A stretch of DNA of 64,000 nucleotides from Laetmonice hystrix (lineage: Eukaryota), in the NCBI GenBank assembly GCA_965235115.1, contig OZ249440.1, positions 19,406,001-19,470,000 of the forward strand. The letters run 5' to 3'. The position numbers and the translations under genes are program-made. Below the pieces are notes generated by a model. That model was not told the origin of the DNA and searched no databases. It saw only the letters and a program-made list of their open reading frames with translations. Shown here piece after piece: positions 1-64,000 of this stretch. How positions within the stretch are numbered: the stretch's first letter is position 1; every line of letters starts with the position of its first letter.

Positions 1-47
1 CCTCCCCGGGGACATCCCCGAATCGGGGATTTTGGTGTGGACTGCTT

Positions 48-733
48 CTGTGACGTTTTGTTAGTGAAACAGTCATCGGGGGATGTCGCCGGGATGTCCC
101 CGTTTTGGGGATGTCCCCGCCTGGGGACAAACATTCTTAGTGAAACGGGCCCCAGACGGTACCACCATCCAGACCATGCTTCTGAGCAGTCCCCACCAAA
201 TCGCTGATAAAATAACATTAATTATAGGTATATCTTTAAGAAAATAAAAGCTAAAATGTGTCTAACCATAAAGTAGAGATCTTGCTTTCTCTGCCCAGTG
301 CCACAAACACGACGTTTGTGTTTACAGAGAGCGCTACGTGACGTCCAAACAAACCATTGTCTGACGTCAAAATAGACAGTGATTCTAGCTGGCACAGTGA
401 ACGGGCATGGTGGACGTCTAAAATAACGTGTTTTAGAATGTTAGTTTGTCATAATCAAACAACATAAGTTGAGCTCGTGATTGTAGTTATAAATATTGTA
501 AAAGGTAAGAAGGCAAAACGCACTACAAAAGGTGTTAAAACAGCATGTTTTAAGTTTCTCTGCTGGGCGAATTATCATCAGCATAAGCGGCAATCGGCGA
601 CCTGTGACGTTTTGTTAGTGAAACAGTCATCGGGGGATGTCGCCGGGATGTCCCCGTTTTGGGGATGTCCCCGCCTGGGGACAAACATTCTTAGTGAAAC
701 GGGCCCCAGACGGTACCACCATCCAGACCATGC
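48..733. repeat. Identical 132-bp direct duplication (48-179 = 602-733) containing a MITE-like terminus
   Basis: Both copies read ctgtgacgttttg...cttagtgaaacgggccccagacggtaccaccatccagaccatgc, offset 554 bp. They contain internal ggggacatcccc/ggggatgtcccc inverted motifs and end in a TIR-like ttagtgaaacgggccc. Confidence 0.7.
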
Positions 734-1793
734 AATCTGGTGATGAGTTAGGTAGTGAATTACACCATGAATGATGTGTTGTCCAAACCCAACAGTTGGC
801 AAGACCTGTTCAACAAGCTCTGTCTAAGTGAAGTAAGTCTTTCTCTGTCAACCACAACTGTCATTATCACACCATCAGTAATATTACTAATAATATCACA
901 CATGATGTAGGTGTAGACCAGTCTGACCTAGACTTCTATGATTATGTGAGTATGATGATTTCAAGATAGTACCAAGAGAAGAAATTATAACAATTCACCT
1001 CTCAATGTAGAGTCTGCCTGGATTGGATAAGATACATAAAGTTATCAAAACAAACAAAAATATTGATAACCAGCATTAAGGTCATCACATAGATCTGCAT
1101 AACACAATGAAATTCAAAGCCGGCGTGCTGATCGATGTCGCGGTCAGTGCATGCTGCATGGCTGGATGTCAGCAGGAGCCGGCCAAATTCTGTGATCCTT
1201 GCCAGGAAATTCCATTTTGGAAATTAGAAAATCCTTTTTTTTTTCCGCTTGAATTTAAAAAATTCTGGTTTTTTTTTTCTGTTTCGAACTTTACACTAGC
1301 ATATGAACGTATAAACCTTTGTATGTGGCAAGTTTGATAACGATTCGTAGTGTATAGTTTTGAAAAATTGCTGATTCAAAATGAGTGTACACGTGCCAGT
1401 GGGCGTCCCGTCCACACCGCCAACCCTCTGCACCGCCTCAGGGCCGCCTCCCGATGACTGCCCTCCCGGTGACGGTCCCCTCCCCACCCCGGCCACTCCG
1501 CCGGGCTACCCTAGGCCCAACGCATCCCGAATGACCGTCCTCCCCTCCCTCCATCCCTCCCTGTCCCCTCTCATGCAGGCCAACTCAGGTGCCAGCTACA
1601 CTGTATGGATACGGTTGGCTGGGGAATGGCTGGCAGTAAAAAGACATAAATTCCATTTTATTCCATTCTACACTGAAAATTCTGTTTCAGATAGGAAATT
1701 CCGCGATTCTGTCCACAATCAGCCCTCAGTAAGCTTCCTTGATCTTATGGTATATGAATGTCATAAAATGTTCTAGTTTATTTTTTGTGATAG

Positions 1794-4700
1794 GAGTGGT
1801 ATCTCTTGTTTATTATGTTAGGACCATGAAAGAAATATGTTTCGCAGGTTGAGTGCTGCAAAATATTAGTGTAATTTTTGTTTAAATTAAACTGTGAATT
1901 TTTCTATTTAAGGGTCGTTGCAGAATCCCATGCATATGTGTCCCAAATCAAAGCTCAAGCACAGGCTGATTCTGATCATGTGTAAGCTTGCTGATGGTAC
2001 GGACCCAAACACGCGTTATGAAGAAGACGAGGACCTTACAGCATTGGAGGAGGTGCTGGAACTCTTCCCAGACCTTCTGGACTGGTGTGACGACCGACGT
2101 GAATGGAACAACTGTGTACTGGAACTTCGCAGACAGGTTTGACATTCTATTATTCTGTCACCAGGTATCATACATACCTGTACAATCCTTAGAACGTCCA
2201 TAGATATTTTTGTTCAAATAAAGTCTTGAGTAATTACTCTCCCTCGTTTGAAAATTTCGAGAAATAAAAATAACATTATTCAGCCTTAGTGAACCCCTGT
2301 ACCAGTGATTTTTACCTAAATTTGAGCAGATCTTTTTAATTGTAACTTGAAAATCAGACTCATGGTCGTAGGTGAAGAACATGGCCTCCTCCCTCCAGGG
2401 ATTCGTTTAAGAGTAGCAGAATCCATCTCCTGTGATTTAAAGAAAGAGGAAGCTTACAAAGCTCATTCTTTCCATTGTAACATGTGACTTGATTTGTTAT
2501 GTTTCGCAGGCGGTGTATGTGTGCTGTGCAGGAAATAATTTCCCCCTTGCACATGAAGTCTATAGGAGAGTTTTCCCAACAGTGGTGAAGAAAGAGAACA
2601 AGGTGATAAAAAAACGTGTACATATAAAAGAGAATGATAAGAGTGTCAAGGATACTTTTTCATCACAGCTACCTCATGTTAATTGACACAAGAAATTGGA
2701 CAAGCCAATATGACTATGAATAATACTGTTTATTTTGTGGTCTAGTTTGGTGCATCAGATTATAATGAAGTTGAATTATTCCAGCGTTTAAAGGCTGAAG
2801 TTATGGCGGCCTTAGAGGAGGAATCGCCGGAGTGTAAATTGATCAGAGCCCACCCTTACTCAGTTCTCCTGGAGAAAGTTATCGTCCTCATAGAGCACAT
2901 CAACAAGCACCATATGACACCATCATCACTGCTGCAAGCTGTACAGAAACAGTTACCAGGATTTACTAGAAATGTACAGACAGATGTCCTACCAGACCTT
3001 CTCGGAGTGTATGTACCAGTCAACAAACAGTCCATTTTCTTGAATTAATGAACTGCATTTATTATTTAAGGCTCATGATTTATTAAAAAAATAATTAAAA
3101 AAATGTCCTGAAAGAAAATTAAGTTCCACAATTTAAGAGCCATGCACATTTTTTACTCTCAGCAGCTAATGATTTAATATTTTCTCCAATATTGGCTAAC
3201 CACTTTACATAGGATTTTGATGTAAGAAAAATGACAGAATACCATGTTTTTGCAGAACTTGAGTAAGCCATGTTTTTTGATGTATTGACAGGACTTTGGA
3301 CCAGCACGAAATGAGAATGTTAATGGAGGAGTCCCAAATGTCATACCTTGCTGGTAAATTTGTAGAGCTGCCAAAGAAATTGCGCCTCCAATGGAATGCA
3401 AAACTTCAAAGGATCAGGAAAGATAGGGTGAGTTTGATTTCTGAAGCTTGATAAAGTTCAGGCCTTTTATGTGGGAGGATTCATGCATTCATTTTTGAAT
3501 GGAAAGGTACCACAACCATTTAAAGGTATGTTCCAGCTGGTGCCCCTCAAAAGTCATTAGTCTAGGAATGCCGTGGTGCTCAATGTATGTACACAATGTA
3601 CACACATGTATTGAAGGTACAATTTATGTATTGATGGCAGAGATAAAATCAATTCAGATCAGTTTCTGGAGTGTGTGAGTCACCAGAATGATTCTGGCAA
3701 ATTTTAATTAAGAATAGGATAAAGAGACCAAGAATGTGACAGGTTGTTTGGTTTAACTTAGTAACCCTGTTATCATTGAATAATTTGTGTTAAAAAAAGG
3801 CTGGACATAACAAATGTTCAATTGCATTGCAGGAATATTATCTGGGCGTAGCTTCTACAGTAGTGCCATCTAGTGAGTAACCTACAAACCATAAGTCTTT
3901 GCATGTCAGTCTGCTCGTTGTGTTGTTAGAAAAACAAGGACTGTTACTGTTAGAGCAGCAGGAGTCATGCCAATCCTTCTTTCCTTTATGTTCTTTTATT
4001 AACTTTAAGAGTTATCTTTTTCTGCATCCCCTGGAAATTCCTATGAAGCACCAAACTTCCACAAGTATGCACAGCTAAAGCCATTCGTACAACACCCTCA
4101 TTCAACTACATTTTGACATTCCTACATTGACCAGCCATAAGTTCAGTCTTATGACTGAAGTGAGAATGTCAGATCACGCAGATTATGCTTTTAGCCTGTG
4201 GTGAGTTCGTATTACAAAATTCAACTGGTACAGACGTCACATAGGCACCTTTACTGATCTAGATAGATCACTGTGAGTTATCAGAAAGTAACATTTGGAC
4301 AAATATTGCCAATTTGAAAACCCATGATGGCGTCAGCACGGGCAGGCGGGTGGGCCCTGGACGGAAGGCAACTGGCAGACAGATAGCCAGGAGAATTGGT
4401 CACTTTGATCACGGATTACAGACAGTTGATGTTGTTGTACAACAACCGTTCCTTTACAGAACAACGACAAATTACAAGTATTATCGGGATCTGGTACAAA
4501 ATTTCATGTTAATTCTGATGTCTGTACCACTTTAAGCAGGTTTGAATTTTGACTACCGGGGTAATTGACTAATTTGACTTGCTTAGAAAGGAGCCGTCAG
4601 ACTATAGGCCACTGATGTGGAGACATCCATGACCTGTAGGTCTGTCAATACGTACAGATTGCCCTCCTCCCTTTACTCAGTTCAATGGTCCCTCAGTCTT

Positions 4701-7700
4701 AGCATGCATGTAAAACTGCCTGCAAGACATTGCAAATTCCACATCTCTGTGGCTAATTCTTACCATATCCCATTAGCTGTGGTAATGAAAACTGAATTTT
4801 GCTTTTTAGTTACAAGAACATTGAATTTTTGGATGAGGCTCTCAGATAGCAGCGTCCTATGAATGTCTAATCGTGCATTTTTGAAAGGACACATGTGGAC
4901 ATGCTGAGAGTGAAGAAAGAATAACATAAATACGCCTACCGGTATATGTAGTCACAGAGAGGCGTTTATTGGCATAAAGACTCACTTGGTCTGAGCGTGT
5001 CTACATATACATACCACAAAGTCAGGAGATAATTGGTCTCTTAACTATCTACTACCGACCTGTGCACATATGAAGACAGTGGCCATCAATTTGAATATAG
5101 CCCAGAACGCTCTTTGGAGCATTGATTACTGCTAGCATGTACTTCAATCACTTACAATTTAACGTGCTGTGTCACTTACAGTAGAGTTGATCACTGCATA
5201 TAAGTACTGGTATTCAGTTGATTGTGTACATGAAAATGTTCAGTGAGAAAAATAAATAAATGAAAACATGAACGAAGGAAACTGAAATATAACTACAAAA
5301 TATAACTACATGTAACCAAATATCTTATGGTCAAGTTACCTGATAGAATTCAATTGGTGTACAAAAACATTCAAGGTGGATAGTGACATAGTGATACAAT
5401 GTATGGCAATTTCTTCTCTTCCCGTCTTTTCCCCTGTAGCCCAATACCGATTTACAATAATCCTTGATGTTAAAGGAATTATTAGTTCGTATATATATCA
5501 AATTTATCTCTTGGAATATTATTTCATAAATAGTTCAAATAAAACATAACCAGTATAATATATTACAGCTGGCACAAATATTGCCACGGATGCTAGAAAG
5601 CACCAGTATGGCACAAAGTCTTGATGGCCTTCATATTGGAGAAGGGATGACAAGTTACTGTCAAGTAGGCCACTGTTAGTGCTCTGGGTTTCAAACCCGG
5701 AAAGAGAGGTTTCAGTTGTAAAACCTCTGGCATTCAGAATCATCTCCAACGTGGCATACTGCTTGGCAACCACTTCCTGAAGTAAAATGCTATCACCATC
5801 GCGACGATACATGTCGACTGTGGTTTTTAGTGACGCGAGAGTGGCGTCTAAAAGCAACAGGTGTGTGTTAGTGGCATTGGTGTTTTGTAACTTTGTGGCG
5901 CGAAGTTGCTTGCAGCTTTCGATGAGCTGAATGGCATCTTCCAATGTTTTCTTGACACCTGGTTGCTGCAGGCCGATTTGTTGGGAAAAACTGTGAGTGA
6001 AGCTGGAAGAGTCTGAGCTAGTGTTGCTAATGGCAGAGGTGCTGCTTAGCAACATGGACGGCAGGTCATTCTCAGAACTTGGAGATGTACTCCAGGTCCC
6101 TGATTTGGAGAGCTTAGTAGCACTTGGTGTCGAGGTGAGAGGTGTCGAAGTCCTTGATGTAGATATCCTGTGTGTAGTACTTGGTGTTCTAGGCGGAGTT
6201 CTTTGTATAGTGTCCCTGGGCGTAGAGCATCTAGGCGTAGAAGTTCTGGGTGTTGTGGGCCTAGGTGTTGTGGCCCGAGGTGTAGAAGTTCTGGGTGTTG
6301 TGGGCCTAGGTGTTGTGGCCCGAGGTGTAGAAGTTCTGAGTGTTGTGGCCTTAGGTGTAGAGGTCCTAGGTTGTAGCAGTCGGCGGGGGCTGTCGGGTGG
6401 TGGGCAGCGAGTTGGAGTTTGTACTGGAGGGAGTGATGTGTGACACGTTTCTCCTGACGTTTCACAGCCTGAAGAGGGGCGGAGGTCCCTGGATCGGGTG
6501 GTTGACCTTGTCCTGTATGGCCTTTCTTGGCTAGGTGTCAAAACAGGAGGTTTTTCTGGCAAAAGTTGTCTTGAATTTGCTGCAAGTCGACCAAGCTGTG
6601 GAGAGGTAGTAGAATAGTTGCAAGAAGCTTCCGTGCCAGAAGCTGATGTGATGAAGGATTTCTTTGCCGGTGTGCGACGCATGCACACAAAAACCCATTT
6701 GTCGCTCCTTGGGTCTTCAAAGACTTCATTTTCACTGTTTGATGAGTCACTGAATGGGTCAAAACTGAGGGAACCATCAGCCTTGTCAGTAGTGGAGAAC
6801 GCATTTAGGGGAAACACAGGTCCGAGGTCGTCAACAAAAAGTGGATCAAACTCATACCTGTCAAAAATTAGAGCTTTTCCCCGGAATTTTCTTTGTTTGA
6901 GTTTGTTTTGAAGGGGTTTACTGTGACTTTTGCTGCCTTGGTCGTGCTCCATGATCATGCGAGTGTCGCCAGGGATGCTGGTGGGTGCTAACTTTGATAG
7001 CGTGTCACAAGGCATGGGTTTGTCTGGTCCCAAAACCTCGACCTTGATCGGGTCATTTGGGCCCTTATCTTTCACCTTGTGAATCTCGCCCGGTGTCAGT
7101 GGGCTGACCTGAACATTTTCACATGACTCCAGTACTTTGACCCTGACAGATTCATGGTGTACGGAAACTTTGTCCTTGATTAATTCATCTAGTGTTGTTT
7201 CTTTCTCTGCAATAATCTTGCCTGGTTTCCAATATTTGACCTTGACAAACTCATTAGGTCCTAAATCTTCGACTTTAGTGCTACCTCTGCAGGAGTAAAC
7301 ATTGGTGACGTCACAGTTCTGAAGTTTGACGTCACAGGGCTGGAGATTCACATCTTTCTTTTCTCGACTCGGAGCCATCGTGATGTGGGTTGCAGGACTT
7401 TAACTTTAACGGGAAATGTCGGTCTTTACGGAGGAGACTTGGCTGCAGGCTTTAATGTCAGTGATGAGATCAAGATGAGTTCATAAGTTTGTGTAGAAAT
7501 CTTCTCGTCCGTCGACACAAGAAGAGTTCTATTTAAAGAGTCGCATCTTGTGCTTGAATGTTGCTATCTCATAATGTCGGAAGTTCTTGAATGGCAACAT
7601 GGAGCATTTTTTCAGGAATCATACAAAGTTCGCCTGAAGTGATGTGGCCAGATGTTTGTGCACGTTACTTGCCTTTCGATTTTAGTAACCTCGGTGGTGC

Positions 7701-10700
7701 TGTAGGTGGTAGCCTGTAGGTTGTGTCCGCTGGAATGTCTTGTATTCTTGTATCTCCCACCGTCGGTCGAGTGAGGACCAAGGTTCGGGTCGCTGAGATG
7801 GACCGGCCTGCCGTGTGAGGAGTTCTGTATGTGACAACCTACAGTTCGGACTGTGGGTGATGGGACCTGGGGGATACATAATATAGGGTTGGGTTGGGGG
7901 TGGTGGGAGATGGTGGGTAGGGGTGGGAGGGGGGTTGTACCCCATTGTGAGGTGGCGGACGTGTCTGAACATGTTGGGGTGAACGCGCGGGGTGAGTGGC
8001 GGGGTGTTGGTGGGAGCGTGGGTGGGTGGGTGGGTGGAGCGGGGTGGGGGGGGGGGGGCGGCAAGTCGTGTTGGCAGAGCCGTTCGAGGGCAGTCAAACG
8101 TGACACCTCAGTGAAGACATGACATTTTACTGAACCCACTTTGAGACTTTGTCAATCGTTTGTAGATGGTGCACTCAGTCAGTGGTGGATGTTAGAGTGT
8201 CAGTCAAATTACCGTCCATGATTGACGGTCGATGTAGGCCTAGTGAAACTTTCAGATTTACAATTCATTAATCCAGGGACTTTACACCTTGGTGATCGTA
8301 CATTTAAAAAAAGCTACAAAATATGTGACATTTTCTAAAAGAGCCAGCTGTTGATATTTCAAATACTTAAGCTTACAAATACCGGTAGTTTGCCGGTTGT
8401 GTTGTTCATCTAGTTTCTCCTTTGACAGGAGATAATAAAAACGTCTCTTCAAATTGAAATTGTTTCATGGATTTCAGGGAAGGCATCTGACAAGATCAAT
8501 CCAGAAGAAGCGGAATGAGAAAATGGATTTTGATTGCCTGGACCCCTACCCCCCAAATTTCCCCCTGCCTCGCATATATACATGTACATATATTGACTTT
8601 ATCATTATTTCTCTGTTTCTTTGAAGGTGGTGGAGACTCAGACGTGGTTGAAGAAAGGTGAGTTTGGAAAATGTCAAATAACGCCTTTATACATGGTTAT
8701 CACATGTGTAACCAGTTAAACTTTCCTGATCATCTGTTACACGATTCCTCTTCATCTTCAGAGTATACATATTTATCTAAATATATTCCCGGGGTACCAG
8801 TAGGTCCGTTAGGGAAAGTACGCCGGAAAGAAGACATCGCCTTGTGAAAGATGCAGATGATAGGATCAACAGTTTGCGGAGAGCAATAAAAGTGATGCAG
8901 TATGTCAATTTAAAAAAAATTGTTGCTAATATTGACACCAATGAAATTTAGTCTCTTTAGCTAACTATGGTGTGAGATCAACAGTTTGTGGAGAACAATA
9001 AAAATGATGCAGTATGTCAATTTTAAAGAAATCTTGCTAATATTGACACCACTGAAATTGAGTCCCTTTAGCTAATTAGGGTGTGAGAGAAATGGAATGT
9101 TTCATCCAACAAAGTGTGAAACACGGATTAGGGAAAAGATTATGGACTGATCTAAAACTGAAGCAACTACTAGACCTTTCATGACACTGACATTCAATGT
9201 ACTGAGACTTAGGTGTTAATCATAGCTGGCAGAGAGTGGTCACTGACCTGAGTGACACCTGGCTGAGTGTTGAACTCTGTTAACAGGAAGAACCACGACC
9301 CAGATACGAAATCAACTAGACCGAGAGACAGCTCTGGCAGTACTAGCTCACCCGAACCAGCGTCTCCCCAGGTGGAAAGAAAAAGGTGTTTCTCTAAAGG
9401 TTTCATCATTCCCAGAGGGCTCTACGGAACTGTCAGATTTTCAAGGTTCCATTTGTAAGGAAGAGTTAGCTGTGTGTGCTGCCTTAACTGTAATCTGCAG
9501 CATATTTAAAAGTGTTTAAAAACAAGCTTTGAAAACAACTGCCTTCCATTACAGAGAGCCCAGCAAACGTAAGCATGGTGACAGAGACAGAGGTTCAGGG
9601 AAAAAGAGGCCACAGAGAAACACAGAATCCCCAAAGTCAGACAGCTCAGATATGAGTGATTCGGGAAACGAGACCTCAGATAAGCGGTAAGACAAAAAAA
9701 AAAGTTACGTTTCTTGTCCTTTCAAATAAAAAGGTTGGTGCGGTGACGCAGTTTAAAAAAAACGTTCTTTCTTTTTGATGCAACCAGACAATGGCCGATT
9801 CTTCGAATGCAATTGCTGTTGGGTACATGAAGAAATCATGAAGAAAAAACTAATGCAATGATGTTCAATGTTTTTATTAAAGAGTGTGTAAAACTCACAT
9901 AAAAGGCAATAAGACTAACAGAAAAAAACAAACGCCAAAGAAAAAAAAGGCTTTTTAGGTGATGTGCGCCGGGACAAGAAACAAATTTGTTTGCCTAATT
10001 CTACTGGTGGTCCAGCATGTAAGACCATTGCTGGCTGGCCTATAGGATCAATAGAGTTTCAGAGCATGGGATTTCTTTTTCATAGCACTTGTTACAATTA
10101 GCGTTAATATCATGACATTATTAGATTTCTATTTGTGAGAAATTCTTATCTTTTTGAAAATCATGTTAAATTTACTGAAATATAAACTATGGGAGATCAT
10201 TGACTAAATGCTTCATATCGTTTGCCTTTTGTCCTGTAGAGACATTCGCACATTCAGATTTCGGCGGAATGAAAACCGTGAAGATCGCCATGCAATGGCA
10301 GAAGACGAAGATGAGGACAAGAGAACAGATTTACCAGACCTAGAAGGTACCAAACTTGAAGACTGTTATTCTGAAAGCCAAGTTGGTAAAGCAGGATTTA
10401 CTTGGGTCATGAGTGAGAAAATTTCAGTCATAAAAATACATGTATGTGTGCATGAATTTCTGGCCTTCAGCAGAGTTTGTTGTTGATGCTCTAGGTGGGG
10501 GTGACAGGAGATCGTCTGAGATAGGAAAGGTTTCTTGCGGACTTCCTGCTGCGCGGCGCCTCAGGCGTAGTCTGGCCCTCGACGTGAGCACTAGGGTGCC
10601 GGGCAAGAGGTTGCCTTGGACTGATGAGGAAGAGTTGGACTTGTATTTTGCAGTAGTGGTAAGAATACAATTGGAGCACCTTGAGGGCAATGATGGTTAC

Positions 10701-10940
10701 GGGTCTGGAATAGACTAATAGCGTGGCACCCATTGTTAAAATATATATTTAGGGTCAGTTCTGCTAAATATTTATGACTCAAACTTATTGTTTCAGGACT
10801 GTGGAGTCGGCAACTGGGCCCAAATTCAGAAGGCATATGGTTTTGACAATCGCACCAATGTTAATTTAAAGGACAAGTGGAGGACCATGGTGAACACAGG
10901 GCGCAAGCAGAAACTTGATAAGAAATATGGGAATTCTTAA
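1794..10940 (+). CDS. TERF: Telomeric repeat-binding factor (TRF1/TRF2-like), multi-exon; 5' end unresolved
   Basis: Phase-consistent GT-AG exons at 1794-1847, 1913-2136, 2510-2602, 2785-3008, 3292-3427, 3833-3872, 8627-8657, 8804-8899, 9287-9385, 9555-9686, 10240-10385, 10471-10658 and 10797-10940. N-terminal exons resemble a TRFH domain ([63 protein letters not shown]). The last two exons give a telobox Myb ([49 protein letters not shown]). Linker exons and exon 1794-1847 are less certain. A candidate further exon at 752-832 could not be joined in phase. TRF1 versus TRF2 orthology cannot be assigned. Confidence 0.88.
5519..7378 (-). CDS. Intronless 619-aa Ser/Thr/Pro-rich protein with C-terminal transmembrane segment, nested antisense in the TRF intron; unknown family
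   Basis: Uninterrupted 1860-nt ORF. It has [15 protein letters not shown] pentapeptide repeats (about 6115-6370), a helical-looking segment ([32 protein letters not shown]) and a hydrophobic C-terminus ([27 protein letters not shown]) followed by ELFMK*. No signal peptide. AATAAA on the - strand at 4965-4970. Confidence 0.72.
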   Translation of the reverse strand: MAPSREKKDVNLQPCDVKLQNCDVTNVYSCRGSTKVEDLGPNEFVKVKYWKPGKIIAEKETTLDELIKDKVSVHHESVRVKVLESCENVQVSPLTPGEIHKVKDKGPNDPIKVEVLGPDKPMPCDTLSKLAPTSIPGDTRMIMEHDQGSKSHSKPLQNKLKQRKFRGKALIFDRYEFDPLFVDDLGPVFPLNAFSTTDKADGSLSFDPFSDSSNSENEVFEDPRSDKWVFVCMRRTPAKKSFITSASGTEASCNYSTTSPQLGRLAANSRQLLPEKPPVLTPSQERPYRTRSTTRSRDLRPSSGCETSGETCHTSLPPVQTPTRCPPPDSPRRLLQPRTSTPKATTLRTSTPRATTPRPTTPRTSTPRATTPRPTTPRTSTPRCSTPRDTIQRTPPRTPSTTHRISTSRTSTPLTSTPSATKLSKSGTWSTSPSSENDLPSMLLSSTSAISNTSSDSSSFTHSFSQQIGLQQPGVKKTLEDAIQLIESCKQLRATKLQNTNATNTHLLLLDATLASLKTTVDMYRRDGDSILLQEVVAKQYATLEMILNARGFTTETSLSGFETQSTNSGLLDSNLSSLLQYEGHQDFVPYWCFLASVAIFVPAVIYYTGYVLFELFMK

Positions 10941-11769
10941 AATGGAAGAAGGGCTTGGCGGGGGGGGGGGGGGGTGTTCTTGCTTGTTCACAGATGTCAT
11001 TCTGACGTAATTGCAGGAGTTGTATACTCTCAGTAGATTTTAGAGGCAACAATGATATTTCATTTCTTTTGTATATATTACACCCATTGTTGTAGGAAGT
11101 GATTGAAGATCTGTTGGTGGTCCTGATGTGAGGTGGGATTTTACACATCATTGTAAATCTCGGACAGAGAGAAAATAAAACGATTATGAGGAACTTCGGA
11201 GAAACTTTCTTGGAAACTAACATATATTTTCGCAGTTTTATTATTGCTTATTTAGTGCATTATTTTTATTTTGATGAGCCGAAAGCTATTTTCACAGAAA
11301 TATTTATACCGGCCATCTCATGCATGTTGTAGTTGTGGCCAAGATAGTTATTTCCAGCCACTTGCCTTTGTAAGCGACCGTAGGAAGAAGATGAGCAGAA
11401 AGCTCCTTACTTGCATGTCTCCCATGCAATTTAATATGTTCTGTAAATAACGCAGAGGCATCTAGAAATCTGTCAGCTCTGGGTGCCTTGAGATGATTCC
11501 TCTTAATAAAAAACAAAATTTCTGTTAAATGCTGTTGTCTGTTGTTTTTATTATATGACAAATAGTTCCATATTAAGGCCTGCTTGGTGAACAAAAGTAA
11601 AGAATGCACGAAGACTCATATTTAAAGATATCCTATCACCGCATATAAAACCGCCATAACTGATGCCACTATTATTTTCGAATACGTCGAATCATGTACT
11701 TCTGTTTATTGTATTCTATTAGTATGGCCAACCATACCCGTACAACAACAACCCCCCCCCCCCCACCTC

Positions 11770-12370
11770 AAATGATGCAGGTTGAATCGAGAGTGAAGTT
11801 GGTCCCTTGACCTCAAACAAACGATATAGATTGAAATGGCAGTTGATCCCTTGACCGTAAACGATGTATGCTGAATTTACCGTTGATCCATTGACCTCAA
11901 ACGATGCAGGTTAAATAGAGTGGATCCCTTGATTTCAAACGATGTAAGTTAAATGACCAGTTGATCCCTTGACTTCAAACGATGTAGGTTGAATAACCAG
12001 TCGATCCTTTGACTTCAAAACGATGTAGGTTCGATAGAGTTGATCCCTTGACCTCAAACGATGAATAGGTTGAATGATCAGTTCATCCCTTGACTTCAAA
12101 CGATGTAGGCCTAGGTCGAATTGAGAGTTCATCCCTTGAGTTCAAAACAATGTAGGTTGAATAACCAGTTGATCCCTTGACCACAAACGATGCATGTTGA
12201 ATAGAGTTAATCTCTAGACCTCAAATGATTCAGGTTGAATGACCAGTTGATCCCTTGATCTCAAACGGTGTAGGTTGAATGACCAGTTGATCCCTTGACC
12301 TTGCAGAGTTGATTCCCTGACTTCAAACGACGGAAGTTGAATTGAGAGTTGATCACTTGAACCCAAACGA
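11770..12370. repeat. About 40-bp minisatellite (~15 degenerate units) in the 3' UTR of ADAMTS-like copy A
   Basis: Consensus approx. cagttgatcccttgacctcaaacgatgtaggttgaatgac. The last unit overlaps the gene's stop codon. Confidence 0.85.
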
Positions 12371-15300
12371 CGCACACGTATGGCAACAGGTTTTCTTCCA
12401 GTAACTGTTGCGACAGTTCAGACCTGGCCATTCGCGGATGTTTCCAGTGCAGTCGTTGCTCTTGTTTGGATCATCCTTGCAAGCTACAAAACACAACACA
12501 ATATGTCCTGATTTAGACAGAAAATTCATAGCTTCATTTTTCTGTATTGTTCCCTCTAGAAATATATCACATAATAAATTTTCAGGAATATGTTGGCATA
12601 ATTACATTTTCTGACAGCAGCCCGAAACTCAAGACAAACAGATGCACACCAAATCGTTAATTCGGCCCGAAATAATCATTTTTACAAACAGAGCCAATAG
12701 TTTTATTCACTTGCGAACATTGTTTTTTTTTTATTTTAGAAATTTCGCTTCTCTTATATATTTGCGGTCATTGCAATGTGTTGACGAGCATTAGGGCCAG
12801 GAAAGAGGTTTTGTTTTTGGATATTGATTTATGGATATTGTGGACCATGATGCCCCTTTAATGTTGAGATACGTACAGCTTGGAATGTCCGTCACCGGGT
12901 GCTGGACCTGACAGCTGTGATGGGGCATGCCTAGGGGAGAGCATAAAAGGTACATGGTTAAATATTTGTAGGGGGCCTATATTTCGATATGTTTTATTCA
13001 AATATATTTTCAAATGTCCACGCAAAAGTGTCATTGTGTAATAATCAAAACCCTGCGTATAAAAAATTCTAACGTCACTTACTTGGTTTATTTGACTTGG
13101 ATACACAGAAGCCATGGATACACCACTGAAAGACACAATCAGATGCGAGCACAATATGCTAGAATACAGTCTACGTAATATACGACGCTGTATGTTACAT
13201 ACGGATCCGGGGGGGGGGGGGGATCCCCCCCCCTTGCTTACCCAATTCCTAATTATATACTCATTTTCAAATAATTTTGTCATCTTGAGATTAGACACAT
13301 CACCTGAGTGGACATGATGAAGCAAATGGTTGTAACTAGGCCTATATGCCTATATGATACAGCCCTACATAGGTTACCAGGAGCTTTAGTAATGCAAACA
13401 ATCATTAATTGTTTTCCTGGGCCCCGGCCAGTATGTTATTATAGTATCTGTTTTACTGTCTCAAGCATACACAATATGTATTGCCTTTTTCTACACAAGA
13501 CGCCTCGTACATATTGGGTGCATTATTCTATCTCTCTGTCATCAGTAATCCCACTAAGGTTCTCTGGAACTTCCGGCCCCTTTCTAGTGTGTTCAAAGAC
13601 TCATATACAGGGCCTACTCGTTTGTATGAATGAAGGGGTGATATTAAAAACAAACTCCCACCTAAAGAATTTGGACCCACTTTTAAGGAGAGCAGAGAGT
13701 TCCCATTGCAAGTGGAGAGTGTCGGTTATTATGTACGTAAAATTTCCCGCCAGGCGGCGGTCCCTACCTTGCTGCCCCCCGCACACGGTGTGCCGTCTGC
13801 AGGTCGAGCCATGCCATAGTTACATGAATTGCTGCTGATAAGTGAGCACCAGAGACTCTGACAGAAGTCATCCCGATCAGCCGGTTTCCACTGAAAAACA
13901 ATCAGGATTGTTTGCTATATTCAGTGACTTTTGTTGTGATAGTCTTGGGTTATTTACCTTTCCGTTGTCAAATTAGTCGGCCGAATCTCACAGCTATGAC
14001 GTTTTTGTTTGTTTCTTGTCTTTGTGGCTGTCTGTNNNNNNNNNNNNNNNNNNNNNNNNNNNNNNNNNNNNNNNNNNNNNNNNNNNNNNNNNNNNNNNNN
14101 NNNNNNNNNNNNNNNNNNNNNNNNNNNNNNNNNNNNNNNNNNNNNNNNNNNNNNNNNNNNNNNNNNNNNNNNNNNNTTGTTGTGATAGTCTTGGGTTATT
14201 TACCTTTCCGTTGTCAAATTAGTCGACCGAATCTCACAGCTATGACGGTTTTGTTTGTTTTTGTGTTTGTTTCTTGTCTTTGTGGCTGTCTGTCTNNNNN
14301 NNNNNNNNNNNNNNNNNNNNNNNNNNNNNNNNNNNNNNNNNNNNNNNNNNNNNNNNNNNNNNNNNNNNNNNNNNNNNNNNNNNNNNNNNNNNNNNNNNNN
14401 NNNNNNNNNNNNNNNNNNNNNNNNNNNNNNNNNNNNNNNNNNNNNNNNNNNNNNNNNNNNNNNNNNNNNNNCACAGAACAGGTGCCTTTGGTGACCTTGG
14501 TGCCGTACACATCCTTACACTGGTCGTCCACACTGGCGTGCTCTCCCGGCAGTCCGCTCACTTTCGGCACACCATTCCGACAGTAGTTGTCCTCCAAACA
14601 TATCCGCGGGAATCTGTCAACAATCGGAAAACCTCGGCAATTTCCGGAATTATTCAGCGGCTGACAAAATAGGCCTACTTGTCGACGGATATATACTAAA
14701 TGTATTTAATAGACTTTGCCGTGAGGTCGTGACCACTCGTGAGAGCAGTGATCGCGCTGTCCTCCAACATGCTGTCCCATGCCACAACCCCTGTCTACAA
14801 GCAATTTGAACCCAGCAGGCGTTATGCTACAGATTGATTGTGTCGATAGTTTATCTAAGGGTTTCCCTACTTTGAATTGTCCTCCCCACGGAGGCATTTC
14901 TTGGCGTCACTCAAGCTGCAGGAGGAGAATTTAAAGGGTTCCTCCTTATTGGAACCGTCCAATTTGGGAAGGCTGGAGCCCATAATGTTTCCACGACTGC
15001 CTGAGCACCCGTTCTCACCATCATGTCGCATGCCCAGGCTGAAAATAGCATTACATTATAATTAGCCCAGCAATACTGTAGTGCTACCCTTCATTAGGAA
15101 GGATCGGCTGCCAATGAAAATAGTCTATACCTGCGAGCAAGGAATCTACCAGGCGATATGAAAGAAGTCCACGCACTATTATAGGCTATGGGGGACTAAG
15201 CTTACTTAGAACATGGACTACTGCTTTACCACCAATAATAGATCTACTCTTGCTCTTTCATAAATATAAAAGTGCGGCGTTACAAGTAGGAATGTCTTGC

Positions 15301-18300
15301 TGGTAATGCAAACATTAAATGAGCATGGGAAATGCCAGATGACTTACTTGTGTCCGAGTTCGTGGGCAGCCACTGACCAGGCCTGCCAGCCCATTATCTC
15401 GAGAATCGAGTGGCCACGGTTGGGTTGGCAGACACCTCCTACGGGCGCGTACCCTGGAACAAGGAACGAACCCAGTACCTCCATGATGGGGTGACAGTTA
15501 ATGTTATAAATGCAATGTACAGTCGTATTAAATGATTAAAGCAATTAGGGATTATCGCTCATTTCAAGGACTCCAAAATGCAGACATGAAATTCATCGGT
15601 TCATCGCCCGATGAATCTCACTGGCTGTTCTTGAAGAACATGTTTTATATAAGCAACTCACCAACAACGCTTCCTTGAAGATCGTATCTTTAGAAGATAA
15701 ATACAAGAAGAAAAGATAGAGAAATACTTATTAGTGGAAGGGCAGAATCTTGTCATTTTGCTATGATGTAGGCTATAATAATGTCATCTATAATGTATTT
15801 TATGTGTAGTGTTGTGTGTAATTGTAGGCCTATGTGTAGGGTATTTTACTTTATTTAATCCGTGTATGCGAGCATTGTTGGAATGTTTGTTCTATACCTG
15901 TGTCATGTAGCCTCACCACAACGCGCGTGTATGAACGTCTATCATTTAATAAATCGTGAAAATCTCCAAACCACGACTCGTTTCGATATAATAGGCTCCA
16001 GGTATAGACGCTCCAGAGTGCACATGCGTGTGTGCACCCCTTGGGGACACCTTTTTAAGTGATCAAGAATCTCGACCCGACAACCACTCACCCCGTCCAC
16101 ACCATGAGATGATCTGGGTTGTACCAGTTGTAACCGTTGGCTTTTTTCCATTTATTGATTTCCTCCAGAGCACGGTCGTTGTTTAGGGATTCCCGTTTGT
16201 TGTTACTGTTGACGCTTCCGGTTCGGACGTCACTAGTCGCCCTGAATCCACTTGTTGTCTATTACAATGAAACCATAGCGCTCAACTATCAACAAACAAT
16301 CTAAACGAACTGTTGGAGTCTGGAGGATAGCGCTCAACAATCAACAAACAATCTAAAGGAACTGTTGGAGTCTGGAGGATAGCGCTCAACTATCAACAAA
16401 CAATCTAAAGGAACTGTTGGAGTATGGAGGATAGCGCTCAACAATCAACAAACAATCTAAAGGAACTGTTGTAGTCTGGTGGATAGCGCTCAACAATCAA
16501 CAAACAGTCTAAAGGAACTGTTGAAGTCTGGAGGATAGCGCTCAACAATCAACAAACAATCTAAACGAACTGTTGAAGTCTGGAGGATAGCGCTCAACAA
16601 TCAATAAACAGTCTAAACGAACTGTTGAAGTCTGGAGGATAGCGCTCAACAATCAATAAACAGTCTCAAGGAAATGTTGGAGTCTGGAGGATAGCGCTCA
16701 ACAATCAACAAACAGTCTCAAGGAAATGTTGGAGTCTGGAGGATAGCGCTCAACAATCAACAAACAATCTAAAGGAAATGTTGGAGTTTGGAGGATAGCG
16801 CTCAACAATCTACAAACAATCTAAAGGAACTGTTGGAGTTTGGAGGATAGCGCTCAACAATCAACAAACAATCTAAAGGAACTGTTGGAGTCTGGAGGAT
16901 AGCGCTCAACAATCAACAAACAATCTAAAGGAACTGTTGAAGTCTGGAGGATAGCGCTCAACAATCAACAAACAATCTAAACGAACTGTTGGAGTCTGGA
17001 GGGAACCAAGAATGTTGGTGAGTCTAGATCCTCAATAATGAACTCACTTACTGTGAATATCTTGACTTCGGTGATAGACAGGGCCACCGGTAAACCTGAC
17101 GATTCCATCTTGTCGTATGACATTCCCATCTAGATAGAGAGAAATACTTTCTCTCTACACCAAGTTTAACAGATTCATATTGCACCATATGGGATTACAT
17201 CCAAGATGGCCGGAAGTGATTTTGATTGCTGTCAAAATCCGACTATACTCTTTATCCTTGGTTAGGGTTTGGTCAGCCCTATACAGCTCTAAGAAATCCC
17301 TGTCCACGATTGTAGAATGGAAATATGTTACTTACCCCGTTGAGTTGGTGAGAGAAGTATTCCTTCAGTTTGTTCATGTCACCACCGTGAGTTGCCTTCC
17401 AGCTGAAGTTTGTATATGATATAGTTATCTCACAGAGATCTGACTCTTGTTTTATGCCCTGTGTAGGAGGCCTACATATCTACAATTTACGCTTAGAAAT
17501 TCAGTTACCGAATGCAAAGCTTTGAATTAAGGAGGTTTTTAAAGTGTGATAGTTCCAGACCTAGGTCGGTGACCTTTGTTTTTTTTTATCCTGAATAAAT
17601 AAAAAAAAAGTTGATTTTACTCAGGCGGGCCTCCTACAAATGACCCCCCATAAGCCACACTTACTACTCGTAGGCGGCCGAATCGACCAACCATATCATT
17701 TCAACCAGAAACGAACCGGAACCTCGCTTTGACTGACTCTCATCTCGGACGCTGATGTTGTGACTTCCGGCGTCCTGGGGGCGCACCACCTGGTAGTCGT
17801 TTGGCGTTCCTGCGGACAAGTTCAACAATTTCTCTTAGTAGGCTCTATGTGTTCTATAATATTATTATCTTCAGATTTGATTTGCTTACTTTGATCCAAT
17901 TAGGCCCTGCTTTACATTTCATGATCCATATCGGATAGATCTATATTTAAACTTACTCGTATCGAAGAAATGTTTTAGTTCTCGGACCACATGAGTTCGC
18001 CTTTTCGATTTCATTGACGAACTGCGCATGTCTTCATTGTCTTCCGGTGGACCTTTTTTTGAATCTATGGACAGACTGCGCATGTCTTCATTGTCTTCCG
18101 GTGGACCTTTTTTTGAATCTATGGGCAGACTGCGCATGCCCTCAACGTCTTCCGATGCCCTTTTCTCTGAGCCTACCGATAGATGGCGCATGGCCTCGTT
18201 CTCGGATCCATCGTCTGAAGGCTCTATCTCAAACATCCGGCCGTCCATCATGAAACTTCCACGCTGACAGGAGATGGTAATAATGGAGTGAGAACCATTT

Positions 18301-20080
18301 TCTTCCGAATTGTGCACACAACTCGCTCTCACTAAACCATACGTATATTTACCTGCCGCTTTTTCAACGAAGAACGTAATTGATCTAAGATACCAACGTT
18401 TTACCCATCTTGTGCCTTTAGTCGCACGTACTGGAGTTTTCCGCCTCAGCCATGCCCAGCCAAGGAAGGCCATGTCCAGGCGGCCTGTTTAATTGAGTTT
18501 TAAAATCTAAGAAAATAGTTCGGCCGTGAGCAGAAAGAAATGAGAGCGGCTGACAGCATGGACGTTCCTCTGCCGCCTCTATAATATTGTAGGCCTACCT
18601 ACCATAAACCGGTGATGGGAGTCACCAATCTTCTCATGGCTCACGGTTACAACGGCGTGGTTAGAAGGGTCCCTGTAAAACCGCACGTTCTGAAACAAAA
18701 CAAAAAAAACTTCTTTCTTTAAGTTGGTTTCCGGATGTGATTTCGTGATGGCATATCTTTAACATATTATGATGGATAGTAAGGGTTAAACAGAGGCGTG
18801 TCTTTGAGGAACTATGCAGTTACACTGCCTTATATCACTCGCAAACGTCAGTATTATGGGTAGTTCAAATTCCTCTTCGAAGCAGCCCCATAGGCCTACA
18901 TTTGCCCAAGTCATGTTGTCTGCCTAAATGGCCGTAGGGGCCTACATATCGAGGTGATTGTCGTTGCGGGGTTCATACCATTGTTAATTGAGCCTAAAGG
19001 GGACATTTTTGATTTTTTTAAATAATTTCCAGGATCGGGGGCAGAGATAAAGGATAATCTTATTGGTGGGTTCACCATTATGCAGTAAGTTTCACCGGTG
19101 TATTACAATCAAACATGTCACTCACGCTGAAAGTGTTGGGTTGAGGGACTCCGTCGATCGAGAATGGCACGTGCTCCACCTCCTCATTCCTGCGTAGTCT
19201 TAGGTTTGGGAAGCTGACGTCACGGCGGGAGGATGTGTGCTCGAGCGCGACCTCCAGGCGGTCAGGAAGGTCATCATGGTTGACCTCACTTTCAGAGTTT
19301 ATATCCCGCACATGAACCTCTGTCTCGGAAAGGTCTGTTAAATGACGTCACGGTCTCAAGGTAATATACACACATTATCGCTCAACTGCATACGAGGCCT
19401 ATAGTCTAACCTTAGATATGGCCTACCCACATCATTATGCATGTGGCCCTGTAACTCAGGTCTATAGATTCTACAATTCGTAGGTAGGCATACGTGTGTC
19501 AAAAATGCAAGGGCAGCTATTCCCAGAAACGCCAGTGGTCAGTGAGTGATCTGTCGTCGAGATTAGCATGCGGTCTGTATAATTGGTTTAACGGACATGT
19601 AGCTTTTTGTAGGCCTAGGCCTATAAACGAACCTTGATGCAATGAGTCTGGAAAGCCTGAGCCTATAGACTACAGTGACAGTTTTAGAGTTAACAGAATT
19701 ATGGCTGACTTTTCGTTCATTTGAAATCAATGCAGACACACTTTTCATTTTGTACATATAGAATTTGAATATATCGGCAAGCGGAAACACAAATTGTCGG
19801 TCGTTGCCCTCACGTAGGCCTACATAAAGCGCGGAAACTCCCCTGTGTATCATTTTACGCTACTAGGCCTACTATTCGCCTTCATACTTCTCGAACTGTA
19901 GCAAATCAATTATGTTTTACTGCACGTAAAGTTATGCCAATGTTTTAGCAAAGATCTATGAATTATTTATAGGTCTTTGGTTTTAGGGCAGAATCCTAGA
20001 TTGATAGGGCGACAATACTTACAATCTGCCGTGCACGCTGCGACTAACAGGAATAACACAAAAACTGTTGGCCGCGTCAT
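12353..20080 (-). CDS. ADAMTS-like M12B (reprolysin) metalloprotease, copy A; ~643 aa; SP-prodomain-metalloprotease-disintegrin-like-PLAC-like
   Basis: 16 phase-consistent exons: 20080-20023, 19334-19126, 18689-18603, 18263-17957, 17833-17665, 17402-17336, 17129-17052, 16258-16092, 15687-15662, 15453-15348, 15038-14871, 14613-14475, 13890-13768, 13125-13083, 12930-12877, 12483-12353. Signal peptide MTRPTVFVLFLLVAACTA, prodomain RGSFMMDGRMFEIEP, SKR/GSG maturation site, zinc motif HELGHNLGMRHD, Met-turn NIM, ADAMTS-type LPGEHASVDDQC..ADGTPC..WCIHGFCV, terminal CKDD..C..C..YWKKTCCHTC. Confidence 0.9.
13915..14295. repeat. Gapped ~120-bp tandem repeat in intron 12 of copy A, with N gaps at 14036-14176 and 14296-14471
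   Basis: ttgttgtgatagtcttgggttatttacctttccgttgtcaaattagtcg...gtggctgtctgt occurs before each N run; true copy number is unknown. Confidence 0.7.
16276..17001. repeat. 52-bp minisatellite, ~14 copies, filling intron 7 of copy A
   Basis: Unit tagcgctcaacaatcaacaaacaatctaaaggaactgttggagtctggagga; absent from the equivalent intron of copy B. Confidence 0.92.
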
Positions 20081-21141
20081 GCTGTCAGCTTTAGACGAGA
20101 CTAACTGAATGAACAGAATTTCTAGTCAACCTTTTTATCCTTATAAACATGCAGAGGACATTATTTATTCGAATGGCCACCTGTGTTTAGCACCAACCTC
20201 CCCGGCCAGCTGCCAGGTAGTGATCTTGAGTCAGGAACAGACATTTCCTGGTACATACCGCCACCTGCAGCCAAGCCGCCTGCACCGGAAGCCATTAAAA
20301 TGTCTACATATTATAATATATATTAAAATTCACACGTGATACATTCACCCACTCCATAGAATACTAATAACAGGGGCAGATCCAGGAATTTGGAAGGGGG
20401 GGGGGGTCATAGGGAATCTAAAGGGTGGTTCATGGGTGAATCTGGCAAGGGGGGACAACACGGTTAATTCAGAAAGCTCTATGGGAAGAATAGAAAAATT
20501 GACGCCAAAGAGGCCCCCTTGACCTCCCCCTTTGACGCTATCAATTAGTTATGCAATGGAACAATGCCACTACCAGTTCCAAGTAAAGGGGTTCTCTAAA
20601 ACGCCGAATCAATCGGAATTGTCGGTTTTATTTTTATTACTTCCCCACCACTCATGTACTTTATGACGCTGAAAGCTTTAATCACTTTGATTCTGTTAAC
20701 ACGCCAGGAGTAGCCAGCAGTGCTATTCTCCCTCGTGGTGAAGGAAGTACAACCACTAGCAGTAATAGGAGAGAGCGTATAACAGAACCCGCTCCAAATC
20801 CCTGGACCACGGAAGATTTTCAATGTTATTTCAGATAATTTGGCGACTTTTATAACTTTCCTTTTGCGTGATACCCATCAAAAAGCGAGGTAAGAGAGGC
20901 CTGGATGATATCTCTCACGCTATGCAAACATATTTTTTTACTTTATTCTATATTATTTAAAAGACAATTAGGTGCATACATAATCTCCAATATATGTCTC
21001 CAGTTTCTGTGTTAAAAAGGGTAGTATATTCTGAGAACGCATACTTGTTGTTAGTGTGATTTATTGACAACCGGCCAAGTTGAGTTTGAGTTACGAGTTG
21101 ATGACTTGAAATCAAACGATGTCGGTTGAGCTGCGAGTTTA

Positions 21142-24100
21142 TCATTTGAACCCAAACGACGCGCACGTACGACAACAGATCTTCTTCCAGTTGCTCAGGC
21201 TACAACTCGGGCCCGGCCACTTTCCCACAGCCCTGCAGTCTCCACTTCTGTTCGAGTCGTCTTTGCAGGCTAGACAACAGTATGAAGCCGTTAGTATATC
21301 ATGGTTTCTAAAGACGTTAGGCCCTACTTGTAACGTTTATAGATATAGGATGCTGAACTGAAGCAGTCATCTGAGCTTTAACAATCCCCCAGCGTCACGG
21401 TTATATAGTACAACTAAACTGAACTTCATCAACTATAATTATGAGTTCCTCTCCATTTATTGCTACACGGAAAATCTTTTAAGATATGATCCCTTTAAGC
21501 CACTTTTGGCCGCTAAAAAGATATGACCTTGTTTGAGTTTTGAAGCTATACTCATGTATTTTGTACCTATTTTGAACAGTTTGAGAGTATAGGAAATCGA
21601 ATGTATGCAGGGAATATTTCCACGGATACTATTCTTTTTTGCCTGAACTATCTGATATGTCCCTATGGGCGAGTCCCTATTTTACACATTAAAGGTGATA
21701 CCCTTATATTAAATATTCAAAAAATCTGATGATAACTCGATATGGCGTACTTACTACTCGGGATGTTGGAGATCGGGTGCTTGACTTGACAGCTGTGACG
21801 TGGTGGGCCTAGACATTGAAAGCCAGATGGTACACCATTCATTCTTAGTATTAAAGACATAATCTTTAATATAGAATTACAATAACTGGGTCGATATAGG
21901 TACCTGTATAAAGCTGAACTTTCAAATGACCATTCAATTAATGCATTTTTATATTAGGCATCATTGAGAAAAGTAGGCCTCAGCCATGACCTTAGAGTTG
22001 TATTTGACCATAAACCTGAATTCAAAACGTGACATCACTTACTTGGTTTATTAGACACACATGATCCTTCGATACACCACTGAAAGACACACACTCAGAT
22101 ATGATCCAGATCGACGGACAAGGTAAAACCTGTAGGCTTTTAGTCTGTATAATATTATAATGTATGGATGTAAAGGGCGAGCGCTTTATTCGAGGTGTGA
22201 CGGTACAATACGTGGCTTCAGGCCGGCATTGCGCTTTTGGACACCGATTTACGTTTTTGGCCGCACGGAGTAAATACCAATGCTATTTAGCTGATACTAC
22301 ATGTACCTTGTCAGTGATTGTAGCCGTTACATATACATGTAATTATAATAGTATTATAGTCTAAACCGTCACAAAAACAGGATCATGTAGCAGACCTCTG
22401 TGGGGACCACAGACACGGGATCATGTAGCAGACCTCCGTGGGGACCACAGACACGGGATCATGCAGCAGACCACCGTGGGGACCACAAACACGGGATCAT
22501 GTAGCAGACCTCCGTGGGGACCACAAACACGGGATCATGCAGCAGACCTCTGTGGGGACCACAAACACGGGATCATGTAGCAGACCTCCGTGGGGACCAC
22601 AAACACGGGATCATGTAGCAGACCTCCGTGGGGACCACAAACACGGCATCATGTAGCAGACCTCCGTGGGGACCACAAACACGGGATCATGCAGCAGACC
22701 TCCGTGGGGACCACAAACACGGGATCATGTAGCAGACCTCCGTGGGGACCACAAACACGGGATCATGTAGCAGACCTCCGTGGGGACCACAAACACGGCA
22801 TCATGCAGCAGACCTCCGTGGGGACCACAAACACGGCATCATGCAGCAGACCTCCGTGGGGACCACAAACACGGCATCATGCAGCAGACCTCAGTGGGGA
22901 CCACAGACACGGCATCATGCAGCATGTGGTAAAGTTCGTACCTTGTTGCCACCAGAACCACACGGTGTCCCGTCGACAGGGCGAGTCATTCCGTACATAC
23001 ACTGCCTGCTGTTTTTCTTGAAGCAGTACAATGTTGTGCAGAATCCATCGCGCTTGGGATCCTTCCACTGTATACAGGGAACACCAGAAATCAATGTATT
23101 TTTGTAAAAACCAGATTATCCAACTATTTACTCTTCCTACGTACAGTTGCTCAATCAGGAAGGAGTCAAAGAAATTTGCTAAGTGAGGTGTGTGGTGGAA
23201 AAGGAGGAAGCGTGGGCCTGTGAACGTCCTTACCTATATCCTGATATAACTTCTAAATCTATTAAGCCAAGTTTCCATGTGTACGTTTCCGTTAGCCGTT
23301 TCCGTTAGCCGTTTCGGTTAGCCGTTTCCGTTAGCCGTTTCCGTTAGCCGTTTCCATTAGCCTTTACTGATTCGATCGTTTATGCCTATTTCGTTTCCAT
23401 GTGCACGTTACATTCCAATCGGACGCCGAAATGTGCGTTTGTAAACGCTCCCAGAGGAAATAGGCATACACGATATAAACGGATAATGATAACGGAAACG
23501 GATAATAGAAGCGTACATACACATAATGGAACCCGGCTTTAGGGTCAATGAAGGTAGGCCCTATGGGTCACTGTGCCGGACTACGGGGTGGCGTACCGTA
23601 GATTCGCTACTACTAAAGGTTCATCGGAGATCACGGAATTTTGACGTCACGTGAACATTGCAAGAGAAAGATATCATTATTATAAATTTCTCACAATAGC
23701 CAACATTTAAAAACATTTAAAAACATCAAATGCCTTACACTGCAGTAGCCGTCGCTGAGTTTTGGCCCATAGAAATCCTTACACTGGTAGTCAAGACTCA
23801 GTCCTTCTCCCGGCAGTCGGCTCGTCGTCGGCACTCCATTCCGGCAGGAGGTGTCCTCGAGACATACCCGTGGGAACCTGTCAATCACAAGACAGGGAAG
23901 TTGGAATCTTACTTCTTGAAAAGGACCCAGATGGTTTTAGAATCTACAACAATCAAGGCACCCCGCCAGTATTCCGGTGTTAATCTTAGACTAAAGCAGG
24001 TCTTTTGCAGTACGGAAAGGCCAACTCCCTGTAGGAATCCCACCTTCCCCCTTAAAAAATATCAGGACGGCCACAAGGATCATGTATCAGGGATTGTCAG

Positions 24101-27100
24101 CAATTTTATCATAGAAAATGATAAGTTGACCACGCGACCTACTTGGCATTGTCCTCCCCACGAAGACATTTCTTGGCGTCACTGACGCTGCAGGAGGAGA
24201 ACTCCAGCTTGAATGACCTTCCTGGCAGGGGCACAGACGGACCCATGATGGTCCCACTACTGCCTGAGCAACCGTTCTGTCCGTCATGCCGCATGCCCAG
24301 GCTGACATAAACACATGCATGTATAGATGTCATTGGCGTTATACACTAAAAACGTTAATCATTCCTATACGGTCGAAACGGATGTTGTATTTAAGGGGCA
24401 AGCATCCAAAGCCAACAGTGGGCTCGTATACATTATGTCCAAATGGTAAAGGTTTAAAAAGGCCTACTTGTGTCCGAGTTCGTGGGTGGCCACCCACCAG
24501 GAATCCCAGCCTCTGAATTCAATGACAGAGTGACCACGGTCCGGCAGGCAGATACCCCCCACTGGGGCATACCCTAGGGGACGAAACGGAATTATCTGCT
24601 TTGGGGTGCATAATATATATATCAACCCCCCCCCGAAAATCATTATTTTTTAGTGGAAGTCTTTGAGCGTTAATAATACTGAAGTAATACCGGTAAACCT
24701 TTTTATGTACAACTCACCAAGAACAGCATTTAGAAGATCATACCTGGAAACGATAAATAAAGAAGGAAGGATAAGAAGTAAGCGTTAAACTAAACGTTGT
24801 GTTTGAAATCTTGTGTAATAAACAGTATATTACTCTGATACATCCCTACAAACGTCTTTTAGTGTACAGGAACCTCCGACCGAAGCGACCCCTCCCGGCC
24901 CAGCCACTCTTCACTCACCCCGTCCACACCATGAGATGGTCCGGGTTGTACCAATTGTAACCGTTGCTGGTTTTCCACGTGTTGATCTTCGTCAAGGCGC
25001 TGCGGTGGTCGATGGATTCCCTCTGATTTTTCGGGTTGACCGCCCCGGTTTTGACGTCACTGGTCGGCCTGAAGCCACTTACACTCTGTCAAATTAACGC
25101 CTCAGTGTTCAGCATAAACACCCGGTCTATGCAGTAGATCAAGAGGGCATTTTAAAACTTGGCAGTCGGTTGTGGTATCAGTGACGTATTTGTCATCATC
25201 AGCCGTACATCATCACAATCACCAAACGGACTGATGACGAGGGTGAGTAAATATGTTATAATGAGGTGCCGAAAAGGCATAACCTCACTTACCTAAAGAC
25301 AAATCCATAACAATTATTATCTGTCTTTAAAACCAATGGATTAAAACACTTATTATGACGTTTTAATGAATTCTTGTAAAATTACCTCACTCTGGGGTTT
25401 TAATTACTTACTGTGAAGATCTTGACCTCGTTGACGGCCACGGCCACTGACATGCCTGACTTTGCCAACTTGTCATACACTAGCCCCATCTACAGAATAG
25501 TCGTGGGAGAATACTAAAAGAGATGTGCTTCACAAAAGTAGTCGTAAATAATCTGACCGATTTGCTAATTCCCCCCCCCCCCAAAAAAAAAAAACACCCA
25601 CAAACAATAACCCAATAACATCCAAGTGTAAAGGAAGTTGAATGCAAAAATGTTCTGAAAGACCAATTTGGTCGAGTTTTAAGTCGGGATGCACAAAGGC
25701 CTACCAATACGACCGCGGAGTTGTTTTTATAACCGATAACATGTGGATGTAGTATTTACCCCGTTTAGTTGATGAGCGAAGAATTCCTTGAACTTGTTCA
25801 TATCACTGCCGTGTATTGTCTTCCAACTGTTAGAGGCCGAATGTGAAGTAGTTATCATTAGTAGATTAGTTCAGAGTTGATTCCAGAATGGGTAGGCCTA
25901 ATAATACCCAGAGATGGGCAATAATACCCAGAGATGGGCAATAATACCCAGAGATGGGCAATGATACCCAGAGATGGGCAATGATACCCATATCAAAGAT
26001 TGGTTGGAAATACTACTCTCCACTGGTAACTTGCTACACATGCCGAAAACACTTTCGAAATATCTTAGACAACCCTCATTGAGCTACACCTACATAATAG
26101 TTTAATAACTATACACTTACAAATACAGTTACCGTTTGCAAGTCCCAAGAGCCACACTCAAAAACTCAGTTGCTGACAGTATTCCTTTTTTTACACTTAC
26201 AAGTCGTAAGCGGCCCAGTCAGCCACCCACAGCATCTCGACCACGTACGGGCCAGAGCCTCGCTTTGACCTGCCTTCGTCACGGACGCTGGCGTTCTGAC
26301 CTTCGACGGTCACAGGATGGATTTCTTCGTAGTCGATTTGTCTGTCTGCAGGTAGGTAAAGTTGTCATTTTGTTACGGTATAATGTCCTACATGACAGCC
26401 CATTGGTAACAGCAGTTTCGTTCAATTTGATTGACTCCTCTTGATTTTGATAAGTTTATAAATATGAACTGCTGGCAGTCTCGCCAACCTACTCATATGG
26501 AAGAAATCTTTAAGTTCTCGGACTACGTGGGTCTGCTCCTTTCTCGATTCCTTGGAAGAACTGCGCAAGGACTCGTCGTCTTCTGGTGGCCTTTTCTCTG
26601 GGACTAACGCTAGATGGCGCTTGGCCCCAACCTTCAACCCCTCTCCTGAAGGCTGTATCTCAAACATCCGACCGTCCATCATGAAACTTCCGCGCTGAGA
26701 CAGGAGGTATTAATTATAGAAAACTTAAGATGTTGAATTTTGTCGGAGGCGGAGGGGCCATGTCTATTACCATTGAACAAAAAGCTGAGCAAGATCGCAT
26801 TGTAGGCCTGTCCTATGTAAAAAGGACAAAGGAAATCAGATCAAATGTCTGATGTTGAAAACCTACCATAACTCGATGATGAGAATCACCAATTTTGTTC
26901 TGGCTCACTGTCATGACGGCGTGGTTCTCAAGGTCACGGTAAAATCGCACGTTCTGAAATAAAGAAATGATACAATATTATGCGTGGTTTTGTCTTTACT
27001 ATAAACTTATTTCACAATAATTAGGCCTATTCTTTAAGGAGTAGGATTGAGAATTGTTCACCAAAATGCAGCGAATTTTGTTGTAGACGTCTGTGACGCT

Positions 27101-27775
27101 ACTATAGATATGTTTTTTACAGTCTTTGGCGACCAAGGTGCTACCCCAGAGGTATTTGTCAACACGTTTTTATAGACCTCAACTTACATACCTTCTTGAT
27201 GAAGACATGACATGGATTGGAATTCCACAGATTAATTATGCTTTTATGTGCATGCAGTGCGCATGAATGTGCTTTGTGTGCTTCCACTGCATGCAATAAA
27301 TAGAAGCCTATTGACCTTTTTACAAAATGCCACTCACGCCGAAAGTGTTGGGTTGAGGAACTCCATCGATTGTGAAGGGCATGTGCTCCACCTCCTCATT
27401 CCTGCGTAGTCTCAGGTTTGGGAAGCTGACGTCACGACGGGAGGATGTGTGCTCGAGCGTGACCTCAAGGAGGTCAGGAAGGTCGGCATGGTTGACCTCA
27501 CTCTCTGAGTTTACATCCCGAACGTGAACCTCCGCCTCGGAGAGGTCTGAAAAGAATATCAGTACATTGTATATGGAATTATTCTATAGTTGTCGGCAGT
27601 GCTGACCTACGTCCGTCCGTATTGTTTCACTATAGGCCTACATGTACTTTATAAAACACAATTCATGCCAACGTTTGTAAGCAAACTAAGTTATACGAGT
27701 ATAATACTTAGGCCTACTCTCTGCCTTGGTCCCTGCAATTACAAGAATTAGCAAGAGAATAGCTTGCCCCGTCAT
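21142..27775 (-). CDS. ADAMTS-like M12B metalloprotease, copy B; ~595 aa; same architecture as copy A
   Basis: 16 exons with the same phases as copy A: 27775-27718, 27546-27338, 26953-26867, 26694-26493, 26345-26201, 25826-25760, 25489-25412, 25085-24919, 24743-24718, 24573-24468, 24301-24143, 23877-23739, 23067-22942, 22079-22043, 21808-21755, 21269-21142. SP MTGQAILLLILVIAGTKA, RSKR/GSG, THELGHNLGMRHD, TIM, LPGEGLSLDYQC, VDGTPCG, WCIEGSCV, terminal CKDD..NWKKICCRTCASFGFK*. Confidence 0.9.
22381..22925. repeat. 38-bp minisatellite, ~14 copies, intron 13 of copy B
   Basis: Unit gggaccacaaacacgggatcatgtagcagacctccgtg; explains ORFs 22438-23107 in the track. Confidence 0.92.
23265..23538. mobile_element. 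MITE with imperfect TIRs and TTA target duplication (PIF/Harbinger-like)
   Basis: tta|agccaagtttccat ... atggaacccggct|tta; internal 13-bp tandem tttccgttagccg x~6. A 3-bp TWA TSD is characteristic of PIF/Harbinger. Confidence 0.65.
25901..25990. repeat. 20-bp tandem repeat x4.5
   Basis: at(a/g)atacccagagatgggca units in intron 5 of copy B. Confidence 0.85.
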
Positions 27776-28169
27776 ATTGGCAGCATTAGTCCAAACTAAT
27801 TGATGGCACAAAAAATCTTCCAGCCTTTTTATAGGTCCCCATAATTCTAAAGCCGTTTTGCAAGAACCGTTTTGCAAGTAAGATTAAAAACATCACAAAT
27901 ACTTATTAGAGTGATGATCAACACATTTGTTTATGTTGGCACAGGTGACTCCAACACATAGCTACACGTATTTCCGCCTGTATAATAGGCGTAATGTTGA
28001 CATTGAACTATGGGTTCCCGTGTTCGCTACATGATCGGGGTAATAATAACATTTTTTACATGTATCCACGTCATACACATTTCACACGAGGTAGGAATTA
28101 TTGGTGCTCAAAAGATCATTTTTATTGTTAAAATTTTATTGGGCAGAACTATAAATATCATGCCTGACC

Positions 28170-28387
28170 ATGACTTCATTCCGAATATATCGGGTGGGCC
28201 TAAAAATTTTGGATCTTTTCTTGAGTGTAACTTCTATAATCTTTACCCCAATGTTATAATGTTTGGAAGATGATATCATCTGGTTAATTAGGGCATGTGG
28301 TACAAATTTCAGATAAATAGGTCAAAATGTCTAAAAAATAGGGCCATTTTAAAAACTGCATGTCAAAAATTACAATGCCGGACCAGG
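28170..28387. repeat. Left arm of a degenerate ~220-bp inverted repeat (partner 34321-34557)
   Basis: Its reverse complement (cctggtccggcattgtaatttttgacatg...aaccagatgatatcat...ggcccacccgatata...gaagtcat) aligns with 34321-34557. Confidence 0.7.
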
Positions 28388-29568
28388 CGTCCTCGGCACA
28401 GTTGGTCCCGGAGTGTTTGGAACACTCTTTACTTGACTATATAGCTTCTACAATTTTCATAGTTTGTCACTGATATTTACGGCATCGTGTTATATGGTTA
28501 GACTCTAATAGCATTTTGTGGTGGAAATTTTAGGCAGATAGGCCAAAACCTCTTTATGTGGAAACAAATCAAACATCACATGACGATGTCGAAAAATGCA
28601 ATGCCAGAGAGCCATATGTGTCACCTACCTATTTCAGTTGACATGAAAAGGTGATCGATGTGACCCCCATCCTGTTTACTGTTCACACACAGCCCTTAGT
28701 CTCTTTTTGAATATCCCGGATGACTTCCTGACATCTTCTAGAGTACTATAATTCCCTCCCACCTTTCCCGAATTTTCTCCTTTAGTTCGTTTTCGGCGAA
28801 TTTTTGTTTGTGACCTTTATAGACTTTTTCAGACAGGGAATCCCATATGGTTTAATCCATGGGGTTTAAGTTGGGACTGGCCACCAGTTTTTGGCAGGGG
28901 GCATTTCATACATTTGACGTCACGTCATTCAGACACAGTGGCAACAACCGTGCCTTAATTGGGACACACACCAAGAAAACTGGGTCATTCAACGCGACGG
29001 GACTCAGCCTCAGTTTCCCGCTTAAAAGACGCGCGCCTTCACACTAATGACGATGGAGACCCGAAGTACCTTGGACAAAATGTTTTATTACAGACGACTA
29101 ACATTGAGTGACTGTAGACATAGGAGATAATACGGGTAACAAAACATTTTACGTGTAGAAGACAAGGAGTGACCAATTGTCAAATTGTGAAGTTCATATG
29201 TCCCGGATTAATTGTATTGGCCTGGCTTGTGTAACTGTTAGAAAAAGAGGAGTGGGTGGGTGGGAAGCCGTAATACCCTGTTTGTGGTAGTGAGAGTAAT
29301 GGCGAAGTGGGCGAGTTACTGGAGGAGCGGGAATTAACCGGAAGTGACGGAGGGGAGCGGGTTCAGGTCTCACAGCGTCATTACTCGCAATGTTACCATT
29401 ACGCACAATGACGATGGAGACCCGAAGTACCTTGGACAAAATGTTTTATTACAGACGACTAACATTGAGTGACTGTAGACATAGGAGATAATACGGGTAA
29501 CAAAACATTTTACGTGTAGAAGACAAGGAGTGACCAATTGTCAAATTGTGAAGTTCATATGTCCCGGA

Positions 29569-30501
29569 TTAATTGTATTGGCCAAACAGAGAGGTGAAGG
29601 CGGTAGGGACGGGGGTGTAGAGTTTCTTAGGGACATATGAGGTGATAGCTGATGAGGACCAGGTGCCGTGTTTCATGATGTCTTGTTGACTAACGCCCAG
29701 GCGAGCACACGCCTGCGCGCCCGTCCTCCTCAGTGAGTGGACCGTGACCTGTCTGGCCAGCGGGTGTCCCAGCATGTAGAGCGCCGTGCGCATATGGCTG
29801 ATGAGCCTCTCCGGCGAGAGAGGGGTTTTCCTGTCAATCATGAAGGCGGGGGCGGAGCCTGGTAGTGGTAGCCAGGCAACGTAATCGCGCCAGGCCGTGA
29901 CGGGGCAGTAGCGGGACCCCATATATGGGATGGGCAGGGCCACCCGGTCCCGCTGGTTGACGATGGTCTTACTGGAGTTAATACAAAGCCAGATGGTATG
30001 ACCCGTGTCCTCCATGTCCGCCCGTCTCAGAGTATGAACCCCGGGTCCGGCCGATGTAGGCAGTAGGTTTGATTGTCTCAGCATGGAGCAGACACCAATT
30101 AGCAGAGCTGTTCTGGCCACTTGTGCTGACGGGCCTAGGGTCTCCAGAACGTCACACATGTTCTTTATATCACCCGGAGTTAGGACAGGTGCCTGATGTG
30201 GTGTATGATTTGAGAGGCGAGTGATACCTCTAATCATATTGGAGAGTTGCGAGGCGGAAAAATTGACAGTATTTCCACCTATATTGGTGACGTAGGACTT
30301 CGCTCCAGAGAGATAGTTTCTGACAGTTGTTACACTTTGAAAGCTATTGGCCAAAACTTGGATGTAGAGAAGTAGGTCAAGGAGGGCTGGAGATGCAGGA
30401 TCGAACTTGTAGGCGGTCATGAAGAGGAGGTAGACGTGGGCCTGTCTCAGGTGATTGGCTGCCGTTCCTGAGGTGACAGCAGCTTTGTAGGAACGGGACA
30501 T
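29569..30501 (-). CDS. Tyrosine recombinase (ORF3), 310 aa
   Basis: Catalytic set recognisable: R (SMLRQSNL), HSLRR, HGTWSS, and Y (AITSYV). The stop codon lies inside repeat B1. Confidence 0.92.
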   Translation of the reverse strand: MSRSYKAAVTSGTAANHLRQAHVYLLFMTAYKFDPASPALLDLLLYIQVLANSFQSVTTVRNYLSGAKSYVTNIGGNTVNFSASQLSNMIRGITRLSNHTPHQAPVLTPGDIKNMCDVLETLGPSAQVARTALLIGVCSMLRQSNLLPTSAGPGVHTLRRADMEDTGHTIWLCINSSKTIVNQRDRVALPIPYMGSRYCPVTAWRDYVAWLPLPGSAPAFMIDRKTPLSPERLISHMRTALYMLGHPLARQVTVHSLRRTGAQACARLGVSQQDIMKHGTWSSSAITSYVPKKLYTPVPTAFTSLFGQYN

Positions 30502-30549
30502 CTGGTGGTAGACCGTCGTCCCTACGATGTCTGGAAGAACGGCATATTT

Positions 30550-32991
30550 TTAGAGGCGATCGGAGAGAAGACATGTCAGTTGGCAAGGCTTAGCACGAAC
30601 TAGGGCTTTCTGTGACACGAGGTGGGCGGCTAAGGCGTCATGGCGGGGGCTTGTGTGCCGCCGGCTGAGCGCATCAGCGAGAACCAGGGAGGCACCAGGG
30701 GTGTGGACGAGGTGAATTTCGAGTTGTTGGGTGGCGGCAATGAGCCACAACTCGCGGGCGCAAGCCAAAAGAGTTGGATTGTGGGATCTGCCGGAGTTGA
30801 GGGAATACATGGAAGAGATGTTGTCTGTGTGAATCTCTACACGATGGGCTGTGAGATCCTTGGGGATGAGGGTTTTGGCCGACATGACGGCATTGATAGC
30901 CTCGAGTTCAGTGATGTGATAGTTGTCAGTGTAGTGAGAAGGAAAACGGAAGTCATAGAACTGGGACTCAGAAAATGCTCCAGCTCCAGTGGGGCAAGCG
31001 TCACACTCGATGTGAAAGTTGGGAAGAGAGAGAGGGATGAGGCGTTTTCGGTTACAGACCTGGGCGAAGGTGACAAACCAGGCTACGTCCTTTCTGACTT
31101 CAGGGGGGATGGGAGTGAAACCAGAGAGGGGTGCTGCGCGGAGGGAAGCCAGGATCCTACCCATGAATTTACGGGCAGGGGCTATGACCTGGCTGATATG
31201 GTTTAGTTTTCCGGCCAGAGATTGGTACTCCTGCCTAGTGGCACGGGCCTTACGGAGCCAGCGTTGAGCCTCTTGTATCAGCTCAGCGAGCTTGGACTCA
31301 GGGATGGTAATAGTCATAGCTACGGTATCGAAGGCGAAACCGAGCCACTGCATGGTAGTGGACGGGAAGGTGGTTTTACCAGGGGACAACTGGAGACCCA
31401 ATCTTTCACAAATACCTTCAAAGGCAGCCAGGCCGGTGACTGCGCGGCGGCAGTCAGGAGCGACACCAGCGTAATCGTCTATGTAAGCGAGTATCACCTC
31501 GCCCTGTTGTTGCATAATATGGACAACAGCGTTACTGACCCTCTGCTGGGCGGCCGCCGAACAGCGGCAACCAAATGAGGGGCATATGTCAACATAGATT
31601 TCCCCCTCGTGCTGCATGGCCAGCAGGGGGTAATCAAGGGGGTCAACCCGGAGCTGTCGGTAGGCCCGCTCGAGGTCACTCTTCCATAGATAGCAGCCAG
31701 GGCCATGGAGGGTAATGAGGGCAGCGAGGTCTAATGGGGTGGGAAGAGAGTAAGACTGGGGGTTTCCTTGGAAGTTATTCTTTGTAATTCCACTGTTGAC
31801 ACTGGAGCCGCGAGGATAGCTAAGGTCAACAATGACCCGTTTACCCCGTACCAGGCCGTTGTCAGCTTTCTTGTCCCGGGTCATAAGAGGGGAGACCTGG
31901 CACCAGTCGTCAAAAGGGGGGTCGACGAAAGGGCCTATTAGGGCGTGTTTTGACAATTCCTTGTCGATAAACCTGCATATGGCGTCGGGGTGTCTGAGGG
32001 CGCTTGGGTGGTTTTTGAAGGATGGGGTGGGGGGACTGGGGGCCGTGTAGGAAGATGGCCAGCCAAATCTGAGATAGTCAGTTATTTCAGAATCGTAGTA
32101 ACCAGAGAGGAGGTCCTCCCATGCACTAATATGCAACTGAGAGGGTACCTGGCGCCTAACTTTGAGGTAATTAGGGAGACCCGACCGTTTGACGTCATAG
32201 TAAAGGCTCATATGGTAAGGGGCTTTACTCATAGCCTCTGGTGTGGGGTCCGGCCAGAATCGATGTATATAGGGTTTGTAGTCAAAGGGAGACATGTAGC
32301 AGTCAGTGGAGGGAGATGGGCTCTCAAGGGACGGGGGCGTGGCAGAGAGTGCAGCGTCATCAGGGAGGGTCGCGGTGGCTGTGTGGTCGGAGAGAGGTAC
32401 AGTGTCAGTGTCATCCCAGGGGTATACAGTGTCGGTGCCATCAGAGGGAGGTACAGTGTCAGTGTCATCAGAGGGGTAGACAGTGTCGGTGTCATAAGAG
32501 AGAGGTACAGTGCCAGTGTCACCAGAGGGGTAGACAGTGTCGGGGCCATCAGAGAGACATGCAGTGTCATCGTCACCAGTGAGGGCGGCAGTGTCAGTGA
32601 GGGCCGCAGTGTCAGCGTCGGCCGTGAGGGTTGCAGTGTCAGTGTTGTCAGTGAGGGTAACAGTGCTGGTGTTGGCATACACATGGGTAGGTCGGGCATG
32701 GTCAGAGGAAACTGCCGGGCCAGCACAGTAATTAACGGCAGCTGTGGGAGACACAGGGTGGTCGGCAGGGTGGGGGAGGGGTGGGCGGTCGCAATTAGGA
32801 ACTGCAGTCGACGGGTTTAATTCCCAAACCCCGACGGCTGGACAGCGCCCGCCCCAGCAGCGGACTGATAGGCCTTGGACCGACAGTCCTTCTTCATGTG
32901 GGGAAGGAAGGCACATTTCATGCTTAGACAGTGGTCGCAGATGTGGAGCTGGCGGTAGCCGTTCTTGACATGGTGGGACGGGAGAGGACAT
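30550..32991 (-). CDS. Reverse transcriptase-RNase H (ORF2), 813 aa, with acidic N-terminal tandem repeat
   Basis: RT motifs WKSDLERAYRQL, FGCRCSAAAQQR, AYIDDY, WLG; RNase H motifs ECDAC, HITELEA, HTDN, ADALSR. Confidence 0.93.
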   Translation of the reverse strand: MSSPVPPCQERLPPAPHLRPLSKHEMCLPSPHEEGLSVQGLSVRCWGGRCPAVGVWELNPSTAVPNCDRPPLPHPADHPVSPTAAVNYCAGPAVSSDHARPTHVYANTSTVTLTDNTDTATLTADADTAALTDTAALTGDDDTACLSDGPDTVYPSGDTGTVPLSYDTDTVYPSDDTDTVPPSDGTDTVYPWDDTDTVPLSDHTATATLPDDAALSATPPSLESPSPSTDCYMSPFDYKPYIHRFWPDPTPEAMSKAPYHMSLYYDVKRSGLPNYLKVRRQVPSQLHISAWEDLLSGYYDSEITDYLRFGWPSSYTAPSPPTPSFKNHPSALRHPDAICRFIDKELSKHALIGPFVDPPFDDWCQVSPLMTRDKKADNGLVRGKRVIVDLSYPRGSSVNSGITKNNFQGNPQSYSLPTPLDLAALITLHGPGCYLWKSDLERAYRQLRVDPLDYPLLAMQHEGEIYVDICPSFGCRCSAAAQQRVSNAVVHIMQQQGEVILAYIDDYAGVAPDCRRAVTGLAAFEGICERLGLQLSPGKTTFPSTTMQWLGFAFDTVAMTITIPESKLAELIQEAQRWLRKARATRQEYQSLAGKLNHISQVIAPARKFMGRILASLRAAPLSGFTPIPPEVRKDVAWFVTFAQVCNRKRLIPLSLPNFHIECDACPTGAGAFSESQFYDFRFPSHYTDNYHITELEAINAVMSAKTLIPKDLTAHRVEIHTDNISSMYSLNSGRSHNPTLLACARELWLIAATQQLEIHLVHTPGASLVLADALSRRHTSPRHDALAAHLVSQKALVRAKPCQLTCLLSDRL

Positions 32992-34025
32992 GTCCCGTTC
33001 TGATAGGGCCTACAGGGCGGGGCCATTCTGGCCGAAAGGACAGCAGCGGGGATGTCAGCCAAGACACCAACATTTCTGACTTCATTTGATTCAGGGCGGT
33101 GGGTATTGGGAAGGCTGCCCGTGTGGGAGATACGTGTCTGGAGGCGATCAATTTGATAGTGATCGGCCCAGGAGAGGGTGCCATCCGCGACTTTGGCGCA
33201 CACCTCCTCAGACCACGCACGGACCGACTCCCAGGGATAACTGCGGGAGTCATCAATAACCTGCTCCAGATGGGCGTTCATGGCCCGCCACGTGGCCCGA
33301 GTGGCAACCGTCTTCATGAGCTGTATGAAGCCAAATAGATATTCGGGAAAAGTGCACTCCCCCATGGATGGTGTGGTCCTCCTAGCCCCCCGTGTCACAA
33401 AAAAGCATGGTTGGCCCCGTTCGTGCTTACCTTTCGCCGTTGACGTCGTCATTGGAGCGACGGCCGAGTGGATGGCGTCGGCCACGGCGCGGGCAAGGGG
33501 TCGGTCGGCCTCAAGTTGGGAGACGGTGGTCGGGGGGTCCCAGGCATCAACATCATCAGATAGCAGGCCTCCATGGGATGGTGCTCTTTCCACGCTGGGC
33601 CCACGGGCCGTGGCCCCCTGTCCATAGTTAGGAGCTCTCTCAACGCTGGGCCCACGGGTAGCGGCCGTTGGGCCGTACTTAGGAGCTTGGGTCGCCCTGG
33701 AGTGGCGGAGGTCGGGGCTGGATGGAGCCGTAGACGGCGTGGCTTCTTGTCCATCTGAGGAGCTGGAGTGGGCGCTCCGGGACGCTCTCCGCGGGATCTG
33801 GTCAGTGGGTCCCGGTTGCTGTGTCTGCACCTCCAGTTTTTCCGTAATGTCAGAAAGCATCTCGGTGATTCCTGAGAGCCTGGAGTCCAGGGCAGAAATG
33901 GCCTCAGCATTGGAGGCAACTGTCTGCTTTCGCGGCTTGTTGGATGCCGCGACCGGAGAAAATAGCACGTGGCATGACTCCGGGGTGGCTGGGCTTTGTC
34001 TGCTGGCCTTCCTGTTCCTCCCCAT
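32817..34025 (-). CDS. Gag-like ORF1, 402 aa
   Basis: First ORF after A1. It has a helical core (EYLFGF..SYPWESVRAWSEEV) and a C-terminal Cys/His cluster (CRPYQNGTCPLPSHH..HICDHC..H..DC), and overlaps ORF2 by 175 nt. Confidence 0.8.
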   Translation of the reverse strand: MGRNRKASRQSPATPESCHVLFSPVAASNKPRKQTVASNAEAISALDSRLSGITEMLSDITEKLEVQTQQPGPTDQIPRRASRSAHSSSSDGQEATPSTAPSSPDLRHSRATQAPKYGPTAATRGPSVERAPNYGQGATARGPSVERAPSHGGLLSDDVDAWDPPTTVSQLEADRPLARAVADAIHSAVAPMTTSTAKGKHERGQPCFFVTRGARRTTPSMGECTFPEYLFGFIQLMKTVATRATWRAMNAHLEQVIDDSRSYPWESVRAWSEEVCAKVADGTLSWADHYQIDRLQTRISHTGSLPNTHRPESNEVRNVGVLADIPAAVLSARMAPPCRPYQNGTCPLPSHHVKNGYRQLHICDHCLSMKCAFLPHMKKDCRSKAYQSAAGAGAVQPSGFGN

Positions 34026-34320
34026 TTTTCAGAGTTAGATTAATAATCCTCGTGTAATAATCCTCGTGAAATAAAGTGTATACTTCGTCAGGTAGCAAGG
34101 CACGAGTCCGATGGGGGACGATGTGGCGGCAGATGGCAGTAGATATGGCAGATAACAGACAGTGAAACTGGGAAGCCGTAATACCCTGTTTGTGGTAGTG
34201 AGAGTAATGGCGAAGTGGGCGAGTTACTGGAGGAGCGGGAATTAACCGGAAGTGACGGAGGGGAGCGGGTTCAGGTCTCACAGCGTCATTACTCGCAATG
34301 TTACCATTACGCACAATGAC

Positions 34321-34557
34321 CCTGGTCCGGCATTGCAATTTTTGACACGAATTTTTAGAAATGGCCCTATTTGTAGACGTTTTGACCTATTTATCTCAGA
34401 TTTGTACCACCGACCCCAAATAACCAGATGATATCATGTTCCAAATATTATGACATTGGGGTAAAAATTATAGACGTTACAGTCAAGAAAAGAGTGTTCC
34501 AAAGTTTTTTGGCCCACCTGATATATACTGGAGTTGTATTTTAAATAAGGAAGTCAT
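34321..34557. repeat. Right arm of the degenerate inverted repeat, abutting the element's A1 end
   Basis: Starts immediately after the AATGAC core; inverted partner at 28170-28387. Confidence 0.7.
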
Positions 34558-35309
34558 AATGTTCCCCGAACATGTTAAATGATAAATTTTCTTGACTTTC
34601 CCGGAGTAGAATGCTAATTTTTTCCGCTATTTAATAAAAGCGTGGCGGCACCAGGATACGTACACAGTCATCTGCAGCCAAACCACAACGACCGGAAGCT
34701 GGATGCGTTGGAAACGTTAATGAAAACGTCAGCGTTCACACCTGCATTGACAGGGAGCCGATCTGAGCGGGACGATGGGGGGGGGGGGGGGGGGGGGGGG
34801 GTCCACTGGGGTTGGGCCTGTCCAGGACTCTATCCTGACCTCTGTATTTAGGGACTACTGCAGTATTTTTATGTTTTTTTTTTGTGGATTTGGATCTAAG
34901 GGTGACAGATAGGGAGAGGCCTACTACCGGTACATAACAAATATTGTGTATACAGAGGGTATTACAGGGCCCGAAATAAGGAATGTTTACCACTGGACCA
35001 CTTGGTCCATGTATTGGTTTGGTATAGCTTGACCAGAGACACTTTAACTGGACCGGTTTTTGAAATAACTGGCGTGGTTACGGGGCTCTATCAAACCTTG
35101 GCTAGGATACGATTAAACCTCTCTTCAGAATCACTGGACCGCCCGGTCCAGTCCCTCAGTAGCCTGGTCCCCAGGTTTATATTGACTACGTATATAGAGC
35201 CAGAGCCTGGTGAAGGCTTAGCCTGGTCCCCAGCTCTATATTGACTACGTATATTGAGCCTGGTGAAGGCTAATCGAAGCGAGCATTGTGATTGGCCCAT
35301 CGAAAACAC

Positions 35310-35850
35310 CTATGAAATGCCTATGAAATGCTATTGCATAGCCTGTAGCTATGGGATATTGCTGCCTATGAAATATTGCAGTGACGCAATACTGCAATAT
35401 CATGTAGCTATGATATATTGCTGCCTATGAAATATTGCAGTATTGCATCACTGCATTATTTCATAGGCAGCAAGGCTATGAAATATTGCTGCCTATGAAA
35501 TATTGCAGTATTGCATGACTGCGTTATTTCATAGGGGGCATTATTCCATAGCTATAGGCTATAAAATATTGCAGCCACTGGAATATTGCAGTACTAGGCT
35601 ATTTCATGACTGCAATATTCCATGGACTGCAATATTTCATAGCCTATAGATCTAGCACTGTCAAAACTGTGTTTTGCAATTAAGCACGTATAACACACGT
35701 CAGGCTCTAAACATGTGTTACTTTGTGATTAAACCCTCCTCACAATCTTTCCAAAACATGTTAGCCAGTGGCTATGAAAAAATGCAGTCATGAAATATTG
35801 CCGCATTTTGGCGCTTTACTACAATATTTGATGACTGCAATAATTCATGG
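35310..35850. repeat. Cluster of short motifs (ctatgaaatattgcag / ctgcaatatttcatag) in both orientations; probable DNA-transposon remnant
   Basis: More than 10 copies of tgaaatattgc or its reverse complement within 540 bp. Confidence 0.6.
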
Positions 35851-36229
35851 CACACCGGCACTGGACCGGGCACAATTTTAGGTGGACCAGTCCTTGCTTA
35901 ACGTCGGGCACCCCCGGAAAACGGCCTATAAGGTCTACTCCCGTTTGATAAAAAAATCCTAATATATTCTCTTTATGTGGATAAATAAAAAAAAGGCTTG
36001 TAAATGACGTGTGGTCAATGATATTTCCACACTGTCAGCCCGACACACTTGTGAACATAAGACTATGACTCAAGTAACTTCGGTCAAGTTCGAGGATTGT
36101 GTCCTACTTCCCCTTATCCGTAAATCAATAATAGAATGACAAAGGTGAGTGCAAAGCCACACTGTTATTGACAGAGGGACGCCATGTAGGTGTGAATAGT
36201 TCCTAAACAAACTGCGCTTCACTGGGTTT

Positions 36230-39200
36230 ATGGATACTTTGTCAGCTTTCGCTGGTTTTACCGTTTTCATCTCATTTCTGCAAGGTAAGTATGTAAATTA
36301 GCTGAAGTTTAAGTGAAAAAGATAAACTCATATCATGGCCCCTGCTAAAATAGGTCACTTATGGCCGACGTTACGAGTATCATCAGTTATAACGGAAGTA
36401 CGTACAGGACGACATACATTAGGGTCGTGTGGGATCCTGGATTCGGTGAGGTGGGGGGGGGGGGACCCTTTCAATCCTGGATCCGCCACTGTACATAGTT
36501 AGTAAGGGAAAGGTGGGTAATTTGGACCCCCTAAGAACAAGTCACAATAACAGCTTAATTATCAACAATATTATTCTTGACTTTTACTAAAATGACACCT
36601 TACAAAGGGTACATATAAACCTGAAAATAAAATAAGTCTGGATTGAAAAACTTTCCAATTACCGACAAATTAAGAAATCCTGGATCTGGTACAAATTAGC
36701 CAACATGTAGGCTAATATGGACCGGTGTCTGGTTAAAATTGGGCCATCGTATATCTTGGTTTGATTAGGCATACGCCTCGTTTTATTACCTACTTTGCTA
36801 TACATGTGCGCATTAAAATGCAAATTTTGAAAATATAAGTAAAAAATATATCTTTTTCCCTGTTACGCACGTGATCCAGAATAGATATGCAAATGCTAAA
36901 TTGAACCAGCAGGGGGAGGCTAAATTAGACCGGTGCATAGTAATGTCTATACAAGCACTTACTTATCTGTGGTTCACAGGTTTCAGTGATCATTGTGGGC
37001 TGTGTTTCAGTGATCATGATCACTAAAACCTAAGAGAAAACCAATCTTCCCCACATGCCCAGTGACTGCTGCTAATTGACTGCAGTTGATTAAGTACGAC
37101 AACTACCCACATGTCACCTGTGGATAGGACGATGAGGTGCATACTACCCACAAAGGGTAGCTGGCTTACACCCAAGAAAAGAAAGAATCGCAGAACTGTA
37201 CTGGTGAAGCTATTTTAATGGTATCTCACCAGATCATAGGGGAAGAAAGGTTTGAATTATTTGCTAAATTATTTGACATCAGATGCACAGAAAAACCAAT
37301 TATGTACTCGAGCTGACCAAGTGCCATGCAGTTAACTATATCTAGACTGTGCCTTGTGCCTTAGAAGACTTTGTGTGTTCAAATGCCCCTTCGACACACA
37401 TGTACCACTGATTTTTTAATTCTTTATCTTGAACGGCAATATAGCCACAATGATAAGTTTTCATGGGTATAGTCTTCACAATCAAATGTTTGTCACTAAG
37501 ATGTTTGGGGTCTCTGCGTACACAGACTCCCCACTGTGAGCCCGCCCAGCTCTGACCAGGTTCGGCAGAGAGTTACGTAAGTGCTGGTGATAAGGGCCGT
37601 TCGGGACGACCCCCTCCTCCTCCTCCCAGTCAGAGTGGGGTTGGAGGAATCTGTATGTCCCGAATAAACCCAACTGAATTAGCGGTGATTTGGAGCTGTA
37701 GGTGTAACGGTCGAATATATATATTTTCTTGACTCTTATATTTGAGGAGAGCAATAAAACAATTATACTCTGATGATAGGCTGTCGTTTTGAATTTACAA
37801 AACAATTATGATGAAATAATATCTGACTTTAACGGGCAGTATCTTGAAACGTGCTAAAGAACGCCATATAGTATGCAAATGCAACTATTATAAAGCGCAT
37901 AGAGTCAGGTATATCACTGATTGTTTAGTTCTTTTCCCTCGAAGGTAATATAGCCAAAATCATCAGTTTTCATGGGTATAGATCTAACCGTTGACATCTC
38001 TGAATACACAGACCGCCCACTGTGTTGGAATAGGATATGATCAGGTAGGGTAATCATCTGCCAAAAATTGAAAGAGATTCTTTGCAGGCCTATAATGTGC
38101 TTCAGTAATTGCTCTAAGAATTCTGAAATATGACCAAAAATGCCCCCAGAATGCACCATTTCACTCCTAGTTTTATTTTTTTCCGGAGAGCATGCCCCTG
38201 GACCCCCCTACCAATGCTTCGTGCCTATGGCGCTCCCTACAGTGGCTTTGTCGCTGCATTTCGCATTTTCAAACATTGGCCCCACTGGTATTGGAAACCA
38301 GTTTCAATATCAGTGGTTAAGAAAAAGCTCTGGATCCACCCCCTGAAAATTTATGGAACTCATTTCGCCATAGGCCTAAGTAGCCTACCCATTTTCAGAC
38401 CAGCCTACGGGCCTGGAATATGAGTATTCAGAACCGACATTTAATTAGCTGTGCCTTTGAACTTTAGGTGTAACTGTCTAATACATGTTTTGGATCTTAT
38501 GTAGGAGAAGGGCTGAATAAAATATTGTCGCCATTAAAATAAAATGGCGCCAGGGATTGTGTAGGTAGTTCCTATCATTATGGTCAGATGGCGCAAGGGG
38601 TTGTGTAGGTAGTTCCTAGTATTATCGTCAGATGGCGTCAGGGGTTGTGTAGGTAGTTCCTAATATTGTCGAGAGATGGCGCCAGGGGTTGTGTAGGTAG
38701 TTCCTATCATTGTCGAGAGATGGCGCCAGGGGTTGTGTAGGTAGTTCCTATCATTGTCGGGAGATGGCGCCAGGGACTATCCTGCTCTGGCTGGGGTCGG
38801 CAGAGATTGACTAAGTGCTGGTAATAAGGGCCGGTCGTGACCACTCCCCCCCCCCCGTCCTCCCAGTCAGAGTGGGGTTAGAGGAATCTTTATGTCCGGA
38901 CCGAACCTAACTGAATTAGCAGTGTTTTGGAGCTGTCGGTGTAACTGTGCAATATATATGTTTTTGAATCTTACATAGGAGGAGAGTTGAATAAAACCCT
39001 TTTGTTTGGTGGCTATGGTTCAAGTGACATGGCAAACTTTTGATCAGCTGCACTTGGTTTCAGCCTGAGCCAACAGCCTGGTGTCCATAACATTCGCACC
39101 CATTGTCCTTGTCTAGCAGGGTGCTTTATGATATTTGTGTACATTGTTCATGATGCCCATAACCGGTAGCTATCTAGGGCCTAATCTATGAGAACTATAA

Positions 39201-42200
39201 TATGTCATAATGTCAAACGGATACTTCCATATGAAAGAAAAGATCAAGTCGGCACAACAGACTAGAAAACCATTGGGGAAATGGGACCTTACCTGTATTG
39301 CTAATTAGCAATCAGAGTTTCTAGTTATTTATTTACTCATTTATTCATTCATTTATTCATGTATTTTATTCAGGATGGGTCCAATGCTCCACCTGCAGTC
39401 AGAATTTACTAGGTCGTCTTGGTCATGGAGTAATCGCCAGTTATAACTACCCGTTCGACTACTCTGGTAATGGTCATTGTAGTCAGATCAACTACACCAT
39501 CCACTTACAGCAAGACTTACAACGGACTCAGTATGTCTGCTTCACGTTTCACCGATTCGACCTGGCACTCGATGTGGCGTTTCTGAGATTCGGTGGCCAT
39601 TGCGGGTACCAGGAGAGAAACAGGGTACCACTATCTGCCCGTTCGGATACGACGAACTGCGTTTCCTACACAGGATATGGATATAAGCCGGTTGGTTCGA
39701 GGCAAGACACGATCTGGAGCGACCCATTTTGCTGTAAGTGGACGCGATAGATAAAAACCCAGATGACGGATTTCGTTTCCAATAAAGGAATTCACAAAAA
39801 GGAAAAACAGTATTATTTCTTTCACACGCAATAAATGCGAAGTAATCCCAAAGAAACGAGTCCCGCGAAAAAGATTCCGTGCACAGCATGGTGAAACTGA
39901 ATTAAAACATTCCAGGTGACAATAATTATATTTGATCCACAAATGCCCTTGCATTTCGGGTTATTGAACTGAAGTAAGGACATCTCAGAACAATTTGTGC
40001 ACAATGTTTGTTCGATTGAAGGATTCAAAATAAAAAGTCTAACCACTGCCAAAACTGGCGAAAAGATCATGAAAATGTATAAAGATCTAGTTACTCATGG
40101 AGCCGCCGCCCACATTATTTGTAAGAAATCTATTGTCAATATTGATTGTTACAGGGAAGTCGATTGGAGGCCATGGAGTGACGATCATATTTGAAAGCTA
40201 TGCATCCTTGGCGTTCACCGGATTCCTCGCTACATTTGAAGTCGTCAATAGCAGCCGAATAGACAGAAATGTATATGGATATGGTAATGGATGTTATTTG
40301 CATACAATTTCTTAACACCCATCAGCACATTTAGATGATTGGTGACCAGGTTTTCCTCGAACAAAAGAATGTGTGAGTCAGTTGGAGAGAAATATGATAT
40401 GAAATATAAACTATGTATGGTCTCCTGTAGATAGAGGTGGGAGTCGTATTGAAAGTTGTTTTACTGGTAAACTTTCTGACATAAAATGCCAAACTTGTGC
40501 GAACAAGTGTTTTTCTTGTAGCCTCTGCTATTAGGCTTAAGACTGAACACGCGTCTTAGTTCGGGGGGGGGGGGGGGTGTTTCACTTGACCAGCCAATCA
40601 AAAGTCTCTAAACAAGTTCTTAGACTTACGATTATGCAGCTCCATGCAGCTCCATGGTAACGGAAAGAGGAGGCCTAAACATATTGCTGCGCTCATGTAG
40701 ATTGGTCTTGGTGCTGTTTACTGCTCCATGGTAACGGAAAGAGGAGATTTAGACATACTGCTGCGCTCATGTAGATTGGTCTTGGTGTTATTTACAGCTC
40801 CATGACTATACGAGAAAGGGGAGATTTAGACATACTGCTGCGCTCATGTAGATTGGTCTTGGTGTTATATACAGCTCCATGGTAACGGAAAGAGGAGATC
40901 TAGACATAGTGCTGCGCTCATGTAGATTGGTCTTGGTGTTATACAGCTCCATGGTAACGGAAAGAGGAGATCTAGACATACTGCTGCGCTCATGTAGATT
41001 GGTCTTGGTGTTATACAGCTCCATGGTAACGGAAAGAGGAGATCTAGACATACTGCTGCGCTCATGTAGATTGGTCTTGGTGTTATAGTTCCATGACTAT
41101 ATATACGAGAAAGGGGAGATTTAGACATACTGCATGCTGCGCTCATGTAGATTGGTCTTTGTTTTATATACAGCTCCATGGTAACGGAAAGAGGAGATCT
41201 AGTCATACTGCTGCGCTCATGTAGATTGGTCTTGGTGTTATACAGATCCATGGTAACGGAAAGAGGAGATTTAGACATACTGCTGCGCTCATGTAGATTG
41301 GTCTTGGTGTTATTTACAGCTCCATGACTATACGAGAAAGGGGAGATTTAGACATACTGCTGCGCTCATGTAGATTGGTCTTGGTGTTATATACAGCTCC
41401 ATGGTAACGGAAAGAGGAGATCTAGACATAGTGCTGCGCTCATGTAGATTGGTCTTGGTGTTATACAGCTCCATGGTAACGGAAAGAGGAGATCTAGACA
41501 TACTGCTGCGCTCATGTAGATTGGTCTTGGTGTTATACAGCTCCATGGTAACGGAAAGAGGAGATCTAGACATACTGCTGCGCTCATGTAGATTGGTCTT
41601 GGTGTTATAGTTCCATGACTATATATACGAGAAAGGGGAGATTTAGACATACTGCATGCTGCGCTCATGTAGATTGGTCTTTGTTTTATATACAGCTCCA
41701 TGGTAACGGAAAGAGGAGATCTAGTCATACTGCTGCGCTCATGTAGATTGGTCTTGGTGTTATACAGATCCATGGTAACGGAAAGAGGAGATTTAGACAT
41801 ACTGCTGCGCTCATGTAGATTGGTCCTGGTGTTATACAGCTCCATGGTAACAGAAAAAGGAGGTCTAGACATACCGCATCACTCATGTAGATGGTGTTAT
41901 TTACAGCTCCGTGTTACGGTGATCAATTCGTGTGTTTCTCGGACCGGAGATGTGTTGATCGTGAGAAAAGGTGTAGCACAGGTCCTGCAAACTGTGAGGA
42001 CGAGTCAGACGGATCCTACGCACACGCGCGTTGTTCTTCTTGTAAGCATATTATAGTACTTCACAGTTTATGTACAGTTGTGTATCGAGCAAAAAGGGGT
42101 TAAACGAAACTCTGCCAAGATATATCTACTTATAAAGGATGATTTTTAGTTTTTCTTAAAAAGGACAAATTCCCTTATTGCATTTAACTGTAGATATAAT

Positions 42201-44993
42201 GTGACACACGACATTTTTACAGATTCAATGTAAAATCTTTTAAGCTTGATGCAGTCCATGAACTGCAGTATTTGAAAACATATGCGCTTATAATTCTAAG
42301 GGAGGACGCCGGATCAGAAACCTGGCCAGTACGCTTGCGACTTCGATAACTCGGTGTGTGGAATCACGGGCGGATACTGGACTAGGCGGTCAAGGACCAA
42401 TGACCCATGTTACGGTCCAAGTACGGACCATACCAACTCCCCATCTGGTGAATACCCCACCTTAGTCTAGTTATGATAAATATCGAGATCAAATGATTCT
42501 CTAAGATAATTCTACACTCAAAGGCTGAGTCCATGCAATTAGTGTCTAAGACAAAAGAAATGAGGGGGGGGGGGGGGCTTAATGTAAGATATCGTAACCG
42601 GTTTTTCTCTGGCTTGTGACAAAACTGTTGCTGCATTTTGTAATTACGGGGCAACTTCTTGGTGGTCTGACTGCTTATGACGAAATAAGAGTTAGACTAT
42701 AATCTCTGCCTAAGGTTTTGCAGGTGTTTTCTTGCAAATACACTTGCATATTTTTAGATGAGAATATTTTAAAATCTTTTTATAACATATTTAGATAGAC
42801 CTACTAGATTATATTTAAAGAAATAGTGCTCAATTAGACCTAAAACGCAAATTTCAGATTATGGCAACTATTTTGCGATGGATTTCATGAGGGTGGCCAT
42901 GGATATTTCCAGTTCGTCTTTTGCTATACGAACTGAAATACCGCTGTCGTCTGAGACCAAGGAATACTGCTTGTCTTTCTGGTACCACATGAGTGGCAGG
43001 GACGTCGGAAGGTTAAGTGTCGCGTGGGGCATACCGAGGGAGCGGCCTGTCTGGTCTCGCGAGGGAGATTTGGGCAACGAATGGCACCACGGACTCGTCA
43101 GCGCCACGACAGGAGGCCAAAACAATTTAGATTTGTCGGTAGGCGTAGGCACCTAAAAGATACAAAAGGAAGCCAGTGAAATACCCGATTAAAATGAATT
43201 GAACAGCTATATCTGAAACCATTGATCATTGATATTATAATAAGTTGTGGTAAGAAACATCCATTGAAGTAAATTATTATGATCTCCTCAACAGACTGTC
43301 ATCTTCACCGCAGTTAAACGTTCCGAACGAAGGTCACAATTCTCCTTGGACGATATAAGTATTTTAGGAGGCGCCTGTTCAAGTTATGGTAAACAACCAT
43401 TACATAAACCTGTAGCTCCTACATACGTTACATACGTACATCTATACATCTGTTTACTTATGCTAGTATGTGAAAGGGTGCAGTAATCTTGGGGACGGGG
43501 TTCGATTCAGGTATCAGGGTGCTATACATTTGTTCTCTTTCGGGACATTATGGTTAATTGGTTCAATCCTGATTCCCGTGAATGGAGATACGGTGGTTCT
43601 ATCTATATCCTCTACTACAGAAAGAGTGGTCTTTTGTTATAGATGACATATCGTGTAATTTTGAAGTGGATCTATGCGGCTGGGACCCAGGAAGAACAAC
43701 AGCGACCATTGACTTTGCATACCCGGACCACTCCCCCTCAGGAAGTGAGTATGTTTGATGCCTAACACGAGAACGTCTGTCTGATCAGCCAATCATGGAA
43801 AGTTTCACCGAGGTATAACAATTCAACATTGTTGTTAGCAGGAGAGGAGGGGGCAAACAGTTAGTTTGGTCAACTTTGTTAGCGAATGGGAGGATGTAGA
43901 TCTAGTATCGTCTCCTCCGTAGTTTTCACTTTAATTTCAATCTGATTCATTAGAACATTTCAAGATAAATTGATTTTGTTTGACTGAAAATAGCCACGCA
44001 AGGACCTAGATCTATACCTATTTACATGCCTTCTTGCAGTTCTTCCTCACCCTCCTCAAATTTTAGTCACTTTGCTTCCCGCCTGTGCCGGATAGAAATC
44101 AGACCGTTTTTAAATTGGGTGATGTAAATGTTATAGGGGGGATGGCTTTACGGATGTATGGAAGCTCCATTAGCGTTGTCAGTCCGCCAGTCGGTCAGTT
44201 AATGACGGAACGTCACAGCTGTCTGACGTTCTGGTACCGAACGCTGGATGGCGTCAAGTTGTACGTGGAAACATTAGACGCGAATTCCAGGGTACGACGC
44301 GTCTTTAACGACACCAAGAAAACATTGTATGAGTGGTGTTTGGTCGAAATTACGCTCAGTATGGCGTATGGATCCGCCTTCCAGGTTCGTTTTATTTTGA
44401 TTTAATTAGTTATTTACAGAATCATTTCTGTAATTGTCTACCCTATAGTTCTACAAATGATGGACATTATAATTATTGGCATCGATTTGATTTCAGGTTA
44501 GAGTGAGAGCGGAAGCATTGTTTGGTTCCTCGACCTCCATGGATCTCGACAATATCAATTTCGTCCATACCGACTGTGGACCCAAATCATGTAGGTTTCA
44601 CAAGTACAGGATGTTTAAAAATATGTTGGACTCTACGCTATAATTGGGTGCTGGTGACTGGATTATAGATTTTGGAAGACACAATGTCTATAATAATTTC
44701 TAAAAAGCTCCGATGTAAAACGAACTCCCCTTGGTCTTCGGAAAGAAGTGATCCGTAGCCTATACTGCATCCAATTGTTTGTCCAAAACCACTGCATCAT
44801 AATTCTCTCAACATTGTTCGGTCCTTGGAAGATAGATAGTGATAGGCCTAATATAATTATACAACTGTTTAATATAATAATGTATAGCTAATTGAAATTA
44901 CTTATAGGAGGTAAGGGTTTTCGGTCCAGACTTTGATAAATGTCAGAAAGACCCCTTTGCCCGGTCTCCCCCGACGCATCCATAATAGTTCCT

Positions 44994-45028
<35 letters not shown>

Positions 45029-48000
45029 ACTTTATTAACCGGACAACAAGATACACTTATATATAAGGTCATATCGCCAAAAGACAAAAAAGAAGAAATA
45101 AGTGTCACATCTGTCCAGAGTGCAGATAGAGTAGCTGGCTTGCTAACATTATAGATATAAGGTAGGCCTAATAATGTGTCAAGTGGAGATTCTATACAAA
45201 TCATATAAAGCGTGTGCCAATGATTCACAATCTGAGCTCATGACAGCTTTCCAGGTGCTAAAGTCTAATCCCAAGTACTTATTTCGAATGTGCAAAGTAT
45301 TCGGGCAGACCAACAAGTGGACCTCCGTTTGGGGCCCAATGCCACATAGCTTGCACTTCCTCTCGCTAGGTTCAAGCCTAGACCACCGCCCTGTCTCCAC
45401 GGCGAGATTATGTGAGATTGTTCGTAACCTCGTGAAGACTAACCGTTCGTGTTCCATGACTTTCGGCCTGCTCGTATACATAGGGTGCACCCCAAGACCT
45501 GGGTTCAATACCATCCCATACGTCCGCAGCTTTGTACCCTCCTTGCTTAAAATCCTGTCTCGAACCCGGTCAAGCCCATCACTGCCTTCTTCGGACAACA
45601 AATTTCTCACATAAGAAGCGGCTTTTGTATTTGCCTCGTTGCATAACTTCCAAACAGTGTAGAATGGGTCTTGCTCTTGGTATGCAGAACGCCTCTCTTC
45701 AATAAGCTTAGCGATGACACGGCGTTGAGCCATCCTAATCCTAGCCTCAAGCGTAGGGTAACCCGACTCGATAAGCACGATATCGTTCGCTGTAGAACGT
45801 CTCACGCCTAATAGAGTTTTGATAACCGAGATATGCTGGACTGCACCAAAGGATCCACAAAGCCAACTCTCACAGCTATATAGCAGGGCGGATAATAGGG
45901 CGGCGTCAAGCACCTTTCGTTTGATCCAAAACGGCAGATCACAGTTTTTGCTGATGAAAGATACGAATTTCCACACATGAGGTTTCTTGGCCTCGCAGTG
46001 AGCTGCAATAGAGGATTTACAAGAACCATCCTGGGTAAAAATGGCGCCCAAATACACATAGGAGTCACAGTTCTCTACAGAAAGCTGCCCCACCACCATC
46101 GGCTCTCGGTCCTGCTTAGTGCCGTTGACTACCATGAACCTGGTCTTCCCTATATTAATCCTCATACCTGAACGACCACAAAACTCCTGAAGTATCCTAA
46201 TCTTATTCATACATCCATCCCGAGTTGTCGATAGGAGAATTGTGTCGTCCATTAAAAGGAGGCAATGAACCCATTGGAAGAATCCATCCGTACCACACTG
46301 TGCTTTCAAGTCACGTATTAACCCGTTTACGTAACACGCAAATAGTAGACAAGAATGCATAGGCATAAAGTAAGGCACGTTGTCACCCAAGGTTCGGCGA
46401 GTTTTATGCAGGGAAAACGGTCACTATCCCAGTCAACTCTGTCATGGCAACAACTTTCTGGGTCACGTGTTGAATAATTATGTCACGCCGAATCCCATCA
46501 TGCATCAGGCAGCAACCGGTTGGTAACCGTGACGTTGTCCTTGAATCTGCCCACTTTCTTCAAGACACGCTAGGTAACGGTTTTCAGGGCCTCCACCGCC
46601 CCACCTGCCGCCTGATGCCATCTGTTTGATGCGCCCTACGTCGCCACTCACATTTAGATCTAACTGGTCAATACATTTTTTGACCCTTTAACACGTATTT
46701 TTTAACGATAAGGTTCCTATTTTTAGATTTGGAAACATAGATCTAGACATTTATAGTTTCGAGACGGTGCAGTGTGGGCTCACTGTCAAGAGTAGGCTAA
46801 TAGCCTACCAATTCATGGACATTCACTTATTGTTACCGTTAGTTGTAATTTTCTACCATATCTCTTCCCACGATAATACACTTGTGGGCTCATTGTCAAA
46901 AATGGGATGGTGACACCCGTTTTTCTGTTCAGAAATGGCCTAATCGTCCTAAACCTTTACTTAATGTTTGACACGTGCAATTGTTGTGCAATTGTTATAG
47001 GCCTACTTTTAATGATCATATTAAACGGGTGTTACCCAAATAACAACATTATATTTGCCTCCGAGTTTTGCCTGCATAAAGGTTATTTCGCCAAAACGGC
47101 TACGATTGAAGTAGGCTATAGGCCTAGATATGGTTGGTTGATGGAGATATGTTTCATGTGTAAATGGTGATCCTTATGGTGACTGTCATTTATAACAGGT
47201 GATTGTTCCTCGGGAAATGGTTTCCGGTGTAGAAACGGAAACTGCATTCTCGACATATGGCATTGCAACGACAAAAACGACTGTGGCGACAACTCGGATG
47301 AGATCGGCTGTGACAACGAAGGTATACAGTCTTCCTATCGAAACAAGTTGTATTTTCATCGTTCCAAGCACCAACCTAGACTCTATGTTTTATTTCTATC
47401 GAGTCCCAGAAATAGACGCTTTATTTATCACATGCTTTATTTACAATTCTTATAAATGTAGGGTCGAAAAGTGGGGCTTCCGTCCAGCCAGTGGCCGTTG
47501 TTGCTATGGTAACTGCAATAGTCCTCCTTGTCGTCATTGTGGTTACGCGGGTCACCGTGTGCGTTTACCGGAAACGAGCTGAGCGCAGACAGCGTCCACG
47601 GTTGACGTCAAGGGGCAGGTGTCACAGCATCGAAAGTATCGAAGTCTATGCTTCGTCGATTGAGCCGCCCAGCTACGAAGAATGCGTTAATCTTGGGTTT
47701 ATAGCTGGCACTGTGAATGGTGTCGAAAACGAAAGCCTAACCATGGACGATCCGACCGACACGGTAGATAGACCACCCGATTACGAGCGAGTGATTAGCG
47801 GTGAATTCCTCATCATCACTGGCCCCGTCACGTCCACGGTCGAACGCATGCGCGCTGCCATGTTGGCAGGCCGGGAAATGAACTATGCGCATGCTCAGCA
47901 GAACGAATCGGACGAAGCGTTACTAAGGGAAACCCAAATCATTTCACAAACCTCATCAGCTCGCGGCCCGGAAGATGGCAGCATTAGTGAAATTGAGGGC

Positions 48001-48252
48001 GTGACACGTAGCGACCCCTGTGGAGAGACCGATCGGTATGGCACCATAAAACCACAGTCACCCGCCGAGAACACAACACTTGTGGAATCCGCCAAACCAA
48101 CCGAGACCACAGAGCCTGCAGAGAGGGCAGGCAATCCAATTGGCGCGGCGGACCTTCCAGTTACAGGCCGGTCCGAAACGGTCAGCGAAGCCCGACCCCA
48201 GAATCCATCGATGGCAGTAGTGTTCAACAACATCGATCACTCTTTTGCATAG
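36230..48252 (+). CDS. Type I membrane protein SP-CUB-LDLa-MAM-MAM-LDLa-TM with two PPxY motifs; ~852 aa
   Basis: 12 phase-consistent exons: 36230-36284, 39374-39733, 40155-40283, 41907-42041, 42301-42447, 42858-43138, 43295-43388, 43643-43744, 44137-44384, 44497-44590, 47199-47321, 47462-48252. CUB ([33 protein letters not shown]), LDLa, MAM1 ([37 protein letters not shown]), MAM2 ([20 protein letters not shown]), LDLa ([15 protein letters not shown]), TM, then PPSY and PPDY. The first exon is the least certain. Confidence 0.85.
38541..38774. repeat. 44-bp tandem repeat x~5
   Basis: Unit gatggcgccaggggttgtgtaggtagttcctatcattgtcgaga. Confidence 0.85.
40640..41906. repeat. 72-bp minisatellite (~17 units) with a 522-bp higher-order duplication
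   Basis: Unit ctccatggtaacggaaagaggagatctagacatactgctgcgctcatgtagattggtcttggtgttatacag. ORFs 40806-41051 and 41328-41573 are identical, as are 40879-41088 and 41401-41610. Confidence 0.92.
44995..46390 (-). mobile_element. 5'-truncated non-LTR retrotransposon (LINE; L2/Crack/Daphne-like or related), antisense in an intron
   Basis: ORF 45179-46390 has the C-terminal half of RT ([30 protein letters not shown]) and a terminal zinc knuckle ([21 protein letters not shown]). The 3' end is AATAAA followed by a (TATC)n tail at 44995-45026. Clade assignment is tentative. Confidence 0.85.
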
Positions 48253-48998
48253 GCTCATTTCGAAATTGCACATGTGCCCAGAACACAAGTCATTTAGCAG
48301 ATATTTCAGCCAGTGCAGTATAGGCCTATATGGATTCGTAGAGGTTTCGCCCATTAATCATGAGGCGAAGAAAGAGAATGTTGAAATTCAACCTTCATCA
48401 AAATCGACTTAAGTGTAAATTTGGATTCGTAAGTCCTATCTACCAATGGGTGTATTTCTGCTAAACATCCTTCTATGAAGCTATCAGTCACATGACAGAA
48501 GGAAGCATGTCCATCCAACTGCACTGTAGAGACAACTTGTTTATGTCCATTTCTCGAAACTTGAACTTTTGGACTTGCTTCCTTTTGTCATTTCACGGCA
48601 GTATAGGTCTGATCTATGCATGCCCTGTAAGGGGAGTCCTCATGGGAACTCTTGGAATACATTTATCCGATTAAATCGGAATTATAATTTACTGTTTTAT
48701 TATGATATTACGCGAAGGGGACACGTTAAAATACATGTATGTTACATAATGGTCTATATATCTAGATATTTGGGAGTCTCTCAAGGACTATAACTAACAC
48801 CCGCTTTCAAGTATAATCTACTATATAAAGAAGCAAAAGTGTGCCCAATCTAAATATTAATTAGGCCTAGCTAAGTCAATACATGTACCTATCTAAACTA
48901 TAATATAACTCTCGGGAGGGAAGACGCGATTGCGACAAACTCGTGGATTTCTGTAAAGTTCAAGATTATAGATGTTTATTTGCAATTGTAATAGTCAG

Positions 48999-49575
48999 GT
49001 TCTTATTGATACGACGTGGTAACACAAAGAATTGTAATAATAAAGTTCTTATTGATACGACGTGGTAACACAAAGAATTGTAATAATAAAGTTCTTATTG
49101 ATACGACGTGGTAACACAAAGAATTGTAATAATAAAGTTCTTATTGATACGACGTGGTAACACAAAGAATTGTAATAATAAAGTTCTTATTGATACGACG
49201 TGGTAACACAAAGAATTGTAATAATAAAGTTCTTATTGATACGACGTGGTAACACAAAGAATTGTAATAATAAAGTTCTTATTGATACGACGTGGTAACA
49301 AAGAATTGTAATAATAAAGTTCTTATTGATACGACGTGGTAACACAAAGAATTGTAATAATAAAGTTCTTAGTGATACGACGTGGTAACAAAGAATTGTA
49401 ATAATAAAGTTCTTATTGATACGACGTGGTAACACAAAGAATTGTAATAATAAAGTTCTTAGTGATACGACGTGGTAACACAAAGAATTGTAATAATAAA
49501 GTTCTTATTGATACGACGTGGTAACACAAAGAATGAATTGTAATAATAAAGTTCTTACTGAGACGACGTAGTAAC
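48999..49575. repeat. 46-bp minisatellite, ~12 copies
   Basis: Unit gttcttattgatacgacgtggtaacacaaagaattgtaataataaa. Confidence 0.92.
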
Positions 49576-50753
49576 AGGAGTGAATGAACAGGTGTTAAAC
49601 ACTGTAGACATGGACAAAACGATACAAGGATATAGGGAGATCAAACATCTATCCTGAGTCCGTATACAGGCCTCCAGTGGCTCTTTGATTTGATATGTTT
49701 ATTGACCTTAATGCTTAAGTGAAAAAGGAATTATTATAATGTATGTACAGTGTAATAATTCAGAATTCACAAGAGAAGGAATCGGGATGAAGGACTTAAA
49801 TTTGAACGCCTTTATGAATGATTCATTGATGTTCAATGAAGAATCTTTTATTTTGAGGGTTGAAGTCATTGTTAGGAATTAAAATTCGATAACACTGTTG
49901 AAAGTGAATAGCCAACAAAATTTTTCACAACAGAAGTATGACACATTAGGCTCTGATAAAAATATATATCTGTCATATATATTAACCAATTTAATCATGC
50001 CAGCGTATATAATATACACTTTTCGCTCAGCCAATAAAACATGCACACCATCAACAAATACATGTATAGAGCTTATATTTTACGAAATTATTTTTCGGAA
50101 AATTAAACCATTCGGGACAAGATAATGTGTGCAACTACATTTGAAGGCTAGGTAAAGGGGATTGCAGCAACTGTGGAAAACGACATATGAAAACAACGTC
50201 CCGTCGAAGGAAAGAATTGGCACATAAAGGTAGGACAGATATTGGTAACAACTGACCGGGAAGTAATAACAACAGTACATAAAGCGCTGTATATAAGCAA
50301 CTTTGAACCGACAACATGGATTATGTTTTACTGACAACAAATATGAAAGCTGTGTGGTATATACACAGTCTATAGAGGCTGTCGAAATATTAGTGATGAA
50401 AGATTTCGCTACCTCAATGCAGAACGGTCGTACGTAACAATGTCATGAAAATGAGTTGGCATTTTGGGACAGTTAAAACTTCAGAGAAGTTGTCTTTGCA
50501 TAATACTGCAGTTAATACATTTGATGAAAAGGTTAAAGTGTAAATGTTTTCATTAGCTCAGCCGAGAAAGGTCGAACCTTTCTGCACTGAGGTAGCGATT
50601 TGCCCCCTCCCATCCATTGGTATTCGATATGAACGAGTATAAAGCACTCACAATATGATTGCCGTAAAGGAAGACGTAAATTACTCTTCAGCTCGGGGCT
50701 ACTTTTCCTCTCCACGGAGACATTTCTTTTACGGCTCTACCTTTATATACATA

Positions 50754-50833
50754 GTGGGTTACGTGAAGTAACCGTGGGTTACGTGAAGTAACCGTGGGTT
50801 ACGTGAAGTAACCGTGGGTTACGTGAAGTAACC
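50754..50833. repeat. Perfect 20-bp tandem repeat x4 with internal palindrome
   Basis: gtgggttacgtgaagtaacc x4; ggttac/gtaacc are reverse complements. Confidence 0.9.
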
Positions 50834-51477
50834 TCTACCCCGTTCTAAACCCCCCGCCCACATTGTTTACATGCGTAGACACTATACGTACAAAATATGT
50901 AGACTACTCCCTACAGTCGCATCGAAACGAGAAATAAAACAATGCACATACAGCCGCTCGCACGGATAAAACAATGCCTTATTCTTAGGCTGCCAATTAG
51001 CACACTAAGTGTATCCATATGAAGTATGTGGTAAATGAAGTTATGCTGCGAAAGCTCTTCAAAAATAAAGCTATAATGACGGATGCTTCATATACATGCG
51101 ATAGTTCGTGCGAAAAAGTGCGCTATCCTCAGGGCATACTTTGACTGAGAGGTACATTATACTGATTAGCTTGTCTTCATAACATAGCATTCAGGATGTA
51201 GGCGTGCAGTTTCTTGTTCGCACTGGAAAGGAAGCCCTTATTTTGTATGTCGGGGGCGAACGTTCTTGTATGCGTCGGGAGTAAAAGGAGGCTTACTTAT
51301 CTATATCATGGCCTTACCCTTGACGTTTAATGTTTTAACCAGAGAAGACAGTTCTGCCCTGTGACCGCGCTAATCGACAAGTCTAAAGAGTTTCCAGTGA
51401 CTGTTAATTACAGCAGAATAGCACCAAAGAGTTATAAAGTATATACAGACCGGGGCCATGCTATTATTACCTTTTAT

Positions 51478-53731
51478 TTATACCTCACTATGTATTCCTC
51501 CTGGCACGTGGCCAAAGTCGGACGTGCTGCCTTCAAAGCTGGAGGTGTGGCCATTGGACATCGCCTGAACAAATTCAAAATCGGGGTGATCCTGAGCCCC
51601 TACCCCCGTCAGGGAGAGGTACGGTAGGAGAGACCCACTTCCCGTTAAGGATTTCCTCTGAAGCGGGGCGTCGTCAGACCTCCTAGATGGGGGTGTCTGT
51701 TGTTGCCCCTGGTATGAATAGGGTGGACAGGCCGGACCGCCATGTTGATAGCCTCGATTTGGATCCCAGTTAGGATGACGTAACGTGTCAGGCCGAAGGG
51801 CAATCTCTTCTTGACTGTTGTAAGACGGTGGCCCTCGACTTGATTCCATGTATGGATTTGGTTTGTCATAATCTTCTTTGTTTTTGGGCTGATAGGCGGG
51901 TCCCTTACTGGGAATGTACTTCACCTTTGTGTTGTCGTACGGGTTTACTTTGACTGGGGCAGACGTCGCGGTAATCGTTCCGTTTCTCCGATAGCCTCCC
52001 AAGTCTTCGTAGGATGGACGGAGTGAGTCGGGCATGGTAAAACCGGGATTAGCCGTGCCGACTTCGGAAGAGTCATGGGAACGGTTGGGGTCGCTGGCGC
52101 CGAACAACGCTGTTTTGTTCCGTCTCTCGTGGTCCTTGACAGTCAAAAGTCGCTCATTACGTTTCCGTTTCGTTTGCCGCCTGTTGCGAATGACGAGGTT
52201 GGCGATAATGAGGGCGATGACGATTAGGAAGAGAATGGCGCAGATAACGCTTCCGGCGATGAGCCCAGCCGGGACGGGCGCGGCAGTCGGGTCGAGTATC
52301 GGCTTATTGCCGCCACCCCCATCACCTGTAACAGTCAGTTTGAGAATGGTGGTACAATGTATAGGATAATACTGAACAGATACTAAATGACTTATGGGAA
52401 GGGGTCAATCTCGATTATTAAAGGCTTATAGTCTAGGCCTATAGATCTACATGACAGTGAGAGATGACTTCGTTCAAACCACCTAGAGCTGGGTTCAGCC
52501 CCACACCGCTTCAAGTTTATGCTTCTGCAATCGGCCTATACATGGAGGGATGTTAACGATAACTCCGGGCGCTGTTTTCTGGTTTTGATAGGGCGACGGG
52601 GGCAGATTAGCAGGCTGAAGGTATAGGCCTACCTACATTAGAAGCCTAATACAAAAACAATTCGACAAAATTTGTCTCCTGTCCCAGAAGACGCGCAAGA
52701 AATAAAACAATGGTGTGGGCGAGGAGAACTAATTAAAGAGGCATATAAAGTACTACAGGTTCATATCGCTCCGATTTGTTCTAAATTGGTGATTGTTTAC
52801 TTATACCAGTGTCGTATTCGGGGGGGGGGGGGGGCAGTCCGCTTCCCTTTTCCCCCCTGATTGTCCCGGTCCGTGCATGAATAATCAGCCATCGATTTGA
52901 AGCAATGGTTAGTTTTGGTATGTAATCGGCAATGGAGTTTATCTTCTCTACAGTGACAAGTATAGTTTACCTGAATCACAGTTTGCCCTGAAGTTTTCAT
53001 CTGAATTGTCGGGACAAGTTTGGATTCCGTCGCAGACTCCCTCCATGGGCACGCATGCGCCCATGTGACACGTGTACATGCCCTCGGGACATTCTGTCAA
53101 CGAAAGGCAAAAAGGTTATATCCGCGGGCCTTCCTTACAGAGTAACAGGTTATGCTTATCTGGATATCTCTAAAACAAAAACAAACATGTAAACATGCAA
53201 TGACATTGACAGGCTTTTGTTCTCTTAGAGTGCCAATAGAACTATTAAATCAATGTTCATAATCGATAGATATAGAAAAAAAAAACTTTAGAAAATAGCA
53301 AAATAGCAAGAGAACAATACGTAATAGAGTAGACTTCTATGCCTATGACGTCGATACCTTTAACCCCTGAAATCATTGCATGTACCTTGAAATGAATTCA
53401 TTTGGGCCCTGAAATGTTTCTTTACATTGGGATCGATAGTATACCTTTATCAAGTACACTGACGCCACAATTGGTGTCACCTATACACGTTTTACGTCTG
53501 TCCAGTATAGCTGCCATGTTTGTATGTTTGTACATGTGTTACAAAGGTTGCTGGAACGGAGCCATGAACCCCCCCCCCCCTTCCTAAGATTGGGACTGGA
53601 GCATATATGTAAACGCGGAGGCGGGTCACATTACAAAGTCGGCCTACACATTGTTCCATGATGACACAATATTATCATAACGACTCACCTGCTGAGAGGT
53701 CGCTCATATTGTTTGGGAATGTCCAGCACAC
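51478..53731 (-). CDS. 3' part of a single-pass membrane protein with a Tyr/Pro-rich cytoplasmic tail; upstream exons unresolved
   Basis: Terminal exon 52325-51478 encodes GDGGGGNKPILDPT..GLIAGSVICAILFLIVIALIIANLVI-RNRRQTKRKR followed by the 222-aa tail in the track (PPSY, PPY, two NPY). Candidate phase-matched upstream exon 53731-53689 (VCWTFPNNMSDLSA). Confidence 0.7.
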
Positions 53732-56307
53732 CTGTAACAAAACGGGAGACCATGTTCAGTAAATGTCGGTATCTGACTGGGGGTCTACCGGTTACATTAA
53801 ACGGGCACTCTTATCGAGCGTTCCTTCATATCACACATCCTGAGGGTTATTAATAATCCCCGGCAGAGATAAGACAGAGCTTCTGCCGGACTCTTCTGAA
53901 ACGACCTGTTCAGTATCTGAAACATACAGCAGGCCAGACTGGACAATCACTCTCGAATCTAACGGACCTTTTTGCATTGTGTACACATGGCCTACATCTA
54001 ACGATATATGGTTGTATTTGAGGAATAATTAAAAAAGAATGTAGGGGCCTACGTTTTGGTTGACTAAAATATAAACCTCCCGTGTAGCACAGATAGTATG
54101 ATGGTGGCAGTAATACTGCTAACGGATACGATGACTCTATTGAGGTTGTCATAACCAACCGTGACTGCCCTACTTTTTAAAGTGTATCATGGTTGTGGAG
54201 TCTGGCTTTTGTTGTCTGGGTTTCCCACTTAGAAGCTTTGGATGCATCTCCTGAGACGACAGAAAAAGTAGACTCTATGACCGATTACAATGGCGTACAA
54301 ATCTACAACCGTGATCAGACATAGCTGTTACAGACCACACCGACACACCTGAATATGGATGTGGCCGCATGCATAGATATACCACTACTGACCTCATATA
54401 GGTGTACCGCTCATAATGTCACATATACACCTTGTCCTACATCCATGGACATCGACGCCCGGAACCCCACGGGTAGTCAATGTCGACAGCCACTATTAGC
54501 CACTATCACCATGTATAGAGACTGTCCTCGAGATTAACTGACCATGAACTTTCACGTTTTCACTACTCTCACCTTTTGCACTCAATAATCGGCCAATTTA
54601 ATGGCATCCTCTGGGCTGAATGTCCATGTTTACGATCCAGTAAGTTCAAATACTCCAAGCGCACAGGTGCAAAGTTGATGCGGCCTAGTTTTAAGAAGCG
54701 GATTCGAGGTTCAGGTTATAGAGCACGTAGCACACATGAAAGGACGCCCCTGGGTATACATCTAATCGCTGTGACCGGGGACATAATGATAACATACACT
54801 TGAACAATTCCTAGCAACAGACTGTATCATCCTTGGTGAGAGGGGAATGGTAGTCACATGTCACTCAATGATATGACGTTCATGGACGATGGCGGTTCTT
54901 GATAAATTCGCGATTAATCCTGTCCACTAACCGGAGACAGGAGCTTGCGGCATGGTTAGGCTTAATGCTCACATTGAAAATTAATAACGTCACGCCTAAT
55001 ATCTTAACTCCTTGAACTCGGGCAGGTTCTGATGAGATAGGCCTACTTATAACAACATTAAAGTTTTCGAGATTGTAGACTCTATAGGCTTTACCTGAAA
55101 GGTGATAGCGTAAGAAAATACAACAGAGGGAATTCTTTACGCTTAATTTGATAGGCCTTTCGCCACTACCACCGCCGCTCCCTCCCGATATGAAAATAAT
55201 ACCAGTCTGGACATTAACGTGATTGAAGACTCGTGCCTGACCTGCATGGTGTCATGGTCATGTAAGAAAGGAGAACAATGGTAATTCTGAATGCTTACCT
55301 TTATAGTCTCGCTACCACTGCATGCTACCCGTCGGTCTGACACCAAACTCTGCGTCTCATGTCCATAAACGTTACAGTTCAAACATTGTTATGTATTCAA
55401 AGCACGATGTCGTTCTGTTTAAGAAGTTTTCAGGGAGCCAATCGGGGAGTCAGCCCCTCTTCTACTGCAAACCGTTCCCGGGTTCCGGTTTGACCGAATG
55501 ACATTACATTTCTATCTGTGGGCGCGCCTTCCCCTGCGGCTGCTGATGATGATGCCTGGGAAACCCAACATCATTGAATGTCGATCATGCTGTGAAACGC
55601 TCCCGATGTGTAGAAACATAACAGTACGATCTAATGGAGTGACATGGATACATGAAGACTCAGCATGAGACTTTATGTCTCAACATTCCATCCACATGCA
55701 TGTCCATCCACGTCCAGAATCCACCGACGGTTGGCCACGTATGTGTGTGCTGAATCTGATGCATGATTACAACACTGCAGGGTATATGGCCTAGTGATGG
55801 AGATGAGGAAGGGGGGGGGGGGCGACCTGTAGGCCTTAGGTATAGGTGGCTGTGGCCTGTCATGCCAGTGGTTCGAAGGCTGCCATTCCCTCCATCCAGG
55901 AGGCTGCACGCAATCACTATACCAGACGGCCGTGTGTCGAACTGGGGTGCGTTCGGGACTGCACGGCAATCGATCTTATATATAGGGGCTATATGGTGAT
56001 TGCTGCCGCCGGGGCTCAGATGACCCCGCTCAGCCACCCGATATGATGTTAAAACGGCCTTCGAGAGATTCGTTATCTAAAATAAACTACATACAGGGGC
56101 GTAGCCAGGGGGGGCAAAGGGGGCCTTGCCCCCCCCCCCCCCCCCACCAATCAAACTTACCCGAGTAAAGATTGAACTTTCATTACTAAAAGGTATGTCG
56201 CGGATCTCGCCCCCCCCCCCTCAGAAAATCCTGGCTACTGACTCTGACATAGACTATGCACCGATCGAGATCTATAGGGATATGTCTGCCGAAATGACTG
56301 CAGATTT

Positions 56308-56347
56308 GAGAGAGAGAGAGAGAGAAATAGAGAAAGAGAGAGGTATC

Positions 56348-56392
<45 letters not shown>
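56308..56392. repeat. (GA)n microsatellite
   Basis: Direct reading; accounts for the SL-repeat ORFs 56186-56531. Confidence 0.95.
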
Positions 56393-56395
<3 letters not shown>

Positions 56396-56454
56396 TAAGG
56401 ATAGCCGCGTGGTCCAAGGCGCTCCGCTCAGGTCGCACTCCATGTGCGCGTGGG

Positions 56455-58635
56455 TTACACTCTTGGAACAAATTGGAGGTTCTAAGCCTTGATATAGATA
56501 AGGAACCTTCAAAAGTTCTAAATGACACCATTTTAAAGGTTCAACACTCAGAACCCTTAAAGGTTCAATGTTACAATGTTAGAGGTTCAATATGGAACCC
56601 TGAGAAAGGTTCAGAGTGGAGTCGTCAAAGGTTCTCTCCAACAAGAAACCTTTATTTAAGGTTCTTCCGGGAACTTTAAACACAAGGTTCTTTAAAGCAT
56701 CAATCCTTAGACCTTTTATAAAGAACCATTTGTTGTCTATACGTCTGCAGCTTAAGCCAGCTACTCCGCCTGAAAATATCGACTGTCTATACCAAGGAGT
56801 TAACATAACGTCTTCTGGCATGAAAAGGTGGTGTTTCCTAGACAACTGTTGACGAATCACACTTCACATGGGCCTAAAAATGCATCTTTAGAGAATTCGC
56901 TTAATTTTTTCTCAGATTTGGCAAGGTTTAGAAGTAATATTGCTCTAATAATGTGTAAAATTGGTAAATATATTGAAATAATATGTTTAGCATTGTATTT
57001 CAATATGGGTCATAATTTTGAACCATATACAATTGCCTATTTTCAGACTTTCAGCAACTCAGGGTCAAATAAAATGAAACAAAATGCATAAATATGTGAT
57101 TTTCCTTGAAATGTTTCCTATGAATGTCATTGCTCCTCCTTCAACGTGCACAAATATGCTTGTACTGGCCAGGGGATGATTTAAAACGCTAAATACATCT
57201 GTTTTACATAATACTAGGTCATTATTGCAACGTTTGTATGCATAGCTGGTATTGTAATGCGCTACTGGAATTTTTGCATAGTATTCGTCTCGTACGTTCG
57301 CTCATAAAAAAGAGAGCACTTCAGTTTTCACTGTTTAAGGGGCATCGAAGTATTTCTATATCGAAACCGTGTAATCTGACTACCTCCATCTGTTGGCATT
57401 GTATAAATATCGTGTGCTTCTTGAAAGGATGCAAAATAACTGTAAAACATTTCCGTTCGCTACAGATAAATAGTTGTGAAATGTATACACTTCCCCTTTG
57501 AGTATCTTCTCCAAATTCTAACAGCAGATGCCCCTCGCCAATACCTTTCATTTCCGCAACCTCACTGTACTGTTTGCTTGGGTACTAGGCCAGCCAGTAC
57601 CATGTAGGGACTCCATTACTGTACTGTTTGGCATCCCTTACTGCTGGCCTCACTGTAGGCCTACTATTTGGCCTCACTGCACTGTTTGGCCTCACTGTAC
57701 TGTTTGCTTCCGTACAACGTTACGGTAGTCAGTAATGTAGGGACGCCTCATTGTACTGTTTGGCCTCACTGTAGGCCTACTGTTTGGCCTCACTGTACTG
57801 TTTGGCCTCACTGGTTACATAGGGGCCTAATCATTACAGTTGGGTCGGGTATAGGGCCCTAATCACTAGTCAGGTGGGGTACATACGGTCCTAATTACTA
57901 CAGTCAGGTGGGGGTATATAGGGCCCTATAATCACTACAATCCGGTGGGGTATATAGGTTCCTACTCACTACAGGCAGGTGTCGTATGCTAAACTTTTTT
58001 TTTCAATATATTTATCAATTGTAATAATAAATGGCAAATGGCACCTGTTCAAACGTGTGCCTCACCTTTTCAAACATAGAGGGCGACACTGTTACTGATG
58101 CTCTAGAATGAAAGCCAAACAGGTCTACTTCACCATCTCAAACATAGATGGCTCCACTGTCACCCATCATCGAGGGCATTCGGAAAACCTCGGCCCAACT
58201 TCCGGTCGCTTCGCTAGTTGCCCGAACAGTCCCGAGGTGGGCCGAATGCATCTATATGGGCTGTGAGAAAAACCAGTACACCGCACTGAGGGGTATGCGC
58301 AGTGAAAGGGTTAAATAATGCTTATCAGACTATAATAAGCAGTTTCTCTGCAGTAGTCAAAAGTGTCAAGATCCTTAAATTAATGTTGATCAAACAACCT
58401 TCGTCTGAGTCAATAACGTATCTGAGTCAATAAGGTCTAAAGAAAAGGTTCAATGTGGAACTTTACCTTGATAACAGGAACCTTTTTACTCCACGTTACT
58501 CCACGTTCCAGGTGGAACCTAGCTTTTCTATACAAGGAACCCTTCTCCTCCGTATAGAACCTTTGGTACCATGTGAAACCTAACTTTCCTACAAGGGACC
58601 CTTTTACCTCGTATAGAACCCTATTTCTAATAGTA
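56455..58635. repeat. Two oppositely oriented arms rich in ggttc/gaacc motifs (56455-56700 and 58430-58635); possible non-autonomous DNA transposon
   Basis: The left arm starts tacactcttggaacaaattggaggttct; the right arm ends agaaccctatttctaatagtag. Many aggttc/gaacct submotifs in each. Confidence 0.45.
57560..57965. repeat. Degenerate short tandem repeats (actgtactgtttggcctc units, then ~35-bp ctaatcactacagtcaggtgggg units)
   Basis: Direct reading. Confidence 0.7.
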
Positions 58636-61600
58636 GGCCTAATTATACACTTCTGACATTTTTCTAAAAACAAATCAATGAATTCAGTTACAGCTCGAGG
58701 AACAAAATCGAATGCGAGTATGAAAATATTCAATTATAAAAGACTCTAAAAACCAATACCTACTCTTAACGATAACCCTGGCACCTGACCCTAAGGCCTA
58801 CATGCCAGACAATATAGTATTTTTATTTTTAGTATTTTTAGTGAAGAGGTCTATCTTTAGCAGGTCCATGATCATTTATTCCAGCTATCTCATGGTGGCC
58901 TACAGATAACAGGCTCGAATCCACAGTATTGCTCCAGTGTTTTGATCCGATGTAGAGCGAATAAAGCACGAGAAGAATCACCACCGTATAGTGCTGCCAC
59001 CGTTGGCCTAAATTGTAACTAAGTCAGGAAGCCTAGACAGAGGAATCTTTCTCTCTCGGAAAATTTAGTAGGCCCCAATGGAGACCGAAAATTGGGATGA
59101 TTGATACAACCCCAGAGGATTGATCAGATTCAGGGTTGTATCTTAATGATGACCCAGCATTATTTAAAAGGTAAATGTTGGTGAATAGCTGGTGCCAACC
59201 GACATTTCACACGGGAATCGAACCAGGAAAACAGTAGCAAGAGACAATTTTCTAGACCCTTAGACCCTTAGAAACTCCTTGTTAAAGTAAGAGCTATATC
59301 TTTAGCAGGTCCATTGTCATTTGTTCTAGTGATCTTAGGTGGCCTAAACGTAACCGACTCGAATCCCAGCGTTGCTCGCGTGTTTTTGCTCTTGTTTATT
59401 TGGCACCACATTATTTTATTCTTGGAGTGTTTCGGCAGTTTGACAGTTATCTTCGATTGAAAGGCATTTCTTTTCTCTTCAGAGAAATGATACGTATGAT
59501 TTCTGGTTAACTGTAATGATAAATGTCCTAGATTGCTTCATGCGGATCCGATCCGCTGTCGATCTATTCAAGCACAATGAGTTTTACGACCGCACGGTCT
59601 CTCTTTCATACAGGCAAAGCTACGCTACTTCCATTTCTTTACACGTCAGTGAGTCGCAAAACAAAAGACCCAAGAATAGAGCGTCTAACAATAGTCTATC
59701 CCTGCGACTGGAACACTTATTTGCATATCAAATAGGTATCAAGACATGGACACGTGACTAGAGAGGGCGCTCACATCGCAATTTTGCTGGCTGGTTCAGA
59801 AAACATCTGTTTATGTTCAATAAAACAAATTTTACGGACGTAAAACGTCAATCAAAATTAGGTTTTAATCTTTACTTAAGACCTGTAGTACTTGAATACG
59901 TTTAATATCGGCGGAACTTTGTCTTTATCCTAGCATAACGTTAAGTATATGCGCACACCCTTTCTGTGGTCCTAGACCTGTAGGGGGATATATAAAGCAA
60001 TTCGCACCACCGTATGAATGTAGGGAACTGCGAGGCACCGGTCTCCACGTACCTGACAGTACGAAGAGTTCGGCTCGGTTGGTGTGTGTCCACTTGGAGA
60101 GGTGAGGGTGTAACTCGGCGATAGGTGGACACAACTCTTCTAAAGGGATCTAGCAATAGAACCCGTACCCCGTCAGTGGGCTCAATCTGCGGCAAGGTTC
60201 CAAATCAGTTGTCTCTCAATGGGTTATCGTGTGTTCTCCAGACGCCAGATCTTCGAACGGTATAGGACTTGGACCAAGCCCCATGATCAGTTCCCCTTTT
60301 TGTGGTACTCTCAATTTTTAGTTACTCTCAGCTCGATACAAGTGATAATAAAAAGTGTCCTGAGACACTCTAGCCCCAGAACTTGATTCCTCCGTGATCA
60401 TCTCAGGTGCAATCGGTCGCTGGAATAGCTCACAATACACAAGAGTATTTTGACCCAAGCTTCTGATTCCCGATTCTCTGTGGCAGTCTAAGCATAAATC
60501 AAGTATAAGGAAAACTATCGTGAGATATCTCGTATCGTTTGTTGTATCGTGATACGTATCGTATCGTGGCACAAGTGTATCGTTTCAGCCCTACTAAATC
60601 CCACAAAACGAAACGCCATATTTTTTAATCGATCTCTTGCAGACCGGCAGAAGACAATGCCTTTAGAAGGTCTTCCTATAGCTTGCCCCAGCTGAACACC
60701 TCAGACTCGCACTGGCCACGGTAAAACTGGACTTCACACGGAAGGTCAATAGAAAATAACCACTCGTGTCCACTTATTGCCCAATAGAATTAGCCAAATG
60801 GTTGGAAATGAAAGGAGTTCCTTGAAGTTTGTCGAATTGTGGGTGGAGGCGTGGTGGGGGTTATGGTCAGTGGCTCCTTCTACGGAGAGAAGAGAACGTT
60901 CACACAGGTCAGGTGAGATGCCTGACAAAGATATGACGGCGAATTTGTCTAAAAGATGTACGTTGTGTATGTCCTGTCCATCCTCACTTGCCGCAAAGAC
61001 CTCTTTGGCTCCGCGACCAGTTCACCGACGTCTTTCAAGCTTAGTGAAACGCACCCCAGGTGTCAATATCAGGGTCAATATTGGGGATCTATAGGCCCAA
61101 TATTAATTTTTTTAAACTGGAAATCCTAGGGGGCAGCTCCCCCCTCCCCCCAGCTACGGCCCTAGACAGGTCGAGCGTCGAAGGCGCGAAGCCCTGCTAG
61201 GGGGGTCCGGGACATCCCCGAAATTTTTTTAAATTAAGGTGCAATTTGGTGCATTTTGGAGCAAAAAATGCTGTATTAAATTAGTGACCAGCAAAAACAA
61301 AAAAAAAGGCTCGAAGGGGGGTGGCTAGCCACCCTATTCACCCCCTGGATCCGCCCCATGTACCGCGTTTTTTTCCGGGGGGGGGGGGGGCACCAGGCCT
61401 GGGCAAGCGCTGGAGGTAGAATTTCCTGGAAAATTTGAAAGGGTGAGGGGGGGGGCGTGCCTCCAAAGCCCCCCCCCCCCCGTTGGATCCGCCACTGTAC
61501 ACTGACACATTGTCGCACCTTTACTCAATTTTCACCACGGTACGAATAACATGCCTGAAAAAAGAACACATTCTCAAAAAGGGGAAACTAGAAAGGTTAG

Positions 61601-62213
61601 GCCAACTTGTTCATGAATATAAAACGTGTCTTAAACGTATTAGTTTTATCAGTAATAGTAATATTTCTGAATTAATGGATGAATCTGGTGCTATAGCCTA
61701 CATGATATTTTTGTTAGGCCTATGTCTGTCCATATCACGACACCAGGCTAATATCGACCAGCGTGATAACGGTGACCTGACACCTGTCAGTAGATTCAAC
61801 CTATTTTCTTTTGTTCTTAAACATAACGTAAATTCGGAGGTCAACAGGCCGGTATGATTAACCGCGAGGAAAACAGGTCTGGTGCTCGTACATGGTGCAG
61901 ACACAGATAACGGGAACGGACCCAACTATACTTACTGTTTGAAATAACACGTAGGCCTTTATCTTGGCGCGCGTACGGTTTGATTCGGGCGCAGAATACA
62001 CGACGCCTGTATTATAGGTATGTATTATTGGGTTCTATCCCTACGATATTGTTACTGTTTGCGTTCTATATCCACGGCCGTCCCATCAAGACCAATGGAA
62101 CTTAGAATACAGGAGCTGCAATGGAGACCAGTATATACGTTATGTAAATGCCACTCTACTGTTGCTATTTTTCAGATAGGGTGGAGAATTAGATTGAGAT
62201 TGACAACAATATA

Positions 62214-62426
62214 ATGTCCGCCATCGTAATTACCCTGGGGATAATTGGTGCTTTACTGGTAGTCGGTATATTCGTTGGCCTGGTCGTCGTGATATCAGTG
62301 GTGGTTGGCGTTTGTCGACAGGACGAGAAAAAGGAAGAAATCGCCATTCCGTCGATATCTCGGCATGTGGAGCCGACACTGGTGGAGCAAGAGTTGTGTC
62401 CTCGGGCCGTTTTACCTGATATCTGA
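62214..62426 (+). CDS. Small single-pass membrane protein, 70 aa (or terminal exon)
   Basis: MSAIVITLGIIGALLVVGIFVGLVVVISVVVGVC followed by the charged stretch RQDEKKEE. Confidence 0.5.
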   Translation: MSAIVITLGIIGALLVVGIFVGLVVVISVVVGVCRQDEKKEEIAIPSISRHVEPTLVEQELCPRAVLPDI

Positions 62427-63299
62427 TAACGATATCTGCTGATACATGATACTCCCTGCACAAAAGGTACTCCATATACACATCTATACAGGCGGACAGC
62501 CTAATTTATGTGTATAACACATAGGGCAGTCCGTCTATACACATATAGAATATAAATGGGTCTAAAAATACGCATTCCACCTAATTCTATACGTAATTGA
62601 ATATTACCATACGAATAGTATTGATTTGATCAATAATATTGCTGCCTGACTGATAGACTTTTCAACTTCATTGACGCCATACTAATTTAAAATATCGATT
62701 ATCTTCCAGTTCTCTATATTTTTAGGAAAACGGAATGTAGCTGGATTTCATGACTCAGAAATAGTCTACCTGTGTACCAGATACAGGTCAGCTCGCCGAT
62801 ATCAGCTTATCACGAAAAACTATGACCAGAGTCCAATGCTGCCGTGGTCACCAGGGAATGTTATACAGATGCAATTATAAACTGACATTGGAAGAAGTTT
62901 ATTCGCTCGGCTTGGTCTGTTGTGTTAATGATCTCTTACTGACAGGACAGCAGAAGGCGTCTCACAGACACCATGATTTTTGCGAGTTTCTAAGGTAGGT
63001 GGACATGATACGGTCATAAAAGTCAGTACCTCTATCGACAGTTCATAACATAGAGATTGAGCATTTGCATATCATAGGTAAATGCATAACAGCAGATATA
63101 CTAAACAAACAAACAACAAATTAGGCATAGATCTATAGCAGGTTCACCTTAGTCTACAGCAGGCAGTGCATGTACAAGTTCTATTAGGTAATACTTTCAT
63201 TGTCAAAAGTTTAAATCCAGAATGAAATGATGATAATGATTTTTCCCTTCGTCCGTTGCAGAAACATTTAGATTCTTCTGCTCGAGGATATTTTACAAA

Positions 63300-64000
63300 A
63301 TGATGGAGGCGGTCATCGTTGCCGGCTGTATAGTAGCTGTCCTAATTGTTATCACAGTTATTTTAGTCGTTACTTATGTATGTCACCAAAAGCGACAGGG
63401 ACAGGCCCCTCAACATCCCACGGTGGACAGTAATGTTTACTACCGACATCAACAGCCGATGTCGACGATTGAGGAGGAAGTCGTTGAGAACGATGAAATA
63501 GTTGAGATTCCCTTGAAATACCAAGTCGGCTACAGGCCTGAGTATGGAGAGAGAGAGGCATCACAAACGTTGTCTGCCCCTGGTCGTATCATAGGGAGAG
63601 TGACGTCAGAGGAAGTCTCCAAAGGCCGACATGTCAAAGATTTAGCTGTGCCCCCATATGGAAGGGTCAGTGAGACGCAGATATCCGCATCCACTGCGCA
63701 TGCACCGCCCGCTTTTGGACGTGTCATTATGGAACCGTCTGCTGTTCAAAGGCCTGACAGGGAAAGCTCAACGTCAGTGACGTCACAGATTCAACAGCGA
63801 GAACCTAACCTCTATACAACTACAGGAACCCGTCATTATAGTGACCATGACCGTTTAAGTAGACACCAAAACTATACGCATGGTGAAATATTGAATGGAG
63901 GACGGGCCCAGACCGTGACGTCACACCAACTACCGGAAACCAACCCTACTGGTCGTAGTTATTACGACACGAGCCGCCAGCAGTGGTGTTACCATAATGA
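63300..64000 (+). CDS. Single-pass membrane protein ORF, >233 aa, running off the window end (absent from the ORF track)
   Basis: MMEAVIVAGCIVAVLIVITVILVVTYVC-HQKRQ... stays open to 64000, with a Tyr-containing tail (VYYR, RPEYG, VPPYG, LYTT, SYYD). A possible phase-1 acceptor precedes it at 63260-63261. Confidence 0.7.
   Translation, partial: MMEAVIVAGCIVAVLIVITVILVVTYVCHQKRQGQAPQHPTVDSNVYYRHQQPMSTIEEEVVENDEIVEIPLKYQVGYRPEYGEREASQTLSAPGRIIGRVTSEEVSKGRHVKDLAVPPYGRVSETQISASTAHAPPAFGRVIMEPSAVQRPDRESSTSVTSQIQQREPNLYTTTGTRHYSDHDRLSRHQNYTHGEILNGGRAQTVTSHQLPETNPTGRSYYDTSRQQWCYHN

What the first reader, a model, noticed from the sequence alone, without database searches (positions are those of the whole stretch)
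3873..8626. Unknown tail-anchored protein gene nested antisense inside the telomere-binding factor gene
Seen: one TRF intron is about 4.7 kb while the other modelled introns are under 0.6 kb. It contains an intronless 619-aa antisense ORF with a downstream AATAAA, no signal peptide, and a single hydrophobic helix five residues from the C-terminus. Established: this topology defines tail-anchored proteins, and meiotic telomeres are tethered to the nuclear envelope by C-terminally anchored proteins (MAJIN in the TRF1-TERB1-TERB2-MAJIN complex; Bqt4 in fission yeast). Inference, speculative: a lineage-specific, possibly germline, membrane protein physically embedded in, and perhaps co-regulated with or antagonistic to, the shelterin gene. 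I see no sequence similarity to MAJIN, and the lack of introns suggests a retrogene or captured sequence.
Basis: partly seen in the sequence, partly recalled or inferred. Interest (0 to 1): 0.72.

Follow-up and report, generated by a model that had tools for sequence, protein, structure and literature searches.

The report
Orphan tail-anchored gene nested in TRF intron
A real, single-copy, fast-evolving gene for a mostly floppy, membrane-anchored protein of unknown family sits backwards inside the one large intron of a worm's telomere-factor gene; this nesting is a common, usually incidental arrangement, and nothing found here ties the protein to telomeres.

Summary
A 619-codon ATG-to-stop ORF lies at 5519-7378 on the minus strand. 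It sits inside a 4,754-nt GT-AG intron (3873-8626) of a plus-strand gene that ends in a TRF-type telobox Myb domain. The host's other ten modelled introns are 138-629 nt. The ORF is far longer than chance allows, is coding-like throughout, and is single-copy. It has no TE or viral features, no Pfam hit and no structural match. An exhaustive HMMER search found one true homologue. That homologue is an uninterrupted 435-aa ORF (a 441-aa second copy comes from the same assembly) from another organism. It shares four features: an acidic-Ser/basic motif, an S/T/P-rich basic disordered region, a three-helix region, and a C-terminal transmembrane helix. I read the gene as a taxonomically restricted tail-anchored protein gene. 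Constraint looks weak: pN/pS is about 1 from 17 haplotype differences, but every indel in the ORF is in frame. No RNA data were available, so expression, strand and germline bias are untested. Synteny in the relative could not be checked because no DNA was served. The MAJIN-like telomere-tether idea has no support: no similarity, no TRFH-docking motif, and the literature reports canonical TERB1-TERB2-MAJIN homologues in annelids. The retrogene idea is also unsupported.

The parts
5519..7378 (-). Uninterrupted coding sequence of the nested gene (619 aa plus stop)
   Evidence: homologue P0002
5537..5611 (-). C-terminal transmembrane helix (about residues 590-614). It is followed by a 5-residue tail at 5522-5536.
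   Evidence: Kyte-Doolittle scan; predicted helix 589-618; conserved VP[FY]...F.PA..Y pattern in P0002/P0004
5726..5962 (-). Predicted three-helix region (residues 473-551), the best-conserved block of the protein
   Evidence: many invariant columns between 479 and 551; helices 473-496, 505-527 and 531-550 at pLDDT 50-67
6089..6388 (-). Basic Ser/Thr/Pro-rich disordered region (residues 331-430, net charge +18, 63% S/T/P). It contains a 45-nt (15-aa) tandem repeat at 6233-6380 and many TP sites.
   Evidence: all other genome hits of the protein fall in this low-complexity part
6638..6754 (-). Conserved linear motif block (residues 209-247): an acidic Ser cluster followed by KW..CMRR.P.KK
   Evidence: second independent BLASTP block with P0002, 50% identity, E 8e-9, outside the part used as search query; invariant columns
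6755..7378 (-). Poorly conserved N-terminal 208 residues with four [DEK]-x-(L/K)GP motifs, predicted disordered
   Evidence: codon-usage frame test still favours the ORF frame here
7306..7334 (.). Two perfect TGACGTCA (CRE-type) palindromes 21 nt apart, inside a 21-nt tandem duplication in codons about 15-24
   Evidence: (D3)
7401..7800 (-). Candidate promoter/5'UTR region. CpG observed/expected is 0.85-1.02 against about 0.2-0.6 in most of the intron. A TTTAAATA box lies at 7530-7537, 152 nt upstream of the ATG. This is inference only.
4965..4970 (-). First AATAAA downstream of the stop (549 nt), a possible poly(A) signal
   Evidence: not beyond chance
3873..8626 (+). Host-gene intron (4,754 nt, GT..AG) that contains the nested gene
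3833..3872 (+). Host micro-exon upstream of the large intron
   Evidence: the frame stays open through it
8627..8657 (+). Host micro-exon downstream of the large intron
10797..10940 (+). Last host exon, carrying the second half of the telobox Myb domain and the stop
   Evidence: Pfam Myb 6.5e-5; PDB TRF2/TRF1/Terfa E 2.6e-10 to 1e-7
4220..4535 (.). MITE-like high-copy repeat with 20-nt terminal inverted repeats, in the same intron 3' of the nested gene
   Evidence: depth in the thousands; I1

Best explanation
This is a genuine, single-copy, taxonomically restricted protein-coding gene with one coding exon. It is nested antisense in the only large intron of a TRF-like telobox gene.

The product is about 590 residues of mostly disordered polypeptide facing the cytosol or nucleoplasm. 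In order, it has:
- a variable N-terminus
- a conserved acidic-Ser/basic linear motif
- a strongly basic Ser/Thr-Pro-rich stretch with many proline-directed phosphorylation sites
- a conserved three-helix region
- a C-terminal tail anchor

Inferred mechanism: with no signal peptide and a terminal transmembrane helix, the protein would be inserted post-translationally. The flanks of the helix are acidic or neutral rather than basic, so the most likely destination is the ER/nuclear-envelope membrane system. There it would act as a membrane-tethered scaffold. Its helical region and short linear motifs would recruit partners, and its basic disordered region would be tuned by phosphorylation.

The nesting most likely reflects gene birth or insertion in a permissive intron, which thereby became large. 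It does not imply shared function with TRF.

Shown here: ORF reality, single copy, homologue, topology, host gene model. Inferred: membrane destination, scaffold role, promoter.
For: ORF length, periodicity and codon-frame tests. Single copy with no paralogue.

The homologue P0002 was found with the C-terminal 179 aa only, at E 1.3e-10 in 1.84 billion proteins. It also shares a second, independent block at residues 209-247. The overall order of regions is the same, including a terminal transmembrane helix.

Four of four indels in the ORF or between the relative's two copies are multiples of 3, against 0 of 9 indels in the flanking intron (Fisher p=0.0014, with an ascertainment caveat).

There is a single hydrophobic segment at the C-terminus and none at the N-terminus. 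AF2 models give three helices plus a terminal helix and disorder elsewhere.

The host model is one open frame across 11 GT-AG exons. Antisense nested genes are common and mostly unrelated to their hosts (PMC4394429).
Against: There is no RNA evidence at all. The three runs that hold the stretch are genomic DNA from one sample.

Haplotype differences in the ORF are 13 nonsynonymous to 4 synonymous, so pN/pS is about 1.0. Values of omega at or below 0.3 are rejected at p about 0.02. SNP density in the ORF is not lower than in the intron (list truncated). Present-day constraint is therefore weak or absent.

Only one homologous cluster exists in very large databases.

Structure models have low confidence (pLDDT 36-50).
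Confidence: 0.6

Rival explanations
1. The ORF is intact but no longer, or only marginally, functional in this species. It would be a dying or very young lineage-specific gene drifting neutrally inside the intron.
For: pN/pS is about 1 from 17 differences, including W50L and P208T. ORF SNP density is at least as high as in the flanks. There is no expression evidence. The N-terminal 208 residues are not alignable with the homologue.
Against: A 619-codon frame with no stop is not expected to persist neutrally. The frame-specific codon signal runs along the whole length. Blocks are conserved at about 30% overall identity with a distant homologue that is intact in both of its copies. The only indel in the ORF is in frame, whereas 9 flanking indels are not. 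In the C-terminal third the differences are 2 synonymous to 1 nonsynonymous.
Confidence: 0.15
2. One reading: a lineage-specific inner-nuclear-membrane tether for (meiotic) telomeres. It would work like MAJIN, Bqt4 or MJL-1 and would be functionally coupled to, or co-regulated with, its host TRF gene.
For: It has a C-terminal anchor and a long unfolded linker. It has a strongly basic S/T-P-x-x repeat region (+18 per 100 aa) that could contact DNA and be controlled by CDK. It has a conserved basic RR.P.KK patch that could serve as a nuclear import signal. Known tethers of this type are fast-evolving sequence orphans (MJL-1: PMC9908027). It is physically embedded in a TRF-like gene.
Against: There is no MAJIN Pfam match, no folded N-terminal domain and no TRFH-docking [FYI]xLxP motif. 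TERB1, TERB2 and MAJIN homologues are reported in Annelida, so the canonical tether is probably present (PMC7227075). My own exon-wise scan for MAJIN was uninformative. Nested genes are mostly unrelated to their hosts. Basic S/T/P-rich disordered regions are very common. There are no expression or localisation data.
Confidence: 0.05
3. The ORF is only part of a larger spliced minus-strand gene, or its true start is a downstream Met. The 619-aa intronless model would then be incomplete or over-extended.
For: No transcript data are available. The homologue's ORF begins opposite about residue 73. Two CRE palindromes lie just inside the 5' end of the ORF and could be promoter elements. An AG lies 20-25 nt upstream of the ATG.
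Against: There is an in-frame stop 7 codons upstream of the ATG. The ATG context has A at -3 and G at +4. Codon-frame signal is present from codons 1-100. The terminal transmembrane helix followed by a stop fixes the 3' end.
Confidence: 0.12
4. The ORF is a transposon-, virus- or retrocopy-derived sequence captured in the intron.
For: It is an intronless ORF in an intron that also holds a MITE.
Against: It is single-copy; all other genomic hits are to the low-complexity TP repeat. No LTRs, TIRs or target-site duplications surround it. It has no Pfam domain. It has no relatives in viral contigs or in 1.84 billion representative proteins other than one cellular-looking ORF. There is no parental multi-exon gene in the genome.
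Confidence: 0.03

Closest known systems
Tail-anchored (TA) membrane proteins as a topological class (for example emerin, Sec61-beta, cytochrome b5)
   Same: There is no signal peptide. A single transmembrane helix lies at the extreme C-terminus with a luminal tail of 0-5 residues. The bulk of the protein is on the cytosolic/nucleoplasmic side. The topology is conserved in the homologue.
   Different: It has no sequence or fold relation to any described TA family. The targeting pathway and destination membrane are untested.
[quoted passage not shown]
   Same: It has a C-terminal membrane anchor, a basic region upstream of it, and a thematic link through the TRF host gene.
   Different: There is no Pfam match at E<=1 and no folded N-terminal TERB2-binding domain. 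It is about 2.4 times longer than the roughly 250-residue mouse MAJIN (transmembrane helix at 232-251). Annelid MAJIN homologues are reported separately (PMC7227075)..
C. elegans MJL-1 and fission-yeast Bqt4 (non-homologous nuclear-envelope chromosome tethers)
   Same: They are single-pass proteins anchored near the C-terminus, and MJL-1 is a fast-evolving orphan (PMC9908027). This shows such a function can hide in orphan proteins.
   Different: MJL-1 is described as a small protein, and Bqt4 is reported to carry an N-terminal DNA-binding motif. No N-terminal fold is predicted here. No functional data exist for this protein. The resemblance is topological only.
Antisense intronic nested genes (for example OMG/EVI2A/EVI2B in NF1 intron 30)
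   Same: It is an independent gene wholly inside a host intron on the opposite strand, in an intron much larger than its neighbours. About two thirds of nested genes are antisense, and most are unrelated to their host (PMC4394429).
   Different: The host here is a shelterin-type TRF gene in an annelid. Independent transcription is not yet shown.

Membership tests
Tail-anchored protein (topological class) | Single transmembrane helix within about 30 residues of the C-terminus | tested here: met
   All Kyte-Doolittle windows above 1.6 start at residues 587-600 of 619. The helix is predicted at 589-618 with a 5-residue tail. The same holds in P0002, with no tail.
Tail-anchored protein (topological class) | No N-terminal signal peptide or other membrane segment | tested here: met
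   The N-terminus is hydrophilic and there is no other hydrophobic window. No dedicated signal-peptide predictor was available.
Tail-anchored protein (topological class) | Post-translational membrane insertion (GET/TRC40, EMC or SND) and membrane integration | not testable with these tools
   This needs an in vitro insertion assay, or carbonate extraction of the tagged protein.
MAJIN (PF15077) | Sequence match to the MAJIN family profile, or an N-terminal TERB2-binding domain | tested here: not met
   No Pfam family at E<=1. The N-terminal 470 residues are predicted disordered.
MAJIN (PF15077) | C-terminal transmembrane helix anchoring to the inner nuclear membrane | tested here: inconclusive
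   The terminal helix is present. The membrane of residence is unknown.
MAJIN (PF15077) | Meiosis-specific expression and association with TRF1/TERB1/SUN1 | not testable with these tools
   No RNA runs. No TRFH-docking [FYI]xLxP motif was found, but this does not test binding.
Nested (intronic, antisense) gene | Lies wholly within one intron of a host gene, on the opposite strand | tested here: met
   The host model has 11 GT-AG exons in one open frame from a TRFH-like region to the telobox Myb domain. The intron spans 3873-8626 and the ORF spans 5519-7378 on the minus strand. The model is not verified by RNA.
Nested (intronic, antisense) gene | Independent transcription unit with its own promoter and poly(A) site | tested here: inconclusive
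   There is only motif-level evidence: a TTTAAATA box, CpG observed/expected near 1 at 7401-7800, and an AATAAA at 4965-4970. No transcripts are available.
Processed retrogene | Parental intron-containing paralogue elsewhere in the genome | tested here: not met
   There are no paralogous matches to the N-terminal, C-terminal or whole protein apart from low-complexity repeat hits.
Processed retrogene | Poly(A) tract remnant and target-site duplications | tested here: not met
   There is no A-tract after the AATAAA and there are no flanking direct repeats. An old insertion could have lost them.
Transposon or viral ORF | Multiple dispersed copies, terminal repeats, or TE/viral protein domains | tested here: not met
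KASH-domain protein | Transmembrane helix followed by a luminal peptide of about 30 residues ending in PPPX | tested here: not met
   The luminal tail is 5 residues here and 0 in P0002, with no PPPX.

The most novel reading that the evidence does not exclude
The protein is a lineage-specific inner-nuclear-membrane adaptor. Its layout would be a conserved basic import-signal-like patch, then a linker of more than 300 unfolded residues, then a tail anchor. Its basic S/T-P-R repeats would bind chromatin or telomeric DNA under CDK control. Its residence inside the TRF gene would couple its expression, by antisense transcriptional interference or shared chromatin, to shelterin dosage. It would be an annelid analogue of MAJIN/MJL-1 that arose independently.
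Probability: 0.04. Interest if true: 0.8.

Novelty: new member of a known kind. Interest (0 to 1): 0.3.

Why it matters
It adds an undescribed protein family, so far seen in two organisms only, to the set of tail-anchored proteins. It also documents a clean case of an antisense nested gene accounting for the single oversized intron of a shelterin-type gene in an annelid.

That is useful for annotation, because the gene would be missed or mis-merged by homology-based pipelines. It is also a small data point on how orphan genes settle in introns.

It would become important only if expression and localisation tied it to the nuclear envelope or telomeres. Nothing found here suggests that beyond topology and address.

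Tried and rejected
Searches with no usable result:
- Pfam on the whole protein: nothing at E<=1.
- Word-indexed homologue searches with the whole protein, residues 1-290 and residues 455-619. The only hit was a low-complexity match, P0001.
- ESM Atlas with the protein and with P0002.
- Profile of the C-terminal alignment against PDB sequences. The best hit was DotM at E 0.011, taken as chance.
- Foldseek of the C-terminal model against AFDB clusters. E was at least 0.4 and TM below 0.45, and the model itself has low confidence.
- Metagenome and viral contig scans with the alignment.

P0003, the second hit of the exhaustive search, is a 1,527-aa repeat protein. It matches through 16 weak repeats of one acidic helix. 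I rejected it as spurious.

Other dead ends:
- The exact protein is not in the 15-billion-sequence collection.
- The sequencing runs that hold the locus turned out to be genomic DNA: depth is uniform over intron and exons, and the MITE has depth in the thousands. They say nothing about transcription.
- Exon-wise genome scans for the Pfam TRF (TRFH) and MAJIN families found nothing anywhere, including the controls, so they are uninformative.
- TRFH-like exons gave no PDB or Pfam hits individually.
- I did not run complex prediction, because I do not claim that the protein binds TRF.


Full report
**Observation**

The window carries an ATG-to-stop ORF of 619 codons at 5519-7378 on the minus strand. 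An in-frame stop lies seven codons upstream of the ATG (open frame 626 aa). The ATG context has A at -3 and G at +4.

The ORF cannot be a chance frame. In 2,000 first-order Markov simulations of the same composition the longest ORF was 234 aa. The probability of 619 stop-free codons from base composition is about 1e-13.

The period-3 signal is 5.8 in the ORF against 0.9-1.4 in the flanking intron. I scored the ORF with a codon table built from the host gene. The ORF frame wins in all eleven 100-codon windows, including the first. The other two frames contain 19 and 47 stops.

The only strongly hydrophobic segment is at residues 587-614, five residues from the end, and the N-terminus is hydrophilic. 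The first minus-strand AATAAA downstream is at 4965-4970, 549 nt after the stop. The hexamer is frequent in this window, so this carries little weight.

**Host gene**

I built an independent model from canonical splice sites. It has eleven plus-strand exons between 1915 and 10940, which join into one open frame of 463 codons ending in a stop. The introns are 373, 182, 283, 405, 4754, 629, 169, 553, 148 and 138 nt.

The last exon encodes a telobox Myb. Its best solved-structure matches are TRF2, TRF1 and zebrafish Terfa (E 2.6e-10 to 1e-7), and Pfam gives Myb at 6.5e-5.

The helical N-terminal exons look TRFH-like to me from memory. I could not confirm this exon by exon. The gene is therefore 'TRF-like' on the strength of its Myb domain and architecture. 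It is single-copy, at least for its third modelled exon. No RNA was available to verify the splice model.

**What the nested ORF is not**

It is single-copy in the 627-Mb assembly. The whole protein, its first 290 residues and its last 179 residues each find only themselves. All other hits fall in the Thr/Pro/Arg low-complexity repeat.

No long terminal or inverted repeats or target-site duplications surround it. There is no Pfam domain. No relative was found in viral contigs or JGI metagenomes. A transposon, viral or recent-retrocopy origin therefore has no support.

The intron does contain an unrelated MITE at 4220-4535. It has 20-nt terminal inverted repeats and hundreds of genomic copies.

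**Homologue**

Word-indexed searches and the ESM Atlas found nothing. The exhaustive HMMER search with the last 179 residues found two proteins among 1.84 billion representatives.

P0003 is a 1,527-aa repeat protein that matches through sixteen weak copies of one acidic helix. I discard it.

P0002 is a 435-aa ORF on a 95-kb contig of ENA assembly ERZ26222911. A 441-aa variant, P0004, sits on a second contig of the same assembly and is probably the other haplotype. P0002 aligns over the helical region and the terminal hydrophobic helix.

It also shares a second block at residues 209-247 of the query, with 50% identity and E 8e-9. That block lies outside the sequence I searched with, so it confirms homology independently.

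The three-way alignment shows the same order of parts:
- a D.LGP motif
- an acidic Ser cluster followed by KW..CMRR.P.KK
- a basic S/T/P-rich region
- a well-conserved helical block (many invariant columns between 479 and 551)
- a linker
- a terminal transmembrane helix with a shared VP[FY]...F.PA..Y pattern

The homologue is likewise an uninterrupted ORF. Its taxon is unknown. No DNA was served for its contigs, so I could not test whether it also lies inside a TRF intron, nor compute dN/dS.

**Structure**

AlphaFold2 on these shallow alignments gives low confidence (mean pLDDT 50 for the C-terminal 150 residues and 36 for the whole protein), but the picture is consistent. Residues 1-470 have essentially no structure. 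Three helices are predicted at 473-496, 505-527 and 531-550, then a linker, then a terminal helix at 589-618. Fold and profile searches gave only chance-level matches.

Residues 331-430 are 63% Ser/Thr/Pro with net charge +18. They include a 45-nt tandem repeat (3.3 copies) and about a dozen TP sites.

**Selection**

The three public runs that hold the locus are genomic DNA from one sample. Depth is uniform across intron and exons. They therefore say nothing about expression, but they do reveal haplotype differences.

Seventeen listed SNPs fall in the ORF: 13 nonsynonymous and 4 synonymous. With 1,416 nonsynonymous and 441 synonymous sites, pN/pS is about 1.0. Values of omega at or below 0.3 are rejected at p about 0.02. 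The SNP list was truncated by the tool.

The only indel inside the ORF is a 6-nt in-frame deletion. The three indels between P0002 and P0004 are also in frame. None of nine indels in the flanking intron is a multiple of three. Fisher's test gives p=0.0014, with the caveat that the relative's copies were found as ORFs.

In the C-terminal third the SNPs are 2 synonymous to 1 nonsynonymous. Overall the pattern fits a fast-evolving, largely disordered protein whose frame and C-terminal module are kept. A gene drifting towards loss in this species cannot be excluded.

**Interpretation**

The best reading is a taxonomically restricted tail-anchored protein gene nested antisense in the TRF-like gene's large intron. 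The flanks of the transmembrane helix are acidic or neutral rather than basic, which is why I favour the ER/nuclear-envelope system over mitochondria. That is inference from general knowledge of tail-anchor sorting, not a test.

The nesting itself is ordinary. About 10% of Drosophila genes and about 1% of human genes are nested. Two thirds of these are antisense, and most are functionally unrelated to the host (PMC4394429).

The telomere-tether idea rests only on topology and address. Against it:
- no MAJIN match
- no folded N-terminal domain
- no TRFH-docking motif
- published TERB1-TERB2-MAJIN homologues in Annelida (PMC7227075)

The MJL-1 precedent shows that such tethers can be orphan proteins (PMC9908027). 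The basic S/T-P repeats, together with a conserved basic patch, a long unfolded linker and an anchor, are compatible with an inner-nuclear-membrane protein. I therefore keep the idea as a low-probability novel case (about 4%).

Other notes of this scan call the organism an annelid. I did not verify that myself.

**Verdict**

Its family is undescribed, and its architecture and genomic arrangement are of known kinds. Interest is modest. The scan had not reported this feature on other DNA.

Noticed in passing
window 4220-4535: MITE-like element of about 316 bp with 20-nt terminal inverted repeats. At least 40 scored copies at 80-94% identity lie on many chromosomes, with 721 first-look candidates. 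k-mer depth is in the thousands in the DNA runs.
   Followed up: partly
window 7306-7334: Two perfect TGACGTCA (CRE-type) palindromes 21 nt apart, created by a 21-nt tandem duplication that also duplicates a 7-aa peptide ([14 protein letters not shown]) near the N-terminus of the nested ORF. The window holds 14 such palindromes against about 1 expected, including a cluster of three at 63601-63923.
   Followed up: partly
window 7750-8100: C-rich (minus strand) low-complexity tract upstream of the nested ORF, carrying a spurious 175-aa Pro-rich ORF (7612-8139). It is length-polymorphic in the DNA runs (34-nt skip at 7746-7781; 2- and 4-nt indels).
   Followed up: no
window 1915-10940 (+): The TRF-like host gene has two consecutive micro-exons (40 and 31 nt) on either side of the large intron. 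It is single-copy for the exon tested. Its exons upstream of 1915 (start codon, promoter) were not modelled.
   Followed up: partly
window 6233-6380: A 45-nt tandem repeat (3.3 copies, 90% matches) encodes the [15 protein letters not shown] repeat. It is absent from the homologue, so it is a species-specific expansion inside the coding sequence.
   Followed up: partly
window about 14040-14500: Runs of N (masked sequence or gaps) inside a short duplicated segment.
   Followed up: no
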